Shown: positions 1 to 64,000, counted from the first letter of the stretch. The stretch: 64,000 nt of DNA from an uncultured delta proteobacterium (GCA_963808625.1 CAWEHK010000008.1:1-64000), one strand, 5' to 3'. Notes: generated from the sequence alone by a model not told the origin. Program-made: numbers and translations.

Positions 1-285
1 CGAAATCAATCGCCTGGCAAGGGCAAAGGATGCGCAATTTCTGTTTTCCGATCCCTTTTCATGGTCGACGGAGGTAACCGATCCAAAAACTGGCTGGGCG
101 GCACTTCCGACGGCGCCTTTTCGGGACGGGGCAAGGAAAACATCATCACTCTTCTGGAGGGAAAGATGGGCGCCCTTGCCCCCCCATGGCAGGTCGAACG
201 TCACGGTCACATCTGGTGGAAGATTCGGACCCACAGCAACCATTTCGAATTGATCCGAAGCTGTTTCATCAAAGCGGTTCGATAA
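1..285 (+). CDS. 3' part of a gene truncated by the window edge; probable SAM-dependent methyltransferase-like protein (frameshift near 90)
   Basis: Frame 2 reads EINRLARAKDAQFLFSDPFSWS, then shifts into the NWLGG...WWKIRTHSNHFELIRS frame of ORF 61-285; product assigned from resemblance only. Confidence 0.45.
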   Translation, partial: RNQSPGKGKGCAISVFRSLFMVDGGNRSKNWLGGTSDGAFSGRGKENIITLLEGKMGALAPPWQVERHGHIWWKIRTHSNHFELIRSCFIKAVR

Positions 286-332
286 ACCCAGAGGAATTCG
301 ACGGACGAAGAAGTAAGTAAAGAGAGGTGCTC

Positions 333-2393
333 ATGACGATACGAGAAACCGTCTGCCGCCTTTGTTCCGCCTGCTGTCCGGTGTCCGTTGACATCCGGGA
401 CAATAAGCTTGTCAGGGCCGAACGGAAGTCATTTTTGCCGCCTGAAAAACGGCACCGGTGCCCCAAACTCGAAGCTGCGCCGGAAATCGTCTACTCCCCG
501 GAACGGGTGCTGAAGCCTCTGATCAAAATCAAAGGCGCCTCGGGCAATCGCTTTCGGGAAGCGTCATGGGATGAGGCGATAGACCTGGTGGCCGAGAAAT
601 TCGCCTATTTCAAGCAAACTCACGGCGCCGAATCGGTCTGCTGGCTGCGCGGCATGGCTGCCGATTGGGGGGCCCAGTGGGATTATGCCAACCGGCTCAT
701 GAACCTGTTCGGTTCGCCCAACACCATCGGCAACGGCTCCGTCTGCCATGTGGGACGGGACATGGCCCACGTCTACACTTACGGGGCCATGACCTTGCCG
801 CAGCCGAAAACCTCCCGATGCATCCTCATCTGGGGAAAGAACGACCGCAATACCGCGCCGGGCTTCAGCGAAGCCATTCTCTTTGCGAAACAGAGGGGCG
901 CCAAGCTCATCGTCATCGACCCGGTGAAGACCTACTTTGCCAAAATGGCCGATATATGGCTCCAAATCAAACCGGGTCACGACGGCCAGTTGGCCATGGC
1001 CATGCTGCATGAAATCATCGCCGGGGGTCTTTGCGACGACGCCTTCGTGAAAGAACACTGCATCGGCTTCGAGGCATTGAAATCAGCAGCGAGTGCTTAC
1101 CCGGCGGAAACGGTCGCGCCCCGCCTCTGGCTCGATCCGGACATGATCAGGCAGGCGGCGCGCCTGTACGCGACGACCAGGCCTGCCTGCATCATCGACG
1201 GAAACGGACTCGACATGCATTTTCAGGTCTTTGACACGACCCGCGCGGTGTGCATGCTTCGAGCCGTAACGGGAAATCTCGACAGGGACGGCGGCGATTT
1301 CATTCCCCAGCCCGTTCCGCTTCGCAACATACAACTCAAGGAGCGGCTGCCTGCGGGCGTCCCGCCCATCACGCAGGCTTATCCCCTGTTCAATACCTTT
1401 CACGAAACCTGGGGACTTCATGCGCAGTCCTGCCTGGTCGATGCGATCCTGGATGAAAAGCCCTACCCCATCCGGATGCTTGTGGTGCAGTCAGGCAATC
1501 CCCTTGTGACGATGACCGACGCCGGGCGGGTCCGGAAGGCCTTCGAAAAATTGGAATTTCTGGCAGTCATCGACCTCTTCCGAAACCGGACGGCCGAGTA
1601 CGCTGATGTGATCCTGCCGGCCTCCAGTTGTTTTGAAAAAACCCAACTCAACCGTTCATCCATGCGCAACAGCCCGGTCATCCTGCAGAACCAGGTCATC
1701 GAATGGCAGGGCGACAGCCGGCCGGACTGGAAAATCGTCTTCGATCTGGGAAGGAAGCTTGGTTTTCAAGAGGAATTTCCCTGGCAAACGGCCGAGGAGG
1801 CGATCGATGATCAGCTGGCGCCTTCGGGACTGACCGTCCGGATGCTGAGGGAAAATCCGGACGGGCTTCGCGCAGAACCCCTGAAATTTGAAAAATTCAG
1901 GAGCCAGGGCTTTTCCACCCCTTCCGGCAAGGTGGAACTCTTCTCGGAGCGTCTCGAGAAAGCGGGACATCCGCCCGTACCGTTCCAGGGCGGCAGCTTG
2001 GAGGGCGCCATCGGCTTCGCCGATACCGTCGCAGACGGGGCCCTGATCGGTATGAGCGGGGAGCGGACCAACCGGTTCACCCATACGCAGTTTCACAACA
2101 TCCCGTCGCTGTTGAAGCGCGAAGGGGAAGGCTATGCGGATCTGCACCCGGAAGACGCTCGCAAAAGAAACATCACAGACGGTCAGCCGATCGAGATTAC
2201 CACTCCCAGGGGCCGGGTGCGAATGAAAGCCAGAATCTCGGATGCCGTGCATCCAGGCTCGATCAGGCTGGGCTGGGGTTGGGGGGAGGTCGATCCGGAA
2301 TGCAACGTGAACAATCTGACCGACGACGACCGCCGTGACCCCGTTACCGGCACCCCATCCAATCGCAGCTTCATGTGCCGCATTGAAACGTGA
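333..2393 (+). CDS. Cytoplasmic molybdopterin (Mo/W-bisPGD) oxidoreductase, acetylene-hydratase-like clade
   Basis: N-terminal CxxCxxxC...CPK 4Fe-4S motif, SWDEAID, Cys ligand in GSVCH, AxYADVILP and C-terminal molydop-binding HPEDA motif; no Tat signal. Confidence 0.9.
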   Translation: MTIRETVCRLCSACCPVSVDIRDNKLVRAERKSFLPPEKRHRCPKLEAAPEIVYSPERVLKPLIKIKGASGNRFREASWDEAIDLVAEKFAYFKQTHGAESVCWLRGMAADWGAQWDYANRLMNLFGSPNTIGNGSVCHVGRDMAHVYTYGAMTLPQPKTSRCILIWGKNDRNTAPGFSEAILFAKQRGAKLIVIDPVKTYFAKMADIWLQIKPGHDGQLAMAMLHEIIAGGLCDDAFVKEHCIGFEALKSAASAYPAETVAPRLWLDPDMIRQAARLYATTRPACIIDGNGLDMHFQVFDTTRAVCMLRAVTGNLDRDGGDFIPQPVPLRNIQLKERLPAGVPPITQAYPLFNTFHETWGLHAQSCLVDAILDEKPYPIRMLVVQSGNPLVTMTDAGRVRKAFEKLEFLAVIDLFRNRTAEYADVILPASSCFEKTQLNRSSMRNSPVILQNQVIEWQGDSRPDWKIVFDLGRKLGFQEEFPWQTAEEAIDDQLAPSGLTVRMLRENPDGLRAEPLKFEKFRSQGFSTPSGKVELFSERLEKAGHPPVPFQGGSLEGAIGFADTVADGALIGMSGERTNRFTHTQFHNIPSLLKREGEGYADLHPEDARKRNITDGQPIEITTPRGRVRMKARISDAVHPGSIRLGWGWGEVDPECNVNNLTDDDRRDPVTGTPSNRSFMCRIET

Positions 2394-2659
2394 TTTTTGT
2401 ACTCTTCCCTGGTCCTCCGCTCCCGCAGCGGGCAGAAGGGTGACAGGTATATCATGACCATTTTCATGCATGCATCGCACCGGGGAAAGCACTCAGCGCT
2501 ATCCCAATCAGCACCTCCTTTTTGCTCAACAGCCCGGAAACCAGCACCGGGGAACCACTCGAAGAAATGTTGTGGGTTGTGTTCAGAGGGGGTAATGAGC
2601 TGTTATCTGGTGAGGGCTGTTCAGCAACATGCCCAGCGAGTCAACGATTTTGGCAAACC

Positions 2660-2825
2660 GGCCATCGGCCTCGAGAAGGAATCCATCCTCTTTTACCTCG
2701 GCCTCAAAGACATGGTACCGCCAAAATACGGACAGGAAAAACTGGATCAAATCATTCACGAAGAGCAACGGCACGTCACCCAGCTCAGTGCCTTTCGCAA
2801 AAAATTTCAAGGAAAAGGCGCATAG
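2660..2825 (+). pseudogene. C-terminal relic of a rubrerythrin/ferritin-like protein
   Basis: AIGLEKESILFY...IIHEEQRH di-iron helix pair; no matching N-terminal half upstream. Confidence 0.7.
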
Positions 2826-3034
2826 GCCATTGATGAATTCGCCGTCGAGCTGCTCCTCGGGCCGGCGAATGGGGGAGAGTGGCGACCAGGCTGCCGTCCG
2901 TCCGGTGATCGGGTCCGACCATAGGCCGTTGGCCTCCCCCCGGGTCGGTGAGCGAACCCGTAAGCCGGCGGCTGCTGGATGTGAGTGAAGCAATTCCAGC
3001 AGATCTGGAGTTTAGCATGAAGGGAGAACGCTCC

Positions 3035-4069
3035 ATGGAAAGTCAACAAGCCCCCGAGCAAGCATCCCGGTCACGCGGGGCCCTGTATGGCCTATACATT
3101 GCTGACGCGCTGGCGATGCCGGTTCACTGGTATTATGATCGGCAGGCGCTCTTTCGCGATTACGGCTGGGTCGCCGATTATCTTGCTCCCAAGAATCCCC
3201 ATCCTGACAGTATCCTGTGGCGTTCGTCGCACACAGCCCCCAATAAGAAGGGGGAGATTCTCCATGATCAGGATCGCTACTGGGGCAAAAGGGGGGTCCA
3301 CTACCATCAGTTCCTTCAGCCTGGGGAAAACACCCTCAACGTGCAGCTGTGCACGCTGCTCATCAAATCCCTCAACGAAAATGGACTTTACGATCCCGCT
3401 GACTACCTTCAGCGCTACATCCGCTTCATGACATTTCCCGGCATGCATCGTGATACCTACATCGAGGAATGTCACCGGTATTTCTTCTCCCGTTATGCCC
3501 TGGGCTTTACTCCAGAGCACTGCGGAGCCCTCGAGAAACACATTGGTGGGCTGCCGGGGATCGTTCCCCTGGTGGTCTACTATCAGGAAGATCCCGGGAC
3601 TGCTTATGAGGCAGCCATGACCCACCTTACCCTAACCCACAAGGGTCCTCAAATGGAGGACGCAGGCTCATTGATCATCCACCTTCTCCTGCGTGTACTG
3701 AAAGGTGGGTCCCTGAAACAGGCTATTTTCGATACCATCCAGAAGCAGATGAGCCCGCTCCTGGGTCACCCATTCCATGCATGGCTCAGCAAATCCGACG
3801 AGTCCGTCGTCGGCGGACATCTCAGCACCGCATGTTATGTGGAGGATTCAGTCCCGGCTGTAATCTATCTTGCTCTCAAGTACGCCGACCAGCCTGAGAA
3901 AGGGCTCATCGTCAATACCAATCTGGGGGGAGACAATGCATACCGAGGGGCCGTGCTCGGGGCGCTGCTTGGTGCGGCAAACGGACTTGAAGCGCTTCCG
4001 GAGCGCTGGATCCGGGGATTAATGAAACCGCCACCAGATTTGGATTTGGGCGGCCCAATCGCTGCGTGA
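3035..4069 (+). CDS. ADP-ribosylglycohydrolase (DraG/ARH family)
   Basis: GALYGLYIADALAMP, LTLTH and NLGGDNAYRGAVLGALLGA motifs. Confidence 0.9.
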   Translation: MESQQAPEQASRSRGALYGLYIADALAMPVHWYYDRQALFRDYGWVADYLAPKNPHPDSILWRSSHTAPNKKGEILHDQDRYWGKRGVHYHQFLQPGENTLNVQLCTLLIKSLNENGLYDPADYLQRYIRFMTFPGMHRDTYIEECHRYFFSRYALGFTPEHCGALEKHIGGLPGIVPLVVYYQEDPGTAYEAAMTHLTLTHKGPQMEDAGSLIIHLLLRVLKGGSLKQAIFDTIQKQMSPLLGHPFHAWLSKSDESVVGGHLSTACYVEDSVPAVIYLALKYADQPEKGLIVNTNLGGDNAYRGAVLGALLGAANGLEALPERWIRGLMKPPPDLDLGGPIAA

Positions 4070-4305
4070 ACACGTTTCCCATCAGCAATGCCCGGAGTGT
4101 TTCCGACTGTTCGTCAGGAGGATCGGTATCGTATCGGAGCCGTTTCATCCTGAGCCTTCAAGCTTGCGGGTGGTCTGACGCCACCCTCCCTTTGAGGCCG
4201 ACAGTAAGTCTCTTCTGACGGGCGGTAATGGCGGCCCGCAATCCTGAGGCATCGGCCCGGATTATCAGGGCCTCGAGCGAGTCTTTGAACCGAAATGACG
4301 ACTTC

Positions 4306-4543
4306 TCAGGGGAGCGAAAGCACCCATCGGACCGCCCGGGCCAAAAGCGCGGCGGCCGATAGCCCGCTGCACCAGGCCCGCCAAACCAAAGCCATTGCCG
4401 TTGCTCCTCACTAATAGCCCTCACAGGAGGCTTTCCCTCTGAACAAATAGCAGCAAAATGCCGCATAGGTGAGCACGATGGGCAGCATCACGACTGCGGC
4501 CATGAGCAGCAGCGATTGGGAGGGAGGTGTCGCCGCGGGCTGA
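4306..4543 (-). pseudogene. cydB: Relic of the cytochrome bd oxidase subunit II C-terminus followed by a DUF2474/CydX-like small membrane ORF
   Basis: Manual translation gives AATPPSQSLLLMAAVVMLPIVLTYAAFCCYLFRGKASCEGY*, then RQWLWF..WCSGLSAAALLARAVRWVLSLP*; the rest of cydAB is absent. Confidence 0.65.
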
Positions 4544-4568
4544 GCGCGTTTGGTTTATGCACGCCGGC

Positions 4569-4604
4569 AAAAAGAAAGGCAGAGTCATTGCTGACCCTGC
4601 CTTT
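4569..4604 (-). terminator. Probable intrinsic terminator
   Basis: Minus-strand hairpin AAAGGCAGGGTCA-GCAA-TGACTCTGCCTTT followed by CTTTTT. Confidence 0.6.
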
Positions 4605-4910
4605 GGTCTGGAATTGCGGGGGATAAGGGCTATGGCTCAGGGCTGACGCAATATCAAGCCACAGTATTCAACTCACAGATAAAAAAAATTAGTTAATGAT
4701 CACATATGGTTAAAATGCTATCGCAGGAGCCGCTCAAGAGGAACCTCAAATTTTCACGAGTGGCTTTGACAATAGTGTCAAGCAGTGCTTGCGAGGGTTC
4801 AACGGCCTCAGAGCTTTCTTCCATAAATCCGGTTACCTGAACCTCCAGGAGGAGTTTACAATATTCTCATCGAACGATCACACACTCAGCAGACTGCCTC
4901 CTGGGAGCAC

Positions 4911-5977
4911 TCAATCCCACTCCGTCAACCGGCTGCCCCGTTCGTGATCGCATGGGTCTCTTCCTCCTTCGAAGGCATTCCCGGACAGCGGCAGGCGACC
5001 CGGTTTTGGCCGTTCAATCTTCTTCTTCCCCGAGCTCAGAAGATCATCAAAGTAGTCGACGGTCTTGCGCAAACCCTCATCCAGCGGCACGTTGGGTTCC
5101 CATTTCAGGACTTCCTTGGCCAGACTGATATCCGGCTTGCGCATGATGGGATCGTCTGAAGGCAGCGGCATATAGATAATTTCCGAGCGCGAACCGGTCA
5201 TGCTCAAGACTTTTTCGGCCAGCTCCATGATGGTGAATTCGCCGGGATTTCCAAGGTTCACCGGTCCGGTGAAAGGGTCTTCCGTCTGCATGAGCCGCAG
5301 GAACCCTTCCACCAGGTCATCCACATAGCAGAAGGAACGCGTTTGACTGCCATCCCCATAGATCGTAATGGGCTGACCCGTCAGGGCCTGCACGATAAAA
5401 TTGGAGACGACGCGCCCATCATTGGGGTGCATCCTGGGACCATAGGTATTGAAGATGCGGGCTACCTTGATCTTGAGTCCATGCTGGCGGTGATAATCGA
5501 AGAACAGGGTCTCCGCACACCGCTTGCCTTCATCGTAGCACGATCGGCGGCCAATGGGATTCACGTGCCCCCAGTAGGATTCCGTCTGGGGGTGGACCTT
5601 CGGGTCACCGTAGACTTCCGATGTCGAAGCCTGCATGATCTTGGCCTTCAGCCGCTTGGCCAGTCCCAAGCATATTGATCGGTGCCGTGGACGTTTACTT
5701 TGGTCGTCTGAACCGGGTCATTCTGGTAATGAACGGGTGAGGCAGGACAGGCCAGGTTGTAGATTTCGTCAACTTCGACGTACAGCGGGTAAGTGATATC
5801 ATGACGGTGAAGCTCGAAATAGGGATTGTCCAGCAGGTGAATGATGTTGCTCTTGCTTCCCGTATAGAGATTGTCGATGCACAGCACATCATGGCCCTCT
5901 TTGAGGAGCCTTTCGCAAAGGTGGGAACCCAGAAACCCGGCCCCACCCGTTACGGTGCAACGTTTACGAAGATGCAT
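4911..5977 (-). CDS. uxs: UDP-glucuronate decarboxylase / UDP-xylose synthase (frameshifted near 5670)
   Basis: [37 protein letters not shown] and [10 protein letters not shown] motifs across two ORFs. Confidence 0.92.
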
Positions 5978-6107
5978 GAAAACTCCTTTCGCTTTCGACT
6001 TTAATGGTCACGTTCCCTGCTCAACCGGCTGCCCGGTAAGGAAAAAAAGCTCAAAGACGAGCGAGTTTAATCTATTTCATTCCCTATTCTTTGACAATCC
6101 CTATCTA

Positions 6108-6237
6108 GTTTCCATCCGGAAACACGTGTGACTGCAGGGGAGGGGTTTATCCCCTCCCGAAAATCCACAGCTTTTCGCCAGCTTGTCGGCGGGAATAAAT
6201 CCCGCCCTTACGAATTATGGGGTTTCCGGAAGGACAC
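6108..6237. mobile_element. MITE carrying a GTAG-type REP doublet
   Basis: 16-bp TIR GTTTCCATCCGGAAAC / GTTTCCGGAAGGACAC (14/16), direct repeat TATCTA at 6102-6107 and 6238-6243, two internal palindromes. Confidence 0.7.
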
Positions 6238-6591
6238 TATCTACAATAGCAAGTACTCGCGGCTGATCAAAGAGGGAGCCGGTATCCTTCGCACCTCGCA
6301 GGGGACATGGATCGATTCCCTCCGACGCTGATTTTAATTGATTCCCTTATCTCAATAAGCTAGATATCCGCACGGTTGATTCTGGAGGGGTGAGGCTCGG
6401 AATACCGGTATCGTCATCGCGTCTCCCCTCCCACAGGAATCATGCTCTCGGGAGCGGCGCGCCGTCCCGGGGGCGGCATTGGCGACCGTGCAGAGCGGCG
6501 ATCTTCCCGGTCTCCGTTTTTGTGCCCGCAACTGACCACCGGCAACCGACCACCGGTCACTGTCCACTGATGAAGCAATGGCAAGATTAGG

Positions 6592-8349
6592 ATGATGAGA
6601 CACAAGGTTCTTCAATATCTCAGGCCCTATCGGTTCTCCTTTTTGATCGCCCTGGGACAGGTATTTCTCATCAGTGGCTGCGAGCTTTTGAAACCATGGC
6701 CCCTCAAGATCATCATCGATAATGTACTCGGCGGCAAGCCCCTGCCATGGAAGACCGCGGAAGATTTTCCCATCCAGACCATCCTGCTCTTCGCATGCCT
6801 CGGAATGGTCGTAATTTACCTCCTCCTTGGAGGACTGACGCTCCTCAACAACTATACCACCATCAAGATCGGTCAGATGATGGTGAATGATATGCGGCGA
6901 GACATCTACAGTCACCTGCAGCGGCTGTCCCTGGCCTTTCACAGCCGGCGGCAGGTTGGTGATCTGCTTTATCGCGTCACCGCCGATACTTATGCCATCC
7001 AGAGCCTCACCATGAACGGCGTCTTTCCCATCGCTACCGCGGTGGTGCTGCTGAGCGGAATGTTTTTCGTCATGCTGCGGCTTGACTGGCAGCTCACCCT
7101 GCTGGCCCTGGCGGTGTGCCCCTTCCTGTTCCTTTCGATTTCTCTGATGAGCAGGAAGATTACGCTGGCTGCGACGCTTGCTCGGCAGCAGGAGAGTGAA
7201 GTCTATTCGGTGGTGCAACGAGCGATGTCGGCCATGCGCATCATTCAGGCGTTCACCAAGGAAGAGGAGGAGCACCGGAAATTCATGGAAGCCAGTGGTG
7301 AGAGCCTTGGCGCCAGTCTGCGGCTGTACACCCTGCAGACTTTCTATTCCGGTGTGATCAACACGGTAATGGCCCTGGGAACTGCGCTTGTCGTGTGGGT
7401 CGGGGCCCAGCATGTCCTGTCGGGCGTTTTGACCGTTGGTGAAATCATCGTCTTCACTACCTATCTCGCCTCTCTGTATGGTCCGATCAATACCATCAGC
7501 CAAACCTGGGGATTGATTCAGGGAGCGAAGGTCGGTGTGCAGCGGGTTTTTGAAATCCTCGATGTCGAACGGGATATCAAGGAAGGCACTCGTGCGTTTC
7601 CAGCGGCCGGCGCCAAGGGCGAGATCGTCTGGGAAGGAGTATCATTCCATTACGTCCCGAGCCAACCGGTGCTCAAGAAGATCGACCTCCATGTGCGCCG
7701 TGGTCAAAAAGTGGCCATCGTTGGCCCCACCGGCGTGGGCAAATCCACCCTGCTCGGCCTCCTGCCCCGTTTTTACGACCCTCAGGCGGGACGCATCCTC
7801 ATCGACGGGGTCGACGTCCGGGAATTTCAGCTCAAGTCCCTGCGCCTTCAGGTTGCCATGGTGCTCCAACCACCCCTGGTCTTCCCGATCAGTGTCCGGG
7901 ACAACATTGCCTACGGCCGCCCCGAAGCCACTCTCGAGGAGGTCATTGAGGCTGCCCGCCTGGCGCGCATCCACGATTCGATCATGCGTCTTCCCAATGA
8001 CTACGATACCGTCGTCGGCGAACAGGGCGCCACCTTGTCCGAGGGCGAAAGGCAGCGCATTACGATTGCGCGAGCGATCCTTCGTAATGCTCCGATTTTG
8101 ATTCTGGACGAACCGACTTCCTCGGTGGACGCAGAAACCGAGTCCCTGATCATGGAAGGCCTGAATCGTCTCACTGCCGATCGGACCACATTCATCATCG
8201 CTCACCGGCTTTCGACCGTACGGCAGGCTGACTCGATCCTGGTGCTGCGCTCGGGTGAAATTGTCGAGCGCGGGACCTTCGAGCAATTGATCCGGCAGGA
8301 CGGCCCCTTTGCCGCACTCTACCGCTCGCAGTTCAGCACCCAGGAGTAG
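6592..8349 (+). CDS. ABC exporter, fused permease/ATPase (MsbA/NdvA-like)
   Basis: N-terminal TM domain, Walker A GPTGVGKS, signature LSEGE, Walker B ILILDE, IAHRLST. Confidence 0.93.
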   Translation: MMRHKVLQYLRPYRFSFLIALGQVFLISGCELLKPWPLKIIIDNVLGGKPLPWKTAEDFPIQTILLFACLGMVVIYLLLGGLTLLNNYTTIKIGQMMVNDMRRDIYSHLQRLSLAFHSRRQVGDLLYRVTADTYAIQSLTMNGVFPIATAVVLLSGMFFVMLRLDWQLTLLALAVCPFLFLSISLMSRKITLAATLARQQESEVYSVVQRAMSAMRIIQAFTKEEEEHRKFMEASGESLGASLRLYTLQTFYSGVINTVMALGTALVVWVGAQHVLSGVLTVGEIIVFTTYLASLYGPINTISQTWGLIQGAKVGVQRVFEILDVERDIKEGTRAFPAAGAKGEIVWEGVSFHYVPSQPVLKKIDLHVRRGQKVAIVGPTGVGKSTLLGLLPRFYDPQAGRILIDGVDVREFQLKSLRLQVAMVLQPPLVFPISVRDNIAYGRPEATLEEVIEAARLARIHDSIMRLPNDYDTVVGEQGATLSEGERQRITIARAILRNAPILILDEPTSSVDAETESLIMEGLNRLTADRTTFIIAHRLSTVRQADSILVLRSGEIVERGTFEQLIRQDGPFAALYRSQFSTQE

Positions 8350-8494
8350 GCTCGCCGGCTGGCGCTCTTTTGCCATGCTTCCGTCTTTTTCAGGGCATAA
8401 GATTTGTCCTATGTTTGGGTCTGATGACATGGTAGTATAAAAATCTCATGACTTTGGGGGTGAGATTCCTTTCCTGGCAGGAGGATGTGTAAAA

Positions 8495-9631
8495 ATGTGG
8501 CCTCGGCTGCTTACGATATCCCTGGTGTTCGTTTTGGTGATGCCGGTAAGTTCAACGTTTCATTCTCATGAAGAAATTTTCGCTCAGGAAGGGGTGGAAG
8601 ACCCATACCTCATGGATGATGCGGTCGAGAGCGGAAGCGACGACCTCCTGGAAATTCTCTCGGGCCTCATTCGCCCCCTGGCGAGCACGGTTTCCACCTA
8701 TGTCTCCCCATTTGACGACGAACTTTACGTAACCAAGGGCCTTCGCGTCATCATTTTCTCTCCCCACCCTGATGACGAATCGCTCGCCGCTGCCGGACTG
8801 ATGCATCGTGTCGTGAGTAATGGCGGTGAAGTGCGCGTGGTTTTCGTGACCAATGGGGATGGCTACCCCGAGGCGGTGAGACGGCAGCTTGGCCACCCGC
8901 CGCGATCTTCTCACGACTTCATCGACTACGGCAGGCACCGATATCAGGAAGCACTGCAAGCCCTGTGTGAGGTGGGAGTGCCGCCCGATGATGCGATCTC
9001 CCTGGGATTTCCTGACGATGGCATCGATGACCTGCTGAAAGAACACTATTCGCCACAGAGGCCATACACTTCGCCCCATACGCGTTTCAGTCGCGTGGGA
9101 TATAAGGAAAGCTTCAAGCGTTGGGTGGCCTATGCCGGGGTTAACCTCAAGGATGAGATGGCGAAGATTCTGCTCGACTTCTCTCCCGATTGGATTGTGC
9201 TGCCCGACCCCAGGGACTATCACCCCGACCATTGTGCAACCGGTTTGTTCGTCCTGGAAGCCCTGCGGAAACTGAGCCAGGAAGGTGATATTTCCTTCAA
9301 TAGTACACAGATTCTGACCTATCTCGTCCACTTCAAGGATTATCCAACGTCACCCGAGTGGACGAAAGAAGCTCGACAATCAGGACTTTTCATGTCCCCA
9401 ACCGGATGCGGCATTCTTTCATCCACAGAATGGCTCCGATTGCCGCTTAGCGATGAAGACCTGGAGGCAAAGGAACGCGCCCTCCTGGCTCATCAGTCGC
9501 AACAGCAAATGCTTGGGGGTTTCTTCAAAGATTTTCTAACTCCTCAGGAAACCTTCGGGGTATTGGACCCGGCGCAAGTGCTGGCCATCCCTCAGGAATA
9601 TGCGCTGTTCTTCAAACAACCCAACAGCTAG
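8495..9631 (+). CDS. Exported PIG-L/LmbE family de-N-acetylase
   Basis: Signal peptide; SPHPDDE, VTNGD, HPDH and AHQSQ motifs; GGAGG RBS. Confidence 0.88.
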   Translation: MWPRLLTISLVFVLVMPVSSTFHSHEEIFAQEGVEDPYLMDDAVESGSDDLLEILSGLIRPLASTVSTYVSPFDDELYVTKGLRVIIFSPHPDDESLAAAGLMHRVVSNGGEVRVVFVTNGDGYPEAVRRQLGHPPRSSHDFIDYGRHRYQEALQALCEVGVPPDDAISLGFPDDGIDDLLKEHYSPQRPYTSPHTRFSRVGYKESFKRWVAYAGVNLKDEMAKILLDFSPDWIVLPDPRDYHPDHCATGLFVLEALRKLSQEGDISFNSTQILTYLVHFKDYPTSPEWTKEARQSGLFMSPTGCGILSSTEWLRLPLSDEDLEAKERALLAHQSQQQMLGGFFKDFLTPQETFGVLDPAQVLAIPQEYALFFKQPNS

Positions 9632-9656
9632 CCCCGCCTACCGGAAAAATTCGTTG

Positions 9657-11935
9657 ATGACTCGCTCTTTCTCCTTTCTTTTGGTCCTGCTGATGCTCGC
9701 GGTGACCAGCAGTGCAGGGGATCTTCCCCCGGCCGCGGTGTCCCGGGACCTGGAACTCGCCGGCCAGCGCTCGTCCTTCAGGACCAATGCCGCGGAGCTC
9801 ACCCCTGCCGGCGTGTCCGCATGGCGCACCCTCGAAAAGGATGGAGTTCATTGGCTGGTCACACCGGATGGGCAGCTTTTTTATTCCAAGGGCGTCAACT
9901 TCCTCGACAGCGGCAAAGAAAGCCTCAAGAGCAGGGAAAAGCAAGCCTTTTACTGGGGCAATTTCTTGCCGACCATCGAAGCCTGGCGCCGTGCAGCCGG
10001 ATCGCAACTCCTGGAATGGGGTTTCAACACCCGCGGGGGTTGGTCTGATCCTTCGCCCGAATTTGATCTTGCCCTCACGGTCGACCTCGAACTGGGGCGA
10101 AACTCGAAGTTCCACTGGTTTGACCCATTTGGTCCGGAACAGGAAAAGACCACTTTCGAATGGGCTGAAAAGTTAACGGCCCCCTACCGCAATGATCCCA
10201 AGCTCCTGGGCTATTTCAGCGACAATGAGGTTGGATGGTGGAATTCGGCGTTGTTTGTCTGGTACCTCGACAAGGGCTGGGAAAACCATACCAAACGCAC
10301 GCTCTGGCAGTTGCTTTATGACTACTACGAAGGTCGTTGGGACAAACTTTTGAAGGACTGGGTCCCGGCGGGCTCGATTTCGGGTTTTGAGGACCTCAAG
10401 CGGGCCGACTCCAAAATGAAGCTTCGCCCCGGTGGCTACGGTATCCGTCTGGTCAACCGCTTCATGCGCCTCTATTGCCGCCATTACTACAAACTGATGG
10501 CCGATGCGCTGAGACGCGCTCATCCCGGCGCCCTGCTTCTTGGCGACCGTTTGCCGCTCTACTACCACCAGGACGCCGTGCTCGCCATGGATGACTATGT
10601 GGATGTCATTTCCACCAATTACAATGTGGACGTTCCGGACGGCTGGGTGGCGCCTTATTATTTCGATGGACTCCGCCGCCTGAGCAAAAAACCCGTTCTG
10701 GTTACCGAGTTTTTCTTTGCTTCCGAGGAGAATCGCAGCGGCAATCAAAACGAGACCGCCCGCAATAAGTATCCTAAGCCGGGCCATCTCATGACCGTCA
10801 ACACTCAGACTGAACGCGCTATGGCATGAGGAACGCGATTCGCAATTTTGCCCGCTTCCCCAATGTGGTGGGCACCCACTGGTTCCAATACTGCGATGAA
10901 CCTCTTGGCGGCCGGGAAGACGGTGAGGATTACAACATGGGGCTGATCGATCTCGCCAACCGACCTTACGAGGAGGTCACGGAAGTATTCCGCCAGGGGA
11001 ACCCCAAGCTTGATGAGATCCATCGCGAGAGCGGCAATCGAAATGAGAGCGAAAGTGCCCCCCAAAAAGCAGGCGAGAGCTCTGTCAACGCTCTCGCCGG
11101 CGCGCCCCCTGCTAAACCTCAATCTCGCGCCTTCCAAACTCAGCACCCAGCACTTAACAAAGGGCGCCCAACCATCAACCATCAACCGTCAACCATCGAC
11201 TCTCAGCACTCAGCACCCAGCACCCAGCACTCAGCACTGCAGGCACCCAGCACCCTCACCAGCACTCACCCTCAGCACTCAGCACCCAGCACTCAGCACT
11301 ATTATTCGCCATACCCGGTAATCCGAGCAACCAGACCAATTAAGGTAACCGATCAGTCGCTCATGGACTGGGATAAGGAAAGAACACGGCTGCTCGATTT
11401 CCAGGCGCCGCCGCCCTATGTACCGTTTGGGGATGTCCACCTGGCGTGGGCGCCGGAAGGCCTCTACCTGGCGACCCTGGCCAATACTTTCGTGGACCCG
11501 GAGTTTCTCGCCTATCAGGGGGAGTTCCCGCTTGCCGAGACTTTCCAAATCCATTTGCAGGTCGGATCTTCGGGAAAAGTAAAACACTATGGCATTCACC
11601 TTATCCCTCAGCCCAATGCCGCCTTCCCTGACGGCTTTGAAGTGAAGCCTTACCTTTATCGCTATGCAAAGGGACGCCCGGCGGAACGGCTCCTGAATGA
11701 AGGAAAACTGCAGCGGATCGAGAAATCCTTGCCCCATATGGTCGTCGAGGCCTTTTTCCCGGCTGAGTGGTTTGGGGTCAAGGAGCTTCGTGCCGGGCTG
11801 AAGCTGCAGATGAATATCCAGGTGATGAGCTACTATCGCGAGTTCATCATGAGCTGGGCCGGGGCGCCGCAGCTGCAGCCCACAAAACTCTCGGAATCCT
11901 TAAGAGAAATTGTGCTCCAGGAGAGCGGCAACTGA
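9657..11935 (+). CDS. Exported clan GH-A TIM-barrel glycoside hydrolase (GH50/GH5-like) with low-complexity linker and C-terminal beta-sandwich (frameshift near 10826)
   Basis: Signal peptide; WLVTPDG, WGFNT, GYFSDNE (acid/base), VLVTEF (nucleophile), VVGTHWFQYCDE..GR.DGEDYNMGL. Confidence 0.75.
11137..11300 (+). repeat. Heptamer tandem repeat (CAGCACY / CAACCAT) inside the coding sequence
   Basis: Roughly 20 imperfect 7-bp units giving QHSAPST-like peptide repeats. Confidence 0.85.
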
Positions 11936-12127
11936 GACCTGCTGTCTGGTGATCTCGAGCCTTCATTCCTGCGAAGATGGGAATCCAGAGTACAGCGTAC
12001 GCGATCAATCCGCTGTTACTGCCAGTGTGCCCCATTGGGACCAAGAGTCAAAGAAATAGACTGTTTGGTTTCGTGGTTTTTTGAAAGCCTCCCTCGGTTG
12101 TCCTCCAAAAGGCAGGGGTGAGCCAGA

Positions 12128-15100
12128 GTGCCTGATACCTCGTCAAGTGACCAGAACAGAATTGATGGCTTTGATGCTGCGCAGGATTCGCCCACCTTCC
12201 TGAAAGATTTTCTGCTCCTGGATTTGGAAGCCGGAAAGAACCGAATTTATGGTATTGGGGCTGTCCTTGACGGCAAGGTCTTTGCGCGGCAGGGGAGATT
12301 CGACGTCAATGAAGCCCTGAGCGCTCTCGATAGTTTCGCCGAAAATGCCCAAGGGGTCCTTGGCCACAATATCCTGGAGCACGACCTGCCGATTCTTGAG
12401 AACCTGCAGCCGCGCCTGACCCTCCTTGGGAAGCCGGTTATCGATACCCTCTTTCTTTCGCCTCTGGCCTTTCCCGAAAATCCCTATCACCGCCTGGTGA
12501 AGGACTACAAACTGGTTAAAGACTCGGTCAGTGATCCGGTCGCTGATGCGAGACTCGCGGCCTCTGTCTTCCTCGATCAATGGGAGAGTTTCAGCAAAAT
12601 GGTCTCAGACGGGCACGCCGACATTCTTTCCTTCTACCGATTCTGCTTCGATATTCCTGATGGACCTGGCGGTGTTTCCTACCAGGGGAATAGCCTCGGT
12701 TTTCGCCACTCTCGGTGCAACGCCCGTCAGTGTTGACCAGGCTTGCGATATCCTTGAGGGAAACGTAATCAACCTCGTCTGCCGGTCGGCGTATCGCGAG
12801 CACCTGGTACCGGCCATCGAGGACCCAGCGGCGCGACCGGCTCTCTCCTATATCCTCGCGTGGCTGCGCGTTGCCGGCTCGAATTCCGTGCTGCCGCCCT
12901 GGGTACTCCGTCGCTTCCCTGAGGTGAGACGGACTCCTCAACCTGCTTCGCGCCACCCCCTGCACGGACATCAATTGTGCCTACTGCCGAGCAAATTTCG
13001 ACCCATCAAGCCAACTTCAGCGCTATTTCGGCTTTTCCCAATTCCGCCCCTCTCCCACCACCGATGAAGGCGCAAGTCTGCAGGAAGCGATCGTTGCGGC
13101 TGGAATGAATGATCGTCCCCTTCTTGCGATCCTTCCCACGGGAGGCGGGAAATCGCTCTGCTACCAACTTCCGGCGCTTGCTCGCTATTATCGCCTTGGC
13201 CTCCTGACGATTGTCATCTCTCCCCTGCAAGCCCTGATGAAAGACCAGGTCGACAATCTTGCCGAAATCACCGGGACCCCCTACGCTGCCGCAATCAATG
13301 GGCTGCTGACGCCGCCCGAACGAGGCGAGGTGTTTGAACGCGTCCGCCTTGGCGATATCGCCATCCTCTACGTTGCTCCGGAACAGCTTCGCAACCGATC
13401 GTTTCGGGAAACCATCGGTCTTCGTCAAATTGGGGCATGGGTGATCGATGAGGCTCATTGCATCTCCAAGTGGGGACACGATTTTCGCCCCGATTATCTG
13501 TACACGGCCCGCTTTATCCGGGAATTTTCAGCGGAACAGAAAGTGCCCTGTGCTCCCGTGGCCTGTTTTACCGCTACCGCCAAGATCGAAGTGAAGAGCG
13601 AAATCATCGATTACTTCGAAAAGGAGCTTGGCCAGGAGCTTGAGCTCTTCGAAGCCAGTGTGGAGCGGGAAAATCTTCATTTTGAGGTCCGTGCGGTCAA
13701 CCGGCCGGAGAAATATTCGGCCATTCATGAAATCCTCGCCGACCGCTTATCCGCGCCCATCAGCGGCAGCGCCATCGTCTACACCGCCACGAGAAAAGGC
13801 GCGGAAAGAATCGCTCAGTATCTGAAGGACCAGGGCTGGCGCTGCGAGGCCTTCCACGCCGGGCTCAACGCCGCCGAAAAGCGCGCCATCCAGGAGCAAT
13901 TTATCACCGGTGCGCTGCCGGTTATCGCTGCAACCAATGCCTTTGGGATGGGCATCGATAAGAAGGATATCCGCCTGGTGCTGCATGCGGACATCTCGGG
14001 ATCTTTGGAAAGCTATCTTCAGGAAGCGGGAAGGGCCGGCCGCGACCTGAGGAATGCGGAATGCGTCCTTGCTCTACGATGAAAACGATATCGAAACCCA
14101 GTTTAGACTCGGTTCGGCCTCCCAGCTCAGCCGCAAGGACATCGCCCAGATTCTCAGAGGGATCCGCAGCGCACGCCGCAATCGCGAGCAGGAAATCGTC
14201 ATTACTGCCGGGGAGCTGCTTCGCGACGAGGAGGTTGAGACCAGTTTCGATCTCAGCGATCGCCAGGCGGATACCAAGGTGAAAACCGCCATTGCCTGGC
14301 TTGAGAGAACCAGCTTCCTGGAGCGCAACGAAAACCAGACGCGGGTGTTCCAGGGAAAGCTTCTGGTAAAGAGTCTGGAAGAGGCCGCGAAAAAGATTGC
14401 CCGGCTCAATCTTTCTCCCACCCAGCAGGAACATTGGCTCACCATCCTGAGAGCCATGATCAATGCCGATAGCGATGAAGCACTCGATGCCGACCGGCTG
14501 GCCGAGCTGGCGCGAATCCCCGAACCAAAGCCAAGCGATGACGAGCCCGCCGCCAAACAGGATACGGCTTCGCAGCGGGTGATCCGCATTCTGCACCAAA
14601 TGGCTGAGGCGGGTCTCCTTGAGAAGGGTGTGATGCTCACCGCCTTCGTTCGCCATAAGGTGATAAATCCGTCTCGTCAAATTCTTGAAGCAGGTTGACG
14701 CGCTCGAAGAAGATATGCTCAGGCTCATGAGGGAAGAGGCCCCCGATGCGGAGGAGATTGGCTGGTCGACCCTTTCCCTGCGCGTGCTGAATCAGCGGTT
14801 GAAGGGACTCGGGCATGAGACCAATCCGGAAGTGCTGGCGCGGCTCCTCAGGAGTCTGAGCCTCGATGGCAGAGGTTTTGCGGGAAGCCACGGAAGCCTT
14901 CAGATCCGCCACAGTTACCAGGATCACTACCGGGTAAAACTTCTGAGAAGCTGGGATGGCGGTGATCGAAACATCGAAAAGGCGAAGGGCCATCGCCCGT
15001 GTCCTGCTCGATACCATCCTCGCGCAGATTGATCCCGATCAGCCCCCGAGCGGTGACCTCCTGCTCAGCTTTTCCACCAATGATCTTGCCAATGCGCTCA

Positions 15101-17412
15101 GGTCACACCTCTTTCTCTCCCGAGAGATCAAAGACCCGCTCGCCGCCATCGACCGGGGCCTGATGTTCCTGCACGAACAGAAGGCCATCATCCTCCAACA
15201 GGGGCTGGCGGTGTTTCGGCAGGCGATGAGTATCCGCATCCTCCCCGAAACGCAAAAACGCAGGTACGTCAAAGCCGATTATGAACCCCTTGCCCAACAC
15301 TACCAGGAACGCACCTTTCAGATTCATGTGATGAACGAATACGCCCGTCTCGGGCTGCGGGCGATCAGCCGGGCGCTCGAACTGGTGCTTGCCTATTTCA
15401 CCATGGATAAGGCCGCCTTCGTCAAACGATATTTTCCCGGAAGAAAGGAGATGCTCGAACGCGCCACGGGAGAAGCCTCCTATCAGCGCATCGTGAAAGA
15501 CCTCGGCAATCCCGTGCAAATGCAGATTGTCGCTGCCGGAGATGAAACCAACATGCTGGTTCTGGCCGGCCCCGGCTCCGGCAAGACCCGCGTGGTGGTC
15601 CACCGCTGCGCCTTCCTTATCCGCGTGCTTCGCACCCCGCCGGAGAGCGTCCTCGTCGTCTGCTTTAACCATTACGCTGCCGTTTCCCTGCGGCGGCGTC
15701 TGTTCGAACTGCTCGGCGAGGATGCCAGAGGCGTCACCGTGCAGACTTATCACGGAATCGCCATGCGCATCACCGGCGCCTCCTTTGCGGAATTGATCGA
15801 GCGGGGTCATGGTCGCGATGACGAGCTTCCCTTCAACGAACTCATCCCCGATGCCATCCGCCTGCTTCGCGGTGAAACGGAGCTTCCCGGACTCCCTCCG
15901 ATGAGTTGAGGGAACAGCTCCTCTCGAGCTTCCGTCACATCCTGGTTGACGAGTACCAGGATATAGACGAGTCGCAGTACGAGCTGATCTCGGCACTGGC
16001 GGGTCGAACGGATAACGATCCCGACCGAAAGCTCACGATTCTGGCCGTGGGGGATGATGATCAGAACATTTACACATGGCGCGGCGCCAACGTGGAATTC
16101 ATTCAAAGGTTCCGCGAAGACTATGACGCTAAAATCTGCTGCCTCGTGGAGAACTATCGCTCAACGGATCACATCATCGCCGCCGCAAACGCCCTCATTC
16201 GATGACAACAAAGACCGCATGAAAACCGGCCATCCGATCTGCAGGGACAATCTGCGGGCTGGTGATCCTCCCGGCGGCAGGTGGGCGAAGCTTGACCCCC
16301 TTGTCCAGGGACGCGTTCAGGTGATGGCGGTGCCTCACCTGGCGGCGCAGGCTGCGGCCCTCGTCGAAGAATGGAAACGGATGCAGGAACTGGATCCGGA
16401 CCTCACATGGTCAGATATGGCGGTGCTGGCCAGAACGAGGGAAAGCCTTGCACCGATTCGCGCCCTTTGCGAACATCACAATATTCCGGTTACCTGGGGC
16501 ATAGATCAGAAACGAAGCCCGGCGTTGCATCGCCTTCGCGAAATCGCCTGTTTCCTGGACCTGTTAAAAACTCAAAGGGAAAAGTTCCACCGCGCCTCGG
16601 AATTGCAGAACCTTCTGCAAGTGACGGCAGGAAGTCACATCAGAAATCCCTGGTGGGGGCTCCTTCGAGAGCTCCTTTCGGCGTGGGAGCATGAAACGGC
16701 TGACGCGGAACTTCCTGTCTCGCAAGTGATCGAATGGATCTATGAGAGCCTGCTCGAAAGGCGAAGGGAGCAGCGCCTCGGGCAGGGAGTGTTGCTCTCC
16801 ACGGTCCACGGCGCCAAGGGCATGGAATACCCGCACGTGTTCATCCTGGATGGAGACTGGAAAGTCAAGCCCTCGGAAAAACCTCGGGAAGAAGAACGGC
16901 GTCTGCTCTATGTCGCTATAACCAGGGCCCGGGAGACACTGTGCATCTTCCAGCGCCCGCATGCTCCCAATCCTTACCTGAATTTCCTCCAGGGTGAGTT
17001 CCTGATGTGGCGCAGGGCTGAACCCCGGGAGACGCCCCCGCCCGAGATCCTGAAGTTGCGCTATGAGCTGCTGGGAATGAAGGATATCGATCTCGGTTTT
17101 GCCGGCAGGCGCCCTCCCGACCACCCGATCCATCAGCACCTCTCGGCCCTGGAACCCGGCGCCACCCTGACGCCCCAAGCCGAGGGCTCGGCCATCACGC
17201 TTCACGACCCTTCCGGAAACCGAGTTGCCAGACTATCCACGAAAGCATCCCAACACTGGCTCCCGAAAATCTCAACAATCAGGCACATCCGGGTAGTCGG
17301 CATGCTGCGGCGCACCGCAAAAGACGAGGCCGAAGCCTTCAAACCTCAATGCAAATGTGAACAGTGGGAGGTGCCTTGGGTTGAGTTCCTCCACTTGCCC
17401 CGTGAAGACTGA
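12128..17412 (+). CDS. Large fusion of DnaQ-like exonuclease, RecQ (SF2) helicase and UvrD (SF1) helicase; about 7 frameshifts
   Basis: LDLE/GHNI..HD/DTL; PTGGGKSLCYQLP, DEAHCISKWGHDFRP, ATNAFGMGID, QEAGRAGRD; AGPGSGKT, VDEYQD, VGDDDQNIY, ENYRS, TVHGAKGMEY, EERRLLYVAITRA in consecutive ORF pieces. Confidence 0.85.
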
Positions 17413-17441
17413 TTTTTTCCGATCTAAGTGCAGCGCCACAA

Positions 17442-17553
17442 AATAAAGTGACCATAAACCTGACGCGTCATTCCGGTGAAAACCGGAATCCAGAAAAACG
17501 GCCTGGATACCGACTTTCGCCGGTATGACGATTTTGATTATGGACACTTTATT
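17442..17553. mobile_element. MITE-like shell around a GTCATTCC...GGAATCCAG palindromic repeat
   Basis: TIR AATAAAGTGACCATAA / TTATGGACACTTTATT (15/16); internal palindrome at about 17466-17530. Confidence 0.65.
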
Positions 17554-17625
17554 GTGAGGAGCTGTGTTGGGGGACGAGCGAATGCCGTCAGTAACTGAAG
17601 GTGCCTGTCTCAGTCCGTGGCTGTC

Positions 17626-18555
17626 TCATGCCAATGGTTTCCTGGCGGGTTTGATACTATACAAAGCCTGGTCTTCAGCCACTCCCAGATGCCCTGATTC
17701 ATCAGAGTACAGTTTTTCGAAGGACAGGCGAGGCCTGTAAAACATGTTCATATCGGTCGTCTCGGCCTTAAGAAAACGTGCAGCGAAACGGCAATATTCC
17801 AGGTCTATCTCGACCCCAACACTGTCGCGGCCAGTCCGCAATGCTGCAATCAGCGAAGTACCCGTTCCGCAGAATGGATCCAACACGGTGTCACCGACAA
17901 AAGAGAACATCTTAATCAAACGACTAGCAAGTTCGAGCGGAAAAGGAGCAGGGTGATTCTTTGTGGAAGCACCCGGAATAGTCCATATTTGCCTAAACCA
18001 GGTATTGAAGTCTTTCTTTTTAATTCTGCTCATGTCTCTTTGCCGTTCGGTGGGTTGTCTGTATCCACCCGGCTTTCTTTGCATCAGAATGAATTCTATA
18101 TCATTTTTGATTATGGCGTTTGGTTCATAGGGTTTGCCAAGGAATTTGGTACCGTTTTCCACTTCAAAGCAAGCGTTTGAAATTTTGTGCCAAATTATAG
18201 GATTAAGGTTGTCAAAACCAATCTTTCTGCAGGATACGCTGATGTCTGAATGCAGCGGAAAAACAAGATGACGCCCAAATTTCCTGCGAGACACACACAC
18301 ATCGCCGACCACACACACCAAACGTCCTCCTGGAACCAAAACACGGAATATATGACGCCATACCTTTTCGAGTTCGGCCACAAACAATTCGTAGTCGTCA
18401 ATATGGCCCAACTGATCCGGGTTTTCGTTGTAGCGCTTAAGGTTCCAATAGGGCGGGGAGGTGATGGCCAGATGAATTGATTCGTCGGAGAGAAAGGACA
18501 GATCACGGGCATCGGCGTTGATAAGGCGATGATGCGTTTCAATCACTTGATTCAT
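17626..18555 (-). CDS. N4-C/N6-A DNA methyltransferase (beta class)
   Basis: TSPPYW catalytic motif precedes HPAPFP and VLDPFCGTGT; lower GC than the flanks. Confidence 0.92.
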   Translation of the reverse strand: MNQVIETHHRLINADARDLSFLSDESIHLAITSPPYWNLKRYNENPDQLGHIDDYELFVAELEKVWRHIFRVLVPGGRLVCVVGDVCVSRRKFGRHLVFPLHSDISVSCRKIGFDNLNPIIWHKISNACFEVENGTKFLGKPYEPNAIIKNDIEFILMQRKPGGYRQPTERQRDMSRIKKKDFNTWFRQIWTIPGASTKNHPAPFPLELASRLIKMFSFVGDTVLDPFCGTGTSLIAALRTGRDSVGVEIDLEYCRFAARFLKAETTDMNMFYRPRLSFEKLYSDESGHLGVAEDQALYSIKPARKPLA

Positions 18556-18770
18556 TGAGTAAACGCTCCAACATGGGAAACAATGGACCTCGCAAAGTTC
18601 TCGAAAGCCAGGTCCTTGGCGGGTTCCCTGAATTCACCTTTGAGGCCGGTGTCAGTTTTGGAGGTCAGGAAGCATACCGAAGTGTAATGCCGTTCCAGAA
18701 TCAATTTCCGACAAAGCAATTCATACCTTTTCATGTAGGAGGCCCCAATGAATTCAGGGAACACCTTTGA
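18552..18770 (-). pseudogene. C-terminal relic of a PaeR7I/XhoI-type restriction endonuclease
   Basis: KVFPEFIGASYMKRYELLCRKLILERHYT resembles the family C-terminus; stop overlaps the MTase start (ATGA); 5' part missing. Confidence 0.7.
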
Positions 18771-18900
18771 TCTTCCCTGGTCATCCAGTAGTGAGCAACC
18801 GCATTTCTCAGATGTGTTTCGAGCTTGTTGAGCATTCTTTTCACAGCCCCGCAGCATTCCAATCAAAATAACCCGGTTGTTCCAAGAGCAATTTGGTCTG

Positions 18901-18945
18901 AAAATCCCGGAAAGAGCGGGCCGACTCTTTCCGGGATCTTCTTTT
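18901..18945. terminator. Hairpin terminator downstream of the yhdH-like gene
   Basis: 13-bp IR ATCCCGGAAAGAG / CTCTTTCCGGGAT with A/T tracts on both sides. Confidence 0.65.
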
Positions 18946-18998
18946 GCCTGCTGATTATATGCGAGATTGATAACCCTTCAGAAAATTTCTGCAATGGC

Positions 18999-20000
18999 TC
19001 AATCGGGCAGTCTTACGACCGTTCTCCCTTTGTGCTTCCGCTCCAGAATCATCGCGATCCGATCATCGAGACCCTCCAGGGGGACCTCCGTGGTCAATTG
19101 GTCAAGATCATCCAGTTTCCAGTCGCCGGCAATCTTCTGCCAGACTTTCAGACGGGTCGGCATGGGACAGTTTTGCGAATCGATGCCGATCAGGGTCACG
19201 GCCCGCAAAATGAAGGGATAGACGTTTGTGGGCAGGTCAGGTGCAGCGGCATTGCCGCAGCAGGTTACCGTGGCCCCATAGAGTGTGGACTTGAGCGTAG
19301 TCGCCAGAATCGGGCCGCCCAGGGTATCGATGGCGCCGGCCCAAAGCCCTTTCAGCAGCGGCCTGCTGCTGGTGTCCGTCGCCTCTTCGATACTGACGAC
19401 GGTCTTGGCTCCCAGCTTGAGGAGGTAGTCTTTTTCGTCCACAATCCCATTTACGGCGGCAACTTCATACTTTTCTTTGGCAAGGATCGAAACCGCAATG
19501 CTCCCGACCCCTCCGGTCGCGCCTGAAACCAGCACCGGTCCCTGGTCCGGAGTTATGCCGGAACCGAACAACTTGTAGACGGAAAGGGCCGCCGTAAAGC
19601 CCGCCGTGCCGTAGACCATGCTCTCCCGCAGGGACAGATTCGCCGGCTTTTTCACCACCCAGTCCGCCGGCACGCGGATATACTGACCGAACCCGCCCGA
19701 GGTATTCATGCCAAGGTCGTAGCTGGTGACAATGACTTCATCGCCGACGGCGAAATCACCGCTGAGGCTTTCCTCCACGATGCCCGCAGCATCAATTCCC
19801 GGAGTATGCGGGTATTTCCTGGTAACCCCCCGGTTTCCCGTGGCCGAAAGAACATCCTTGAAATTGAGGGACGAGTACTTCACTCTGACGAGCACATCAC
19901 CCTGGGGAAGTTCATCAAGACCCCTCTCCGTAACCTGCCTCGTAAACGTGCTGTCCTTCCCTTCCGTGGCGACCATTGCCTTAAATGTCTTCTGACTCAT
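18999..20000 (-). CDS. YhdH/AcuI family NADPH quinone oxidoreductase (acryloyl-CoA reductase-like)
   Basis: YSSLNFKD, PGIDAAG, GTAGFTAA, GATGGVGS and PFILRAV.L.GIDS motifs. Confidence 0.9.
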   Translation of the reverse strand: MSQKTFKAMVATEGKDSTFTRQVTERGLDELPQGDVLVRVKYSSLNFKDVLSATGNRGVTRKYPHTPGIDAAGIVEESLSGDFAVGDEVIVTSYDLGMNTSGGFGQYIRVPADWVVKKPANLSLRESMVYGTAGFTAALSVYKLFGSGITPDQGPVLVSGATGGVGSIAVSILAKEKYEVAAVNGIVDEKDYLLKLGAKTVVSIEEATDTSSRPLLKGLWAGAIDTLGGPILATTLKSTLYGATVTCCGNAAAPDLPTNVYPFILRAVTLIGIDSQNCPMPTRLKVWQKIAGDWKLDDLDQLTTEVPLEGLDDRIAMILERKHKGRTVVRLPD

Positions 20001-20230
20001 GACTCAGCTCCTTTAGTGATGGTTGACTTAGCGCCCTTCGAGCAGACTCCAAGCAATATCTACCCACAATGTCAAGCTCTTTTTGCAGCATCGGTAAACC
20101 GGTTGAGCTTGCAGATTCGCCGCCTATGATTTATCGTGCGCGAACAGATGGTAACGAAAATCCGAAGGCCTCTGCAGACGGGCCTAAAGGCTGTTATACC
20201 TGTTTAATTTGAAAAGTAACCGTTTATGAC

Positions 20231-20311
20231 TCACGCGGAGAGGCGGAGACGCGGAGATCGCGGAGAAAGACCATTCTCATAAAGCTCTGCGTCGTCTGCG
20301 GCTCCGCGTGA
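20231..20311. repeat. Palindromic element built from 9-bp CGCGGAGA-type units
   Basis: TCACGCGGAG... paired with ...CTCCGCGTGA. Confidence 0.7.
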
Positions 20312-20376
20312 AAATGAAACTTCTGAACCTTCGCGAGTATGGTTGGGGAGCATCCAAGAATTCAGGGCCTTCTCTT

Positions 20377-20418
20377 ACCACGAAGAACACGAAGTCATTT
20401 CTTCGTGTTCTTCGTGGT
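20377..20418. repeat. Perfect 18-bp inverted repeat (ACCACGAAGAACACGAAG)
   Basis: Direct inspection. Confidence 0.8.
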
Positions 20419-20515
20419 TCAAAAAAGGGCTGGAATGAGGGCCCGTTGTTTTTGGACAGTTCCAAGGACCGGAAGCCGCTGGTTAGATAACGCTTCATCC
20501 TAACAGGACAATCGT

Positions 20516-21995
20516 ATGCTCATCATACCCATGACCGGAAGAATAAGCTGGCGAAACCCTCCCTTCATCACGATGCTGCTGATCCTGGTGAATTGCCTGG
20601 TCTATTTTGCGATTCAGTCCGGAGACGAGAGAAAGTATCAGGAGGCAGCGGAATATTACCTGGAATCGGGTCTCGCCGAAATCGAGACCGCCAGGTTCAT
20701 ACAATACCTGAAAGCGGCCAACCGGTCGGGAGAGCTCTCCATTCCGGGAAACATGAAGATGAACGATCCGGTGGTTCTCGCCCATTTGCGCCAGAAAATG
20801 ATCGCCGACCGGGAGTTCATGAAGAAATTGAACAACAATGAGATCATTACCGAGATCGATCCGCAGTATTCCCGGTGGAAAGACCTGAAGAAACACTACG
20901 ACCAGATGCTCTCGGAGATCGTCGGCTACCAATACGGATACAAGCCGTCCGAGGGCAGCATCAAGACCGCGTTCACCTATATGTTTCTTCACGGCAGCGC
21001 ATCGCATCTCGTTGGGAACATGATTTTTTTGTGGCTGGTGGGATGCACCCTCGAGCTCGCGGGCAGGCGTCCGGTCTACGCCTTGATTTATCTTTTGACC
21101 GGGATGGTTTCGGCCATGGTTTACGGAACTGGTTTACCGAGGCAGCGTCGTGCCGCTGGTTGGAGCTTCAGGGGCAATTTCCGGTATTATTGGCGCCTAC
21201 ACGGTCCTCTACGGCATGAGGAAAGTAAAGATTTTCTTCTCCGTGGGGTTTTATTTCAGCACGGCAAAGGTGGCAGCGATCTTTCTGCTGCCCTTCTGGA
21301 TTGCCAACGAGGCGTACCAACTGTTCTTCGGAGGGGTCAGCAATGTTGCTTACGTCGGCCACCTCGGGGGTCTGGTGAGTGGTGCCCTGCTGGGGTTGAT
21401 TTGGGCAAAAGTGCTGGGTGGCGTCAGCGATGAAGTCCCGCTGGAGGAGCAGGCGGACCAGACCGCTGCATTGCTGGAAAGTGGTCTGCAAAAGCTTGCG
21501 GACCTCGACCTGGCGGGTGCACGGGCGGTGATGAACCAGGTCCTCGAGATGGAGCCGGACAATCGCGCTGCCCTGACTCACCTTTTCAACATCGAAAAGT
21601 TGAATTCCGGGCGCGAAGAGTTTCATACCACGGCGGCAAACCTCCTCCTTCGCCTGCAAAGGGAGCCCGATGCCGATCAAGCCCTCTTTGACGCTTACCG
21701 GGAATATTGCCGCGTGGTCAAAAACCCGAGGCTACCCACCGATTTGTGGTCGCGGCTGAGTTTGGCCTTTTCCGAAAGTTCCCACCTCGAGGATTCCGCA
21801 AAGATTGCCGCACTCCTCCTGCGCCACAACCCCCAGTTCCCCGCCGTTCCCCCGGTGCTGCTCAACCTCTCGCGAGCCTACCTCAGGGCGGGGCTCCGCG
21901 AGAAAGGCGAGCAATGCCTGCGGCTGCTCTGCCACCGCTACCCTGAGTCAGCCGAGTCGCAGATTGCCCAAGGACTGATGTCTGAACATTCCTAA
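20516..21995 (+). CDS. Rhomboid intramembrane serine protease with C-terminal TPR-like domain (frameshift near 21128)
   Basis: FLHG..HLVGNM, GASG (catalytic Ser), HLGG (catalytic His). Confidence 0.88.
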
Positions 21996-22034
21996 GTACT
22001 ACACCGAGGTTTCCGCTAGGGGACTTTAATTCTG

Positions 22035-22103
22035 GTGGGCAAAAAGACTTTCCAGCCTGCCTTTTGTCCAATTCGGCATGGCAGGCTGGAAAGCCTGCCC
22101 CAC
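22035..22103. repeat. REP-type doublet between convergent genes
   Basis: CTTTCCAGCCTGCC / GGCAGGCTGGAAAG inverted pair bounded by GTGGG/CCCAC. Confidence 0.7.
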
Positions 22104-22138
22104 AGAGTATTGTCCTTCATCCAAGTATCCTTGTAGTA

Positions 22139-23608
22139 TCAGGCGCTGGCCGCACTCATTTTGCCCATCTGTTCCAGGTAACCTCCGCGCGTGAACAGCC
22201 AATTCATGGTCCGGGAATTGGTGGAGCAGACTCTTGAACGCTTTTTGAGCGCGGGCGGAGTCGCGGAGTTTTTCACTGGCATTTTTGCCGAGGAGGAAAT
22301 AGGCCTTGGGGACCAGCCCATGCTGCGGATTCGCTTTGATGAACCGGACAAAGGCGTTCCATCCGGTCTTGGCGTCCCCCTCTTCCATGCACCACTCGGC
22401 GATCTTGAACAAGGCTTCGGGGTTCGGGATGAATTGACGGTCCAGGGCCAGGCATTCCCGGTATGTGTCACAAGCCGCCCCCTTGTCGTCTGCAGCAGCG
22501 AGCAGGTCCAGATAAGTGACGCCGTGGCTCACCATCTCATGCTTCCGCCCGGTGACTTTGAGCAGACTATAATAACGTTCGGCCAAAACCCGATCGGCGG
22601 TGCCCTTCCGCATGCTGTCCCGCAATACGACGATGGCATCCTCGGCCCTGCCGTCCTTCATCAGGATACTGACTTCATTCAAGATTGCTTCTCTCGCCTC
22701 CAATTTCTTATCACCGGAGGCGGCGGGGCCCCGCGACAGCACCGGCGCCTGATCCGTGAAATCTTCAGGGTTCACTTCATAGCCAATCTCCTCATGGTAC
22801 TGGAGAATTACATATCCCATAAGGCAGTACGAAATAACGGTGTAATAATTGCTGACGGCAAAGCCGAGGAAAAGGCGCAGTTCGGGTGCCATAAAGGAAG
22901 TGAAATTGTTGAGGATATACGCGGGAGCTCCATAGAGGAGAGACAGGAAGAGATACATCAGGAGGTATCCCCAGCCGATGCGGTAGGCAATGGTCACAAA
23001 GGCCACCGGATTCAGGGCCTTGAGCAAACTATTGCTGATCACGAGCACGATGATCATCGCAGGGGACAGCAAAATGCCGAGGAACATGCACAGAAAGAAC
23101 ATGTTCACCCCAAAAAAGACGATAATCGGAACCAGGGCGAGGCCCATAAGGAAGAACAGGGCGATTTGCTTGAATGCCTGTCCCACGTCTTTCCCGAGGA
23201 CTTCATAGGAAAGCGGCGGCGGCTGCAGGTTCCCCTGAACGGTATTTCTCAGCACCGCATAGCAGTATTTGATCAGGACCACCCAGAGGATGCCATAGAT
23301 GTATGGGAACCGAAGGAGGAAGGCGCCCGCCGAGGCGAGGATCAAAATCAGGAGCAGGGGCCTGGGGTGCAAGGGATAGGCGAAGAACTGCGGAAGCCTG
23401 TTCCAGAAAGGAGTAATGAAGCTCCCGACGCTCAGCATGTCTGCCTGAACATTGCATTTGGGGCAAAAAAAGAAGTCCCTGACTTTTCCGTACACTTCGG
23501 TTCGGCGATGGGAAATGCACTGGCAGGGCAAAAATTCGCCCCGCACCTGGGACAATGATATCGGGCCGCCTTGGTGGGATGATAACTACAGGGCTCCGCA
23601 ACACTCAT
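22139..23608 (-). CDS. Membrane protein with B-box-like Zn finger, DUF4013-like TM region and TPR repeats (frameshifts near 23525 and 22180)
   Basis: MSVAEPCSYHP...CPRC...C..C...CPKC N-terminus, several TM helices, TPR-like C-terminus. Confidence 0.75.
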
Positions 23609-23662
23609 GATGGCTCCTCTCCCGATGGTCCTTAAGGGATTGCCTCTTCTCCCCGTATCCTG

Positions 23663-24202
23663 TTATTCAATCAACAAAAAGGCGTAGCGGTTCATGGCCT
23701 GAGAATATTCCGACAGAACTTGGATCGGATAACCATATGGCCTGACGGTCGAGAAGACATCCACTGCCATCGATTCGGGAGATGGCCTTGCCGAGCGGGG
23801 GTTTTTGCACTTTTTCCTCAGACCCGGGCAGTCCTCACAGAGGTAGCAGCTATCCATAAAGAGGAGAAAAGCTTTCGCATAACCCTTGAAAAAGACCGCC
23901 CTCTCCAGCTTCAGCAAATCCTCATTCACCCCTCTTGACCAGGAATGACGGTCCTCGGGGTTATCTACCTTCTTTTCAAAATGGAAGATCGCTGCCGTGC
24001 GGTATTCGTTAAAGAACTGCCGGCATTCAGACACCGAAGGGACATTGGGGGGACATGACGCATTATTTCCATAGTTCCCGCACCCGAAGGTGCACTTCAT
24101 GCGCACCCATTGGGAAACGACAATGTCTTCGGGCTTAATCCATTTGAAGTCGGTATAACCATGTTCCGCAAATAGGGCTTCCAGTTCCGCTTGATTGTTC
24201 AT
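23663..24202 (-). CDS. DUF2284 predicted metal-binding protein
   Basis: VRMKCTFGC..YG....CPP, C..C..C and ARPS.ES..VDV motifs. Confidence 0.85.
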   Translation of the reverse strand: MNNQAELEALFAEHGYTDFKWIKPEDIVVSQWVRMKCTFGCGNYGNNASCPPNVPSVSECRQFFNEYRTAAIFHFEKKVDNPEDRHSWSRGVNEDLLKLERAVFFKGYAKAFLLFMDSCYLCEDCPGLRKKCKNPRSARPSPESMAVDVFSTVRPYGYPIQVLSEYSQAMNRYAFLLIE

Positions 24203-24243
24203 GTCCGGCTCCTTTTCTCTCCGGTGGCCTCCCCACCTCAGCG

Positions 24244-25401
24244 TCAACCACGGTTTGCTTTAGGTTGATAAAGGAGGCTGTTGGTGAGGTAATTGACGTA
24301 CCACTCGATGAGCATGCTGAGGATCGTGATGATGCCGAGGATCAGGAACGCATAGAGCACAAAATGCAGCATGGGCTGTTCGCGCAGGCGTTCGCCGAAA
24401 TAGATCACATACGGTTGATGGAAAAGATAAAGTCCGTAGGAATAGGCGCCGACACTCACGAGGGCGGACCTCACGAGAGTCAAGCGGTCAACCCAGCGGG
24501 CGCACTGGGCGAGAATGATGGTAAGGCCGGTGCCAATGAAACCATCGGTAAACACATGGAAAAAGACCGGTTGATAACTGTAGACACCGAGTACATAAAT
24601 GACGATTCCCGCAACCAGTGTTTTTCCCGCAAACAGGCGCTCCTCCACCAAACCCGGGTGTTCGCTATAATAGTATGCCAACACCATCCCCGTGGCGAAC
24701 TCCCAGAGCCGCCCCATAAAGAAGGCCCCCTGCGCATAATCGCTGTTTGCATGCAGCACGTCCACCAGAACGAAGCGGGTGACGATCGTCGCCAGAATGC
24801 TCAGGACCAGATATTGTGCCGGACCGAGCTTCTTCATCAGCCAAAAAAGCAGCGGGAAGACCACGTAGAGCTGAATCAGCAAACCAAAATACCACCAGGC
24901 CGGAACAAGATAATAGAAGACCGCATCGGGAGGGAAAAAACGGTTGCCGAGGAAGCTCAGGAGGAACCGATAGTCGATGGGGTCCTTGAGCGAAACAAAG
25001 GGCGAAACGAGGCAAATCAGGTGACCAAGCCAGTATAAAGGGAACAGGCGAAGCACCCGTCGTCGGTACCAGCGCCCCCAACCTCCCGGAGGCATGCCTT
25101 TTTTCACCAGCGAGTAGGTCAACCCAAAACCGCTGGCAACGACGAAAACGGCAACAGCCTGCGACCCCCTCTCAAAGACGGCCGCAACCAATCCATCCAG
25201 GGCGCAGCCAATGGTTCCCAGAAGGGACGACGCTGCACATTCCTCCAGAAATGCCGGAAATGCGGCAAAGCCAAGGATCCATGGGTGGCGGCCGGCATCG
25301 TAGGCCATGAAAAAATGGAAGATCGCAATCCAGAGGATGGAAATTCCCCTCAGACTGTCAAACCAGGTAAGCCGTAACGTCTTAGCTTGCGCTGCGGGCA
25401 T
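24244..25401 (-). CDS. Acyltransferase-3 family membrane acyltransferase
   Basis: FDSLRG...H, F...SGFGL, RR..RL.P.Y, SYGLYLFH; about 10 TM helices. Confidence 0.9.
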   Translation of the reverse strand: MPAAQAKTLRLTWFDSLRGISILWIAIFHFFMAYDAGRHPWILGFAAFPAFLEECAASSLLGTIGCALDGLVAAVFERGSQAVAVFVVASGFGLTYSLVKKGMPPGGWGRWYRRRVLRLFPLYWLGHLICLVSPFVSLKDPIDYRFLLSFLGNRFFPPDAVFYYLVPAWWYFGLLIQLYVVFPLLFWLMKKLGPAQYLVLSILATIVTRFVLVDVLHANSDYAQGAFFMGRLWEFATGMVLAYYYSEHPGLVEERLFAGKTLVAGIVIYVLGVYSYQPVFFHVFTDGFIGTGLTIILAQCARWVDRLTLVRSALVSVGAYSYGLYLFHQPYVIYFGERLREQPMLHFVLYAFLILGIITILSMLIEWYVNYLTNSLLYQPKANRG

Positions 25402-25580
25402 ATTTAAACGAACTTTCAGATTGGGCGCTGACGACTATCTTCATGGGAATCGCCAGCACTGTTCGGCGTAAGTTTCTTTACGATTTCGGTGGGCACAAAA
25501 AGACGTGCCCACCCTACCCAGCTAGCCACTGACCGCTCAGCACCCATGCACTCATCACTCATCACTGATCACTGACCACT

Positions 25581-26759
25581 TCACAGTCCCGCCCGGGCCA
25601 TCAAGCTGCCCAGCACTTTCTCGGCGGCGAAATACTCGGCGGCAATTTCTCTGGCAGCACGGCAGCTCCCGGCATAGTCACTTTCGATAACATCGACGGC
25701 GGCGAGAATGTCCTCCATCGTAAGGAAACCGAAAAGCCCTCTCCCGGTCGGCAGGAATTTGCTGAAACCCGTTTCCTGGGTGATCACCGGGCGCCCCGCC
25801 GCCAGGTAACAGCAGCTGCGGTCGCTGAACCAGCCCGTCAGAGGACGCACCACCTGGTCCTTGGCCACCGTAAATTCCCCTCGCGATCGTTGGACGTAAT
25901 TGCGATAGCGATCGATGTCCTGCGATATGGGCAGGGAATGGACAATGTTCCAGCCATGACTGCGAAGCAGACGCTCCGTCGGTTCATCCAGCACCACCGC
26001 CAGTTCGAACGGCGCCGAACGGCGTTGCGGAAGGTCGATGAATCTCAGGAACTCCCGGTCCTTCGTCCAATAGTACACCTCGCCGCGGAACGTCAGGTCC
26101 TTGCCTTTATTGTGCCAGGTCGTGATCGTGCTGTAGGAAGAAGCGGCGGAAGGCTCGTGCGGATTCTCCCACAGCTCGAGGGCTACGGGCTGGCGTGTCG
26201 GCAGCCAGGTGAAATGCTCCACCGGCACGCCGCAGTCGGAGGCACCCAGGTTTTCCCCAAAACTGAAATGAATATCGTGGGCAGCTAGCGCCGCAAGGGT
26301 CGGTTCATCCCCCTCCGCCACCTTGATCTGCACCGCGAACGGGTCCGTCTCCACATAGATTCGGCGGGGACAGACCAGGTGTTCTTCGCGCAGTTCCTGA
26401 GAGGCCGTGACATTGAGGAAGGCATCAGCTTCGCGATAGAGTTCGAGCAGGTCCGCTTCGCTCATACCGTAACACCTGCCACCCGGGTAGTTGCCACGAA
26501 AGGCCCATTTTCCTTCGAAGCCATGAGCTTGAAGAATAGGGGCTACCGCTGCGATATTGTCCGAAGCATCGGGAGTGAATTCATAGCTCTCGGCATGGTA
26601 GACCCACCTCCCGGAGTCCTCCACATAATAGACATCGTAACCAAGCCGCCGCAGGCCGATAAGGTAATGCAGGAACTGATACGTCACCCCGGCCAGCGGG
26701 TACCAGAAGATGATTCCAAAGACGATGATTTTACCTTTACCGCCGCTTTTATCAGCCAT
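25581..26759 (-). CDS. GT-B-like putative glycosyltransferase (paralogue B)
   Basis: GLRRLGYDVYYVED...GWFSDRSCCYLAAGRPVITQETGF. Confidence 0.65.
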   Translation of the reverse strand: MADKSGGKGKIIVFGIIFWYPLAGVTYQFLHYLIGLRRLGYDVYYVEDSGRWVYHAESYEFTPDASDNIAAVAPILQAHGFEGKWAFRGNYPGGRCYGMSEADLLELYREADAFLNVTASQELREEHLVCPRRIYVETDPFAVQIKVAEGDEPTLAALAAHDIHFSFGENLGASDCGVPVEHFTWLPTRQPVALELWENPHEPSAASSYSTITTWHNKGKDLTFRGEVYYWTKDREFLRFIDLPQRRSAPFELAVVLDEPTERLLRSHGWNIVHSLPISQDIDRYRNYVQRSRGEFTVAKDQVVRPLTGWFSDRSCCYLAAGRPVITQETGFSKFLPTGRGLFGFLTMEDILAAVDVIESDYAGSCRAAREIAAEYFAAEKVLGSLMARAGL

Positions 26760-26779
26760 CTCGAATTGCTTTCCTTTAC

Positions 26780-27965
26780 TCAGAGGTCTTCAATCATCCT
26801 GCCAAGGACCTTGCCGGAATCGAGATATTCGCTCGCTATTGATCGCGCTGCCCTCGCGTGTCGCTCATAGTTTCCTTCGACTTCGAGGATTCCTGCAATC
26901 GCTTCCTCTGCCGTATTGAACGGGAGGAGTCCTTCGCCGCCGGGATAAACAGAGCTAAAGCCGGTGTCTTGCACCACCACCGGACGACCCGCGGCCAGGT
27001 AGCAGGCAGAGCGGCAACTGAACCAGCCCGTACGCATTGCCACGTAGACGTGTTTGGCCGGAGATATTTCGCCCCGCGAGCGGCGAATGAATTCCTGGTA
27101 GGTGGCCGGCGTCAGCGTCTGTTCCGGGCCATCCACCACCTGCCAGCCATTCTCCGCAAGGCGCTCGAGCGGCGCCGTCACCCCGCCTACGGCAACCTTG
27201 AGGGGTGTTGAAAGGCGTTTTGGAAGACCCATCAGTTTCTCGAATTCCGCGCCTTTGCTGGCATATTCGATGCCCTGGTAGATGAGTTTTCCCTTGAAGG
27301 CATTCCAGGTCATGATCGTCGTCCACGGAAGAGCATTGGGTATCGGTTCCGCGGCGAGGGAATCCCACAAATCCAACACCACCGGCATGCGGGTGGGCTT
27401 CCAGGCAAATTCCATGTGCGGGACGGTGCAGTCGGCCCCGTAGATATTTTCCGCATAGGTGAAATGCTGGTCATGATCCTGCACGCTCTGACACCACCGT
27501 TCCACGTTTTCCGACCAGGCAAGGCGCTCGCTCAACATGATCTGGTTGTAGCCGGGGTCGGTGTCGAGGAAGATCTTGATGCATCGGGGAGAAAGGTTTT
27601 CGGGGATCATGCAAGCGCCGCTGACGTTGATGAAGAGATCAGCGGTTTCCGCTGCTCGGTCGAATTCCTGCCGGCTCATGCCAAAACTGGTTTCATGCAG
27701 ATGGAGATAATGCCAGCGATGGACCAGTTCCGGTGCGTAGGTCTTGAAAGAAGTTAAGGATATAGTTTGCGGAATAGTCGCCCTCGGGAGTGTTGGTCTT
27801 CTGCACGGGATGGTAGGGCCAGCTCCAGGTATCTTCATGGTAGCAAACCTCATGTCCCAGGCGCGCCAGCCCCACTGCGTACTGCAGATAATCCCAGGCC
27901 ACCCCGCCAACCGGATACAGGCCAACCAGACCAGTGACAATAATGCGCAGTCGTGAATTCGTCAT
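26780..27965 (-). CDS. GT-B-like putative glycosyltransferase (paralogue A; frameshift near 27745); start overlaps the lpdA stop
   Basis: GLARLGHEVCYHED...GWFSCRSACYLAAGRPVVVQDTGF; ATGA overlap at 27962-27965. Confidence 0.65.
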
Positions 27966-29395
27966 CGCATATCCTGATAAATCGAACACTTCCTCACCGC
28001 CAGGGCGGCTTCATGCAAGGCTTCGGAAAAGGTCGGATGGCCGTGGACCGTGCGGGCAAAATCCCGGGAAGTCATATTGAATTCCAGGGCAAGCGCGGCC
28101 TCGCCGATCATATCCGAAGCCCGAGCCCCAAAAATGTGCACCCCCAGGATACGGTCCGTCCTGGCATGGGTGATAACTTTTGCCAGGCCCTCCGTTGCTC
28201 CCATGCAACGCGCCCGCCCCGCGCCCGTAAACGGATACGTGCCGACACCATGGTCGATCCCGCGCGCGTGAACCTGCTCTTCCGTCAACCCCACGCTCGC
28301 CACTTCCGGAAAGGTATAAATCACCGCCGGGATGGCATCATAATTCACCTCACCGGGAAGGCCAACCATGCATTCCACCGCCGCCATCCCCTCAGCCGAG
28401 GCCTTGTGCGCCAGCATCGGCCCGGCGACGAGGTCTCCGATGGCATAGATTGAGGGAATGCTGGTGCGGTAGCCCTCATCGACCAATACCTGGCCGCTCC
28501 CGGGATCAAGCCTCACACCGAGTTCCTCGAGCCCCAGCCCGCGGGTAAGCGGTCGCCGCCCCACCGCTACCAGGAGCCGGTCGCAGGCAATCTCTTCTTC
28601 CCGCCCTTCAGATTCCGCACCCAAGTGGACCCCGTCGGCCTCAACTCGAGCCGCCACGACCTTGGTGCGCAAACGGAAGGTGAAGCCCTGCCCGGTAAGA
28701 GATCTCTCCAGGGCCCGCCGGATTTGGCCGTCCAGGTTGGAGGCAATGGTCGGCAGCATTTCGATGACCGTCACCTTTGAACCCAGACGCCGCCACACCG
28801 ACCCCAGTTCGAGACCGATATAGCCGCCGCCCACGATGGCCAGATGTCGGGGCACCGAATCAAAGGCCAGGGCTTCCGTGGAACTGACGATCCGGGAGCC
28901 ATCGAAGGGGATGCCGGGCAGAGAAACCGGTTCGCTGCCGGTTGCCAGCAGGATCGACTTAGCCTGGATGATCGTGCGACCTTCGCCGAGGCTGTTATCG
29001 TCGCCGCGGGTAACCTCGACCTGGTTTTTGGCCACCAAGCGGGCGGGACCTTGAACGACCTTGACCCGGTTGCCTTCCAGCAGTTTTCGAACATTGTCGC
29101 TCAGGTCCTTCACGACCTGATCTTTTCGCGCCATCATGACCGCTAAATCGAGTTTTATGCCCTCGATCAAAATCCCGTGATCGGTCAGCCGGCTTTTCGC
29201 CGTATGGTAGTGTTCGCTGGAATCGAGCAGGGCCTTGCTGGGAATACAGCCAACGTTCAGGCACACGCCTCCGAGTCGCGGCTCCTTCTCCACACAGACC
29301 ACCTTCAGGCCAAGCTGAACCGCACGGACGCACGCGACATACCCACCCGGACCGGCACCGATGACGCACAGGTCGTAACCTTCTTGATCCGCCAT
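27962..29395 (-). CDS. lpdA: Dihydrolipoamide dehydrogenase (E3)
   Basis: GAGPGGY, GGVCLNVGCIPSK, GGGYIGLE, HGHPTFSE. Confidence 0.95.
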   Translation of the reverse strand: MADQEGYDLCVIGAGPGGYVACVRAVQLGLKVVCVEKEPRLGGVCLNVGCIPSKALLDSSEHYHTAKSRLTDHGILIEGIKLDLAVMMARKDQVVKDLSDNVRKLLEGNRVKVVQGPARLVAKNQVEVTRGDDNSLGEGRTIIQAKSILLATGSEPVSLPGIPFDGSRIVSSTEALAFDSVPRHLAIVGGGYIGLELGSVWRRLGSKVTVIEMLPTIASNLDGQIRRALERSLTGQGFTFRLRTKVVAARVEADGVHLGAESEGREEEIACDRLLVAVGRRPLTRGLGLEELGVRLDPGSGQVLVDEGYRTSIPSIYAIGDLVAGPMLAHKASAEGMAAVECMVGLPGEVNYDAIPAVIYTFPEVASVGLTEEQVHARGIDHGVGTYPFTGAGRARCMGATEGLAKVITHARTDRILGVHIFGARASDMIGEAALALEFNMTSRDFARTVHGHPTFSEALHEAALAVRKCSIYQDMR

Positions 29396-29396
29396 G

Positions 29397-30782
29397 TCAT
29401 ATCTCCAACATGATTCGCTCAGGATTTTCGACACATTCCTTGATGCGTTTCAGAAAAGAAACCGCCTCCCGTCCGTCGACAATGCGGTGATCGTAAGTGA
29501 GAGCGACATACATCATGGGCCGAATCACCACTTCACCGGCAATTGCCACCGGGCGATCCTCGATTTTGTGAAGCCCCAGGATCCCGCTCTGCGGGGTGTT
29601 CAGAATCGGGGTGCTGAGCAGCGAACCGTAAACCCCGCCGTTGCTGATGGTGAAGGTGCCGCCCTCGAGGTCAGCCAGTTCCAGGCGATTTTCCTGAATC
29701 TTCTTCACGTAAGTGAGAATCGCTTGCTCGAGACCGGCATGGCTCAGCCGGTCCGCGTGACGAATCACCGGAACCACGAGGCCGCGTTCGCCCCCAATGG
29801 CGACGCCAATGTGATAGTAATGGTGATAAACGATGTCCTGACCGTCAATGAAGGCATTCACCGCGGGATATTCCTGCAGCGCGCTCACCGCGGCCTTGAC
29901 AAAAAACGACATGATGCCCAGGGACACATCGTATTTGGTCTTGTATGCTTCTCTGAACTGAGTGCGCATGGCCTGCACCCGGCTCATGTCGACCTCGTTG
30001 AAGGTCGTGAGCATGGCGGTGCTTTGCCTGGCACTGAGGAGCCGTTCCGCAATCCGCAGGCGAATGCGGCTCATGGGCCTGCGGGTGGTTTCTTCCGCCG
30101 GCGGCAGAGGCGTTTCCGCGGTCACCACCGTCGCATGGGATGCGGCAGCGGGTGCAGATGGCCGGGTCCTGTCCCATTCTGCGGCTTCTTTGAACAGGGT
30201 TGTAGAGTAGGGCGGGCCAGGCGCGTCTTCTTGCGCCTTAGCCCACCGAGAGGAAGACTCCTCCAGATAAAGCAGGACATCGCCCCTGGTTATGCGGCCG
30301 CCGGGTCCGGTTCCATGGACCTTCGCGAGGTCGACCCCTTCCGCCGCAGCCATCTGCAGTGCCGAAGGCGCAGCATTTAACCCGGAAGGCAACGGCTCAT
30401 GCGGCACTTCTCCCGGAGCAACTGCAGGGCTCGGCCCGGCCTCTTGCAGGGCGGCAGGGCGCGGCGCTTCCTGTTCCGGTCCTGCCGGCGCAGCGATTGC
30501 TTCCCTCGCTGGCGGCAGAGGCTTCTCCGTCGCACCCACCGGCGCAGCCTCGGTTTCAATGGTGCCGACCACGGCACCGACCGGCACCGTGGCTCCCTCC
30601 GCTGCCAGGATCTTCAAAATCCCATCCGCTTCCGCAACCACTTCCAGGGTCACCTTGTCGGTTTCAATAATAAAGAGAATTTCCCCCTTGCGCACGAAAT
30701 CGCCATCACGCCTGTACCATTGGGACAACAGCGCTTCCCTTACTGACTCTCCCACCTCGGGAATTTTGACTTCCGTTTTCAT
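29397..30782 (-). CDS. sucB: Dihydrolipoamide succinyltransferase (E2o)
   Basis: Lipoyl ETDKV, E3-binding [16 protein letters not shown] and YDHRIVDG motifs. Confidence 0.95.
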
Positions 30783-30835
30783 GGTCGTTATCCTCATCTC
30801 GGCTGAGATCCTTCGCTTCGGCAAGCCCGGCAATC

Positions 30836-30970
30836 AACCGCAGAGTACGCAGAGATCGCAGAGAAAACCAGAGATTCTCTCTTCACTGCTAACATGCAAA
30901 TTCTCGAAATTTTGTCAGGATTTTATCCTAACTCATTGTTTACTCTGTGTTCTCTGCGCTCTCTGCGGTT
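30836..30970. repeat. Palindromic element of 9-bp CGCAGAG-type units between sucA and sucB
   Basis: AACCGCAGAG... / ...CTCTGCGGTT; same architecture as 20231-20311. Confidence 0.7.
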
Positions 30971-31088
30971 AATTCTTTTGGTTGCGGCCATCGGCTGTCC
31001 TGCGGATTCTGCGCTCTCAGCGGTGAAAACGAAACATCTGAATCTTAACGGGTATACTTCCTAACAAGAATAGAGAATCGCCATATGC

Positions 31089-33804
31089 TCATCGAGAGCC
31101 CATCGCCTGCTCGACTATCGCAGCCTGTTCACGTTTGTAAATGCTATGGTAGCCGGTCGCAGGACTGGCGGCAGCCTTTCTGCCGAGGTACCGCATTTCC
31201 CTGCCAAGGGCCTCCTGCAGATACCCCCTTGCGAAGCTCCATCCGCCCATATTCTCGGGCTCTTCCTGGACCCAGAACCATTCCTTCGCCCCGAGGCAGC
31301 GGTCGGCAACACGCCTCATTTGCTCGACCGGGAAAGGATAGAATTGCTCGAGCCTGAGAATCGTCGTGTTGTTCGCCGGTTCCATGTCACGCGCTGCCAC
31401 CAGGTCGTAGTAGATCTTTCCGCTGCAGAGGAGCACTCGCCTGGGAGAGTCAATTACTGAAGGGTCATCCAGTACTTCCTGAAAATTCCCCGAGGTCATC
31501 TCCTCCAGCCTGGAAACCGCCGCCGGATGGCGCAGCACGCTCTTCGGCGCCATCATGATAAGGGGCTTGCGGAACGCGCGCTTGACCTGTCGCCGCAACA
31601 AGTGAAAGTACTGAGCCGGGGTGGTGGGATAGCAAACCTGGATATTGTCCTCGGCACAGAGTTGCAGATAGCGTTCGAGGCGGGCGCTGGAGTGCTCGGG
31701 CCCCTGCCCTTCGAAGCCGTGGGGCAGCAGCATGACAAGGCCGCACCGACGGCCCCACTTGGCCTCCCCGGCGGCGATATACTGGTCGATGATGACCTGC
31801 GCATTGTTGGCGAAATCCCCAAATTGGGCTTCCCAGATTACCAGAGCATGGGGACTGACGAGGGCGTAGCCGTACTCGAAGCCGAGGACCGCATTTTCCG
31901 AGAGCATGCTGTCGTAGACCATAAAAGGCGCCTGGTTTTCAGCGAGCGAATTCAACGGCGTGAAATGCTCACCGGTCTTCGTGTCAACGAGCACGCTGTG
32001 TCTCTGGCTGAAGGTGCCCCGGCGACTGTCTTCGCCGCTCAGCCGAACCGGGGTCCCTTCCGACAGGAGCGAGGCGAAGGCCAGCATCTCCGCAGTGGCC
32101 CAGTCGATGTCCTGACCCTTCTTGACGGTTTCCAGTCGCCGCTCCAGAATGCGCTGAAGCCGCGAGTGCACGCTGAAACCTTCCGGATACACGTGGGCCT
32201 TTTCCGCAAGGGAAACCAGCCGCTCCTGCACGAGCCCCGTCGGCACCGGCTCGTGTGAGTATTTCCCGTCAAGACCTCCCCAATCTTCAAAAAACGTCAT
32301 GAATGGCGGGACACAAGCTTGTTCTTGAGCACTCTTGTGAGCGGCTTCCAGGCATTGGGTAATTCCGCTCTCAATCGTTTTGAGATCGTCCCCGGTCACG
32401 ACCCCTTCAGCGATCAGCTTCTCGGCATAAATCTGGCTCGACGGAGGGCGATTCTTGATCCGTTCATACATCTGCGGCTGGGTATAGTAGGGTTCGTCGC
32501 CCTCGCTGTGACCGTAGCGCCGGTAGCACACGACATCGATCACGACATCCTTGGAGAATTCGCGCCGGTAATCGACTGCCAGCCTGGCCACATGGATTGC
32601 GGCTTCCGGGTCCTCACCATGGACGTGAAAGATCGGCACCATGAGCATTTTGGCGACATCGGTGGAATACCTCGTGGAGCGGGCATCCTGCGGCAGCGTG
32701 GTGAACCCGATCTGATTGTTGATGATGACGTGGAGGGTTCCTCCCGTGGTGTAGCCTTCCAACTGTGACAGATTCAGGGTCTCGGCAACGACGCCCTCGC
32801 CGGCAAAGGCCGCGTCGCCATGGATCAGGATCGGCAGTACCGCTTGCCGGCCTTCGGCGCCAAAGGATTCCTGCCTTGCGCGCGCAATTCCCTCCACAAT
32901 GGGGTCGACCGATTCCAGGTGACTGGCGTTCGCTGCCATCAAGATCCGCAAACCTTCAGCCTCTCGGATTTTGAGGTCGGCAAGGTAGCCCATATGGTAT
33001 TTGACATCTCCACTGCCCACCAGGGCATCCGGATCGTAACTGTCCTCAAATTGACAGAACACCGCTTCGTAAAGTTTTTCGAGCACGTTGGTCTGAACGT
33101 TCAGCCTTCCCCGGTGGGCCATTCCCAGGATGATTTCTTTGCAGCCATGTTCCGCTTCGTGGTGGGCAAGGGCATCGAGCATGGCGACGATGGCTTCTGC
33201 CCCTTCGATGGAGAAGCGTTTCTGACCCAGGTATTTGGTATGAAGGAACTGATCGAAGAGCGTTGCCTGTTGGAGCTTATTCAGGATGCGGATTTGTGCT
33301 TCCTTCCCGAGCCCGGGTCGATTCCGCTTCGGTTCCATCCGTTCCTGAAGCCAGAGCCGCTCAGCAGGGTCCTGCAGGTGCGATGTATTCGACCCCGATG
33401 GAGCGGCAGTAGGTCTCATGCAGCAGAGGAACGATCTCGCGCAGGGGCATCTGCTCCGCTCGAAAAGTGCCGGGTACAAAGAAGGTCCGTTCGAGGTCCT
33501 CCTCCGTGAGATCAAAAGCCGCCAGACTCAGTAATGGATGGTCGATGGGACAGGCCTCGAGCGGGTCCAGGCACGAAAGCAGATGACCGACATCACGGTA
33601 GCGATGAATCAGTTGTTCCACCCGGGATTGCCGCAGCACCTGGGTTTCTTCACAGATACCCGCGGCTCTGCATTCTCCGAGGGCGCCGAGGTCGAACCCC
33701 TCAAAAAAAATCTGCCAATCCCGGGGAATGCTGTTCGGGTCGGATTTCCACTGCTGATACTGGGAATCCACAAAATCGGCATTTAAAGCAAAGGGAATGT
33801 CCAT
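31089..33804 (-). CDS. sucA: 2-oxoglutarate dehydrogenase E1 (frameshift near 33380)
   Basis: GMAHRGRLN, GDVKYH, HGDAAF, NNQIGFTT, WEAQFGDF, GPEHSSAR. Confidence 0.95.
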
Positions 33805-33877
33805 ATGATGGTATCCTTTGGAAACAAAAGGTCCGAATCTATCTGGCGGGACCTTAAAGCGGCACCATAGAAAGGAT

Positions 33878-34212
33878 TCACAGTTTTGCATAAAGTGAAG
33901 CTGGCAATACCTTCAGCAGCCAACCAATGAGACGCCACCGCTTTGTTATATAGCAGTGTTTTGCATTTCTCTGAATAGCTTTGTAAATCTGCCATGCAGC
34001 TTTTTGGGGTGGAGCGACCCAGAAAAGCCTTTCGCCCTTGGCCATTTGCGTATCCACAAATCCCGGCTGGATATCGGTAACCACAATCGGGAGGCCGGCC
34101 TTTGCGGCCCTGTTTCTTAGACCTTCCAGGTAGTTTGACATGAACGCCTTTGAGGCATGGCAAGCTCCCTGCCGATAACAGAACTTGCCCCGACAATAAT
34201 GGCTCGTTTCAT
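33878..34212 (-). pseudogene. Short-chain dehydrogenase with a large internal deletion
   Basis: MKRAIIVGASSVIGRELA joined out of frame directly to the (Y)xxSK region HASKAF...QPGFVDT. Confidence 0.75.
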
Positions 34213-34280
34213 TTCGGCTGGTCCCTGTGCGTTCCGGATTATCGAAAAAGGGCATAAGTGAAAAGTGTGGGGAAGGTGGG

Positions 34281-34319
34281 CTACTCCACCCTCCCCTGCT
34301 ATGAGGAAGGGTGGAGTAG
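34281..34319. terminator. Hairpin just downstream of the GT2 gene stop
   Basis: CTACTCCACCCT / AGGGTGGAGTAG inverted repeat; no clear U-tract. Confidence 0.45.
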
Positions 34320-34336
34320 AGTTGCGGAAGAAATTA

Positions 34337-37140
34337 CTATCCCTTCTTGACCTCGAGCGGGCGTAGCACGGTGGTGACGGCGCTCATGGCTGCCGAGCAT
34401 TCTTTGAAGATGCGCATCATGAAGAGGAAGGCAACGGCATTCAGGGCGGCGAAGGTGATCCAGGCCTGCCCGACGGCAGCCCCGGCTGAAAGCCCGGCAA
34501 AGAGCAGGGCCAGGAAAATCCCCGCGGCCGTGCATTTTGGCCACGTCCGGAACCGCACCAGTTGCTTGCCGCCACCGTGTTCTTCCACCGCCATGAGCAC
34601 GCGGACCGACCCCAGCAGGCCACCGCGCAATTCCAGGTCCCACCGGTCATAGTCCCCGCCTCTCATGACCACCGTCCGCAGGGCCTTGATGCTTGCTTCA
34701 AGCGATTCGAGCCAGTCAATGGAGGACCTCCAGGTTTCACTCCAGAGGTTGAAGGTCTTCGGCCACGGCCATGGAACTGAAACTCCGGTCACTTCGCACC
34801 GGCGCCAGGGGGTGAGACCCAGGCGAATGCGCCCCCACAGGCGGACAAAGGGTTGCGCCATATGGAGATAAGCGGTCAGCGCACGCATCTTCATCAAGTC
34901 ACGCCGCGATTCAGGGGGCGTGGTAAACTGCGCGCGAATTCCACAAAAGACCGCGTGCACAAAAGGAACAATCATCGCCGCCAGCAGCAGAGGCACCGCC
35001 ACGAGCAACGGCGACCATTCGAGACCCAGCAGCGAGAGGCCCGTGAGCGCCGCTACCACCACGTACCACTCCGGCATCATGGGCAGGGAGCTCAGCAATC
35101 CCGAGGCCGGCTGATAGATGGACTGGAACAGGGCCGTGCCCCAGGTGCCCTGATACACGCGCCCGCGGAAGAACCCGAGAAGTTGCTCAAAACCCTTGAA
35201 GTAGAGCCGGCCCGCCCAGGGAATATGCCCCGCGGCGTTATACTTTTCCGGCCATTTCTTCTCCAGCATTGCCTCCGCTTTGCCGTAATTCATTTGCTGC
35301 TTCAGGTAAGCTTTCACCGAGTTGCGGCGATGGTGCCAGACCATTGCCGCCGGATTGAATCCCAGGGTCCAACCCTGCTGTTGGATGCGCCAGCACAGAT
35401 CGACATCGTCTCCGGCAATGCGGAAATTGACGTCAAAGCCGTTGACAGCCTCCAGCGCGGCCTTGCGAAAGGACATGTTGCAGCCGGGGATATGTTCCGC
35501 CACTTCATCCGTAAGGAGCACATGGACGGGTCCGCCGGGTGAATTGGCCACGCAATCGGCAACGGCGCCATCATTGCGGGGCGGCAGATTGGGACCGCCG
35601 ATGCCCATGTGGTTCGTTCTCAAATAACTTGCGGCAAGGTACGTCAGCCAATGGGGATCTGGGATCGCATCGTCATCGATATAGGCCACGATCTCCCCTT
35701 TGGCGGCGCGCATCCCGGTGTTCCGGGCGCTGCTCAGACCGCGGTTTTCCGTCGTAATCACCTGGATATCCGAACTCCTTCGCAATCGCCTCCGTCTGGT
35801 CTTTCGATCCGTCGTTGACAACGATGACTTCGTAGTTCGGATAGTCGAGTTTGCGGAGACCCTGCAGACAGTCACGAATGGTACGGGCGCCATTGTACGA
35901 GCAAACCACAACGGAGACGCTGGGCCAGGGCAAATCCGGAGGGAACGGGACTTCGGCGAAGGCTTTCCGAATCATTTCCAGGGACTGCTTCGGCTGCCGG
36001 TTGCGGTCGGTAAGTCCGAACCCCCAATCGTCAATGTCAAAACCGCCGCGATGCCATTCATCCGTCCAGGCAAAGACAAAAACCCCCGCACAACCGGCCG
36101 CAAAGGTGGAACGGATCTGCCATTCCAGCGTCGAGGCTTGTTTGTCCTCGCCGTTTCGCATACTGTCGAGGCCAATCTCGGCCATCAGACAGGGGGCGGT
36201 CTCCGGCAAGGTTCTGAAGGCGGGCCAGATAGCCGTCAAGCTTCTCCTGGGTTTCCAGGTAGACATTAAAAGAGACAAAATCCACGAACGGTAACTGCAA
36301 ATATTCGGTGGTCGGGAAGTTGACGTAGGTGACCAGGGCTTCAGGATCTTCGTCCTTGGTAGCCTGGTAGAGCCGCTCAAGGAAGGCCTCAATGCGGTGA
36401 TGGCCGTACCAGCGCACGATGGAAGCCGGGATTTCATTGCCGATGGTGTAACAGAGCAGTGCCGGGTGTCCCGCACAGGCACGCACCCCCTCGCGGACAC
36501 GGCGCTCGATGTCGCCGGCAAGTTTCTTGCTGTCGAGAAACGTGATGTGTTCCTCCCACGGCAGTCCGATCATGATGCGCAGGCCGTGGCGCTGAGCCAC
36601 ATCGAGGAGCCAACGCGGCGGTACGGTATAGACGCGAACCGCGTTGATCCCGTGTTCCGCCATTTGGGCGAAGTCCCGATCGACGGTTTCGGGGTCGTGG
36701 TATTCACACCCGTTTTCATCCGGACGAAACGGGCCATAGGTTACGCCGCGCACATAAAATTTCTCTTCGCCAACAAAAATGAACTTTCCCTCGACCTTGG
36801 GTCTGATCCCCTCAACAACCGGGATACTCTTCGGGGGTTCAAGAAAGAACTGTGCAATCCCGCTCGCGCCCGGGGTCTTTGGGAAATACCGGCCGGAGGA
36901 TCACACCTTCATCCATTTTACCCTTCTGCAAATCATCCCGATAGATTTTGCCGGGCCACTCCTCGGCCGGGCTTGTTCCTCACCGCGACGGTTTTCCTTG
37001 CGGACAAAAGGCCTTACTACTCCACCCGCCTCGGGACCGGCTTCCACTGGAAGATCGCCGGGAACATGCCCGGCTTGATCATCGGTGAGAAGGTCCTCAG
37101 CTATGCTGGACAGTTCGCTCTGCAATGCTGGTTTTGCCAT
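34337..37140 (-). CDS. GH2-like TIM barrel fused to a GT2 glycosyltransferase and TM region (frameshifted; 5' start uncertain)
   Basis: VRGVTYGPF, IGNE, MAEIG (clan GH-A), then VVVCSYN, VNDGSKD, YIDDD, IPGCNM, GDDVD and TM helices. Confidence 0.85.
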
Positions 37141-37404
37141 GTGCTCCTCACTTTCACGCCTGTTCTTTAAACTCACAACCGAGTATCGGCCTCGGTCTCC
37201 TTTTCTGGAATGAACCGCTCATCCTTAGGGCAACAACTGTGCCAGGGTATAACCGGTATGGGTTAACGCCGTGTTCCCGGCCTGAGATCGCCTGTCCATG
37301 AACCTGCCAGTTACGATTCTTGCACACGCGGTTACGATTCCTGCACAGTTGCCCCTTTGACATTTCCGATGTCCCTTGGTAGGCTTCCGAACCTGTCGGG
37401 AAGT

Positions 37405-37568
37405 CTGTGACTTCTCAATCAGGATGAGCCAATCCGTCACCCCCGCATGCTTTTAGCGGGAGTCCAGGGATCAGAACGACCCTGGATTCCCGCTAAAAGC
37501 ATGCGGGAATGACGGCATGGGACTCTCGTGGCTCGTTGTGTGACCCTACGGTTATTAAGAAGTCACAG
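37405..37568. mobile_element. MITE-like shell around a long GTCA..CCCGC...GCGGGAATGAC palindrome
   Basis: TIR CTGTGACTTCTCAAT / ATTAAGAAGTCACAG (14/15); internal near-perfect palindrome at about 37434-37515. Confidence 0.7.
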
Positions 37569-37594
37569 AAATTTCACGATTCGGATTGGTTCGG

Positions 37595-38579
37595 ATGGAC
37601 CCAGTGCTTTTGGAAGTAAAAGACCTTCAGACTTATTTCTTCACCGAAAGGGGTACGGCCAGGGCTGTCGATCGGGTGAGCTTCCGGGTCCCTGAAGCGC
37701 AGGTCTTCGGGATTGTCGGGGAGTCCGGATGTGGCAAGAGCATGACGGCCCTCTCCATCATGCGCCTGATTCCGTCGCCCCCCGGCAGAATCGTGGGAGG
37801 AGAGGTCTGGTTCAACGGTACGAACCTTCTTGCCATCTCTGAAAGCGAGATGCAGTCGCTGAGGGGAAACAAGATTTCGATGATTTTTCAGGAGCCGATG
37901 ACCGCTCTCAACCCGGTTTTTCGGGTTGGCGACCAAATTGCCGAGGTGATCGAACGGCATTTCGCGATTACCAGGAAGGAAGCGCTGACCCGGGCCGCCG
38001 AACTCCTGGCAAAGGTGGGCATCCCGCTTCCGGCCGCAAGGATGAGGGACTACCCGCACCAGATGAGCGGCGGCATGCGCCAGCGGGTCATGATTGCCAT
38101 GGCCATTGCCTGCCATCCCAGGTTGATCATGGCCGATGAACCCACGACCGCCCTCGACGTCACCATTCAGGCCCAAATTCTGGAATTGTTGAAGCAGCTT
38201 CAGGAAACCATCCGGACCACCATTCTTCTCATCACCCATGATCTTGGGGTCGTCGCCGAAATCGCCGAACAGGTGCTGGTCATGTATGCGGGGCGGATGG
38301 TGGAGGAAGCGCCGGTGGTCGATCTCTTCCATCATCCCCTGCACCCTTACACCCAGGGGACTGATGCGCTCGATCCCCGGGCGTGCCTCGAGCACCGAAA
38401 GCAGGCGCCTGGAGGCGATTCAGGGCGTGGTGCCCAGTCTTTTTGCGCTGCCTTCCGGGTGCAAATTCAATACGCGCTGTCCTTATGCCTTCGAGCGTTG
38501 CTTCCATGAGCCGGAACCCGACCTTCGAACACCGCTCGGCGGTCATCCCGTCCGCTGCTGGTTGTATGAGGAGGCTTGA
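37595..38579 (+). CDS. oppD: Oligopeptide/dipeptide ABC ATP-binding protein (frameshift near 38358)
   Basis: [44 protein letters not shown]. Confidence 0.88.
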
Positions 38580-38611
38580 GATGCCAGAATTAGCCACTTC
38601 GGGACCACCTT

Positions 38612-39582
38612 ATGATGAGCATCTTGCTCGTTGTCCGCAATATTAAGAAGTACTATCCGCTGAGCAGCGGGTTCCTGCGCCGGGAAGCGGGAATGGTAAG
38701 GGCGGTGGACGGGGTCGATATGACGGTGCGGAGAGGGGAAACGCTGGGGCTGGTAGGAGAGAGCGGGTGCGGCAAATCCACCCTGGGCCGCGTAATCCTG
38801 AGGCTGGAAGAACCGACCGAAGGGGAGATCGCCTTCGCCGGGCAAAGCCTCGTCGGCCTGGCTCGCAACGAAATGCACACGCTCAGGAGACGGATGCAGA
38901 TTATTTTTCAGGACCCCTACTCTTCTCTCAACCCGCGCCAGACAGCGGGTCGCATCGTTGGCGAGGGATTGAACATCCACCAGGTTGGGACCCCTGCGGA
39001 ACGTAAAGAACGAGTGCGCTATCTGATGGAAGTTGTGGGCCTCCAGGCGGACGACCTCAACCACTACCCGCATGAATTCAGCGGCGGCCAGCGCCAGCGC
39101 ATCGGCATCGCGCGGGCGCTCGCGCTCCAGCCCGAGTTTATCATCTGCGACGAACCGCTGTCGGCCCTGGATGTCTCCATTCAGGCCCAGATCATCAATC
39201 TCTTGCAGGACCTTCAGGAACAACACCAGCTCACCTATCTCTTCATCTCTCATGATCTTTCGGTCGTGCGTCACATCAGCGACCGGGTTGCCGTCATGTA
39301 CCTGGGCTGCCTTGTGGAACTCGCCGCAAAACAAGAACTCTTTGATCAGCCCCTGCATCCTTACACAAAGCTCTGCTTCAGGCGATCCCCGTGCCCGATC
39401 CGGTCGCCGCGAGGAGAGCAAGGCCAATTGTCCATGAACCCGACACCCAGCCAACGGTCCTCGGCTGCCGCTTCGAACCGCGCTGCCCGCAGGCAATAAG
39501 CTCATGCAAGACCGAAAGGCCCCCCTTGGTGCAGTGCGGATCCAATCACTGGGTGAGGTGCTTCCTGTTTTCTGATGCGTAG
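38612..39582 (+). CDS. oppF: Oligopeptide/dipeptide ABC ATP-binding protein (frameshift near 39375)
   Basis: [41 protein letters not shown]. Confidence 0.88.
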
Positions 39583-39664
39583 AGGGTAAGTGAAGACTGA
39601 GCTTTACCGACCTGGCCCAGCCGGAGATTACAAGGCGAAGGAGAGAGGGGGTAGCGGCAGGCGC

Positions 39665-41297
39665 TTAAAATTGCATCTTCAAAACGGTTTCTACGAGATG
39701 ATTTTGGCGACTATCGCCGATCTGCATGTTGTAGTTTTCAATCGTCTCAAATCCGTAGCGGGTCATGAGACTCAGCGATCGATCAAAGAAAGTAAATGTC
39801 AAGTCGGTAGCATATTGAATGACTTTCTCCTCCGTAAAACCCAGCATCACTCCTCTCACCATATAATCGTAGTCAAGGCCAAACCGAATGTCGTTGGTCA
39901 GGTAATAGGTCGAGCGCAGGTAGAAATCCTCAGCGTCGGGGCCCAGGTGGTGCCCCATGATCATGTCGTCGTGGGTATATCCCGAACGGTACTGGCTGTG
40001 AGCGTACCACATGCCGGGGGTAGGATCGGTCGGGTAATAATTGCTTAAGAATTCCACCCGCAAATCGAGCCGGCCATCGTCGGTCACGCTGGGACAGTAG
40101 AATCCGAGCATCCAGGCGATATCTTTAATGAGAATATTCCATGGGTGTTGATAATCGCCAAAGCCGCTGTCATCCCCTCCGTATTCCAGGTAGAGCTGGG
40201 TATTGCGCAACCATGGAATGTATAAGCGAAAGTCGAAGACCGTCAACTGGTTGGAGTTCGGAAGCGAGGCTCCCGCCGAAGAGTCTAAGAAAATCGGAGG
40301 GTTTAAGCGATGGAACACCTTCCCCGCCGAACTGAACGGCGGAGCTGAACCCCATCTCAAAAATTGAGGAAGGCTTAAAATTGATGCGCCACCCCATAAG
40401 ATTTGCATTGGGAGGATTTTCATACCCGGCCTCTTGAGACAGAAAGAAAACGTACTTGAAGGGGCCGAGATATTTGAAAATCCAGGGCAGGAGCGTGGGT
40501 TCGGGATTGGAGAGTTTGACCATGGTAAGGGGAAAAGCATTGTTCGTCATGATTTCGTCCCCGTGATGCCCTTGCCCCCACCACAGGGAGTCTCTCCCCC
40601 CTTGAATTTCGGTATTCCATCCCGTCAGCTTGGCATAGCCCGCGAGCAGGTCCACCTCGGAACCGGTCGAACCATACAGGCCCACCGGGTTCTCGCGAAC
40701 GACGGCGATAGGCTCGACATAAGCGGAAAAGAAATCGCGGAATCCAAGAATGGAGGAGAACTGAAATGAAAAATTACTGCCTGCCCCGTACATGATTCCG
40801 TCGTTGTTGTAGACAAGAGGAGTCCCTTCGGTCGCCAGAATTCCCGCACTGCTGCCGGGATATTGCCGGTAATTCTTGCCCTGGTTTATGAACTTCCTTG
40901 GTTCACCGTCAACATAGGCGTAGCGCATCTGCACTTCATCCACCGGCTTTATGAAACTCTTCTGGAGGATGTCCGTGGTCTTGCCGACCAGCGGCAGTTC
41001 CTGCCTGAATTCCTTGTCGAGGTCCCGCAGGAGAGTTTCGACCAGTGGCGGAAGGGTAATTCCCTTGAGTTCTCTTCCCACGTGCGCTTCATGGATCAGG
41101 CGCGCCATTTCCAGGCGTGAATAGGGGCGGGTGCCGTGCAAGCGGGAATCAATCAACCCGAACCCTTCCAACTTATCCAGCGCCTCATAGGACCAATCCC
41201 CCAGGGGAACATTTACCGAGGAAAAGGCAAGCACATTCGAGCAGCAGCTTGACAGGAGCAGCACCAGAAAAGCCAGAACCCTCAAAAACAGAAACAT
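39665..41297 (-). CDS. wzi: Capsule assembly Wzi family outer-membrane protein (frameshift near 40260)
   Basis: Signal peptide; RPYSRLEMAR, GRDSLWWG.G, TNNAFP, LGH..GPD; C-terminal Phe. Confidence 0.8.
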
Positions 41298-41380
41298 TCA
41301 CAAGCCTTCTGAATCGTTCAATGAACACCCCGGAGAAAGGCCGACATGCGCAATCCCGTCAACGACGAACGGTCGGGTAT

Positions 41381-41989
41381 TCAATCAGCTTTACTGACAA
41401 TGGTCAAGTCCTCCTCCTTGATTTCCGAGACCGGACCGGCCAGGTGTGAACCATAGCGCGCAAACATCCAGAGCTCGGGGATGATCTCCGAGATGATTTC
41501 GCCGTCATCGAACACACGCACGATGGAACTCTCGGAAACGACCACCGCGACGGCATTGGTCTGTTTGGTGATCGAGGCCGCCGCCACATGTCTGCTGCCC
41601 AGCCCGAGGGGGAGCTGGATTCCCTCTGAAAAGGCATCGATGTATCGGCACGCAGAGATGATGACACCCGCGTCCGAGACGACAAAGGCGCCGTCAAGTT
41701 GAGCCAATTCTTTCACCGTTTCCCGCATGTCGGGAAGATGAATGAGTTTGAATTCATCGGGGTGTCCAAAAAGGGGATCCAGAATAAGACTTCTCGAGTG
41801 TTTCAAGACTTCCACGGAGTCTCCGACCACAAACATTGTGCCGATTTTTCTGCCCTCCCTGCCTTCCCGAGCGATTTCGACGGCGAGGATGACGGTATGT
41901 TTCAGGGTCTCGGGATTGATTCCCCGTTTTTCGTTGCAAATCCCGCAGAAAATCTCCTCGGGAGTTCGCATCATTTTATGCTTTGGCAT
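41381..41989 (-). CDS. Stand-alone diadenylate cyclase (DisA_N/DAC) domain protein
   Basis: EGREGRKIG, KELAQLDGA (DGA motif), LGSRHVAA (RHx motif), VVSES. Confidence 0.85.
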   Translation of the reverse strand: MPKHKMMRTPEEIFCGICNEKRGINPETLKHTVILAVEIAREGREGRKIGTMFVVGDSVEVLKHSRSLILDPLFGHPDEFKLIHLPDMRETVKELAQLDGAFVVSDAGVIISACRYIDAFSEGIQLPLGLGSRHVAAASITKQTNAVAVVVSESSIVRVFDDGEIISEIIPELWMFARYGSHLAGPVSEIKEEDLTIVSKAD

Positions 41990-42352
41990 CAGTTGGCTGC
42001 TCCTCTCTTCTGGCGTAAGCGTTAGCGTAAGTCACCGGAGCTACAAGTACCGTGAAAAAGGTCCGTACAGCAATTTCAAAAATGCGCGCCTCCGCTCCTT
42101 ATACTGGCGCCTCTTCGGTGTTTCAAGCAATTTCCCTGTCATGAAACCCGCGGCAAACCATGCAGGCTTGCGCCGGCCTTTCTGCCGGCTGCTCTGGCGA
42201 CCGCTGACCACCAGCAATCGACCACGGATGAATTTTGACATCCTTCAGGATATAGTGCATATAAAGATCGGACTGATGTGGTGCGCGGGTTTATGGTTTA
42301 TGGTGGCTGGTCCGCGAGGAATGCCAAGGAAGAGGAAAGGTTTTTGAAGATT

Positions 42353-43907
42353 ATGGTTCCACGGAAGACCAAGCCGGTGCTGGTCGTGGGAGCTACCGGG
42401 CTACGTCGGGGGGCGGCTGGTGCCGGAGCTCCTTGAGCAAGGATACCGCGTCCGGGCCATGGCGCGATCCATGGCCAAGCTGGCAAACCGGCCATGGGCG
42501 TCCCATACCAATCTAGAAGCGGTCGAAGGTGACGTGCAGGAGCTCGATTCGCTCAGGAGAGCAACAGCGGGTTGTGGGGCCGCGTTCTATCTGGTTCACT
42601 CGCTGACCTCGGCCAACAAGAACTTCGTTGAAGCCGACCGCATGTCAGCGCAGAACATGGTCACGGCAGCAGCCGAAGCAGGTCTGGAAAGGATCATTTA
42701 TCTGGGAGGGCTGGGGAGAACAACCGATCCCTGTTTGAGCACTCATCTGCGGTCAAGGCACGAAGTCGCACGCATTCTCCAGTCCGGACCGGTGCCGACA
42801 ACCCTGCTCCGTTCGGCCATGATTCTCGGGTCGGGGAGTGCTTCCTTCGAAATGCTGCGCTATCTGGTCGACCGTATGCCCATCATGTTTACCCCGCCAT
42901 GGGTTCACACGCCGGTCCAGCCCATCTCCATCCGCAATATCCTGAACTACCTGGCGGGGTGCCTGGAACATGATGAAACCATCGGCCAAGCCTATGACGT
43001 CGGCGGCCCCGATGTCCTGACCTATGAAGGTCTCATCCAGATTTATGCGGAGGTTGCCGGCCTCAAGCGACGCCGGATCATACCCCAGCCGTTTATCACT
43101 CCCCGCATGAGCGCCCTCTGGATCCATGTTATCAGTCCCATTCCGGCATCACTCGCTCAACCGCTCGTGGAAGGACTGTTGAACCAGGTGGTATGCCTGG
43201 ACACCCGCATCCAAACCATCATTCCTCAGGAGCTCCTGGATTCCAGAGAAACCATTCGCCGAGCCCTCGAGAAAACGCAGTTGCAGCGCGTTGAAGGCTG
43301 CTGGACGGACGCGGGAGAATTGCACCCGCCGGAGTGGACGCAAATCGGCGATGCCGCATATGCCGGGGGGACCGTCAAGGAGTGTGGCTATCGCATCCGC
43401 CTCAAGGCCAGTCCTCAGGAAGTCTGGGAACCGATTGTGAGGATCGGCGGTCTGACGGGCTGGTACTACGGCGAACGACTCTGGAAAATGAGAGGGTGGC
43501 TGGACCTCATCGTAGGCGGCATGGGACTGAGACGAGGGAGGCGGGCTTCAACCGAGCTTTATGTTGGCGACGCCCTCGATTTCTGGCGGGTGCTGGATCT
43601 GGCGGCCCCTTATCGCCTGGTGCTCCTCTCCGAGATGAAGCTCCCCGGGGAGGCCATCCTGGAATTTACGATTACTCCTTGCGGGCCTGAAGAAACCGAA
43701 CTGCAGCAACTTTCCCGCTTTGTCCCAAAAGGCTTTGCCGGTCTTTGCTACTGGTATACCCTCTATTTTCCTCACCACTGGCTGTTCCGGGGGATGCTCC
43801 GAACCATCGCCAGGGCTGTAGGAAAACCTTTATTGGAGGGCCCGCTGCCGTTTATCCCGGAATTGCGATGGACCTGTCCCATCGGGAATGGAGCAAGCGC
43901 GGACTGA
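42353..43907 (+). CDS. YbjT-like NAD(P)-binding atypical SDR with DUF2867 (frameshift near 42400)
   Basis: LVVGATGYVGGRL, YLVHS, GSGSASFE, LDFWRV, EMKLPGEA. Confidence 0.88.
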
Positions 43908-43988
43908 TCAGGGACGGGCCACCGCCGACCAGTGCTGTCGATACAATTTCATTGAGAATATTTTTTTGAGTCAAAGGAGGAGTCAATC

Positions 43989-45810
43989 ATGTCACATCAT
44001 GATCAGGCATCGGAGCTAGCGTCGACGATTGCCAAAACCAGTGGAAGACATTCGCTTTTTGAGGAGGAAATCCGGAAGCTTCCGGTTCCCGTTTGTTCGG
44101 TGTTCCTCAATACGGCAGGGAAAATCTGCCCCGCGGCCTTCAGAGAAACCGAGACCGTGCTGCAGAGCAAAGACCATGAGCGGACTGCCGAGGTCTTTCC
44201 AATAACCGTTGGCAAGAACCGAAATGTCGTTCTCGAAGCGACTCCCCAGCCGGTCCCCGAGGCGATTACCGGAAAACGTGTTGCCGTGCTCTTTTCCGGC
44301 GGACCTGCGGCAGGCGGTCACAATGTGCTGGCCGGTCTCAAGGCCGCCCTGGGCAAGGACAACACCCTGCTTGGTGTCAAAAAGGGACCCAAAGGGCTGA
44401 TCAACGGCGATGTCTTTGAGATCAGCTGCAAACATATCGAGGGCATCATCAATACCGGCGGCTTCGACATGCTGGGGACCGACCGAACGAAAATCAAGAG
44501 CCCTGAACAGTTCGCCAAAGTCAAAGAGACGGTGCTCAATAACAAATTAGATGGCCTCATCGTCATTGGCGGAGACGATTCGAACACCAATGCCGCATTC
44601 ATTGCCGAATACCTGGAGAGGGAAGGCGTGAAGTGCAGTGTCATCGGGATTCCCAAAACCATCGACGGGGACCTGGCGGTCGGCAAATACCTGCCCATTT
44701 CGTTTGGTTACGATACGGCTTCGAAGATCTACTCGGAAATGGTCGGCAATTTGACGCAGGATGCGGCCTCTGCGGTAAAATACTGGCATTTCGTGAAAGC
44801 TCATGGGACGCACGGCCAGCAAGATCACCCTGGAGGTGGCTCTCCAGACCAAGCCCGCGGTTGCTTTGATCTCCGAAGAAGTGGCCGAAAAGAACATGTC
44901 CCTCGATGACATCGTAAATTACATCGTGGATACCATCACCGATCGCCGTTTGAAAGGGATCAATCATGGTGTGGTGCTGGTGCCGGAAGGGCTGGTCGAG
45001 TTTATCCCCGAGATGAGGACCCTCATCCAGGAACTCAACAGGGTGCTGGCCGAATATGAAGCCGACATCAAGGACCTTCCTGCCATGAAGAACAAACAGG
45101 AGTTCATTTATCCTCTGTTGTCGCCCCAATCCGCTCAGCTTATGGCTTCCCTGCCCGATGAAATAGAGGAGATGCTGATCCTGGATCGTGATGAGCATGG
45201 TAATGTCAAGGTTTCCCAGATCGAAACGGAGAAATTGCTGATTGATAAGATCCGGTACCGGGTTTCCGAAATCAAGCGGCATCCTGAGAAATTCTTCGGA
45301 AAGGGTAAGGGAAAAATCGACGCCACCCCGGAACAGATCGAAAAGGTCAAAAGTCTGAGCCTCTCCACCCAGTCGCACTTCCTCGGCTACGAAGGCCGCT
45401 GCGGCAAACCCACACCGTTCGATGCAGCCTTCACCTTCAATCTCGGCTTGACCGCCGGCTCCCTCGTTTTGGCCGGGAAAACCGGTTACATGGCTGCGGT
45501 GACCGATTTCGACAAAGGCGGCAGAGCTCTCGCCCTGCCCCTCTCCGGCCTGATTACCGGTGAAATGAGGAAGGGAAAACCGGAGGCGGTCATCGAGAAA
45601 TCGCTCGTCGAGCTCACCTCTCCCTCCTTCAGGGTCTTCGCCGAAAACCGCGAAAAGTGGGCCCACGGAGACCTCTTTAGCAGCCCCGGCCCCATTCAGC
45701 ACTGGGGACCAACAAGCAAACAAATCCCCGTCTCCGTCGCCCTGGACCAGGGTTATGAGGACTACAAAAGCTTCCACCTCGGGGAGGAGCGGAAACTCGA
45801 GTTAGAATAG
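43989..45810 (+). CDS. pfp: Pyrophosphate-dependent phosphofructokinase (frameshift near 44798)
   Basis: GGPAAGGHN, GGDDSNTNA, PKTIDGD, MGR, GYEGRC. Confidence 0.93.
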
Positions 45811-45867
45811 AAACAAAGGATGAGGTTCGAAGCTATTTTGAGAAGTTCGGGCAGCGGGAGAAATTCG

Positions 45868-46071
45868 ATGAGCTTACCGGTAGAAGATAAGAGATTGCTC
45901 ATCCTGGAGATTGATCTCCCACTGACCCCGGAGGATTTTCAGGCCATGCGTCAACCTCCCCGCGAGGAGGATCGCAATCTTTTGGGCTATCTTACCTTTC
46001 TGGAAGAGATCGGGGCGTTTGCATCAAAGAAAACCGAGGTGAAGATCTACTCAGAAGAGTTCAAACTTTAG
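45868..46071 (+). CDS. Small hypothetical protein
   Basis: 67-aa ORF downstream of pfp with plausible composition; no family recognised. Confidence 0.45.
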   Translation: MSLPVEDKRLLILEIDLPLTPEDFQAMRQPPREEDRNLLGYLTFLEEIGAFASKKTEVKIYSEEFKL

Positions 46072-46199
46072 ACTCCACAAGATATGAACGCCCCTAATCG
46101 TTCTGAAGCAAGCAACCCTGTAGGTTGGGTGCAGCGGAGCGGAACCCGACAGCGCCTTGCACAGGCAACAAGCAAAGGTTTCAACCTTGTCAGGTATCT

Positions 46200-49100
46200 C
46201 TATGATCCTTGGGTTTGGCGTTCTGAGCAGACCGATTGAAAGAGTCTCTCGAATCCGTTGCGATCACGTTGGCTCGGGACCTCGGGGGCGTCAGCACCCA
46301 TTTCCTTGAGATCAATGCCGGTGACGACGTCACGCTGAATCAATTCCTTCAGCGCCAGGCGGGCAAGTCCCATTTTCCGCAAGTGATCCCGCACTCGAAA
46401 ATATAAGACCCGCTTCGCTTCATCCAACACCGTGAAGCCGAAATTAAATTCCAGCCTTTCCAACCCTTCCGGTCTTGGCGGCAGGATGACAAGTTTCAGC
46501 GGGATGATGGTAATTTTCTCTTCGATCAGCTCCGCATTTCGTCTTATGAAAGAATGCAGTAGTTGAATTTCGAGGAAATTGAGGCTCGGCTCGCCGGCTT
46601 CCTTCACGCTGAGACGTTGTGCCACTTCGACGCTACCAAGCTCCAGCCCCAGATACCTTTGACAGAATCCCTGAAAGCGTGCGCCAAAGTTGCAGGCGCT
46701 GATTGCCCAGGTTACGCGGAACATTCCCGACCATGACCAATGCCTGAAGAGGTTCATCCAGCCCCGATTGTCAGGATGGTCATAGTTTTGCTTCAGGTTG
46801 AGGTCATGGTAAACGTTTTCCATTAACTGGATTACCGAGTTACAGAGATAAAAACCGCCGCGAAGTTCCTCGTACTTTTTTGGCAACCACCATTCGGGTC
46901 CCTTCTTAACGTCGCCGGTCGCGTGCAGGCTGAGACTTTCCCATTCCGGGCAAATTTGCGCATCGAGGAACTTCAGGTTCTCATCCTTCCGAATCCTCTC
47001 AAGAATCCCGTCCATGGCCTGGGCGTGTCTGGTGAAAGCAGCACGCACGTCGAAACTGGGAGGATACCAAACCTGTCGCAACTCGGATAAGAGCGCCTCC
47101 GGATCGACGTCTGATCTTAGCTGATTGGTTTTCTTGAGCTTTTCGACCACCTCTTTAAAAACCGATGAGGCAACATGATAGCCAAGCTTACGGTAGCTTT
47201 CGAATTGCGCTTCATCAAACCACTGATCTGCCGTTGTCTCGTGGGGAAACTCCGGATTGCTCGCATGGTAGCTGAGCAGGTCGGTCGGTTCATCTCCCGT
47301 AAGCGACGTCTTGAGGAAAACGAGCGTGCCGGCAGTTGCGTCACGGTCCACTCGTTCATAATGAATGGCGCCGATGGCACAATGCCAGAGGCTGCGGTTC
47401 GAGTCACCCTGAGGCCTGATGGGGTTGACATCAATCTCGATCTCAATGCCGAAGTCCGCATTGCATTTCCTGATGGCATTGCCAAGGTCAGCGAACGCAA
47501 ATTTACCGTCCTCAGTCGCATCGCAGGCCACGATGAAATGGCAGCGCCGCTTCACCAATTCATAGATGCCAAGATTCTCAAAGTGTCCCCCATCGGACAG
47601 GTAGACAAAGCTCGAATCGGCATTGGAAAGACCAAACAGTTCCTCCATCAGATATTTGAGCCCAAACCGAGGCCCGGGCTCCATCCATTTGGACTGGGCG
47701 GGATTTCCAACCCACCAGCCCAGGCGCACGTTAAAGATCGTGAGAAGAAATGCCAGAGGTGGTGAGGAGTGGTATCCCATGTTCGGGCTGGCGGCAGCTC
47801 CGGAGATGGCCAATGCCGTCCCCAGGGAGATGCCTCCATCGGGATTGGTGAAATTGATCGTCGGGCGGTAACATCCCGTCAACTGGTGGTCTGCATCCTT
47901 CCTGCCACCACCCGGCCCGCCATCAGCGGAAGGCCATTCATAGCCGCAGAAGCGCGGCGTGAATACAAAAGACGCCGCTTTCCTCTGCTGCCACGCGAGC
48001 TCCTTCCCTCCAACCAGATTCAAAGCGGCATTAATGATCAAGTAAGGTCCCCGGTAGATCATGCCATCTTTGCGGGGTTCCGATGGGGAAAGCTCTTTGA
48101 GTCTCAGGTCGTCATTGGCGGAAAATCCGGTGAACGGCTGGGGTTTGCGAGAACGATTGGAGGCCCCCAAATAGCAGCGCGTAAGTCGATTCCGATAAAG
48201 GTGGTGCATCGAAAATTCGTTAATGTCTACACGCAATGATAGAGCACCCATCAATAATGAGAAACCGAGAAACAAGAGAAACAAGAACTTGCCGTCCAGC
48301 GTCAGATTCATGGTGTAGAAATAACATCCGATGAGACCATCGAGGGCGCTCGCTCCGGCCGCAGGTGCACAGCTGTAATCTTGACCATATTCGGTCATGA
48401 TTCTGGTTAATTGCGGGATCAGCCACTCATTCAACATCGCTGCCGAAAGGACCGACAGCAAAATGAACAGGCCGACGACAAAGATGCCCGGCGTGAACAA
48501 GGCGATCATTTCAATCCAGTTCTTGGCCCCTGGCTTGCCCGCTTTCGAGCTTTTGGCTGCAATGACACCTCCGATTGTCGAAACCAACCACCCTGAAGTC
48601 AGGCACCATTTGACCCAATCCTCCGCGAACTTCAGCTTAAGAACCAGAGGACCGTAAATGGCAATCCCGAAGCCTCCCCCCCAAACCAGCATGACAATGA
48701 GGAGCCACCCACCCAGGCGGCTCCACCACTCCCGCTTTTCCTCGGGGAATTCTCTGCCCATCAAGCCTATATGCAAGGCGACAATAGCCGAAAAAACCAG
48801 AATCATAATGGGTGGGCCGAAACTCACGATACCCCATAGCCCCGACAAACCGCTGTAGAGCTCACCCAGGAGACTGGCGCAGCCCCACATCAGAAGGCCG
48901 CCAAAAAATCCTGCCAGCGGAGCGGAAAGCCAGACGGCTCGTTTCAAAACCTTCTGTTCGCCTGACCTATCCTGCCGGGTAATCGTCGCGGGTGGCCCAT
49001 CCTGAACCTTTGATTTTCTCTCCAGGATTTTCCCCTGTGCCCATTGGGAAAACTGACCGGTCGACCAGCAAAGCACCCATAGCAGGAGATATCCTGCGGC

Positions 49101-50176
49101 GCCGCCGAATGCCCAATGACTCCATTTCATCTGATTCACGGCTGGGATCGCCGAAACCATGTAACTTATAAGCAAAGCCGCCACCACAACAGGTAAAACA
49201 ACGAGCCATAGAATCCCGCGTTGACTGACATAGAACGGCGCCTTTGCCGTTATCCCGGCTGACGAAGGGCCAAGATTAAGGGTGATGGTCAGGAGGCTCA
49301 CTGAGAGAAGCACGATGGTAAGGGGAATGAAGATAAATGGAACCAAACTCACGTACAATGATTCTTTCAAGGGTGTCAGTGCCCACACCAGAAGGCGAGG
49401 AATGATAAGAAGGCTGAAGAGGCCGGCTGAAAGAATGGTGAGGTTGAGGCACAGGTTGCGCGAATAGGTGGACACCACCGACCATGCATCAGCACTGAAC
49501 AGTCCCGTTTTGGGGGTGATGTAGTTGCTGTACCTCCGAAGAAAGCTGATGGCCGCAGGTTCGTGCCTCGTTCGCTGCTCGTTGACTACTGGATTTTGGG
49601 GCACGGCAGGGTCGGAAAAATCCGGCGCGATCTCTTCCTCCACCCCGGGCAGCAAGGGTTCGCGCCTGATCAGGGCGGAGAACCAGCTTCCGATGTAACC
49701 CCCTCCCGATACTGTCGAAAGGTAATCGAAGAGGCGCAGCAATCTTCAACTCGGCGAATGCCTGCAAGACACCAAGGTTGAAGGTGGCGCTTCGAATTCC
49801 GCCCCCGGAGAAAGCGAGGCCCACAAGCTGAGCATGGTGGGCATCTTCCACTCCGCGTTCCTGCTGCAATACCTCGCTGTGGAAATTGCAGCCGTCTTTT
49901 GCGCGAGAGGCTGATTTCAAAGAGTTCCCTTTTCAAGATATCCGTAAACGTATATCCATCCTTCTGTTCATCAAGGAAAAAAATCTGCCGCCACGTTTCG
50001 GGATTGGTAATCACATCTTCTGCCAGGTTGTGATCGTGCTGGAAGGCTTTAACGGCCCTTACCGTTTCTTCATCAAAGTTCCCATGAATCTCGCCCCGAT
50101 AGTATCCCAACTCTGCCAGGCGGGTTTGAATCATTTCCACCGTTTCCGATCTGAGCATGCTCTGATCGCTTGGCAT
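46200..50176 (-). CDS. Large patatin/cPLA2-like membrane phospholipase with N-terminal peptidoglycan-binding domain (frameshifts near 49745 and 49880)
   Basis: IQTRLAELGYY.G...G.F...T..AV.AFQ (PG_binding_1); GLAFSGGGIRSA, STVSGGGY (Ser), LSDGGHFENLG (Asp); central multi-TM block. Confidence 0.85.
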
Positions 50177-50194
50177 CAATGCCTCCTTCCTCGG

Positions 50195-51772
50195 CTATCC
50201 TGATTCAACGGGGAGCGTGACCACGACCTGGCAGCCCTGCCCCAGAGTGCTTTTGATTTCGATATTGCCCCGATGGACTTTGATGATTCCATAGGAAACC
50301 GCCAGCCCCAGTCCTGTGCCCATTTCCTTGGTAGTGAAAAACGGGTCGAAAAGCTTGTCCAGGTTTTGCGCGGTTATGCCCGGGCCATTGTCTTCGAAAT
50401 AGATAACCGCCTGGGAGCGCTCCGGAAGGTGCTCGGTCCGGATCGTTATGGTTCCCCCGTTGGTCATGGCTTCGGAGGCGTTGACCACGATATTGAAAAA
50501 GACCTGCTTGAGCTGGTCCCGGTCTGCCATCAACGGCGGGACCTCGCCCTCCATTTCCCTCACCAGGTGAATGTTCTGGAAGGATTCCTGGTTCGCCACG
50601 ATGTTCAGGACCTCCGTCAGGAGCACACGAATATCGACGGAACGCTTTTCGGGGGCCGTCTGCCGTGAAAACTCGAGGAGCCCGCGCACAATTTTTCGGC
50701 AGCGCAGGGTCTCCTGATGGATCACTTTGAGGTCCTGGTAGGCGGTGCTTTCCGGGGGAAATTGTTCCATCAGGAGCTGGCTGAAGGTGAGGACGCCGGT
50801 GAGAGGATTATTGATCTCATGGGCCACACCCGCCGCGAGTTTTCCGACGGATGCCAGCTTCTCACTCCGCACGAGCCGCTCCTGGGCTTCCCGCAGGTCG
50901 CGGGTGCGCTCATCCACGAGATGTTCCAGCCGGTTGCCCCACTCCGTGAGCGCGGTTTTTGCCCGCTTCAAATCCTGGGTCATTTGATTGAACGAGCGGG
51001 CGAAAATGCCCAACTCATCCTCTGTGCGAATCGGGATTTGAAAATCCAGGTCCCCCTGAGCCACGCGATGGGTGCCCTCGATGAGCTGTCTCACCGGTTG
51101 ATTCAGAAAGCGGTTCATCAGGAACTTGATGAGGCAGGCAAGAGAAATGAGCGTCGCCAGGCCGATCAGGACGAGATTCACTTCCGCTGCCACAATGCGC
51201 TCATCCGTCGGCTGCAGGGAAACGTCAATGTCGAGCACCCCCAAGACTTTCTGCTCCGGAGGGTGGACATGGCAGGCGGCATTGTAACAATCGGGTTCGT
51301 TGTAGATGGGATTGATGATGCCGAGCACCCGGTATCCTCCCGGGGCGCGAAAAATCCTGGTGCGCTCGGGCATGGCCAGCCTTTCCAGCGGCTTTTCGGC
51401 GGCATGGCAGGCGTAGCACTGCTCGGCCCGCTTATCCACCAGCATGTTCATCTCCGCCTTGTCCGAGGAATAGATGATCTCCCCCAGGGAATTGAAAATC
51501 CGCATCTTATCGAGAGATGGCTGGGCCCCGAGCGTGTCCACCAACTGGTGAAGGCGGTCGGGGGCATAGAGAAGCATGTCCTTGCGGGTACTGAGTTTTA
51601 CGGTATCGCTGAGGATATTGGCGCTTCTGATGACTTCTTCGATGAGCTGCTTGCGCTGATTCTGGATGGCGAAGTAGGTATAGGCGGTAATCAGAACGAT
51701 CACCAGGAGACTGGTCAGGACGCTCATTTTGGCGCCGATGCGCTGGTGCCAGGCCAGCTTTTTCAGCCACAT
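50195..51772 (-). CDS. HAMP sensor histidine kinase with CxxCH-containing periplasmic domain
   Basis: CYACH and C.NAACHVH motifs, HAMP, AHEINNPL, DNGPG, FFTTK.GTGLGL. Confidence 0.92.
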   Translation of the reverse strand: MWLKKLAWHQRIGAKMSVLTSLLVIVLITAYTYFAIQNQRKQLIEEVIRSANILSDTVKLSTRKDMLLYAPDRLHQLVDTLGAQPSLDKMRIFNSLGEIIYSSDKAEMNMLVDKRAEQCYACHAAEKPLERLAMPERTRIFRAPGGYRVLGIINPIYNEPDCYNAACHVHPPEQKVLGVLDIDVSLQPTDERIVAAEVNLVLIGLATLISLACLIKFLMNRFLNQPVRQLIEGTHRVAQGDLDFQIPIRTEDELGIFARSFNQMTQDLKRAKTALTEWGNRLEHLVDERTRDLREAQERLVRSEKLASVGKLAAGVAHEINNPLTGVLTFSQLLMEQFPPESTAYQDLKVIHQETLRCRKIVRGLLEFSRQTAPEKRSVDIRVLLTEVLNIVANQESFQNIHLVREMEGEVPPLMADRDQLKQVFFNIVVNASEAMTNGGTITIRTEHLPERSQAVIYFEDNGPGITAQNLDKLFDPFFTTKEMGTGLGLAVSYGIIKVHRGNIEIKSTLGQGCQVVVTLPVESG

Positions 51773-51880
51773 GCGGTGTTCTCCCGTATCAACGTGAGAC
51801 GTTGAAGTCCCTGACCGAAATGGTGATTCAGACTAACTTCCATTACCCACAGGGTCACAACAAAGCATGAAAACCCCCTG

Positions 51881-51945
51881 TGTCATTCCGGCGTACGCCG
51901 GAATCCAGAAGAATAGCCTGGATACCGGCTTTCACCGGTATGACA
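51881..51945. repeat. GTCATTCCGG...GGAATCCAG palindromic repeat
   Basis: Same family as the cores at 17466 and 37434 and the half copy near 11963. Confidence 0.8.
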
Positions 51946-52260
51946 GGAGTAATCCCATATAAACCAATTGGCCGGCGACTCTCAAGGATCATTTCCATTG
52001 ACGGATGCATGGAGAAGGCAACGGGCAAACTTTTTCATCAACTGCACCTTCGTCAGCTTGCATTTTTTGCTTCCTGTCCCTATGCTATCTCGCTTGCTCG
52101 TGGAGGGCGCTGCAGGCTCATCCCCCCAGACGCCGGGGTCATGATGAGACTCAACTAAACCCGGATGGCCTACGGTCACAACCAACTATGAAAATGGCGG
52201 CCGCCTGCAATTTTGGCCTTTTTCTGACCACTGGCCACTGACCACCGGCCACTATTTTTT

Positions 52261-54210
52261 ATGCAACAGGACTTGCTGATGACCGTCAAGCTCACTTTTG
52301 ATCCTTATGACATCACTATCGAAGTCCCGGAGGGGGAAAATCTGCTCCGGGCCGCCTCGGATGCCGGTATCCATATCAATGCCTCCTGCGGAGGCGAAGG
52401 CGTGTGCGGCAAATGCAGGATTCTCCTGGAATCGGGGGAACTGGATACGACCCGTTCCGGATTCCTGAGCGATGAAGCCTGGAACCTGGGTTATCGTCAG
52501 GCGTGCCAGTGCCGCCTTCAGTCCGATGCGGTAATCCGGGTCCCGCCTGAATCTCTTTTAGACCACCACACGCTCACGCGCCGCCGCTCAGGGATCGCTC
52601 TGCGCCCAAGCGCCATCGACATCGAAGCTCTGAAGGCATCAGGGTTTTATCATCCTGCTTTCCAAAAGCGGTTCGTCAAACTCCCGCCACCAACCTTACA
52701 TGACAATGTCTGCGATCTCTCCCGTCTGGAGCAGGGTTTGGCCCGCCAACACGCTCTTGGCACGGTCACGATAGACTATTACCTGCTGCGGAAGCTTGCC
52801 CAGGTGATGCGCGAGGGCAATTATCAAATCACCGCCTCTCTCGATTATTCGCGCCGGCGCTATCGCTTTCCGCACATGCTGAACGTTGAGCCCGGCGACA
52901 CCACCCAGCGCCACTTCGCTCTTGCGGTAGATATCGGCACCACCACGGTCTGGGTCCAGTTGGTGGATCTCGCCAAAGGGAAGATTCTCGACCACGCTGC
53001 CGATTACAACGGTCAGATCAGCTATGGGGATGACGTCATCACCCGGATCATTTTCAGCCAGACCGACCAGGGGCTGCAGAAGCTACAGCGTTCGGCGGCG
53101 GCTTCGATCAACCAGATCATGCACCGGTTGCTGAAGCGACACCATTTGTCAGTGGATGAGATTTCGCACCTGACGCTGGCGGCCAATACCACCATGACGC
53201 ACCTTTTCTACGGTCTCGAGTCAAGATATATCCGGCTGGCACCCTACACTCCCGCAGCCTGCAGCATCCCGCTCACGCGGGCGCGCGACCTGGGACTGGA
53301 CCTGCCGCCCCATGTTTTCATCTATTGCGTAAGCTCGGTCGCGAGCTTCGTCGGTGGTGACATTGTCGCCGGGGTGCTCGCCTCGGGCATTTTTAAGGAC
53401 CACAGACTGACCCTCTACATCGATATCGGGACCAACGGCGAGATTGTCATCGGCAATGAAGACTGGCTTGCCTGCGCCGCGTGCTCGGCCGGGCCGGCCT
53501 TCGAGGGCGGCGGCATCCGGTTTGGCATGCGCGCCACCAGCGGCGCCATCGAAGATGTGAGCGTCAATCCCGACACCTATGAACCCATGATCATAACCAT
53601 CGACATGGTGAAACCGAAAGGGATCTGCGGGTCGGGCTTGATCAATCTCCTGGCGGCCCTCATGGAAGCCAATCTCATCGGACCCAACGGCCGGTTCCGG
53701 GACGACCTGGACACGCCCCGGATTCGCATGGGAGAGTTTGGCCGGGAATATGTTCTGGCCACCGCGCCCGACACTCAGAGCGGCCGGGATATCACCCTGA
53801 GTGAAGCCGACGTCGACAACCTCATGCGCGCCAAAGCGGCCATGTTTGCCGGCTATGTGACGCTGCTCCAAAATGTCGGGTACACGCTGCAGGACCTCGA
53901 ACAGGTGATCCTTGCCGGAGCGTTCGGCAATTTCATCAATATCGAAAATGCCATTACCATTGGTCTCCTCCCCGACCTCCCCCGCGAGCGCTTTCAATTC
54001 GTCGGCAACGGCTCCCTCCAGGGCGCCACGCTGCTGGCCTTATCGCGCGAACTGCTGGCCGAGGAGCGCCGGGTAGCGTCGATGATGACCAACTTCGAAC
54101 TCTCGGAAACCCCCGGCTTCATGAACCACTACACCGCCGCCCTCTTTCTCCCGCACACGCAGATGGACCTCTTCCCCACGGTAAAGGAGCGCGTCCAGGG
54201 TCGCAAGTAG
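52261..54210 (+). CDS. RACo/DUF4445 ASKHA-family reductive activator of corrinoid proteins with 2Fe-2S domain
   Basis: CGGEGVCGKC...ACQC, DIGTTT, DIGTNGE, CSAGPAFEG, GICGSG, LAGAFG. Confidence 0.92.
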   Translation: MQQDLLMTVKLTFDPYDITIEVPEGENLLRAASDAGIHINASCGGEGVCGKCRILLESGELDTTRSGFLSDEAWNLGYRQACQCRLQSDAVIRVPPESLLDHHTLTRRRSGIALRPSAIDIEALKASGFYHPAFQKRFVKLPPPTLHDNVCDLSRLEQGLARQHALGTVTIDYYLLRKLAQVMREGNYQITASLDYSRRRYRFPHMLNVEPGDTTQRHFALAVDIGTTTVWVQLVDLAKGKILDHAADYNGQISYGDDVITRIIFSQTDQGLQKLQRSAAASINQIMHRLLKRHHLSVDEISHLTLAANTTMTHLFYGLESRYIRLAPYTPAACSIPLTRARDLGLDLPPHVFIYCVSSVASFVGGDIVAGVLASGIFKDHRLTLYIDIGTNGEIVIGNEDWLACAACSAGPAFEGGGIRFGMRATSGAIEDVSVNPDTYEPMIITIDMVKPKGICGSGLINLLAALMEANLIGPNGRFRDDLDTPRIRMGEFGREYVLATAPDTQSGRDITLSEADVDNLMRAKAAMFAGYVTLLQNVGYTLQDLEQVILAGAFGNFINIENAITIGLLPDLPRERFQFVGNGSLQGATLLALSRELLAEERRVASMMTNFELSETPGFMNHYTAALFLPHTQMDLFPTVKERVQGRK

Positions 54211-54657
54211 GGCTTACCCACCAGAAAGACGGCCTTGAGTTGGAAGTTTTGAGCCAGTTTCTCATTACAAGTTTGAGAAAAAGGTCAAAGCACGAGCCGG
54301 CAGCAGATTGAATTGGCTCGACTGGAGTTTTCCTGAACTGGGATATCTTTCGTCTTGTATGAGCTACCACAGAAGCGGGCACCCTATCAGAAACCGCTTG
54401 TCGCGAGTCTGTGCATCAAATATATTGAAAAAACAAAGTCATGCGGGAAGTCAGGACACGAGCAGACGCCCATAGGATAGGCCATTCCAGGGCTGAGCCC
54501 ACCTTCTCAGGTTGTGGAGTTATACAGAAACCACAGAATCACTGGCTGATCAGGACACCGTGGGCTTGGGTCGACAATTGGCAATAAATATGCTGAACGC
54601 GAAGCATGCTTCGTGTTTGCCTTCAAAGGAGAATTGTGCACCTCCTGCCCTGGCGCC

Positions 54658-54714
54658 TATCAACCAAAAGTTTCACCTTAGTCCTTTCAGTCACAGGTGA
54701 CCTTTGTGTTGGAG
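54658..54714 (+). other. attC-like recombination site
   Basis: ...CAAC CAAAAG TTTCACCT - loop - AGGTGA CCTTTGT GTTGGAG: AAC/GTT cores with paired L boxes. Confidence 0.6.
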
Positions 54715-55269
54715 CACGGAGATTATATCAAGGAGGATTATTATGACCTTATCTAAGAAGGTGTTCATCAGTTACGACAAGGCGGATACTACGTTCGCTC
54801 ATCATTTATCTGAAGATCTAAAGCGTTTAGACGTGGAAGTCTGGATTGCCCCTGAAAGTATTCTGCCCGGCGAAGCTTGGGTCGATGCGATCAACGTATT
54901 AAGAATTTCGGTGTGGCGCGGGCAAGACGGAGAACTCTCATAGCAGTGCGGACTGAGCCGCCACACAATTCTGGGTTGAACTAAGCCGGGCGGGACATCT
55001 TATTTGGAGTTTGAATACCTGAGGTACCTGAAGGGGGAGTGTGTTTTGACCGGAGAGGGGGACAAAAAGGACAGGACGATGTGTGTGAGGGGGTGAAATG
55101 AGTGTGGTGCACCGAATTGGGACTCCCTTCTGAGGAGAAAAAGGCATCATTCATCTTTGCCTGAGTATTGTTGCCATGAGAACGGCGCAATCGTCCCTTG
55201 TAGCTAAAAGGAGTCTTTTTGCACCGCCCGTTCCTTGCTACTCAAGAAGAACCCCATCGAGAGCCGGTA

Positions 55270-56361
55270 TTATGGAGGCAATCGACCCATGGGTTTAAGA
55301 ACCTCAACATGTATCAGGATGGTCCCGCACTTGGGGCAACGCGGAGCATCCATTTGTTCTTTGGCATCTGAAGAATCTCCTTTTGTCTTGGCTTCAGTCG
55401 GGCCCGCGGCGAGCAGTTCTTTTACCCTTCTTAGCAAATGGCGATTGCCGGGAGCCAAGAAACCATAATACCTGACCTTGATGAATCGATCCGGCAAGAT
55501 GTGGCATAAAAACCTGCGGATAAACTCCTCGGCACTGATCGTACAAAGCTTGATCCGGCCGGTGTCCGGCTCCTTGTACTCGAAAGTGACCCTGCCGTCT
55601 TCCAGTTTGCGGATGCGATTGTTCGTGATGGCTACGCGAAAGATGTAGGGAGCGAGATACTGGAAGGCTTCCTCTCCAGACCCCACAGGCTCACAGTCAA
55701 CCACCCATTCCTTTTTCCACGCGCCGGGATCGATTTCGAGGAAGAGATCGGTTTGTTTAAGCTCATCTCGGAACTTGGCTCTAAAAAGCATGGCGAGTGG
55801 CTTGGTGTGAAAAAGGAAGTCCTTGCGTGATGAAAGCCACTTACTGCCATCGCATGACATGCCTCCTCCGGGAACGAGGTAGTGAATGTGGGGATGATAC
55901 CAAATGTCCCGTGTCCAGGTCTGGAGGACACCCACCATGCCGATGAGTCCTCCGATGAATCTGGGATCTTTTGCAATCTGCTGCATGGCTTCCGCCGAGG
56001 TACGAAAGAGGATATTGTAGAGGAGCTTCTGGTGCCGGCGCACCAGGTTCCGGAATTCCTCGGGAAGAGTGAATGTCACCATGAAATAGGTGATGGGGAG
56101 CAGCAAATGCTTTTGGCTCTCCAGCCACACTCGTGCCTGATCGTTCTGACATTTGGGGCAGTGCCTGTTCTTGCAGGAGTGGTAGCTGTAGCGGTGTTCG
56201 GCGCATGTCTCGCAATAGTAGACATGGCCCCCCATGGCCTCGGTTCGGCATTGCTCGATGTCGTCCATGGCCTCAAGATGGCTCGGGAGCATTCGATGGG
56301 AGAACTTTTCCCGGTACTCAGGTCCATGAAGGCGGAAGATATCCGCTACTTCCGCTTTCAC
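55270..56361 (-). CDS. IS91-family rolling-circle (Y2 HUH) transposase
   Basis: SCKNRHCPKC zinc domain, HPHIH (HUH), YLAPY, VRYYG. Confidence 0.93.
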   Translation of the reverse strand: MKAEVADIFRLHGPEYREKFSHRMLPSHLEAMDDIEQCRTEAMGGHVYYCETCAEHRYSYHSCKNRHCPKCQNDQARVWLESQKHLLLPITYFMVTFTLPEEFRNLVRRHQKLLYNILFRTSAEAMQQIAKDPRFIGGLIGMVGVLQTWTRDIWYHPHIHYLVPGGGMSCDGSKWLSSRKDFLFHTKPLAMLFRAKFRDELKQTDLFLEIDPGAWKKEWVVDCEPVGSGEEAFQYLAPYIFRVAITNNRIRKLEDGRVTFEYKEPDTGRIKLCTISAEEFIRRFLCHILPDRFIKVRYYGFLAPGNRHLLRRVKELLAAGPTEAKTKGDSSDAKEQMDAPRCPKCGTILIHVEVLKPMGRLPP

Positions 56362-57224
56362 AGATCACCCATGATTTGATTGATGGCCTCAACTGCAATG
56401 CTTTCGGCTCGCACGGTCAAGTGGGTGTAGATGGCCGTGGTGGTTGGGGAATCGTGCCCCAGATACTCCTGGATGAGACGAAGGTTGACTCCGGCTTCGA
56501 GCAAATGAGTAGCCCACGAGTGGCGAAGCGTATGCACACTGGCCAGCTTATTGACCCCGCTCTCCTTGAGAGCTTCCTTGAAGGTGATCTGTACACTGCT
56601 CTTTGGCATGGACTCGGTTGCTCCGGGCATGTGGATGCCGCCGCGACCCGGTGCGGGGAAGATAAGGTTGGGATTGCGATGAGTGGCCCAGTAGCGTCGC
56701 AGGATCTCAAGAGTGGTCTTGGGCAGGGGGACATAGCGATCCTTGGCGCCTTTGCCATGGCGTACATGAATGAGCATCCTTGAGCTATCGATATCGGTAA
56801 CCCGAAGGTGTGTGCCCTCCTGTAGGCGCAGTCCGCATGAGTAGATGGTGGTGAGGCATGCTCGATAGCGGTCCAATCGGATGCAGTTCAAGATCTTTCG
56901 GACCTCTTCGATGCTCAGGACGACGGGAAGCTTTTTCTCTCGGGGAGGCCGGACGAAGGTGAGGGTGCTCCAGTCACGTTTTAAGGTGTGCCGGAAGAAG
57001 AACTTGATCCCGCAAAGAGCAATGGTGCTGGCAGTTCTGGAAAACTTTTTGACGTTCTTGAGATAAAGAAAATACTGGCGAAGCTCTTCATCTGTGACTT
57101 GATCGGGAGATTTGTGATAGTGTTCGGAAAGCTTGCGCACTGCCCTGACGTACATTTTCTGAGTTGTGTCAGACATGCCCCTGAGTTGAAGATCCTCGAT
57201 CATTCTCTTTCTGAGCTCAGTCAT
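56358..57224 (-). CDS. Tyrosine recombinase with N-terminal SAM-like domain
   Basis: GLR, GKGAKDR, HTLRH, LGH....T.IYTH; ATGA-coupled to tnp. Confidence 0.93.
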   Translation of the reverse strand: MTELRKRMIEDLQLRGMSDTTQKMYVRAVRKLSEHYHKSPDQVTDEELRQYFLYLKNVKKFSRTASTIALCGIKFFFRHTLKRDWSTLTFVRPPREKKLPVVLSIEEVRKILNCIRLDRYRACLTTIYSCGLRLQEGTHLRVTDIDSSRMLIHVRHGKGAKDRYVPLPKTTLEILRRYWATHRNPNLIFPAPGRGGIHMPGATESMPKSSVQITFKEALKESGVNKLASVHTLRHSWATHLLEAGVNLRLIQEYLGHDSPTTTAIYTHLTVRAESIAVEAINQIMGDL

Positions 57225-58320
57225 GGCTATACCTCCTTGGAGTTTGGGTGAAGGGTTGACACTCCAAGTATAGGCATGCTGGACTCTTCAGAGAATTGTC
57301 GGGATTCACTCGGGGGCTGGCAGTGCGGCACTGCGCGTAGCGCTTAGTTCAACCGAGGGTTGGAGCGGAGTACCCACGTGATTACGGTGCTTACACCGTC
57401 GGCACTAGAATCAGAGTGGGTGAGAATGGAGACAAACGTGGCAATCGCCTTAGAACGAAAAGGGAAACTACAGGTAATCCCTCTCGATGTCATGTCTTGT
57501 GATCCGCCCTCTCTTTGGACAAGCTATCAAACGATTTCTTTCCAGTCCAATTATAAGGAGGGTCTCAGCAAGCTTGCCGATATTTTGGAAATCCGCGCTA
57601 CACCTCCCCAAATAGCCGGTGTATTGAAATCTGGTGCGATTTCAGACCTCAGGGCGGTAACCGTTCTGGAGCCTGAAGGAAACCTAGCGGCAGAAGTGAT
57701 GGACCTATCATCCGAGTTGCAGCGGGAATCAAGTCAAGGAGACCGGACCACACCTGAACTGCCACAAGTGATGAACCAAGAGCGGCCTTCCATCAAGACC
57801 AAAATCACCTTGAAGCATTGGGTAGCTATTTTGGGCCTGATCGTGGCCATCTTTGCGCTTCCATGGATTTGGGAGAAGTTGACCTCCAACCCGCCTCCCC
57901 TGCCAGCAAGTGAGACCGTAAAGGAGTTGACCCCCACCCCGCCTCCCCCGCCACCACGTGAGACCGTAACTGTATACCCGCAAATCGGGCAGGATAAAGA
58001 TAGAGGTCAATATACTTCCATCAAGAACACTTTAGCCAAGTCTCGATTCACGGTGATGCCACTGGAGGTTTTGAACCGCAGAATCAGTCGTAGTGAAATT
58101 CGGTATTGCAATCCAAGCAATACTGAAGATGCCACCGCACTAAAGAGTCTCCTTGAGTCAAAAGGCTTTGGCGAACTTGGCCTAGTGAATATCAGCGATT
58201 GCGACGCCAAAGCGAATCGAAACATCCTTGAGCTCTGGGTTCAATCCAGCAATTGATGCTGCGTGATGCCAAACAATTACCGAAGACTCTAACGAGTGAC
58301 GAGACGAGTGGGGTCGGGCC

Positions 58321-58474
58321 TAATGCCGTTAACTTAAGGAAAATCTCGTCGGCCACGTCGTCATCCCAGGAAAGGCTTGGTCTGGAAGACTTTGAAAACA
58401 CACCATTTCGCGTTTCGCCTGAATGGCGCCAAGGTGTCTCCACATCAGGGTGAGAGCTTAAGTTAACGGCATTA
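58321..58474. mobile_element. IS4-family MITE
   Basis: Perfect 18-bp TIR TAATGCCGTTAACTTAAG; 9-bp target duplication GGTCGGGCC at 58312-58320 and 58475-58483. Confidence 0.85.
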
Positions 58475-58945
58475 GGTCGGGCCAAGCTAGGTGTCCTATG
58501 TCCCAGGAAAACCGTTCAGGATAAAGGGCTTTTTTGACTTTAGAAGTGCATTTTTGATGGGGAAATTGACCGTTTAAGGCAAAGAGTAATAGGATATGGC
58601 AAGAGCCAAACGGTATTTCCTGTCTGGATATGCGTGACATCTAACTCATCGGCGTCACAAGAAGGAATTTCTCCTCAAGTTCGCAAGGCGCAAGGGGCCG
58701 CAGGCGATGGTTCCACTGGCGGTTCGAGGCAAAGAAACGTTATGGTCTGCGGGTTCTGAACTACATGGTCATATCCAAATAGATCCATGCTACGGAGATT
58801 GACTATGAACGACAACCCGAACGGAGACACATCCCACGAAATCACTTAGCATCATTACCAAAGAAGGCTACTCGCGCGCTGCCATGGAAGACGATGTGCA
58901 TGGAAAAGCAAAGGAATGTCGTGTGTCTGCAGTAGGCGTGCCTGG
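58475..58945 (+). repeat. Repeat unit 1: RAYT element end, RAYT 5' relic (58596-58788) and GH75 5' relic
   Basis: MARAKR...HLTHR.HKKEFLLKF...FEAKKRYGLRVLNYMV.S with stops; near-copy at 59623-60082. Confidence 0.8.
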
Positions 58946-58961
58946 CGAGCAGGGTCGGGCC

Positions 58962-59622
58962 GTAAGCGCCGGGATAAACCGGCATAGAGTAGGGGATGAA
59001 AGAGCCCCACATGAAAGGAGGAGCTGCTCCATCGTGGCCCCGAGTCATGTGCGGGTAGCCGTGAGGTTACACGTGATGCAGTTGACAGGGGAAAACGCAG
59101 GCCAGCCATTGAGCTCCGAAATCACCCATCCGGGATGCCGACCTTGTGGTCCGAGGGGGAAGGCAATACTGGATGAGGGCGTTAGACAGCGAGCCCTCGC
59201 CAGGTCCCGCGGAGTCTAAGACCCTGTGCATGCGTGGACAGTCTATGCTCGAGAACCGGGAGATCTCCATAGCCTCTGGGGGCATCATCGCAGAGCGGTC
59301 GGGGAAGGCCTGTGGCCATAAGCCCGATGTGAACGCTATGGAGAAGTCAGACATCGGCGTAGTACCGAAGAAGGAGCCGAACAACGCACAGTGGCGGCGG
59401 AGGCTCTGGAGGGAAGGCCGGTGACCGAGGGGAATTCTGTAAAGCCCGACTGGGACCTGCACACAGTGGCAGGAGTAAACATTGATCGGACTTGACAGAA
59501 TACGTGAAACAGCAGAAATCAGCGACTTTGCGTCATTAACCCAAGGTAGGAGCCGTATGAGATAATTCCTCACGTACGGATCTGTGCGGGGGGTGCCGGG
59601 CGACCGGCATTCCTACCGCGAT
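58962..59622 (+). ncRNA. ORF-less group II intron (class E-like), 661 nt
   Basis: DV GAGCCGTATGAG...CACGTACGGATC (59550-59582); DVI with bulged A ending CCTACCGCGAT; IEP N-terminal relic MEKSDIGVVPKK; flanks rejoin to GGTCGGGCC|AAGC. Confidence 0.9.
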
Positions 59623-60082
59623 AAGCCAAGTGTTCCATGTCTCAGGAAAACCTTTCAGGATAGAGGGCTTTTTTGATCTTAGGAGTGCATTTTTGATGGA
59701 GAAATTGACCGTTTAAGGCAAAGGAGTAAAGGGATACGGCGAGAGCCAAACAGCAGTCTTTATCCGGCTATGCGTGACATCTAACTCATCGGTGTCACAA
59801 GAAGGAATTTCTCCTCAAGTTCGCATGGCGCAGGGGGCCGCAGGCGATGGCTCCACTGGCGGTTCGAGGCAAAGAAACATTATGGTCTGCGGGTTCTGAA
59901 CTACATGGTCATATCCAAGTACATCCATGCTACAGAGATTGACTATGAACGACAACCCGAACGGAGACACATGCCATGAAATCACTTGGCATCGTTACCA
60001 AAGAAGGCTACTCGCGCGCTGTTATGGAAAACGATGTGCATGGAAAACCAATGGAATATCGTGCACTTGTAGTAGGCGTGCC
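59623..60082 (+). repeat. Repeat unit 2: RAYT element end, RAYT 5' relic and GH75 5' relic
   Basis: Colinear with 58484-58945 by eye. Confidence 0.8.
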
Positions 60083-60176
60083 AGTCTTGAGAGTACAAGA
60101 CCACAGGTGACAGCGATAGGAAACCTTGACCATCTTGGATGACTTGGGTGAGGTTATCAGAAGGAACGGATAAACC

Positions 60177-60410
60177 GTGAAATTTGAACTCATCAGCCAA
60201 ATCGAAGGGATCGAGGTCATCGCGGTCGGGACCAGCATCCGCAATTTGGCTTATCTTGAAAAGATTTATGGCTCGGGGCGATGGAGAAAGCTCAAGGGCA
60301 GAGCTCATGCCCGACTCCCCAATGGAAACATCAGGTGGGTTGAGTTACCCTGGTACGAAGCTCATGGGATTGGCCGTAAAGATATAAAAATTAAGCGTTA
60401 TATGGAATGA
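60177..60410 (+). CDS. Small basic putative toxin domain
   Basis: YG.GRWRKLKG...E..WYEAHGIGRK..KIKR; paired with the downstream acidic ORF. Confidence 0.6.
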   Translation: MKFELISQIEGIEVIAVGTSIRNLAYLEKIYGSGRWRKLKGRAHARLPNGNIRWVELPWYEAHGIGRKDIKIKRYME

Positions 60411-60414
60411 GACA

Positions 60415-60654
60415 ATGATTAAGCACAAAACACATTTTGCCATCTGCGTTGATAATACCGACTACGAAGCTTCTCTGGTCTTGAGAAAGATCTATGAGAT
60501 CATTCCGGATGAGGCGGCTGCCAGGGACGATCTCTTAAGAATTGTGGATGAGAGCGGGGAGGACTACCTCTATCACAGGAGCCAGTTCGTGGTGGTGGAG
60601 TTTCCAGTAGAAGTGGAGCATGCATTGCTCGCTGCGCAGGGTATGACAGCGTAG
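60415..60654 (+). CDS. Small acidic putative immunity/antitoxin protein
   Basis: L...KIYE...RIVDESGEDYLY...F motif. Confidence 0.6.
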   Translation: MIKHKTHFAICVDNTDYEASLVLRKIYEIIPDEAAARDDLLRIVDESGEDYLYHRSQFVVVEFPVEVEHALLAAQGMTA

Positions 60655-60657
60655 CGG

Positions 60658-60862
60658 TAACTCATCGCTGTCACAAGAAGGAATTTCTCCTCAAGTTCGC
60701 AAGCGACCGCGGGCGATGCCTCCGCTGGCTGTTCGAAGCAAAAAAACGATATGGACAGCGTGTTCTGAGTTACATGGGCGCATCCAACCACATCCATTTG
60801 GAGCACAAGTGGAGTGAGAGCATTGCCGTAGGAAGCAGCAATTTTGTCGAAAGGATGAAGGG
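60658..60862 (+). pseudogene. Third RAYT (Y1/HUH transposase) relic, internally deleted
   Basis: HRCHKKEFLLKF...YMGASNHIHL fused to the C-terminal KWSESIAVGS..FV. Confidence 0.75.
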
Positions 60863-60899
60863 TGGATTACTAACCGCAACTCGAACGGAGACGCATCCT

Positions 60900-61532
60900 A
60901 TGAAAACACTTGGCATCATTTCCAACGAAGGCTATTCGTGCACGGTCATGGAAGACGACGAAGGGCGCGTTTTTTACACAGCAGATGGCGATATTGATGC
61001 TGATGGAGCGAACGGCCAGAATGGAGCTCCAGCCGCCTATAGAGCCGACGATAAGGGTACGGAGAGTCTCGCCAATGGCGGGATGGCGATCCGCGACGGG
61101 AAAGTCATCTGCGCGAATTCCTGGGCGCGGGATATCGTAATTCTCGGGCCAGACAATGAGCCCAAGATTTTCCCAGGCGGTATCATCGCGTCTTGCACAT
61201 GGTATCGCCACCCCGGCAAGCCAGCCAATGACCCGGCGGCTTACGTCGATGCCGAAACGGTGCCCTACATCGTCGTTCCTCCGCTCATTATCCAAGCCAC
61301 AGCCGGCGTGGTGCGCGGATGCAAGGCCCGCGTGACCTGGCGCAGCAAATCCGTCGATTGCGTCGTTGCCGACAAAGGCCCGAGGAACAAAATCGGTGAG
61401 TTAAGCATTGCCGCAGCCCGTGAGATCGGTCTGCCGTCCAGTCCCCGCAGCGGCGGAACGGACAAGCCCGAAATTTTCTATGAACTGTGGCCAGGCGTCG
61501 CAGCGCCAGGTTTCGTGCTCCAACCAGCGTAA
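60900..61532 (+). CDS. GH75 (fungal-type chitosanase-like) protein
   Basis: DIDADG, VDAETVPYIVVP, VVADKGP..KIGELSIA. Confidence 0.8.
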   Translation: MKTLGIISNEGYSCTVMEDDEGRVFYTADGDIDADGANGQNGAPAAYRADDKGTESLANGGMAIRDGKVICANSWARDIVILGPDNEPKIFPGGIIASCTWYRHPGKPANDPAAYVDAETVPYIVVPPLIIQATAGVVRGCKARVTWRSKSVDCVVADKGPRNKIGELSIAAAREIGLPSSPRSGGTDKPEIFYELWPGVAAPGFVLQPA

Positions 61533-61599
61533 TGGCCATTTGGGGCGGGTGGGGTCGGGTTCACTGCCCAGGCAATGCCTATGGAGATGCAACACCAAT

Positions 61600-61826
61600 A
61601 AAGCACTCATTCTTATTCAGATAGGCTCTCCAAATCCCTGCTTTGCGGATGCTGATTAATGCCCAACCAACTTTTCGGGTTGCTCAGAGAAGAAATTTAT
61701 AGGACACCATGGCAGAGCGATCCTGCGTGAACATACAGAGCAAAAAAGGAAAGGCCAGGACCTACCAGGTAAGGCAAGTGCGCTCAAGGCCTTCGAGAGG
61801 TTGAAATTGGAGCATGGCACTGAAAG
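61600..61826 (+). pseudogene. hicA: HicA-like toxin relic
   Basis: Fragments YRTPWQ.DP.VNIQ.K.GKA..YQVRQV.LKA across frameshifts, upstream of hicB. Confidence 0.65.
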
Positions 61827-62143
61827 ATGATCGTTACACTTACCGGGTTACATGGTCTGAGGACGATAAAGAGTACGTGGGTTTGTGCGCGGAATTCCCC
61901 AGTTTGAGCTGGCTGGCGCGTACTCCTGAGGCAGCCCTGAAAGGTATTCGCAAGGTCGTTGCAGAGGTCGTTGTGGATATGAAAGACAACGGCGAGCCCC
62001 TCACAGTGCCCATTGCATCCAGACAGTATAGTGGCAAATTCGTGATCCGGGTTCCCCCTGAAGTACATCGCAACCTGGCAGTCCAGGCTGCAGAAGCCAG
62101 CGTGAGCTTGAATCGTTTGGCCGGTTCAAAGCTGGCTCAGTAG
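61814..62143 (+). CDS. hicB: HicB-family antitoxin
   Basis: YTYRVTWSEDD.EYVG.CAEFPSLSW; YSGKF..RVPPEVHR.L. Confidence 0.85.
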   Translation: MALKDDRYTYRVTWSEDDKEYVGLCAEFPSLSWLARTPEAALKGIRKVVAEVVVDMKDNGEPLTVPIASRQYSGKFVIRVPPEVHRNLAVQAAEASVSLNRLAGSKLAQ

Positions 62144-62196
62144 CATGAAACCCGCATAAACAGTCATGACTGCATGCCGAAAAAAAAGATTGGCGG

Positions 62197-62236
62197 TTGA
62201 CACCACTCCTGGTATGGGCTTACAATGTAGCTACAT
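62197..62236 (+). promoter_or_regulatory. Sigma70 promoter with overlapping palindromic operator for mazEF
   Basis: TTGACA-18 nt-TACAAT; perfect palindrome ATGTAGCTACAT at 62225-62236. Confidence 0.65.
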
Positions 62237-62256
62237 AATATCGGGAGGATTGTCTA

Positions 62257-62505
62257 ATGAAGACGCGCCTAATTCGTATTGGAAATTCTCGTGGCATCCG
62301 ACTGCCAAAGCCGCTCATCGCTCAAGCCGGCCTGACCGACGAGGTGGAACTGCATGTAAGAGAGGGAGCCATAGTGATCGAGGCCACCTCCAAACCGAGG
62401 GGTGGATGGGCTCAAGCTGCCAAAGATATGCATGAATGCGATGACGATCTGCTGTTAGATCCACCTGCGCCTACCCAATTTGACGAGAAGGAGTGGGAAT
62501 GGTAG
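62257..62505 (+). CDS. mazE: AbrB/MazE antitoxin
   Basis: IRIGNSRGIRLPK...R.GW. Confidence 0.9.
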   Translation: MKTRLIRIGNSRGIRLPKPLIAQAGLTDEVELHVREGAIVIEATSKPRGGWAQAAKDMHECDDDLLLDPPAPTQFDEKEWEW

Positions 62506-62834
62506 TGGCTGGAGATGTTCGCAGAGGTGATGTTTTCCTGATCAGCCTGGACCCGACTCGTGGGGGTGAGATCCAGAAGACCCGCCCTTGTGTAATCGTC
62601 TCGCCGGATGAACTCAATGCCAATTTACGGACATTCATTGTTGCGCCTCTCACGACGGGCGAGCATCCTTATCCCTTTCGGGTGCCCTGCAAGTTTCAAG
62701 GCCGTTCAGACCATATCGTTCTCGATCAAATTCGCACTGTGGATCGTGAGCGGTTGGAACGGCGACTGGGAAAGCTTTCCTCATCTACCCTCGGGCGTGT
62801 TTTGGCAATTTTGCAGGAGATGTTCACACCATAG
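62499..62834 (+). CDS. mazF: MazF/PemK endoribonuclease toxin
   Basis: LDPTRG.EIQKTRPCVIVSP, APLTT, DQIRTVD..RL. Confidence 0.92.
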   Translation: MVVAGDVRRGDVFLISLDPTRGGEIQKTRPCVIVSPDELNANLRTFIVAPLTTGEHPYPFRVPCKFQGRSDHIVLDQIRTVDRERLERRLGKLSSSTLGRVLAILQEMFTP

Positions 62835-62937
62835 CTATGGCCTGACCTGCCGCCCAAATGGTTTCAGCTGTTTTCGAGTGGTGTCAGGCAAAGCTAAATA
62901 TTCCATGTCTCAGGAAAACGTTCCAGGATCAGATCAT

Positions 62938-63243
62938 ATGAGAGAGGAAAGAATTAAGCCTGTTCATCCCGGTGAGGTCCTCTTAGAGGAGTTCCTTAAG
63001 CCCATGGGGATTAGCCAGAACAAGCTGGCGCTTGATATACGTGTTCCGCCGCGCCGCATTAACGAGATCGTGCACGGAAAACGCAGAATTACGGCAGATA
63101 CAGCTCTACGTCTTGCGCGCTGCTTTGGCACATCTCCGCAGTTCTGGCTAGGCCTTCAGATGGACTACGATCTTGACGTTGAGGAAGACAGGCTCGGCGA
63201 TAGGCTGCAACACGATGTGCGCCAGTATGCAGCTACCGGTTAA
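62938..63243 (+). CDS. higA: HigA-family antitoxin, orphan (no higB upstream)
   Basis: PVHPGEVL.EEFL, RINEIV.GKR.ITADTALRL, FWL.LQ..YDL. Confidence 0.9.
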   Translation: MREERIKPVHPGEVLLEEFLKPMGISQNKLALDIRVPPRRINEIVHGKRRITADTALRLARCFGTSPQFWLGLQMDYDLDVEEDRLGDRLQHDVRQYAATG

Positions 63244-63245
63244 TT

Positions 63246-63308
63246 ACGATCAAGGGCTTCCAGTGGACGCTCGCTTTGCTCGCGCCAATGAAGCACGCGC
63301 CGTTATGC
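63246..63308 (+). other. attC-like site with a degenerate 5' core
   Basis: GCTTCCAGTGGACGCTCGCTTTGCTCGCGCCAATGAAGC stem-loop ending in GTTATGC. Confidence 0.7.
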
Positions 63309-63331
63309 TCAAATACCAGAGGATGAAACCG

Positions 63332-63589
63332 ATGCCAACAATACTTTTAATACTCGGGTGGAGAGTGTTCTTCTACACCAATGAGGGGAATGAACCCATC
63401 CATGTCCATTGCCGCAAAGGAGACATGGAATGCAAATATTGGCTGGATCCCCAGAGATTTAATATTGAGGAGGCTTTTGCCTATAATGTCTCACCAGCAG
63501 ATAAGAGGCAGATCAGGAAAATCATCTATGAGCATTTCGAATATATCGAACAGCAATGGGATGAGTTTCAAAGGAGGTCACATCAATGA
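63332..63589 (+). CDS. DUF4160 protein (TA toxin-like)
   Basis: MPTI...GWR.FFY.NE..EPIHVH. Confidence 0.85.
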   Translation: MPTILLILGWRVFFYTNEGNEPIHVHCRKGDMECKYWLDPQRFNIEEAFAYNVSPADKRQIRKIIYEHFEYIEQQWDEFQRRSHQ

Positions 63590-63843
63590 GGAAACATCAT
63601 GATATCAAAAACGTGACGTTTGAAGGTGACGCCCTGGTTTTGACTATCGACGGTGAGGAAAGACGATTCCAACTGAAGGAGATATCCCCTCTCCTTCAAA
63701 AAGCGTCAGATCAAGAGAGAAACACTCTCGAAATCTCACCCTCGGGCTATGGGATACATTGGCCTCTATTAGATGAAGACATTTCCATCGATGGATTGCT
63801 CGGAATTTATCATGCACCGGAATGGCAACGAAAGAGCGCATAA
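63586..63843 (+). CDS. DUF2442 protein (TA partner)
   Basis: L..AS..ER...EIS..GYGIHWP.LDEDISIDGL; ATGA overlap with DUF4160. Confidence 0.85.
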   Translation: MRKHHDIKNVTFEGDALVLTIDGEERRFQLKEISPLLQKASDQERNTLEISPSGYGIHWPLLDEDISIDGLLGIYHAPEWQRKSA

Positions 63844-64000
63844 CCAGGAGGGAGAAATGGTAAGCCCATGCAGGCAAGCATGGAGTTCATCACCACCTCG
63901 CGCTGCGCGCTTTTCGCTTATTCAATCCACAAAAAGAAAGCACAAAGAAGTGTCCACTTCCTTTTCGTAGTTCAAAACCAGGTCAAAATGAGTGGAGCGT

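What the first reader, a model, noticed from the sequence alone, without database searches (positions are those of the whole stretch)
58952..59640. ORF-less group II intron whose EBS1 matches the terminus of a RAYT element
Seen: a 661-nt intron with intact DV and DVI but a deleted IEP sits between GGGTCGGGCC and AAGC. Removing it restores the element-end motif found uninterrupted at 58475. The Id3-like loop (CCTT-GTGGTCCGA-GGGG) holds GGUCCGA at 59148-59154. This pairs with the exon end TCGGGCC (one G-U) and would pair perfectly with TCGGACC. Established: EBS1-IBS1 pairing sets retrohoming specificity, and ORF-less introns can move in trans. Inference: this intron lineage is specialised on the multicopy GGGGTCGG(A/G)CC ends of Y1/RAYT elements, making it a parasite of another mobile element inside a cassette array.
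Basis: partly seen in the sequence, partly recalled or inferred. Interest (0 to 1): 0.85.

Follow-up and report, generated by a model that had tools for sequence, protein, structure and literature searches.

The report
ORF-less intron in RAYT terminal repeat
A mobile self-splicing-type intron that has lost its own enzyme gene sits exactly inside the end-repeat of another, decayed mobile element, and its relatives in many bacteria aim at the same kind of repeat by matching a short guide loop to it.

Summary
Window 58962-59622 (+) is a 661-nt group II intron (Rfam D1 model 158.5 bits; DV/DVI 38.4 bits) whose reverse-transcriptase gene is reduced to its first ~12 and last ~9 codons. It lies between GGGTCGGGCC and AAGC, and the same junction stands uninterrupted at 58475-58487. 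The loop GGUCCGA (59148-59154) is EBS1. Across 37 parsable homologues the loop covaries with the last six exon bases (26 pair 6/6; 0 of 10,000 shuffles reach the observed mean).

The target is the terminal inverted repeat of a RAYT-like (Y1 transposase) element. Intact elements in a same-genus genome and in Desulfosarcina variabilis are flanked by GGGG(T/A)CGGGCC...GGCCCG(A/T)CCCC. In a Syntrophomonadales genome, 12 of 14 intron copies sit inside the REP palindrome that flanks its single RAYT gene.

Three caveats apply.
- The array is not an integron.
- The window's RAYT copies are pseudogenes.
- No cognate reverse transcriptase is in this 84.6%-complete assembly, so present-day mobility is unshown.

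I found no prior description in the held literature. I rate it a new variant of a known kind.

The parts
58952..58961 (+). 5' exon GGGTCGGGCC, the outer part of the terminal inverted repeat of the RAYT-like element. IBS1 is TCGGGCC (58955-58961). The upstream GGG is a putative IBS2.
58962..59622 (+). ORF-less group II intron, 661 nt, from 5' GUAAGCG to GAU 3'
58999..59224 (+). Domain I core (Rfam RF02005, full-length match)
59119..59130 (+). Asymmetric internal loop AAAUCACCCAUC. It is the putative EBS2 (CCC at 59125-59127, opposite the exon GGG). This is an inference and no covariation was shown.
59146..59154 (+). EBS1 loop GUGGUCCGA, with EBS1 GGUCCGA at 59148-59154
59482..59549 (+). Remnant of the intron-encoded protein in domain IV: about 12 first codons and about 9 last codons plus the stop, joined out of frame. 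1258 nt are deleted relative to L007.
59548..59622 (+). Domains V and VI. DV has the AGC triad and a 2-nt bulge. The bulged A is at 59615, 8 nt from the 3' end.
   Evidence: read
59623..59735 (+). 3' exon: the inner part of the terminal repeat (AAGCCAAG) and the roughly 112-nt leader of RAYT-like copy 2
59736..60085 (+). RAYT-like pseudogene remnant, copy 2 (start codon now ACG; only the N-terminal part is recognisable)
58484..58944 (+). Leader (58484-58595) plus RAYT-like pseudogene remnant, copy 1 (ATG at 58596, in-frame stops)
58475..58487 (+). Unoccupied junction GGTCGGGCC|AAGC
58311..58321 (+). Further copy of GGGGTCGGGCC, preceded by ACGAG(TG) short tandem repeats. It is separated from 58475 by an inverted-repeat-bounded insert.

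Best explanation
The feature is a non-autonomous group II intron. It is an internal-deletion derivative of a IIB-like retroelement whose intron-encoded protein has reverse-transcriptase and maturase domains but no endonuclease domain. It is inserted, in the sense orientation, 11 nt inside the left terminal inverted repeat of a decayed RAYT-like (Y1/HUH transposase) element.

Shown:
- the ribozyme domains, the deletion and the exact boundaries;
- EBS1 (GGUCCGA) is complementary to the last 7 exon bases, and EBS1 covaries with the exon across the lineage;
- the target motif is the inverted repeat or REP that flanks RAYT-family genes in three unrelated genomes;
- the same deleted form sits at two or more different sites.

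Inferred:
- The lineage retrohomes by reverse splicing into GGGG(A/T)C(A/G)NNNN|A. The last 5-6 bases are read by EBS1. The constant GGGG(A/T)C is read by a short EBS2 (CCC), by the protein, or by both.
- Because the protein lacks an endonuclease, cDNA synthesis would be primed at replication forks, where REP or terminal-repeat DNA is single-stranded.
- Each host's repeat is tracked by changes in EBS1.
- The ORF-less form spread with protein supplied in trans by a full-length sibling.

In this genome both partners look inactive. The RAYT copies are pseudogenes, and no cognate protein is assembled.
For: Ribozyme. RF02005 scores 158.5 bits and RF00029 38.4 bits.

Sibling with protein. L007 carries a 440-aa IEP: TIGR04416 at 328.5 bits (cut-off 300), Pfam RVT_1 only, and its best PDB matches are group II intron RTs.

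Same deletion at different sites. G000:C8, G000:C21 and G007:C267 carry the same deleted form at 92-93% identity, while their flanks are unalike beyond the motif and leader.

EBS1-IBS1. Of 60 distinct loci, 37 have a parsable EBS1 hairpin: 26 pair 6/6, 7 pair 5/6 and 4 pair 4/6. The 24 distinct combinations average 5.38 pairs against 3.57 when shuffled, and 0 of 10,000 shuffles reach the observed mean.

Target conservation. Of 79 5' exons, 63 carry NGGG[AT]C at positions -11 to -6.

Link to RAYT ends.
- L171 is an intact Y1_Tnp gene (34.4 bits, cut-off 23) between GGGGTCGGGCC and GGCCCGACCCC.
- L173, L174, L172 and L176 show the same motif at the expected end.
- In D. variabilis (L212) a 252-aa homologue lies between GGGGACGGGCC|ACGCCAA and TTGGCTT|GGCCCGTCCCC.
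- G061 has one RAYT gene (NF047646, 83.9 bits, cut-off 80) flanked by four REPs, TGCATCAnGGGGACAGTCCCCnTGATGCA. It holds 90 intact cores against 0 for the control pattern. Of its 14 intron 3' exons, 12 complete that palindrome.

Leader. The leader that follows the motif recurs after the intron in C8, C21 and G007.
Against: - No cognate IEP is in G000. The best match is 34% identical and belongs to an unrelated full-length intron of type RF02012 at C36. The genome is only 84.6% complete.
- The 5' end is non-canonical (GUAAGCG) and DV/DVI scores just under Rfam's gathering score, so splicing competence is unproven.
- GGGTCGGRCC as a 10-mer is not over-represented in G000 (39 found, 38.5 expected). 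The 12-mer pattern is not enriched in G062, G063 or G064.
- The five PF01797 genes of G000 are flanked by other REPs, not by this motif.
- Most of the 30 Y1_Tnp loci examined in G062-G065 show no such motif.
- Four of the eight strong leader copies in G000 precede no RAYT remnant.
- Sites in G016 and G026 (...GGGTC|) and L052 (GCGGAACTTGG|) have no shown link to a RAYT.
- EBS2 pairing is only 3-4 bp and shows no covariation.
Confidence: 0.75

Rival explanations
1. The association is incidental. The intron needs GGGG(A/T)C, read by a fixed EBS2 or by the protein, plus any 5-6 bases that EBS1 can drift to match. It therefore lands on whatever intergenic sequence fits. RAYT ends and REPs are hit only because they are G-rich and repeated, not because the lineage is specialised on them.
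For: The motif occurs at chance frequency in G000 and is not enriched in three of four other genomes. There are 52 distinct 11-mer exons among 79. L052 lacks the GGGG entirely yet pairs 6/6 with EBS1. Several sites have no known RAYT link.
Against: In G061, 12 of 14 copies lie in one REP family, which also flanks the sole RAYT gene. In three unrelated genomes the same motif is the inverted repeat around RAYT-family genes. In G000, both intron copies and the G007 copy sit at the motif-leader junction, although roughly 39 other 10-mer sites were available.
Confidence: 0.18
2. The intron is a dead relic copied passively. It inserted once and was multiplied by duplication or recombination of RAYT ends, so the shared exons reflect shared ancestry of the flanks and not homing.
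For: The window holds a tandem duplication of the RAYT remnant with 1140-nt spacing. Both partners are decayed in G000.
Against: The two G000 introns are 93% identical, whereas their flanks share only the motif and a leader that is conserved in blocks only: mean column identity is 59% across 8 sequences, two of which include about 44 nt of near-identical intron 3' end. Only one of the two tandem RAYT copies carries the intron. EBS1 covaries with different exons across genomes.
Confidence: 0.05
3. The intron is an integron-associated intron that targets attC sites, like the group IIC-attC introns or the IIB introns reported in CALINs.
For: The neighbourhood is a run of small toxin-antitoxin modules. 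G000 has integron-integrase genes elsewhere, two of them above the TIGR02249 cut-off. IIB introns directly after attC sites have been reported (PMC7923331; abstract, section 7 and discussion part 1 read).
Against: A crude scan for R''/R' pairs found no attC in C8:57000-100000 on either strand. The adjacent tyrosine recombinase is paired with an IS91-type Y2 transposase inserted in a TIR-domain gene. EBS1 pairing is 6-7 bp and the intron is in the sense orientation, unlike IIC-attC introns.
Confidence: 0.02

Closest known systems
RmInt1 of Sinorhizobium meliloti (bacterial class D, endonuclease-less IEP), which homes into the insertion sequence ISRm2011-2. Recalled from memory; only search listings of PMC4615759 and PMC4181065 were seen.
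   Same: A IIB-like ribozyme with an IEP that lacks the endonuclease domain. Homing is guided by EBS-IBS pairing into another mobile element. Remnant and divergent copies occur.
   Different: RmInt1 sits inside an IS, not in a terminal repeat or REP, and it has a canonical 5' end. Here the target is the repeat that a Y1/RAYT enzyme's gene is flanked by, and EBS1 is retuned in each host.
Group IIC and IIC-attC introns (PMC12584367 introduction; PMC3001079, abstract start seen in the listing)
   Same: They are specialised on repeated, structured intergenic DNA (terminator hairpins, attC sites) and avoid genes.
   Different: IIC introns read a DNA hairpin plus a very short IBS1, insert downstream of it, and in the attC type lie antisense to the cassettes. 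Here there are 6-7 bp of EBS1 pairing, insertion is inside the repeat, the orientation is sense, and no attC is present.
ORF-less bacterial group II introns served in trans by a sibling's IEP (Zimmerly and Semper 2015, PMC4424553, passages read; the Trichodesmium example in PMC12584367)
   Same: The IEP is deleted, the ribozyme is kept, and there are multiple copies. Relatives with an IEP exist (L007).
   Different: No cognate IEP is in this assembly. The deleted form is found at different sites and also in another genome (G007), and comparable short forms (678-798 nt) occur in 5 of 80 loci elsewhere. This points to repeated MITE-like spread.
Insertion sequences that target REP sequences, such as ISPpu9, ISPpu10, ISPa11 and IS1397 (Tobes and Pareja 2006, PMC1525189; one table passage read, which also lists a P. 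putida group II intron as 2/9 REP-associated)
   Same: One mobile element uses REPs as a safe, multicopy landing site.
   Different: Those are DNA transposons. Here the recognition is RNA-DNA base pairing by a retroelement, with visible covariation.
Group IIB introns in integrons and CALINs of halophiles (Sonbol and Siam 2021, PMC7923331)
   Same: A IIB-type intron in the same orientation as an array of small toxin-antitoxin cassettes, next to IS200/605-type elements.
   Different: Those sit after attC sites and showed poor exon conservation. Here the target is a defined RAYT terminal repeat that covaries with EBS1.

Membership tests
Group II intron (ribozyme) | Domain I with an exon-binding loop | tested here: met
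   RF02005 at 158.5 bits (gathering score 49), full-length match. EBS1 covariation is shown.
Group II intron (ribozyme) | Domain V (AGC triad, 2-nt bulge) and domain VI with a bulged A | tested here: met
   RF00029 at 38.4 bits, E 8.5e-6, just under the gathering score of 40. The AGC triad and the bulged A at 59615 are read directly.
Group II intron (ribozyme) | Boundaries 5' GUGYG ... AY 3' | tested here: not met
   The 5' end is GUAAGCG, or GAAAGCG in 77 of 80 relatives. The 3' end AU fits. A sister lineage in G006 has GUGCG. I read this as a lineage-wide altered terminus, not as decay.
Group II intron (ribozyme) | Self-splicing or protein-assisted splicing | not testable with these tools
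   Only a head-to-tail junction in contigs of one RNA library and of one run whose library type is unknown. This is ambiguous.
Mobile (autonomous) group II intron retroelement | RT/maturase ORF in domain IV | tested here: not met
   1258 nt are deleted relative to L007, leaving only terminal codons. No cognate IEP is in G000.
Group IIC-attC introns | Insertion in an attC site, antisense to the cassettes, with hairpin-guided recognition and a very short IBS1 | tested here: not met
   A crude scan found no attC. The orientation is sense. IBS1 is 6-7 bp.
RAYT / REP system (target element) | Y1 (HUH) transposase of the REP-associated type | tested here: met
   G061 gene: NF047646 at 83.9 bits (cut-off 80). 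G006 gene: PF01797 at 34.4 bits (cut-off 23), but NF047646 at only 60.1 bits, below its cut-off. The two proteins are 29% identical, E 5e-18.
RAYT / REP system (target element) | Gene flanked by inverted copies of its repeat | tested here: met
   L171, L212 and L181.
RAYT / REP system (target element) | Intact gene in the window | tested here: not met
   The window copies have stops and are truncated. PF01797 finds nothing in the window at E <= 0.01.
RAYT / REP system (target element) | Repeat dispersed in many copies (REP/REPIN) | tested here: inconclusive
   G061 has 90 cores against 0 for the control. In G000 there are only about 12 motif-leader sites, and the 10-mer is at chance frequency.

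The most novel reading that the evidence does not exclude
A cross-phylum group II intron lineage, marked by the unusual 5' end GAAAGCG, is an obligate parasite of RAYT systems. It homes into the REPs or terminal inverted repeats that Y1/RAYT transposases act on, retunes EBS1 to each host's repeat, and repeatedly sheds its protein gene to give MITE-like short forms that are mobilised in trans. It may exploit the single-stranded or hairpin state of these repeats at replication forks, which is the same substrate state that the RAYT enzyme needs.
Probability: 0.45. Interest if true: 0.75.

Novelty: new variant of a known kind. Interest (0 to 1): 0.62.

Why it matters
Group II introns are known to hide in other mobile DNA. 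[quoted passage not shown]

A lineage aimed at RAYT terminal repeats and REPs would add a new layer of 'parasite on parasite'. Its guide loop visibly co-varies with the repeat in hosts from different phyla. That makes it a natural experiment on how retroelement target specificity evolves.

It would also give a candidate set of natural EBS1 variants for retargeting work, and a possible influence on REP/RAYT dynamics. The recurrent ORF-less forms bear on how often bacterial introns become non-autonomous, which reviews describe as rare (PMC4424553, passages read).

Tried and rejected
- Integron/attC reading. TIGR02249 matched the window's recombinase at only 123+72 bits against a cut-off of 265. 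Pfam shows that the recombinase is paired with an IS91 Y2 transposase inside a split TIR-domain gene. A crude R''/R' attC scan found none in the array. I could not run IntegronFinder's own model.
- Rfam on the leader and flank (58200-58960, E up to 5) gave no match.
- 'MITE with target duplication' at 58320-58474. A second copy (82%) at C17 lacks the motif flanks, and the C36 site shares only about 18 nt. This reading is left open.
- PF01797 genes of G000 and of G062-G065 were checked as a general test. Most are not flanked by the motif. Only the specific RAYT-like subfamily is.
- Motif over-representation. It is at chance level in G000 for the 10-mer. The 12-mer counts are mixed: G000 15 against 4 for the control, G065 21 against 8, G063 18 against 21, G064 9 against 14, G062 2 against 6.
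- Intron class (A-F, CL, ML) could not be assigned. No reference set was available, and searches for the Rfam family name or for Syntrophobacter introns gave nothing useful.
- EBS2 covariation: none seen.
- Public runs. No run held half or more of the sampled words (best share 0.20), and in the four runs laid the RNA contigs covered only the intron, not the window's flanks. There is therefore no evidence on expression of this particular copy.
- Earlier notes of this scan held nothing on this place, sequence or theme.
- Simon et al. 2008 (PMC2525955) is not held, so its catalogue of ORF-less introns and its supplements were not seen.
- Prior-art searches in the held library for a group II intron with REP, RAYT or REPIN found no description of such targeting. 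Subscription literature was not covered.

Full report
**What is there.** Window 58962-59622 (+) is a group II intron. Rfam's domain-I model RF02005 matches 58999-59224 end to end (158.5 bits, E 1e-45). The DV/DVI model RF00029 matches 59548-59622 (38.4 bits against a gathering score of 40, E 8.5e-6). The AGC triad, the 2-nt bulge of DV and a bulged A at 59615 are readable in the sequence.

Against a full-length sibling in a related genome (L007), positions 225-553 and 557-661 of the window intron align on either side of 1258 extra bases. Those bases hold a 440-aa ORF. The ORF is a group II RT/maturase: TIGR04416 at 328.5 bits (cut-off 300), Pfam RVT_1 only, no endonuclease domain, and group II RTs as nearest solved relatives. 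In the window only its first ~12 and last ~9 codons remain (59482-59549), joined out of frame. 'ORF-less by deletion' is therefore correct.

**Boundaries.** The intron lies between GGGTCGGGCC and AAGC, and GGTCGGGCC|AAGC stands uninterrupted at 58475-58487 in front of a paralogous copy of the downstream sequence. Two further lines fix the same boundaries.
- In genome G061, 5' exons end in ...TGCATCAnGGGGACAGTCC and 12 of 14 3' exons begin with CC(G/A)TGAT(G/T)CA. Removing the intron therefore restores a perfect palindrome that also occurs unoccupied.
- EBS1-IBS1 pairing abuts the junction (see below).

The 5' end is therefore GUAAGCG here. It is GAAAGCG in 77 of the 80 relatives fetched, though my search pattern began at AAGCG and so selected this sub-lineage. 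A sister lineage (72% identical, at least 9 full-length copies in G006) has canonical GUGCG two bases later in the alignment. The odd terminus is a lineage trait, not local decay. Position 2 does vary (U here, G in one copy).

**EBS1.** GGUCCGA (59148-59154) lies in the 9-nt loop of the hairpin that the Rfam consensus places there. It pairs with the exon end UCGGGCC, with one G-U.

I collected homologues from the window's own genome, from 60 relatives (12 of 61 genomes, G000 included, have a match) and from a pattern scan of one genome per species (108 stretches, 80 fetched). Of 60 distinct loci with enough sequence, 37 have a parsable EBS1 hairpin. The other 23 are truncated, interrupted or divergent at that point. 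Among the 37:
- the six loop bases pair with the last six exon bases 6/6 in 26, 5/6 in 7 and 4/6 in 4;
- there are 24 distinct combinations, from 17 EBS1 and 19 IBS1 sequences;
- these average 5.38 pairs against 3.57 (sd 0.22) after shuffling, and 0 of 10,000 shuffles reach the observed value.

The sequences are related, so the shuffle overstates independence. The compensatory examples are nevertheless plain: CAGUCC/GGACUG, UGCCAC/GUGGCA, CGGUUC/GAACCG, CAUAAU/AUUGUG and ACUUGG/CCAAGU.

Upstream of IBS1 the exon is nearly constant. G occupies -10 to -8 in 75-77 of 79 exons and C occupies -6 in 74 of 79. GGGG[AT]C is present in 52 of 79 and NGGG[AT]C in 63 of 79. The only candidate EBS2 is CCC in the internal loop 59119-59130. 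I saw no covariation there, so whether this constant part is read by RNA, by protein, or is simply a property of the target stays open.

**What the target is.** In G000 a profile of the ~110 nt that follow the junction (a 'leader') finds 8 strong and about 4 weak copies. All are preceded by GGGG(T/G)CG(G/T)RCC. Two of them (C8:59623 and C21:2503) are occupied by the intron. The leader also follows the intron in G007, and weakly in G008.

In the window, at C3:15676 and at C3:29553 the leader runs into remnants of a Y1-transposase-like gene (MARAKRYF...HLTHR...). Intact versions settle what this is.
- In a same-genus genome (L171) a 268-aa ORF scores PF01797 Y1_Tnp at 34.4 bits (cut-off 23) and NF047646 'REP-associated tyrosine transposase' at 60.1 bits, below its cut-off of 80. 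It is preceded by GGGGTCGGGCC plus a 108-nt leader, and is followed directly after its stop codon by CTT-GGCCCGACCCC and short tandem repeats.
- L173, L174, L172 and L176 show the same motif at the expected end.
- In Desulfosarcina variabilis (a record named; L212) a 252-aa homologue lies between GGGGACGGGCC|ACGCCAACC and TTGGCTT|GGCCCGTCCCC, again with tandem repeats outside.

The motif together with A(A/C)GCCAA is thus a terminal inverted repeat of about 18 nt, and the intron inserts 11 nt inside it.

In G061 the target is a classical REP. The genome's single RAYT gene (NF047646 at 83.9 bits, above the cut-off) is flanked on each side by two copies of TGCATCAnGGGGACAGTCCCCnTGATGCA. The genome holds 90 intact cores (reversed control pattern: 0). 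Twelve of its 14 intron 3' ends lie in that palindrome, and the other two lie in longer hairpins that begin with GGGGACGGTTC. The G006 and G061 transposases are homologous (29% identity, E 5e-18).

The core inference stands, and it is broader than stated. The intron lineage is aimed at the ends of RAYT elements, and the lineage occurs in records titled as Desulfobacterota, Firmicutes (Pelotomaculum, Desulfotomaculum, Syntrophomonadales), Nitrospiraceae and Mariprofundaceae. Corrections:
- The intron sits at the left, promoter-side repeat of the downstream RAYT remnant.
- The motif-leader module also precedes other genes, such as a DruA-like ORF at C24.
- The 'cassette array' is a run of toxin-antitoxin and small genes (HicB, MazE/MazF, HigA-like, DUF4160, DUF2442) separated by this motif. 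D. variabilis has a similar run, with 9 same-strand copies in 32 kb. My crude scan found no attC there, and the adjacent recombinase belongs to an IS91-type insertion in a TIR-domain gene.

**Mobility.** Three copies with the same deletion (C8, C21 and G007:C267; 92-93% identical) sit at sites whose flanks share only the motif and a leader that is conserved in blocks only (mean column identity 59% across 8 aligned sequences). This argues for movement after the deletion, and therefore for protein supplied in trans. Short forms of 678-798 nt occur in 5 of the 80 loci elsewhere.

G000 itself holds no cognate IEP. The best match is 34% identical, and it is the IEP of an unrelated full-length intron of Rfam type RF02012 at C36. 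The assembly is 84.6% complete, so a sibling may simply be unassembled. All four or five RAYT-like copies in G000 are broken. Present activity in this genome is therefore doubtful.

**Public reads.** No run held the window's flanks. Contigs of three metatranscriptomes and of one run of unrecorded library type cover only the intron, at 88-99% likeness. One 658-nt contig from an RNA library (depth 36) and one from the unrecorded run join the intron's last base, through GA, to its third base. That is a head-to-tail junction of the ORF-less form. It could be an excised circle or a tandem DNA copy. G006 does carry head-to-tail full-length dimers in DNA. I draw no conclusion from this junction.

**Against the reading.**
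- The 10-mer motif is at chance frequency in G000 (39 against 38.5 expected), although 11 of the 39 sites are followed by AAG.
- The 12-mer is not enriched in three of four other genomes.
- The ordinary RAYT and IS200 genes of G000 and of G062-G065 mostly lack the motif.
- Some insertion sites (G016, G026, L052) have no shown RAYT link.

A rival in which the intron merely needs GGGG(A/T)C and lands wherever it fits therefore keeps about 0.18.

**Prior knowledge.** Reviews and recent papers state that bacterial group II introns mostly sit in intergenic DNA or in other mobile elements, and that IIC introns target hairpins (PMC12584367, abstract and introduction read). They also state that ORF-less bacterial introns are rare and usually co-reside with siblings (PMC4424553, passages read). 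IIB introns have been seen after attC sites in toxin-antitoxin-rich arrays beside IS200/605 elements (PMC7923331; abstract, section 7 and discussion part 1 read). Insertion sequences that target REPs are known, and a P. putida intron was scored 2/9 REP-associated (PMC1525189, one table passage read).

Searches of the held library for group II introns together with REP, RAYT or REPIN found no description of EBS-guided homing into RAYT repeats. Subscription papers, among them Simon et al. 2008 and Toro et al. 2002, were not available. I rate this a new variant of a known kind.

Noticed in passing
window 54966-57362 (genes 55270-56361 and 56358-57224, minus strand): An IS91-family element (Y2_Tnp plus the Zn_Tnp_IS91 transposase, with an overlapping tyrosine-recombinase gene). 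It is bounded by 21-nt inverted repeats and splits a TIR-domain gene: the N-terminal part is at 54744-54930 and the rest at 57360-58256.
   Followed up: partly
window 58962-58968; L046-L125: The whole sub-lineage starts with G-A/U-AAGCG instead of GUGYG, which is two extra bases relative to the sister lineage with GUGCG. It is nevertheless found at many independent sites, so this altered 5' terminus appears compatible with mobility.
   Followed up: partly
window 59622 joined to 58964 (runs X17 and X1); L010/L017 in G006: Environmental contigs show head-to-tail junctions of the ORF-less intron. One assembled relative carries full-length intron dimers with no exon bases between the copies. These could be RNA circles or tandem DNA insertion. 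Unresolved.
   Followed up: partly
window 58257-64000; G063:C1:3425544-3457124 (L213): Runs of small toxin-antitoxin and unknown genes are separated by the RAYT terminal-repeat motif plus a leader-like stretch, all on one strand. This looks like a cassette-type array built on RAYT repeats and not on attC sites.
   Followed up: partly
window 58283-58310; G000 C39:4772-4840, C3:29460-29545, C24:2815-2850; L171:2328-2350; L212:60-125: Short tandem repeats (units of 5-15 nt, different at every site) abut the outer side of the terminal repeat. Their origin is unexplained.
   Followed up: no
window 58320-58474: A 155-nt stretch bounded by 20-nt perfect inverted repeats (CCTAATGCCGTTAACTTAAG) sits at the same junction, with GGTCGGGCC on both sides. 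This resembles an insertion with a 9-bp target duplication. A copy 82% identical at C17:40349-40511 lacks those flanks.
   Followed up: partly
G000 C3:101-171 and C35:7486-7553 (L004, L003): A 60-nt piece matching intron positions 79-138 (a domain-I hairpin) directly follows GGGTCGGGCC at two loci that share the same upstream flank. It is either a remnant or a separate small element.
   Followed up: no
G000 C36:54260-56480 (L031:762-2974): A full-length group II intron of another type (Rfam RF02012; DV/DVI 62.1 bits) with a 518-aa IEP that is only 34% identical to the sibling IEP of the window's intron.
   Followed up: partly
L212:1060-1201 (D. variabilis): The left terminal repeat of the intact RAYT-like element lies about 15 nt after the last repeat of a CRISPR-like array (repeat ...GTTCCCCACATGCGTGGGGATGAACCG).
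   Followed up: no
L002:1262-1420 (G000 C21): GTTCCCAAGC...GCTTGGGAAC palindromes (another REP-like family) lie just upstream of the second intron copy, downstream of a phoU-like gene.
   Followed up: no
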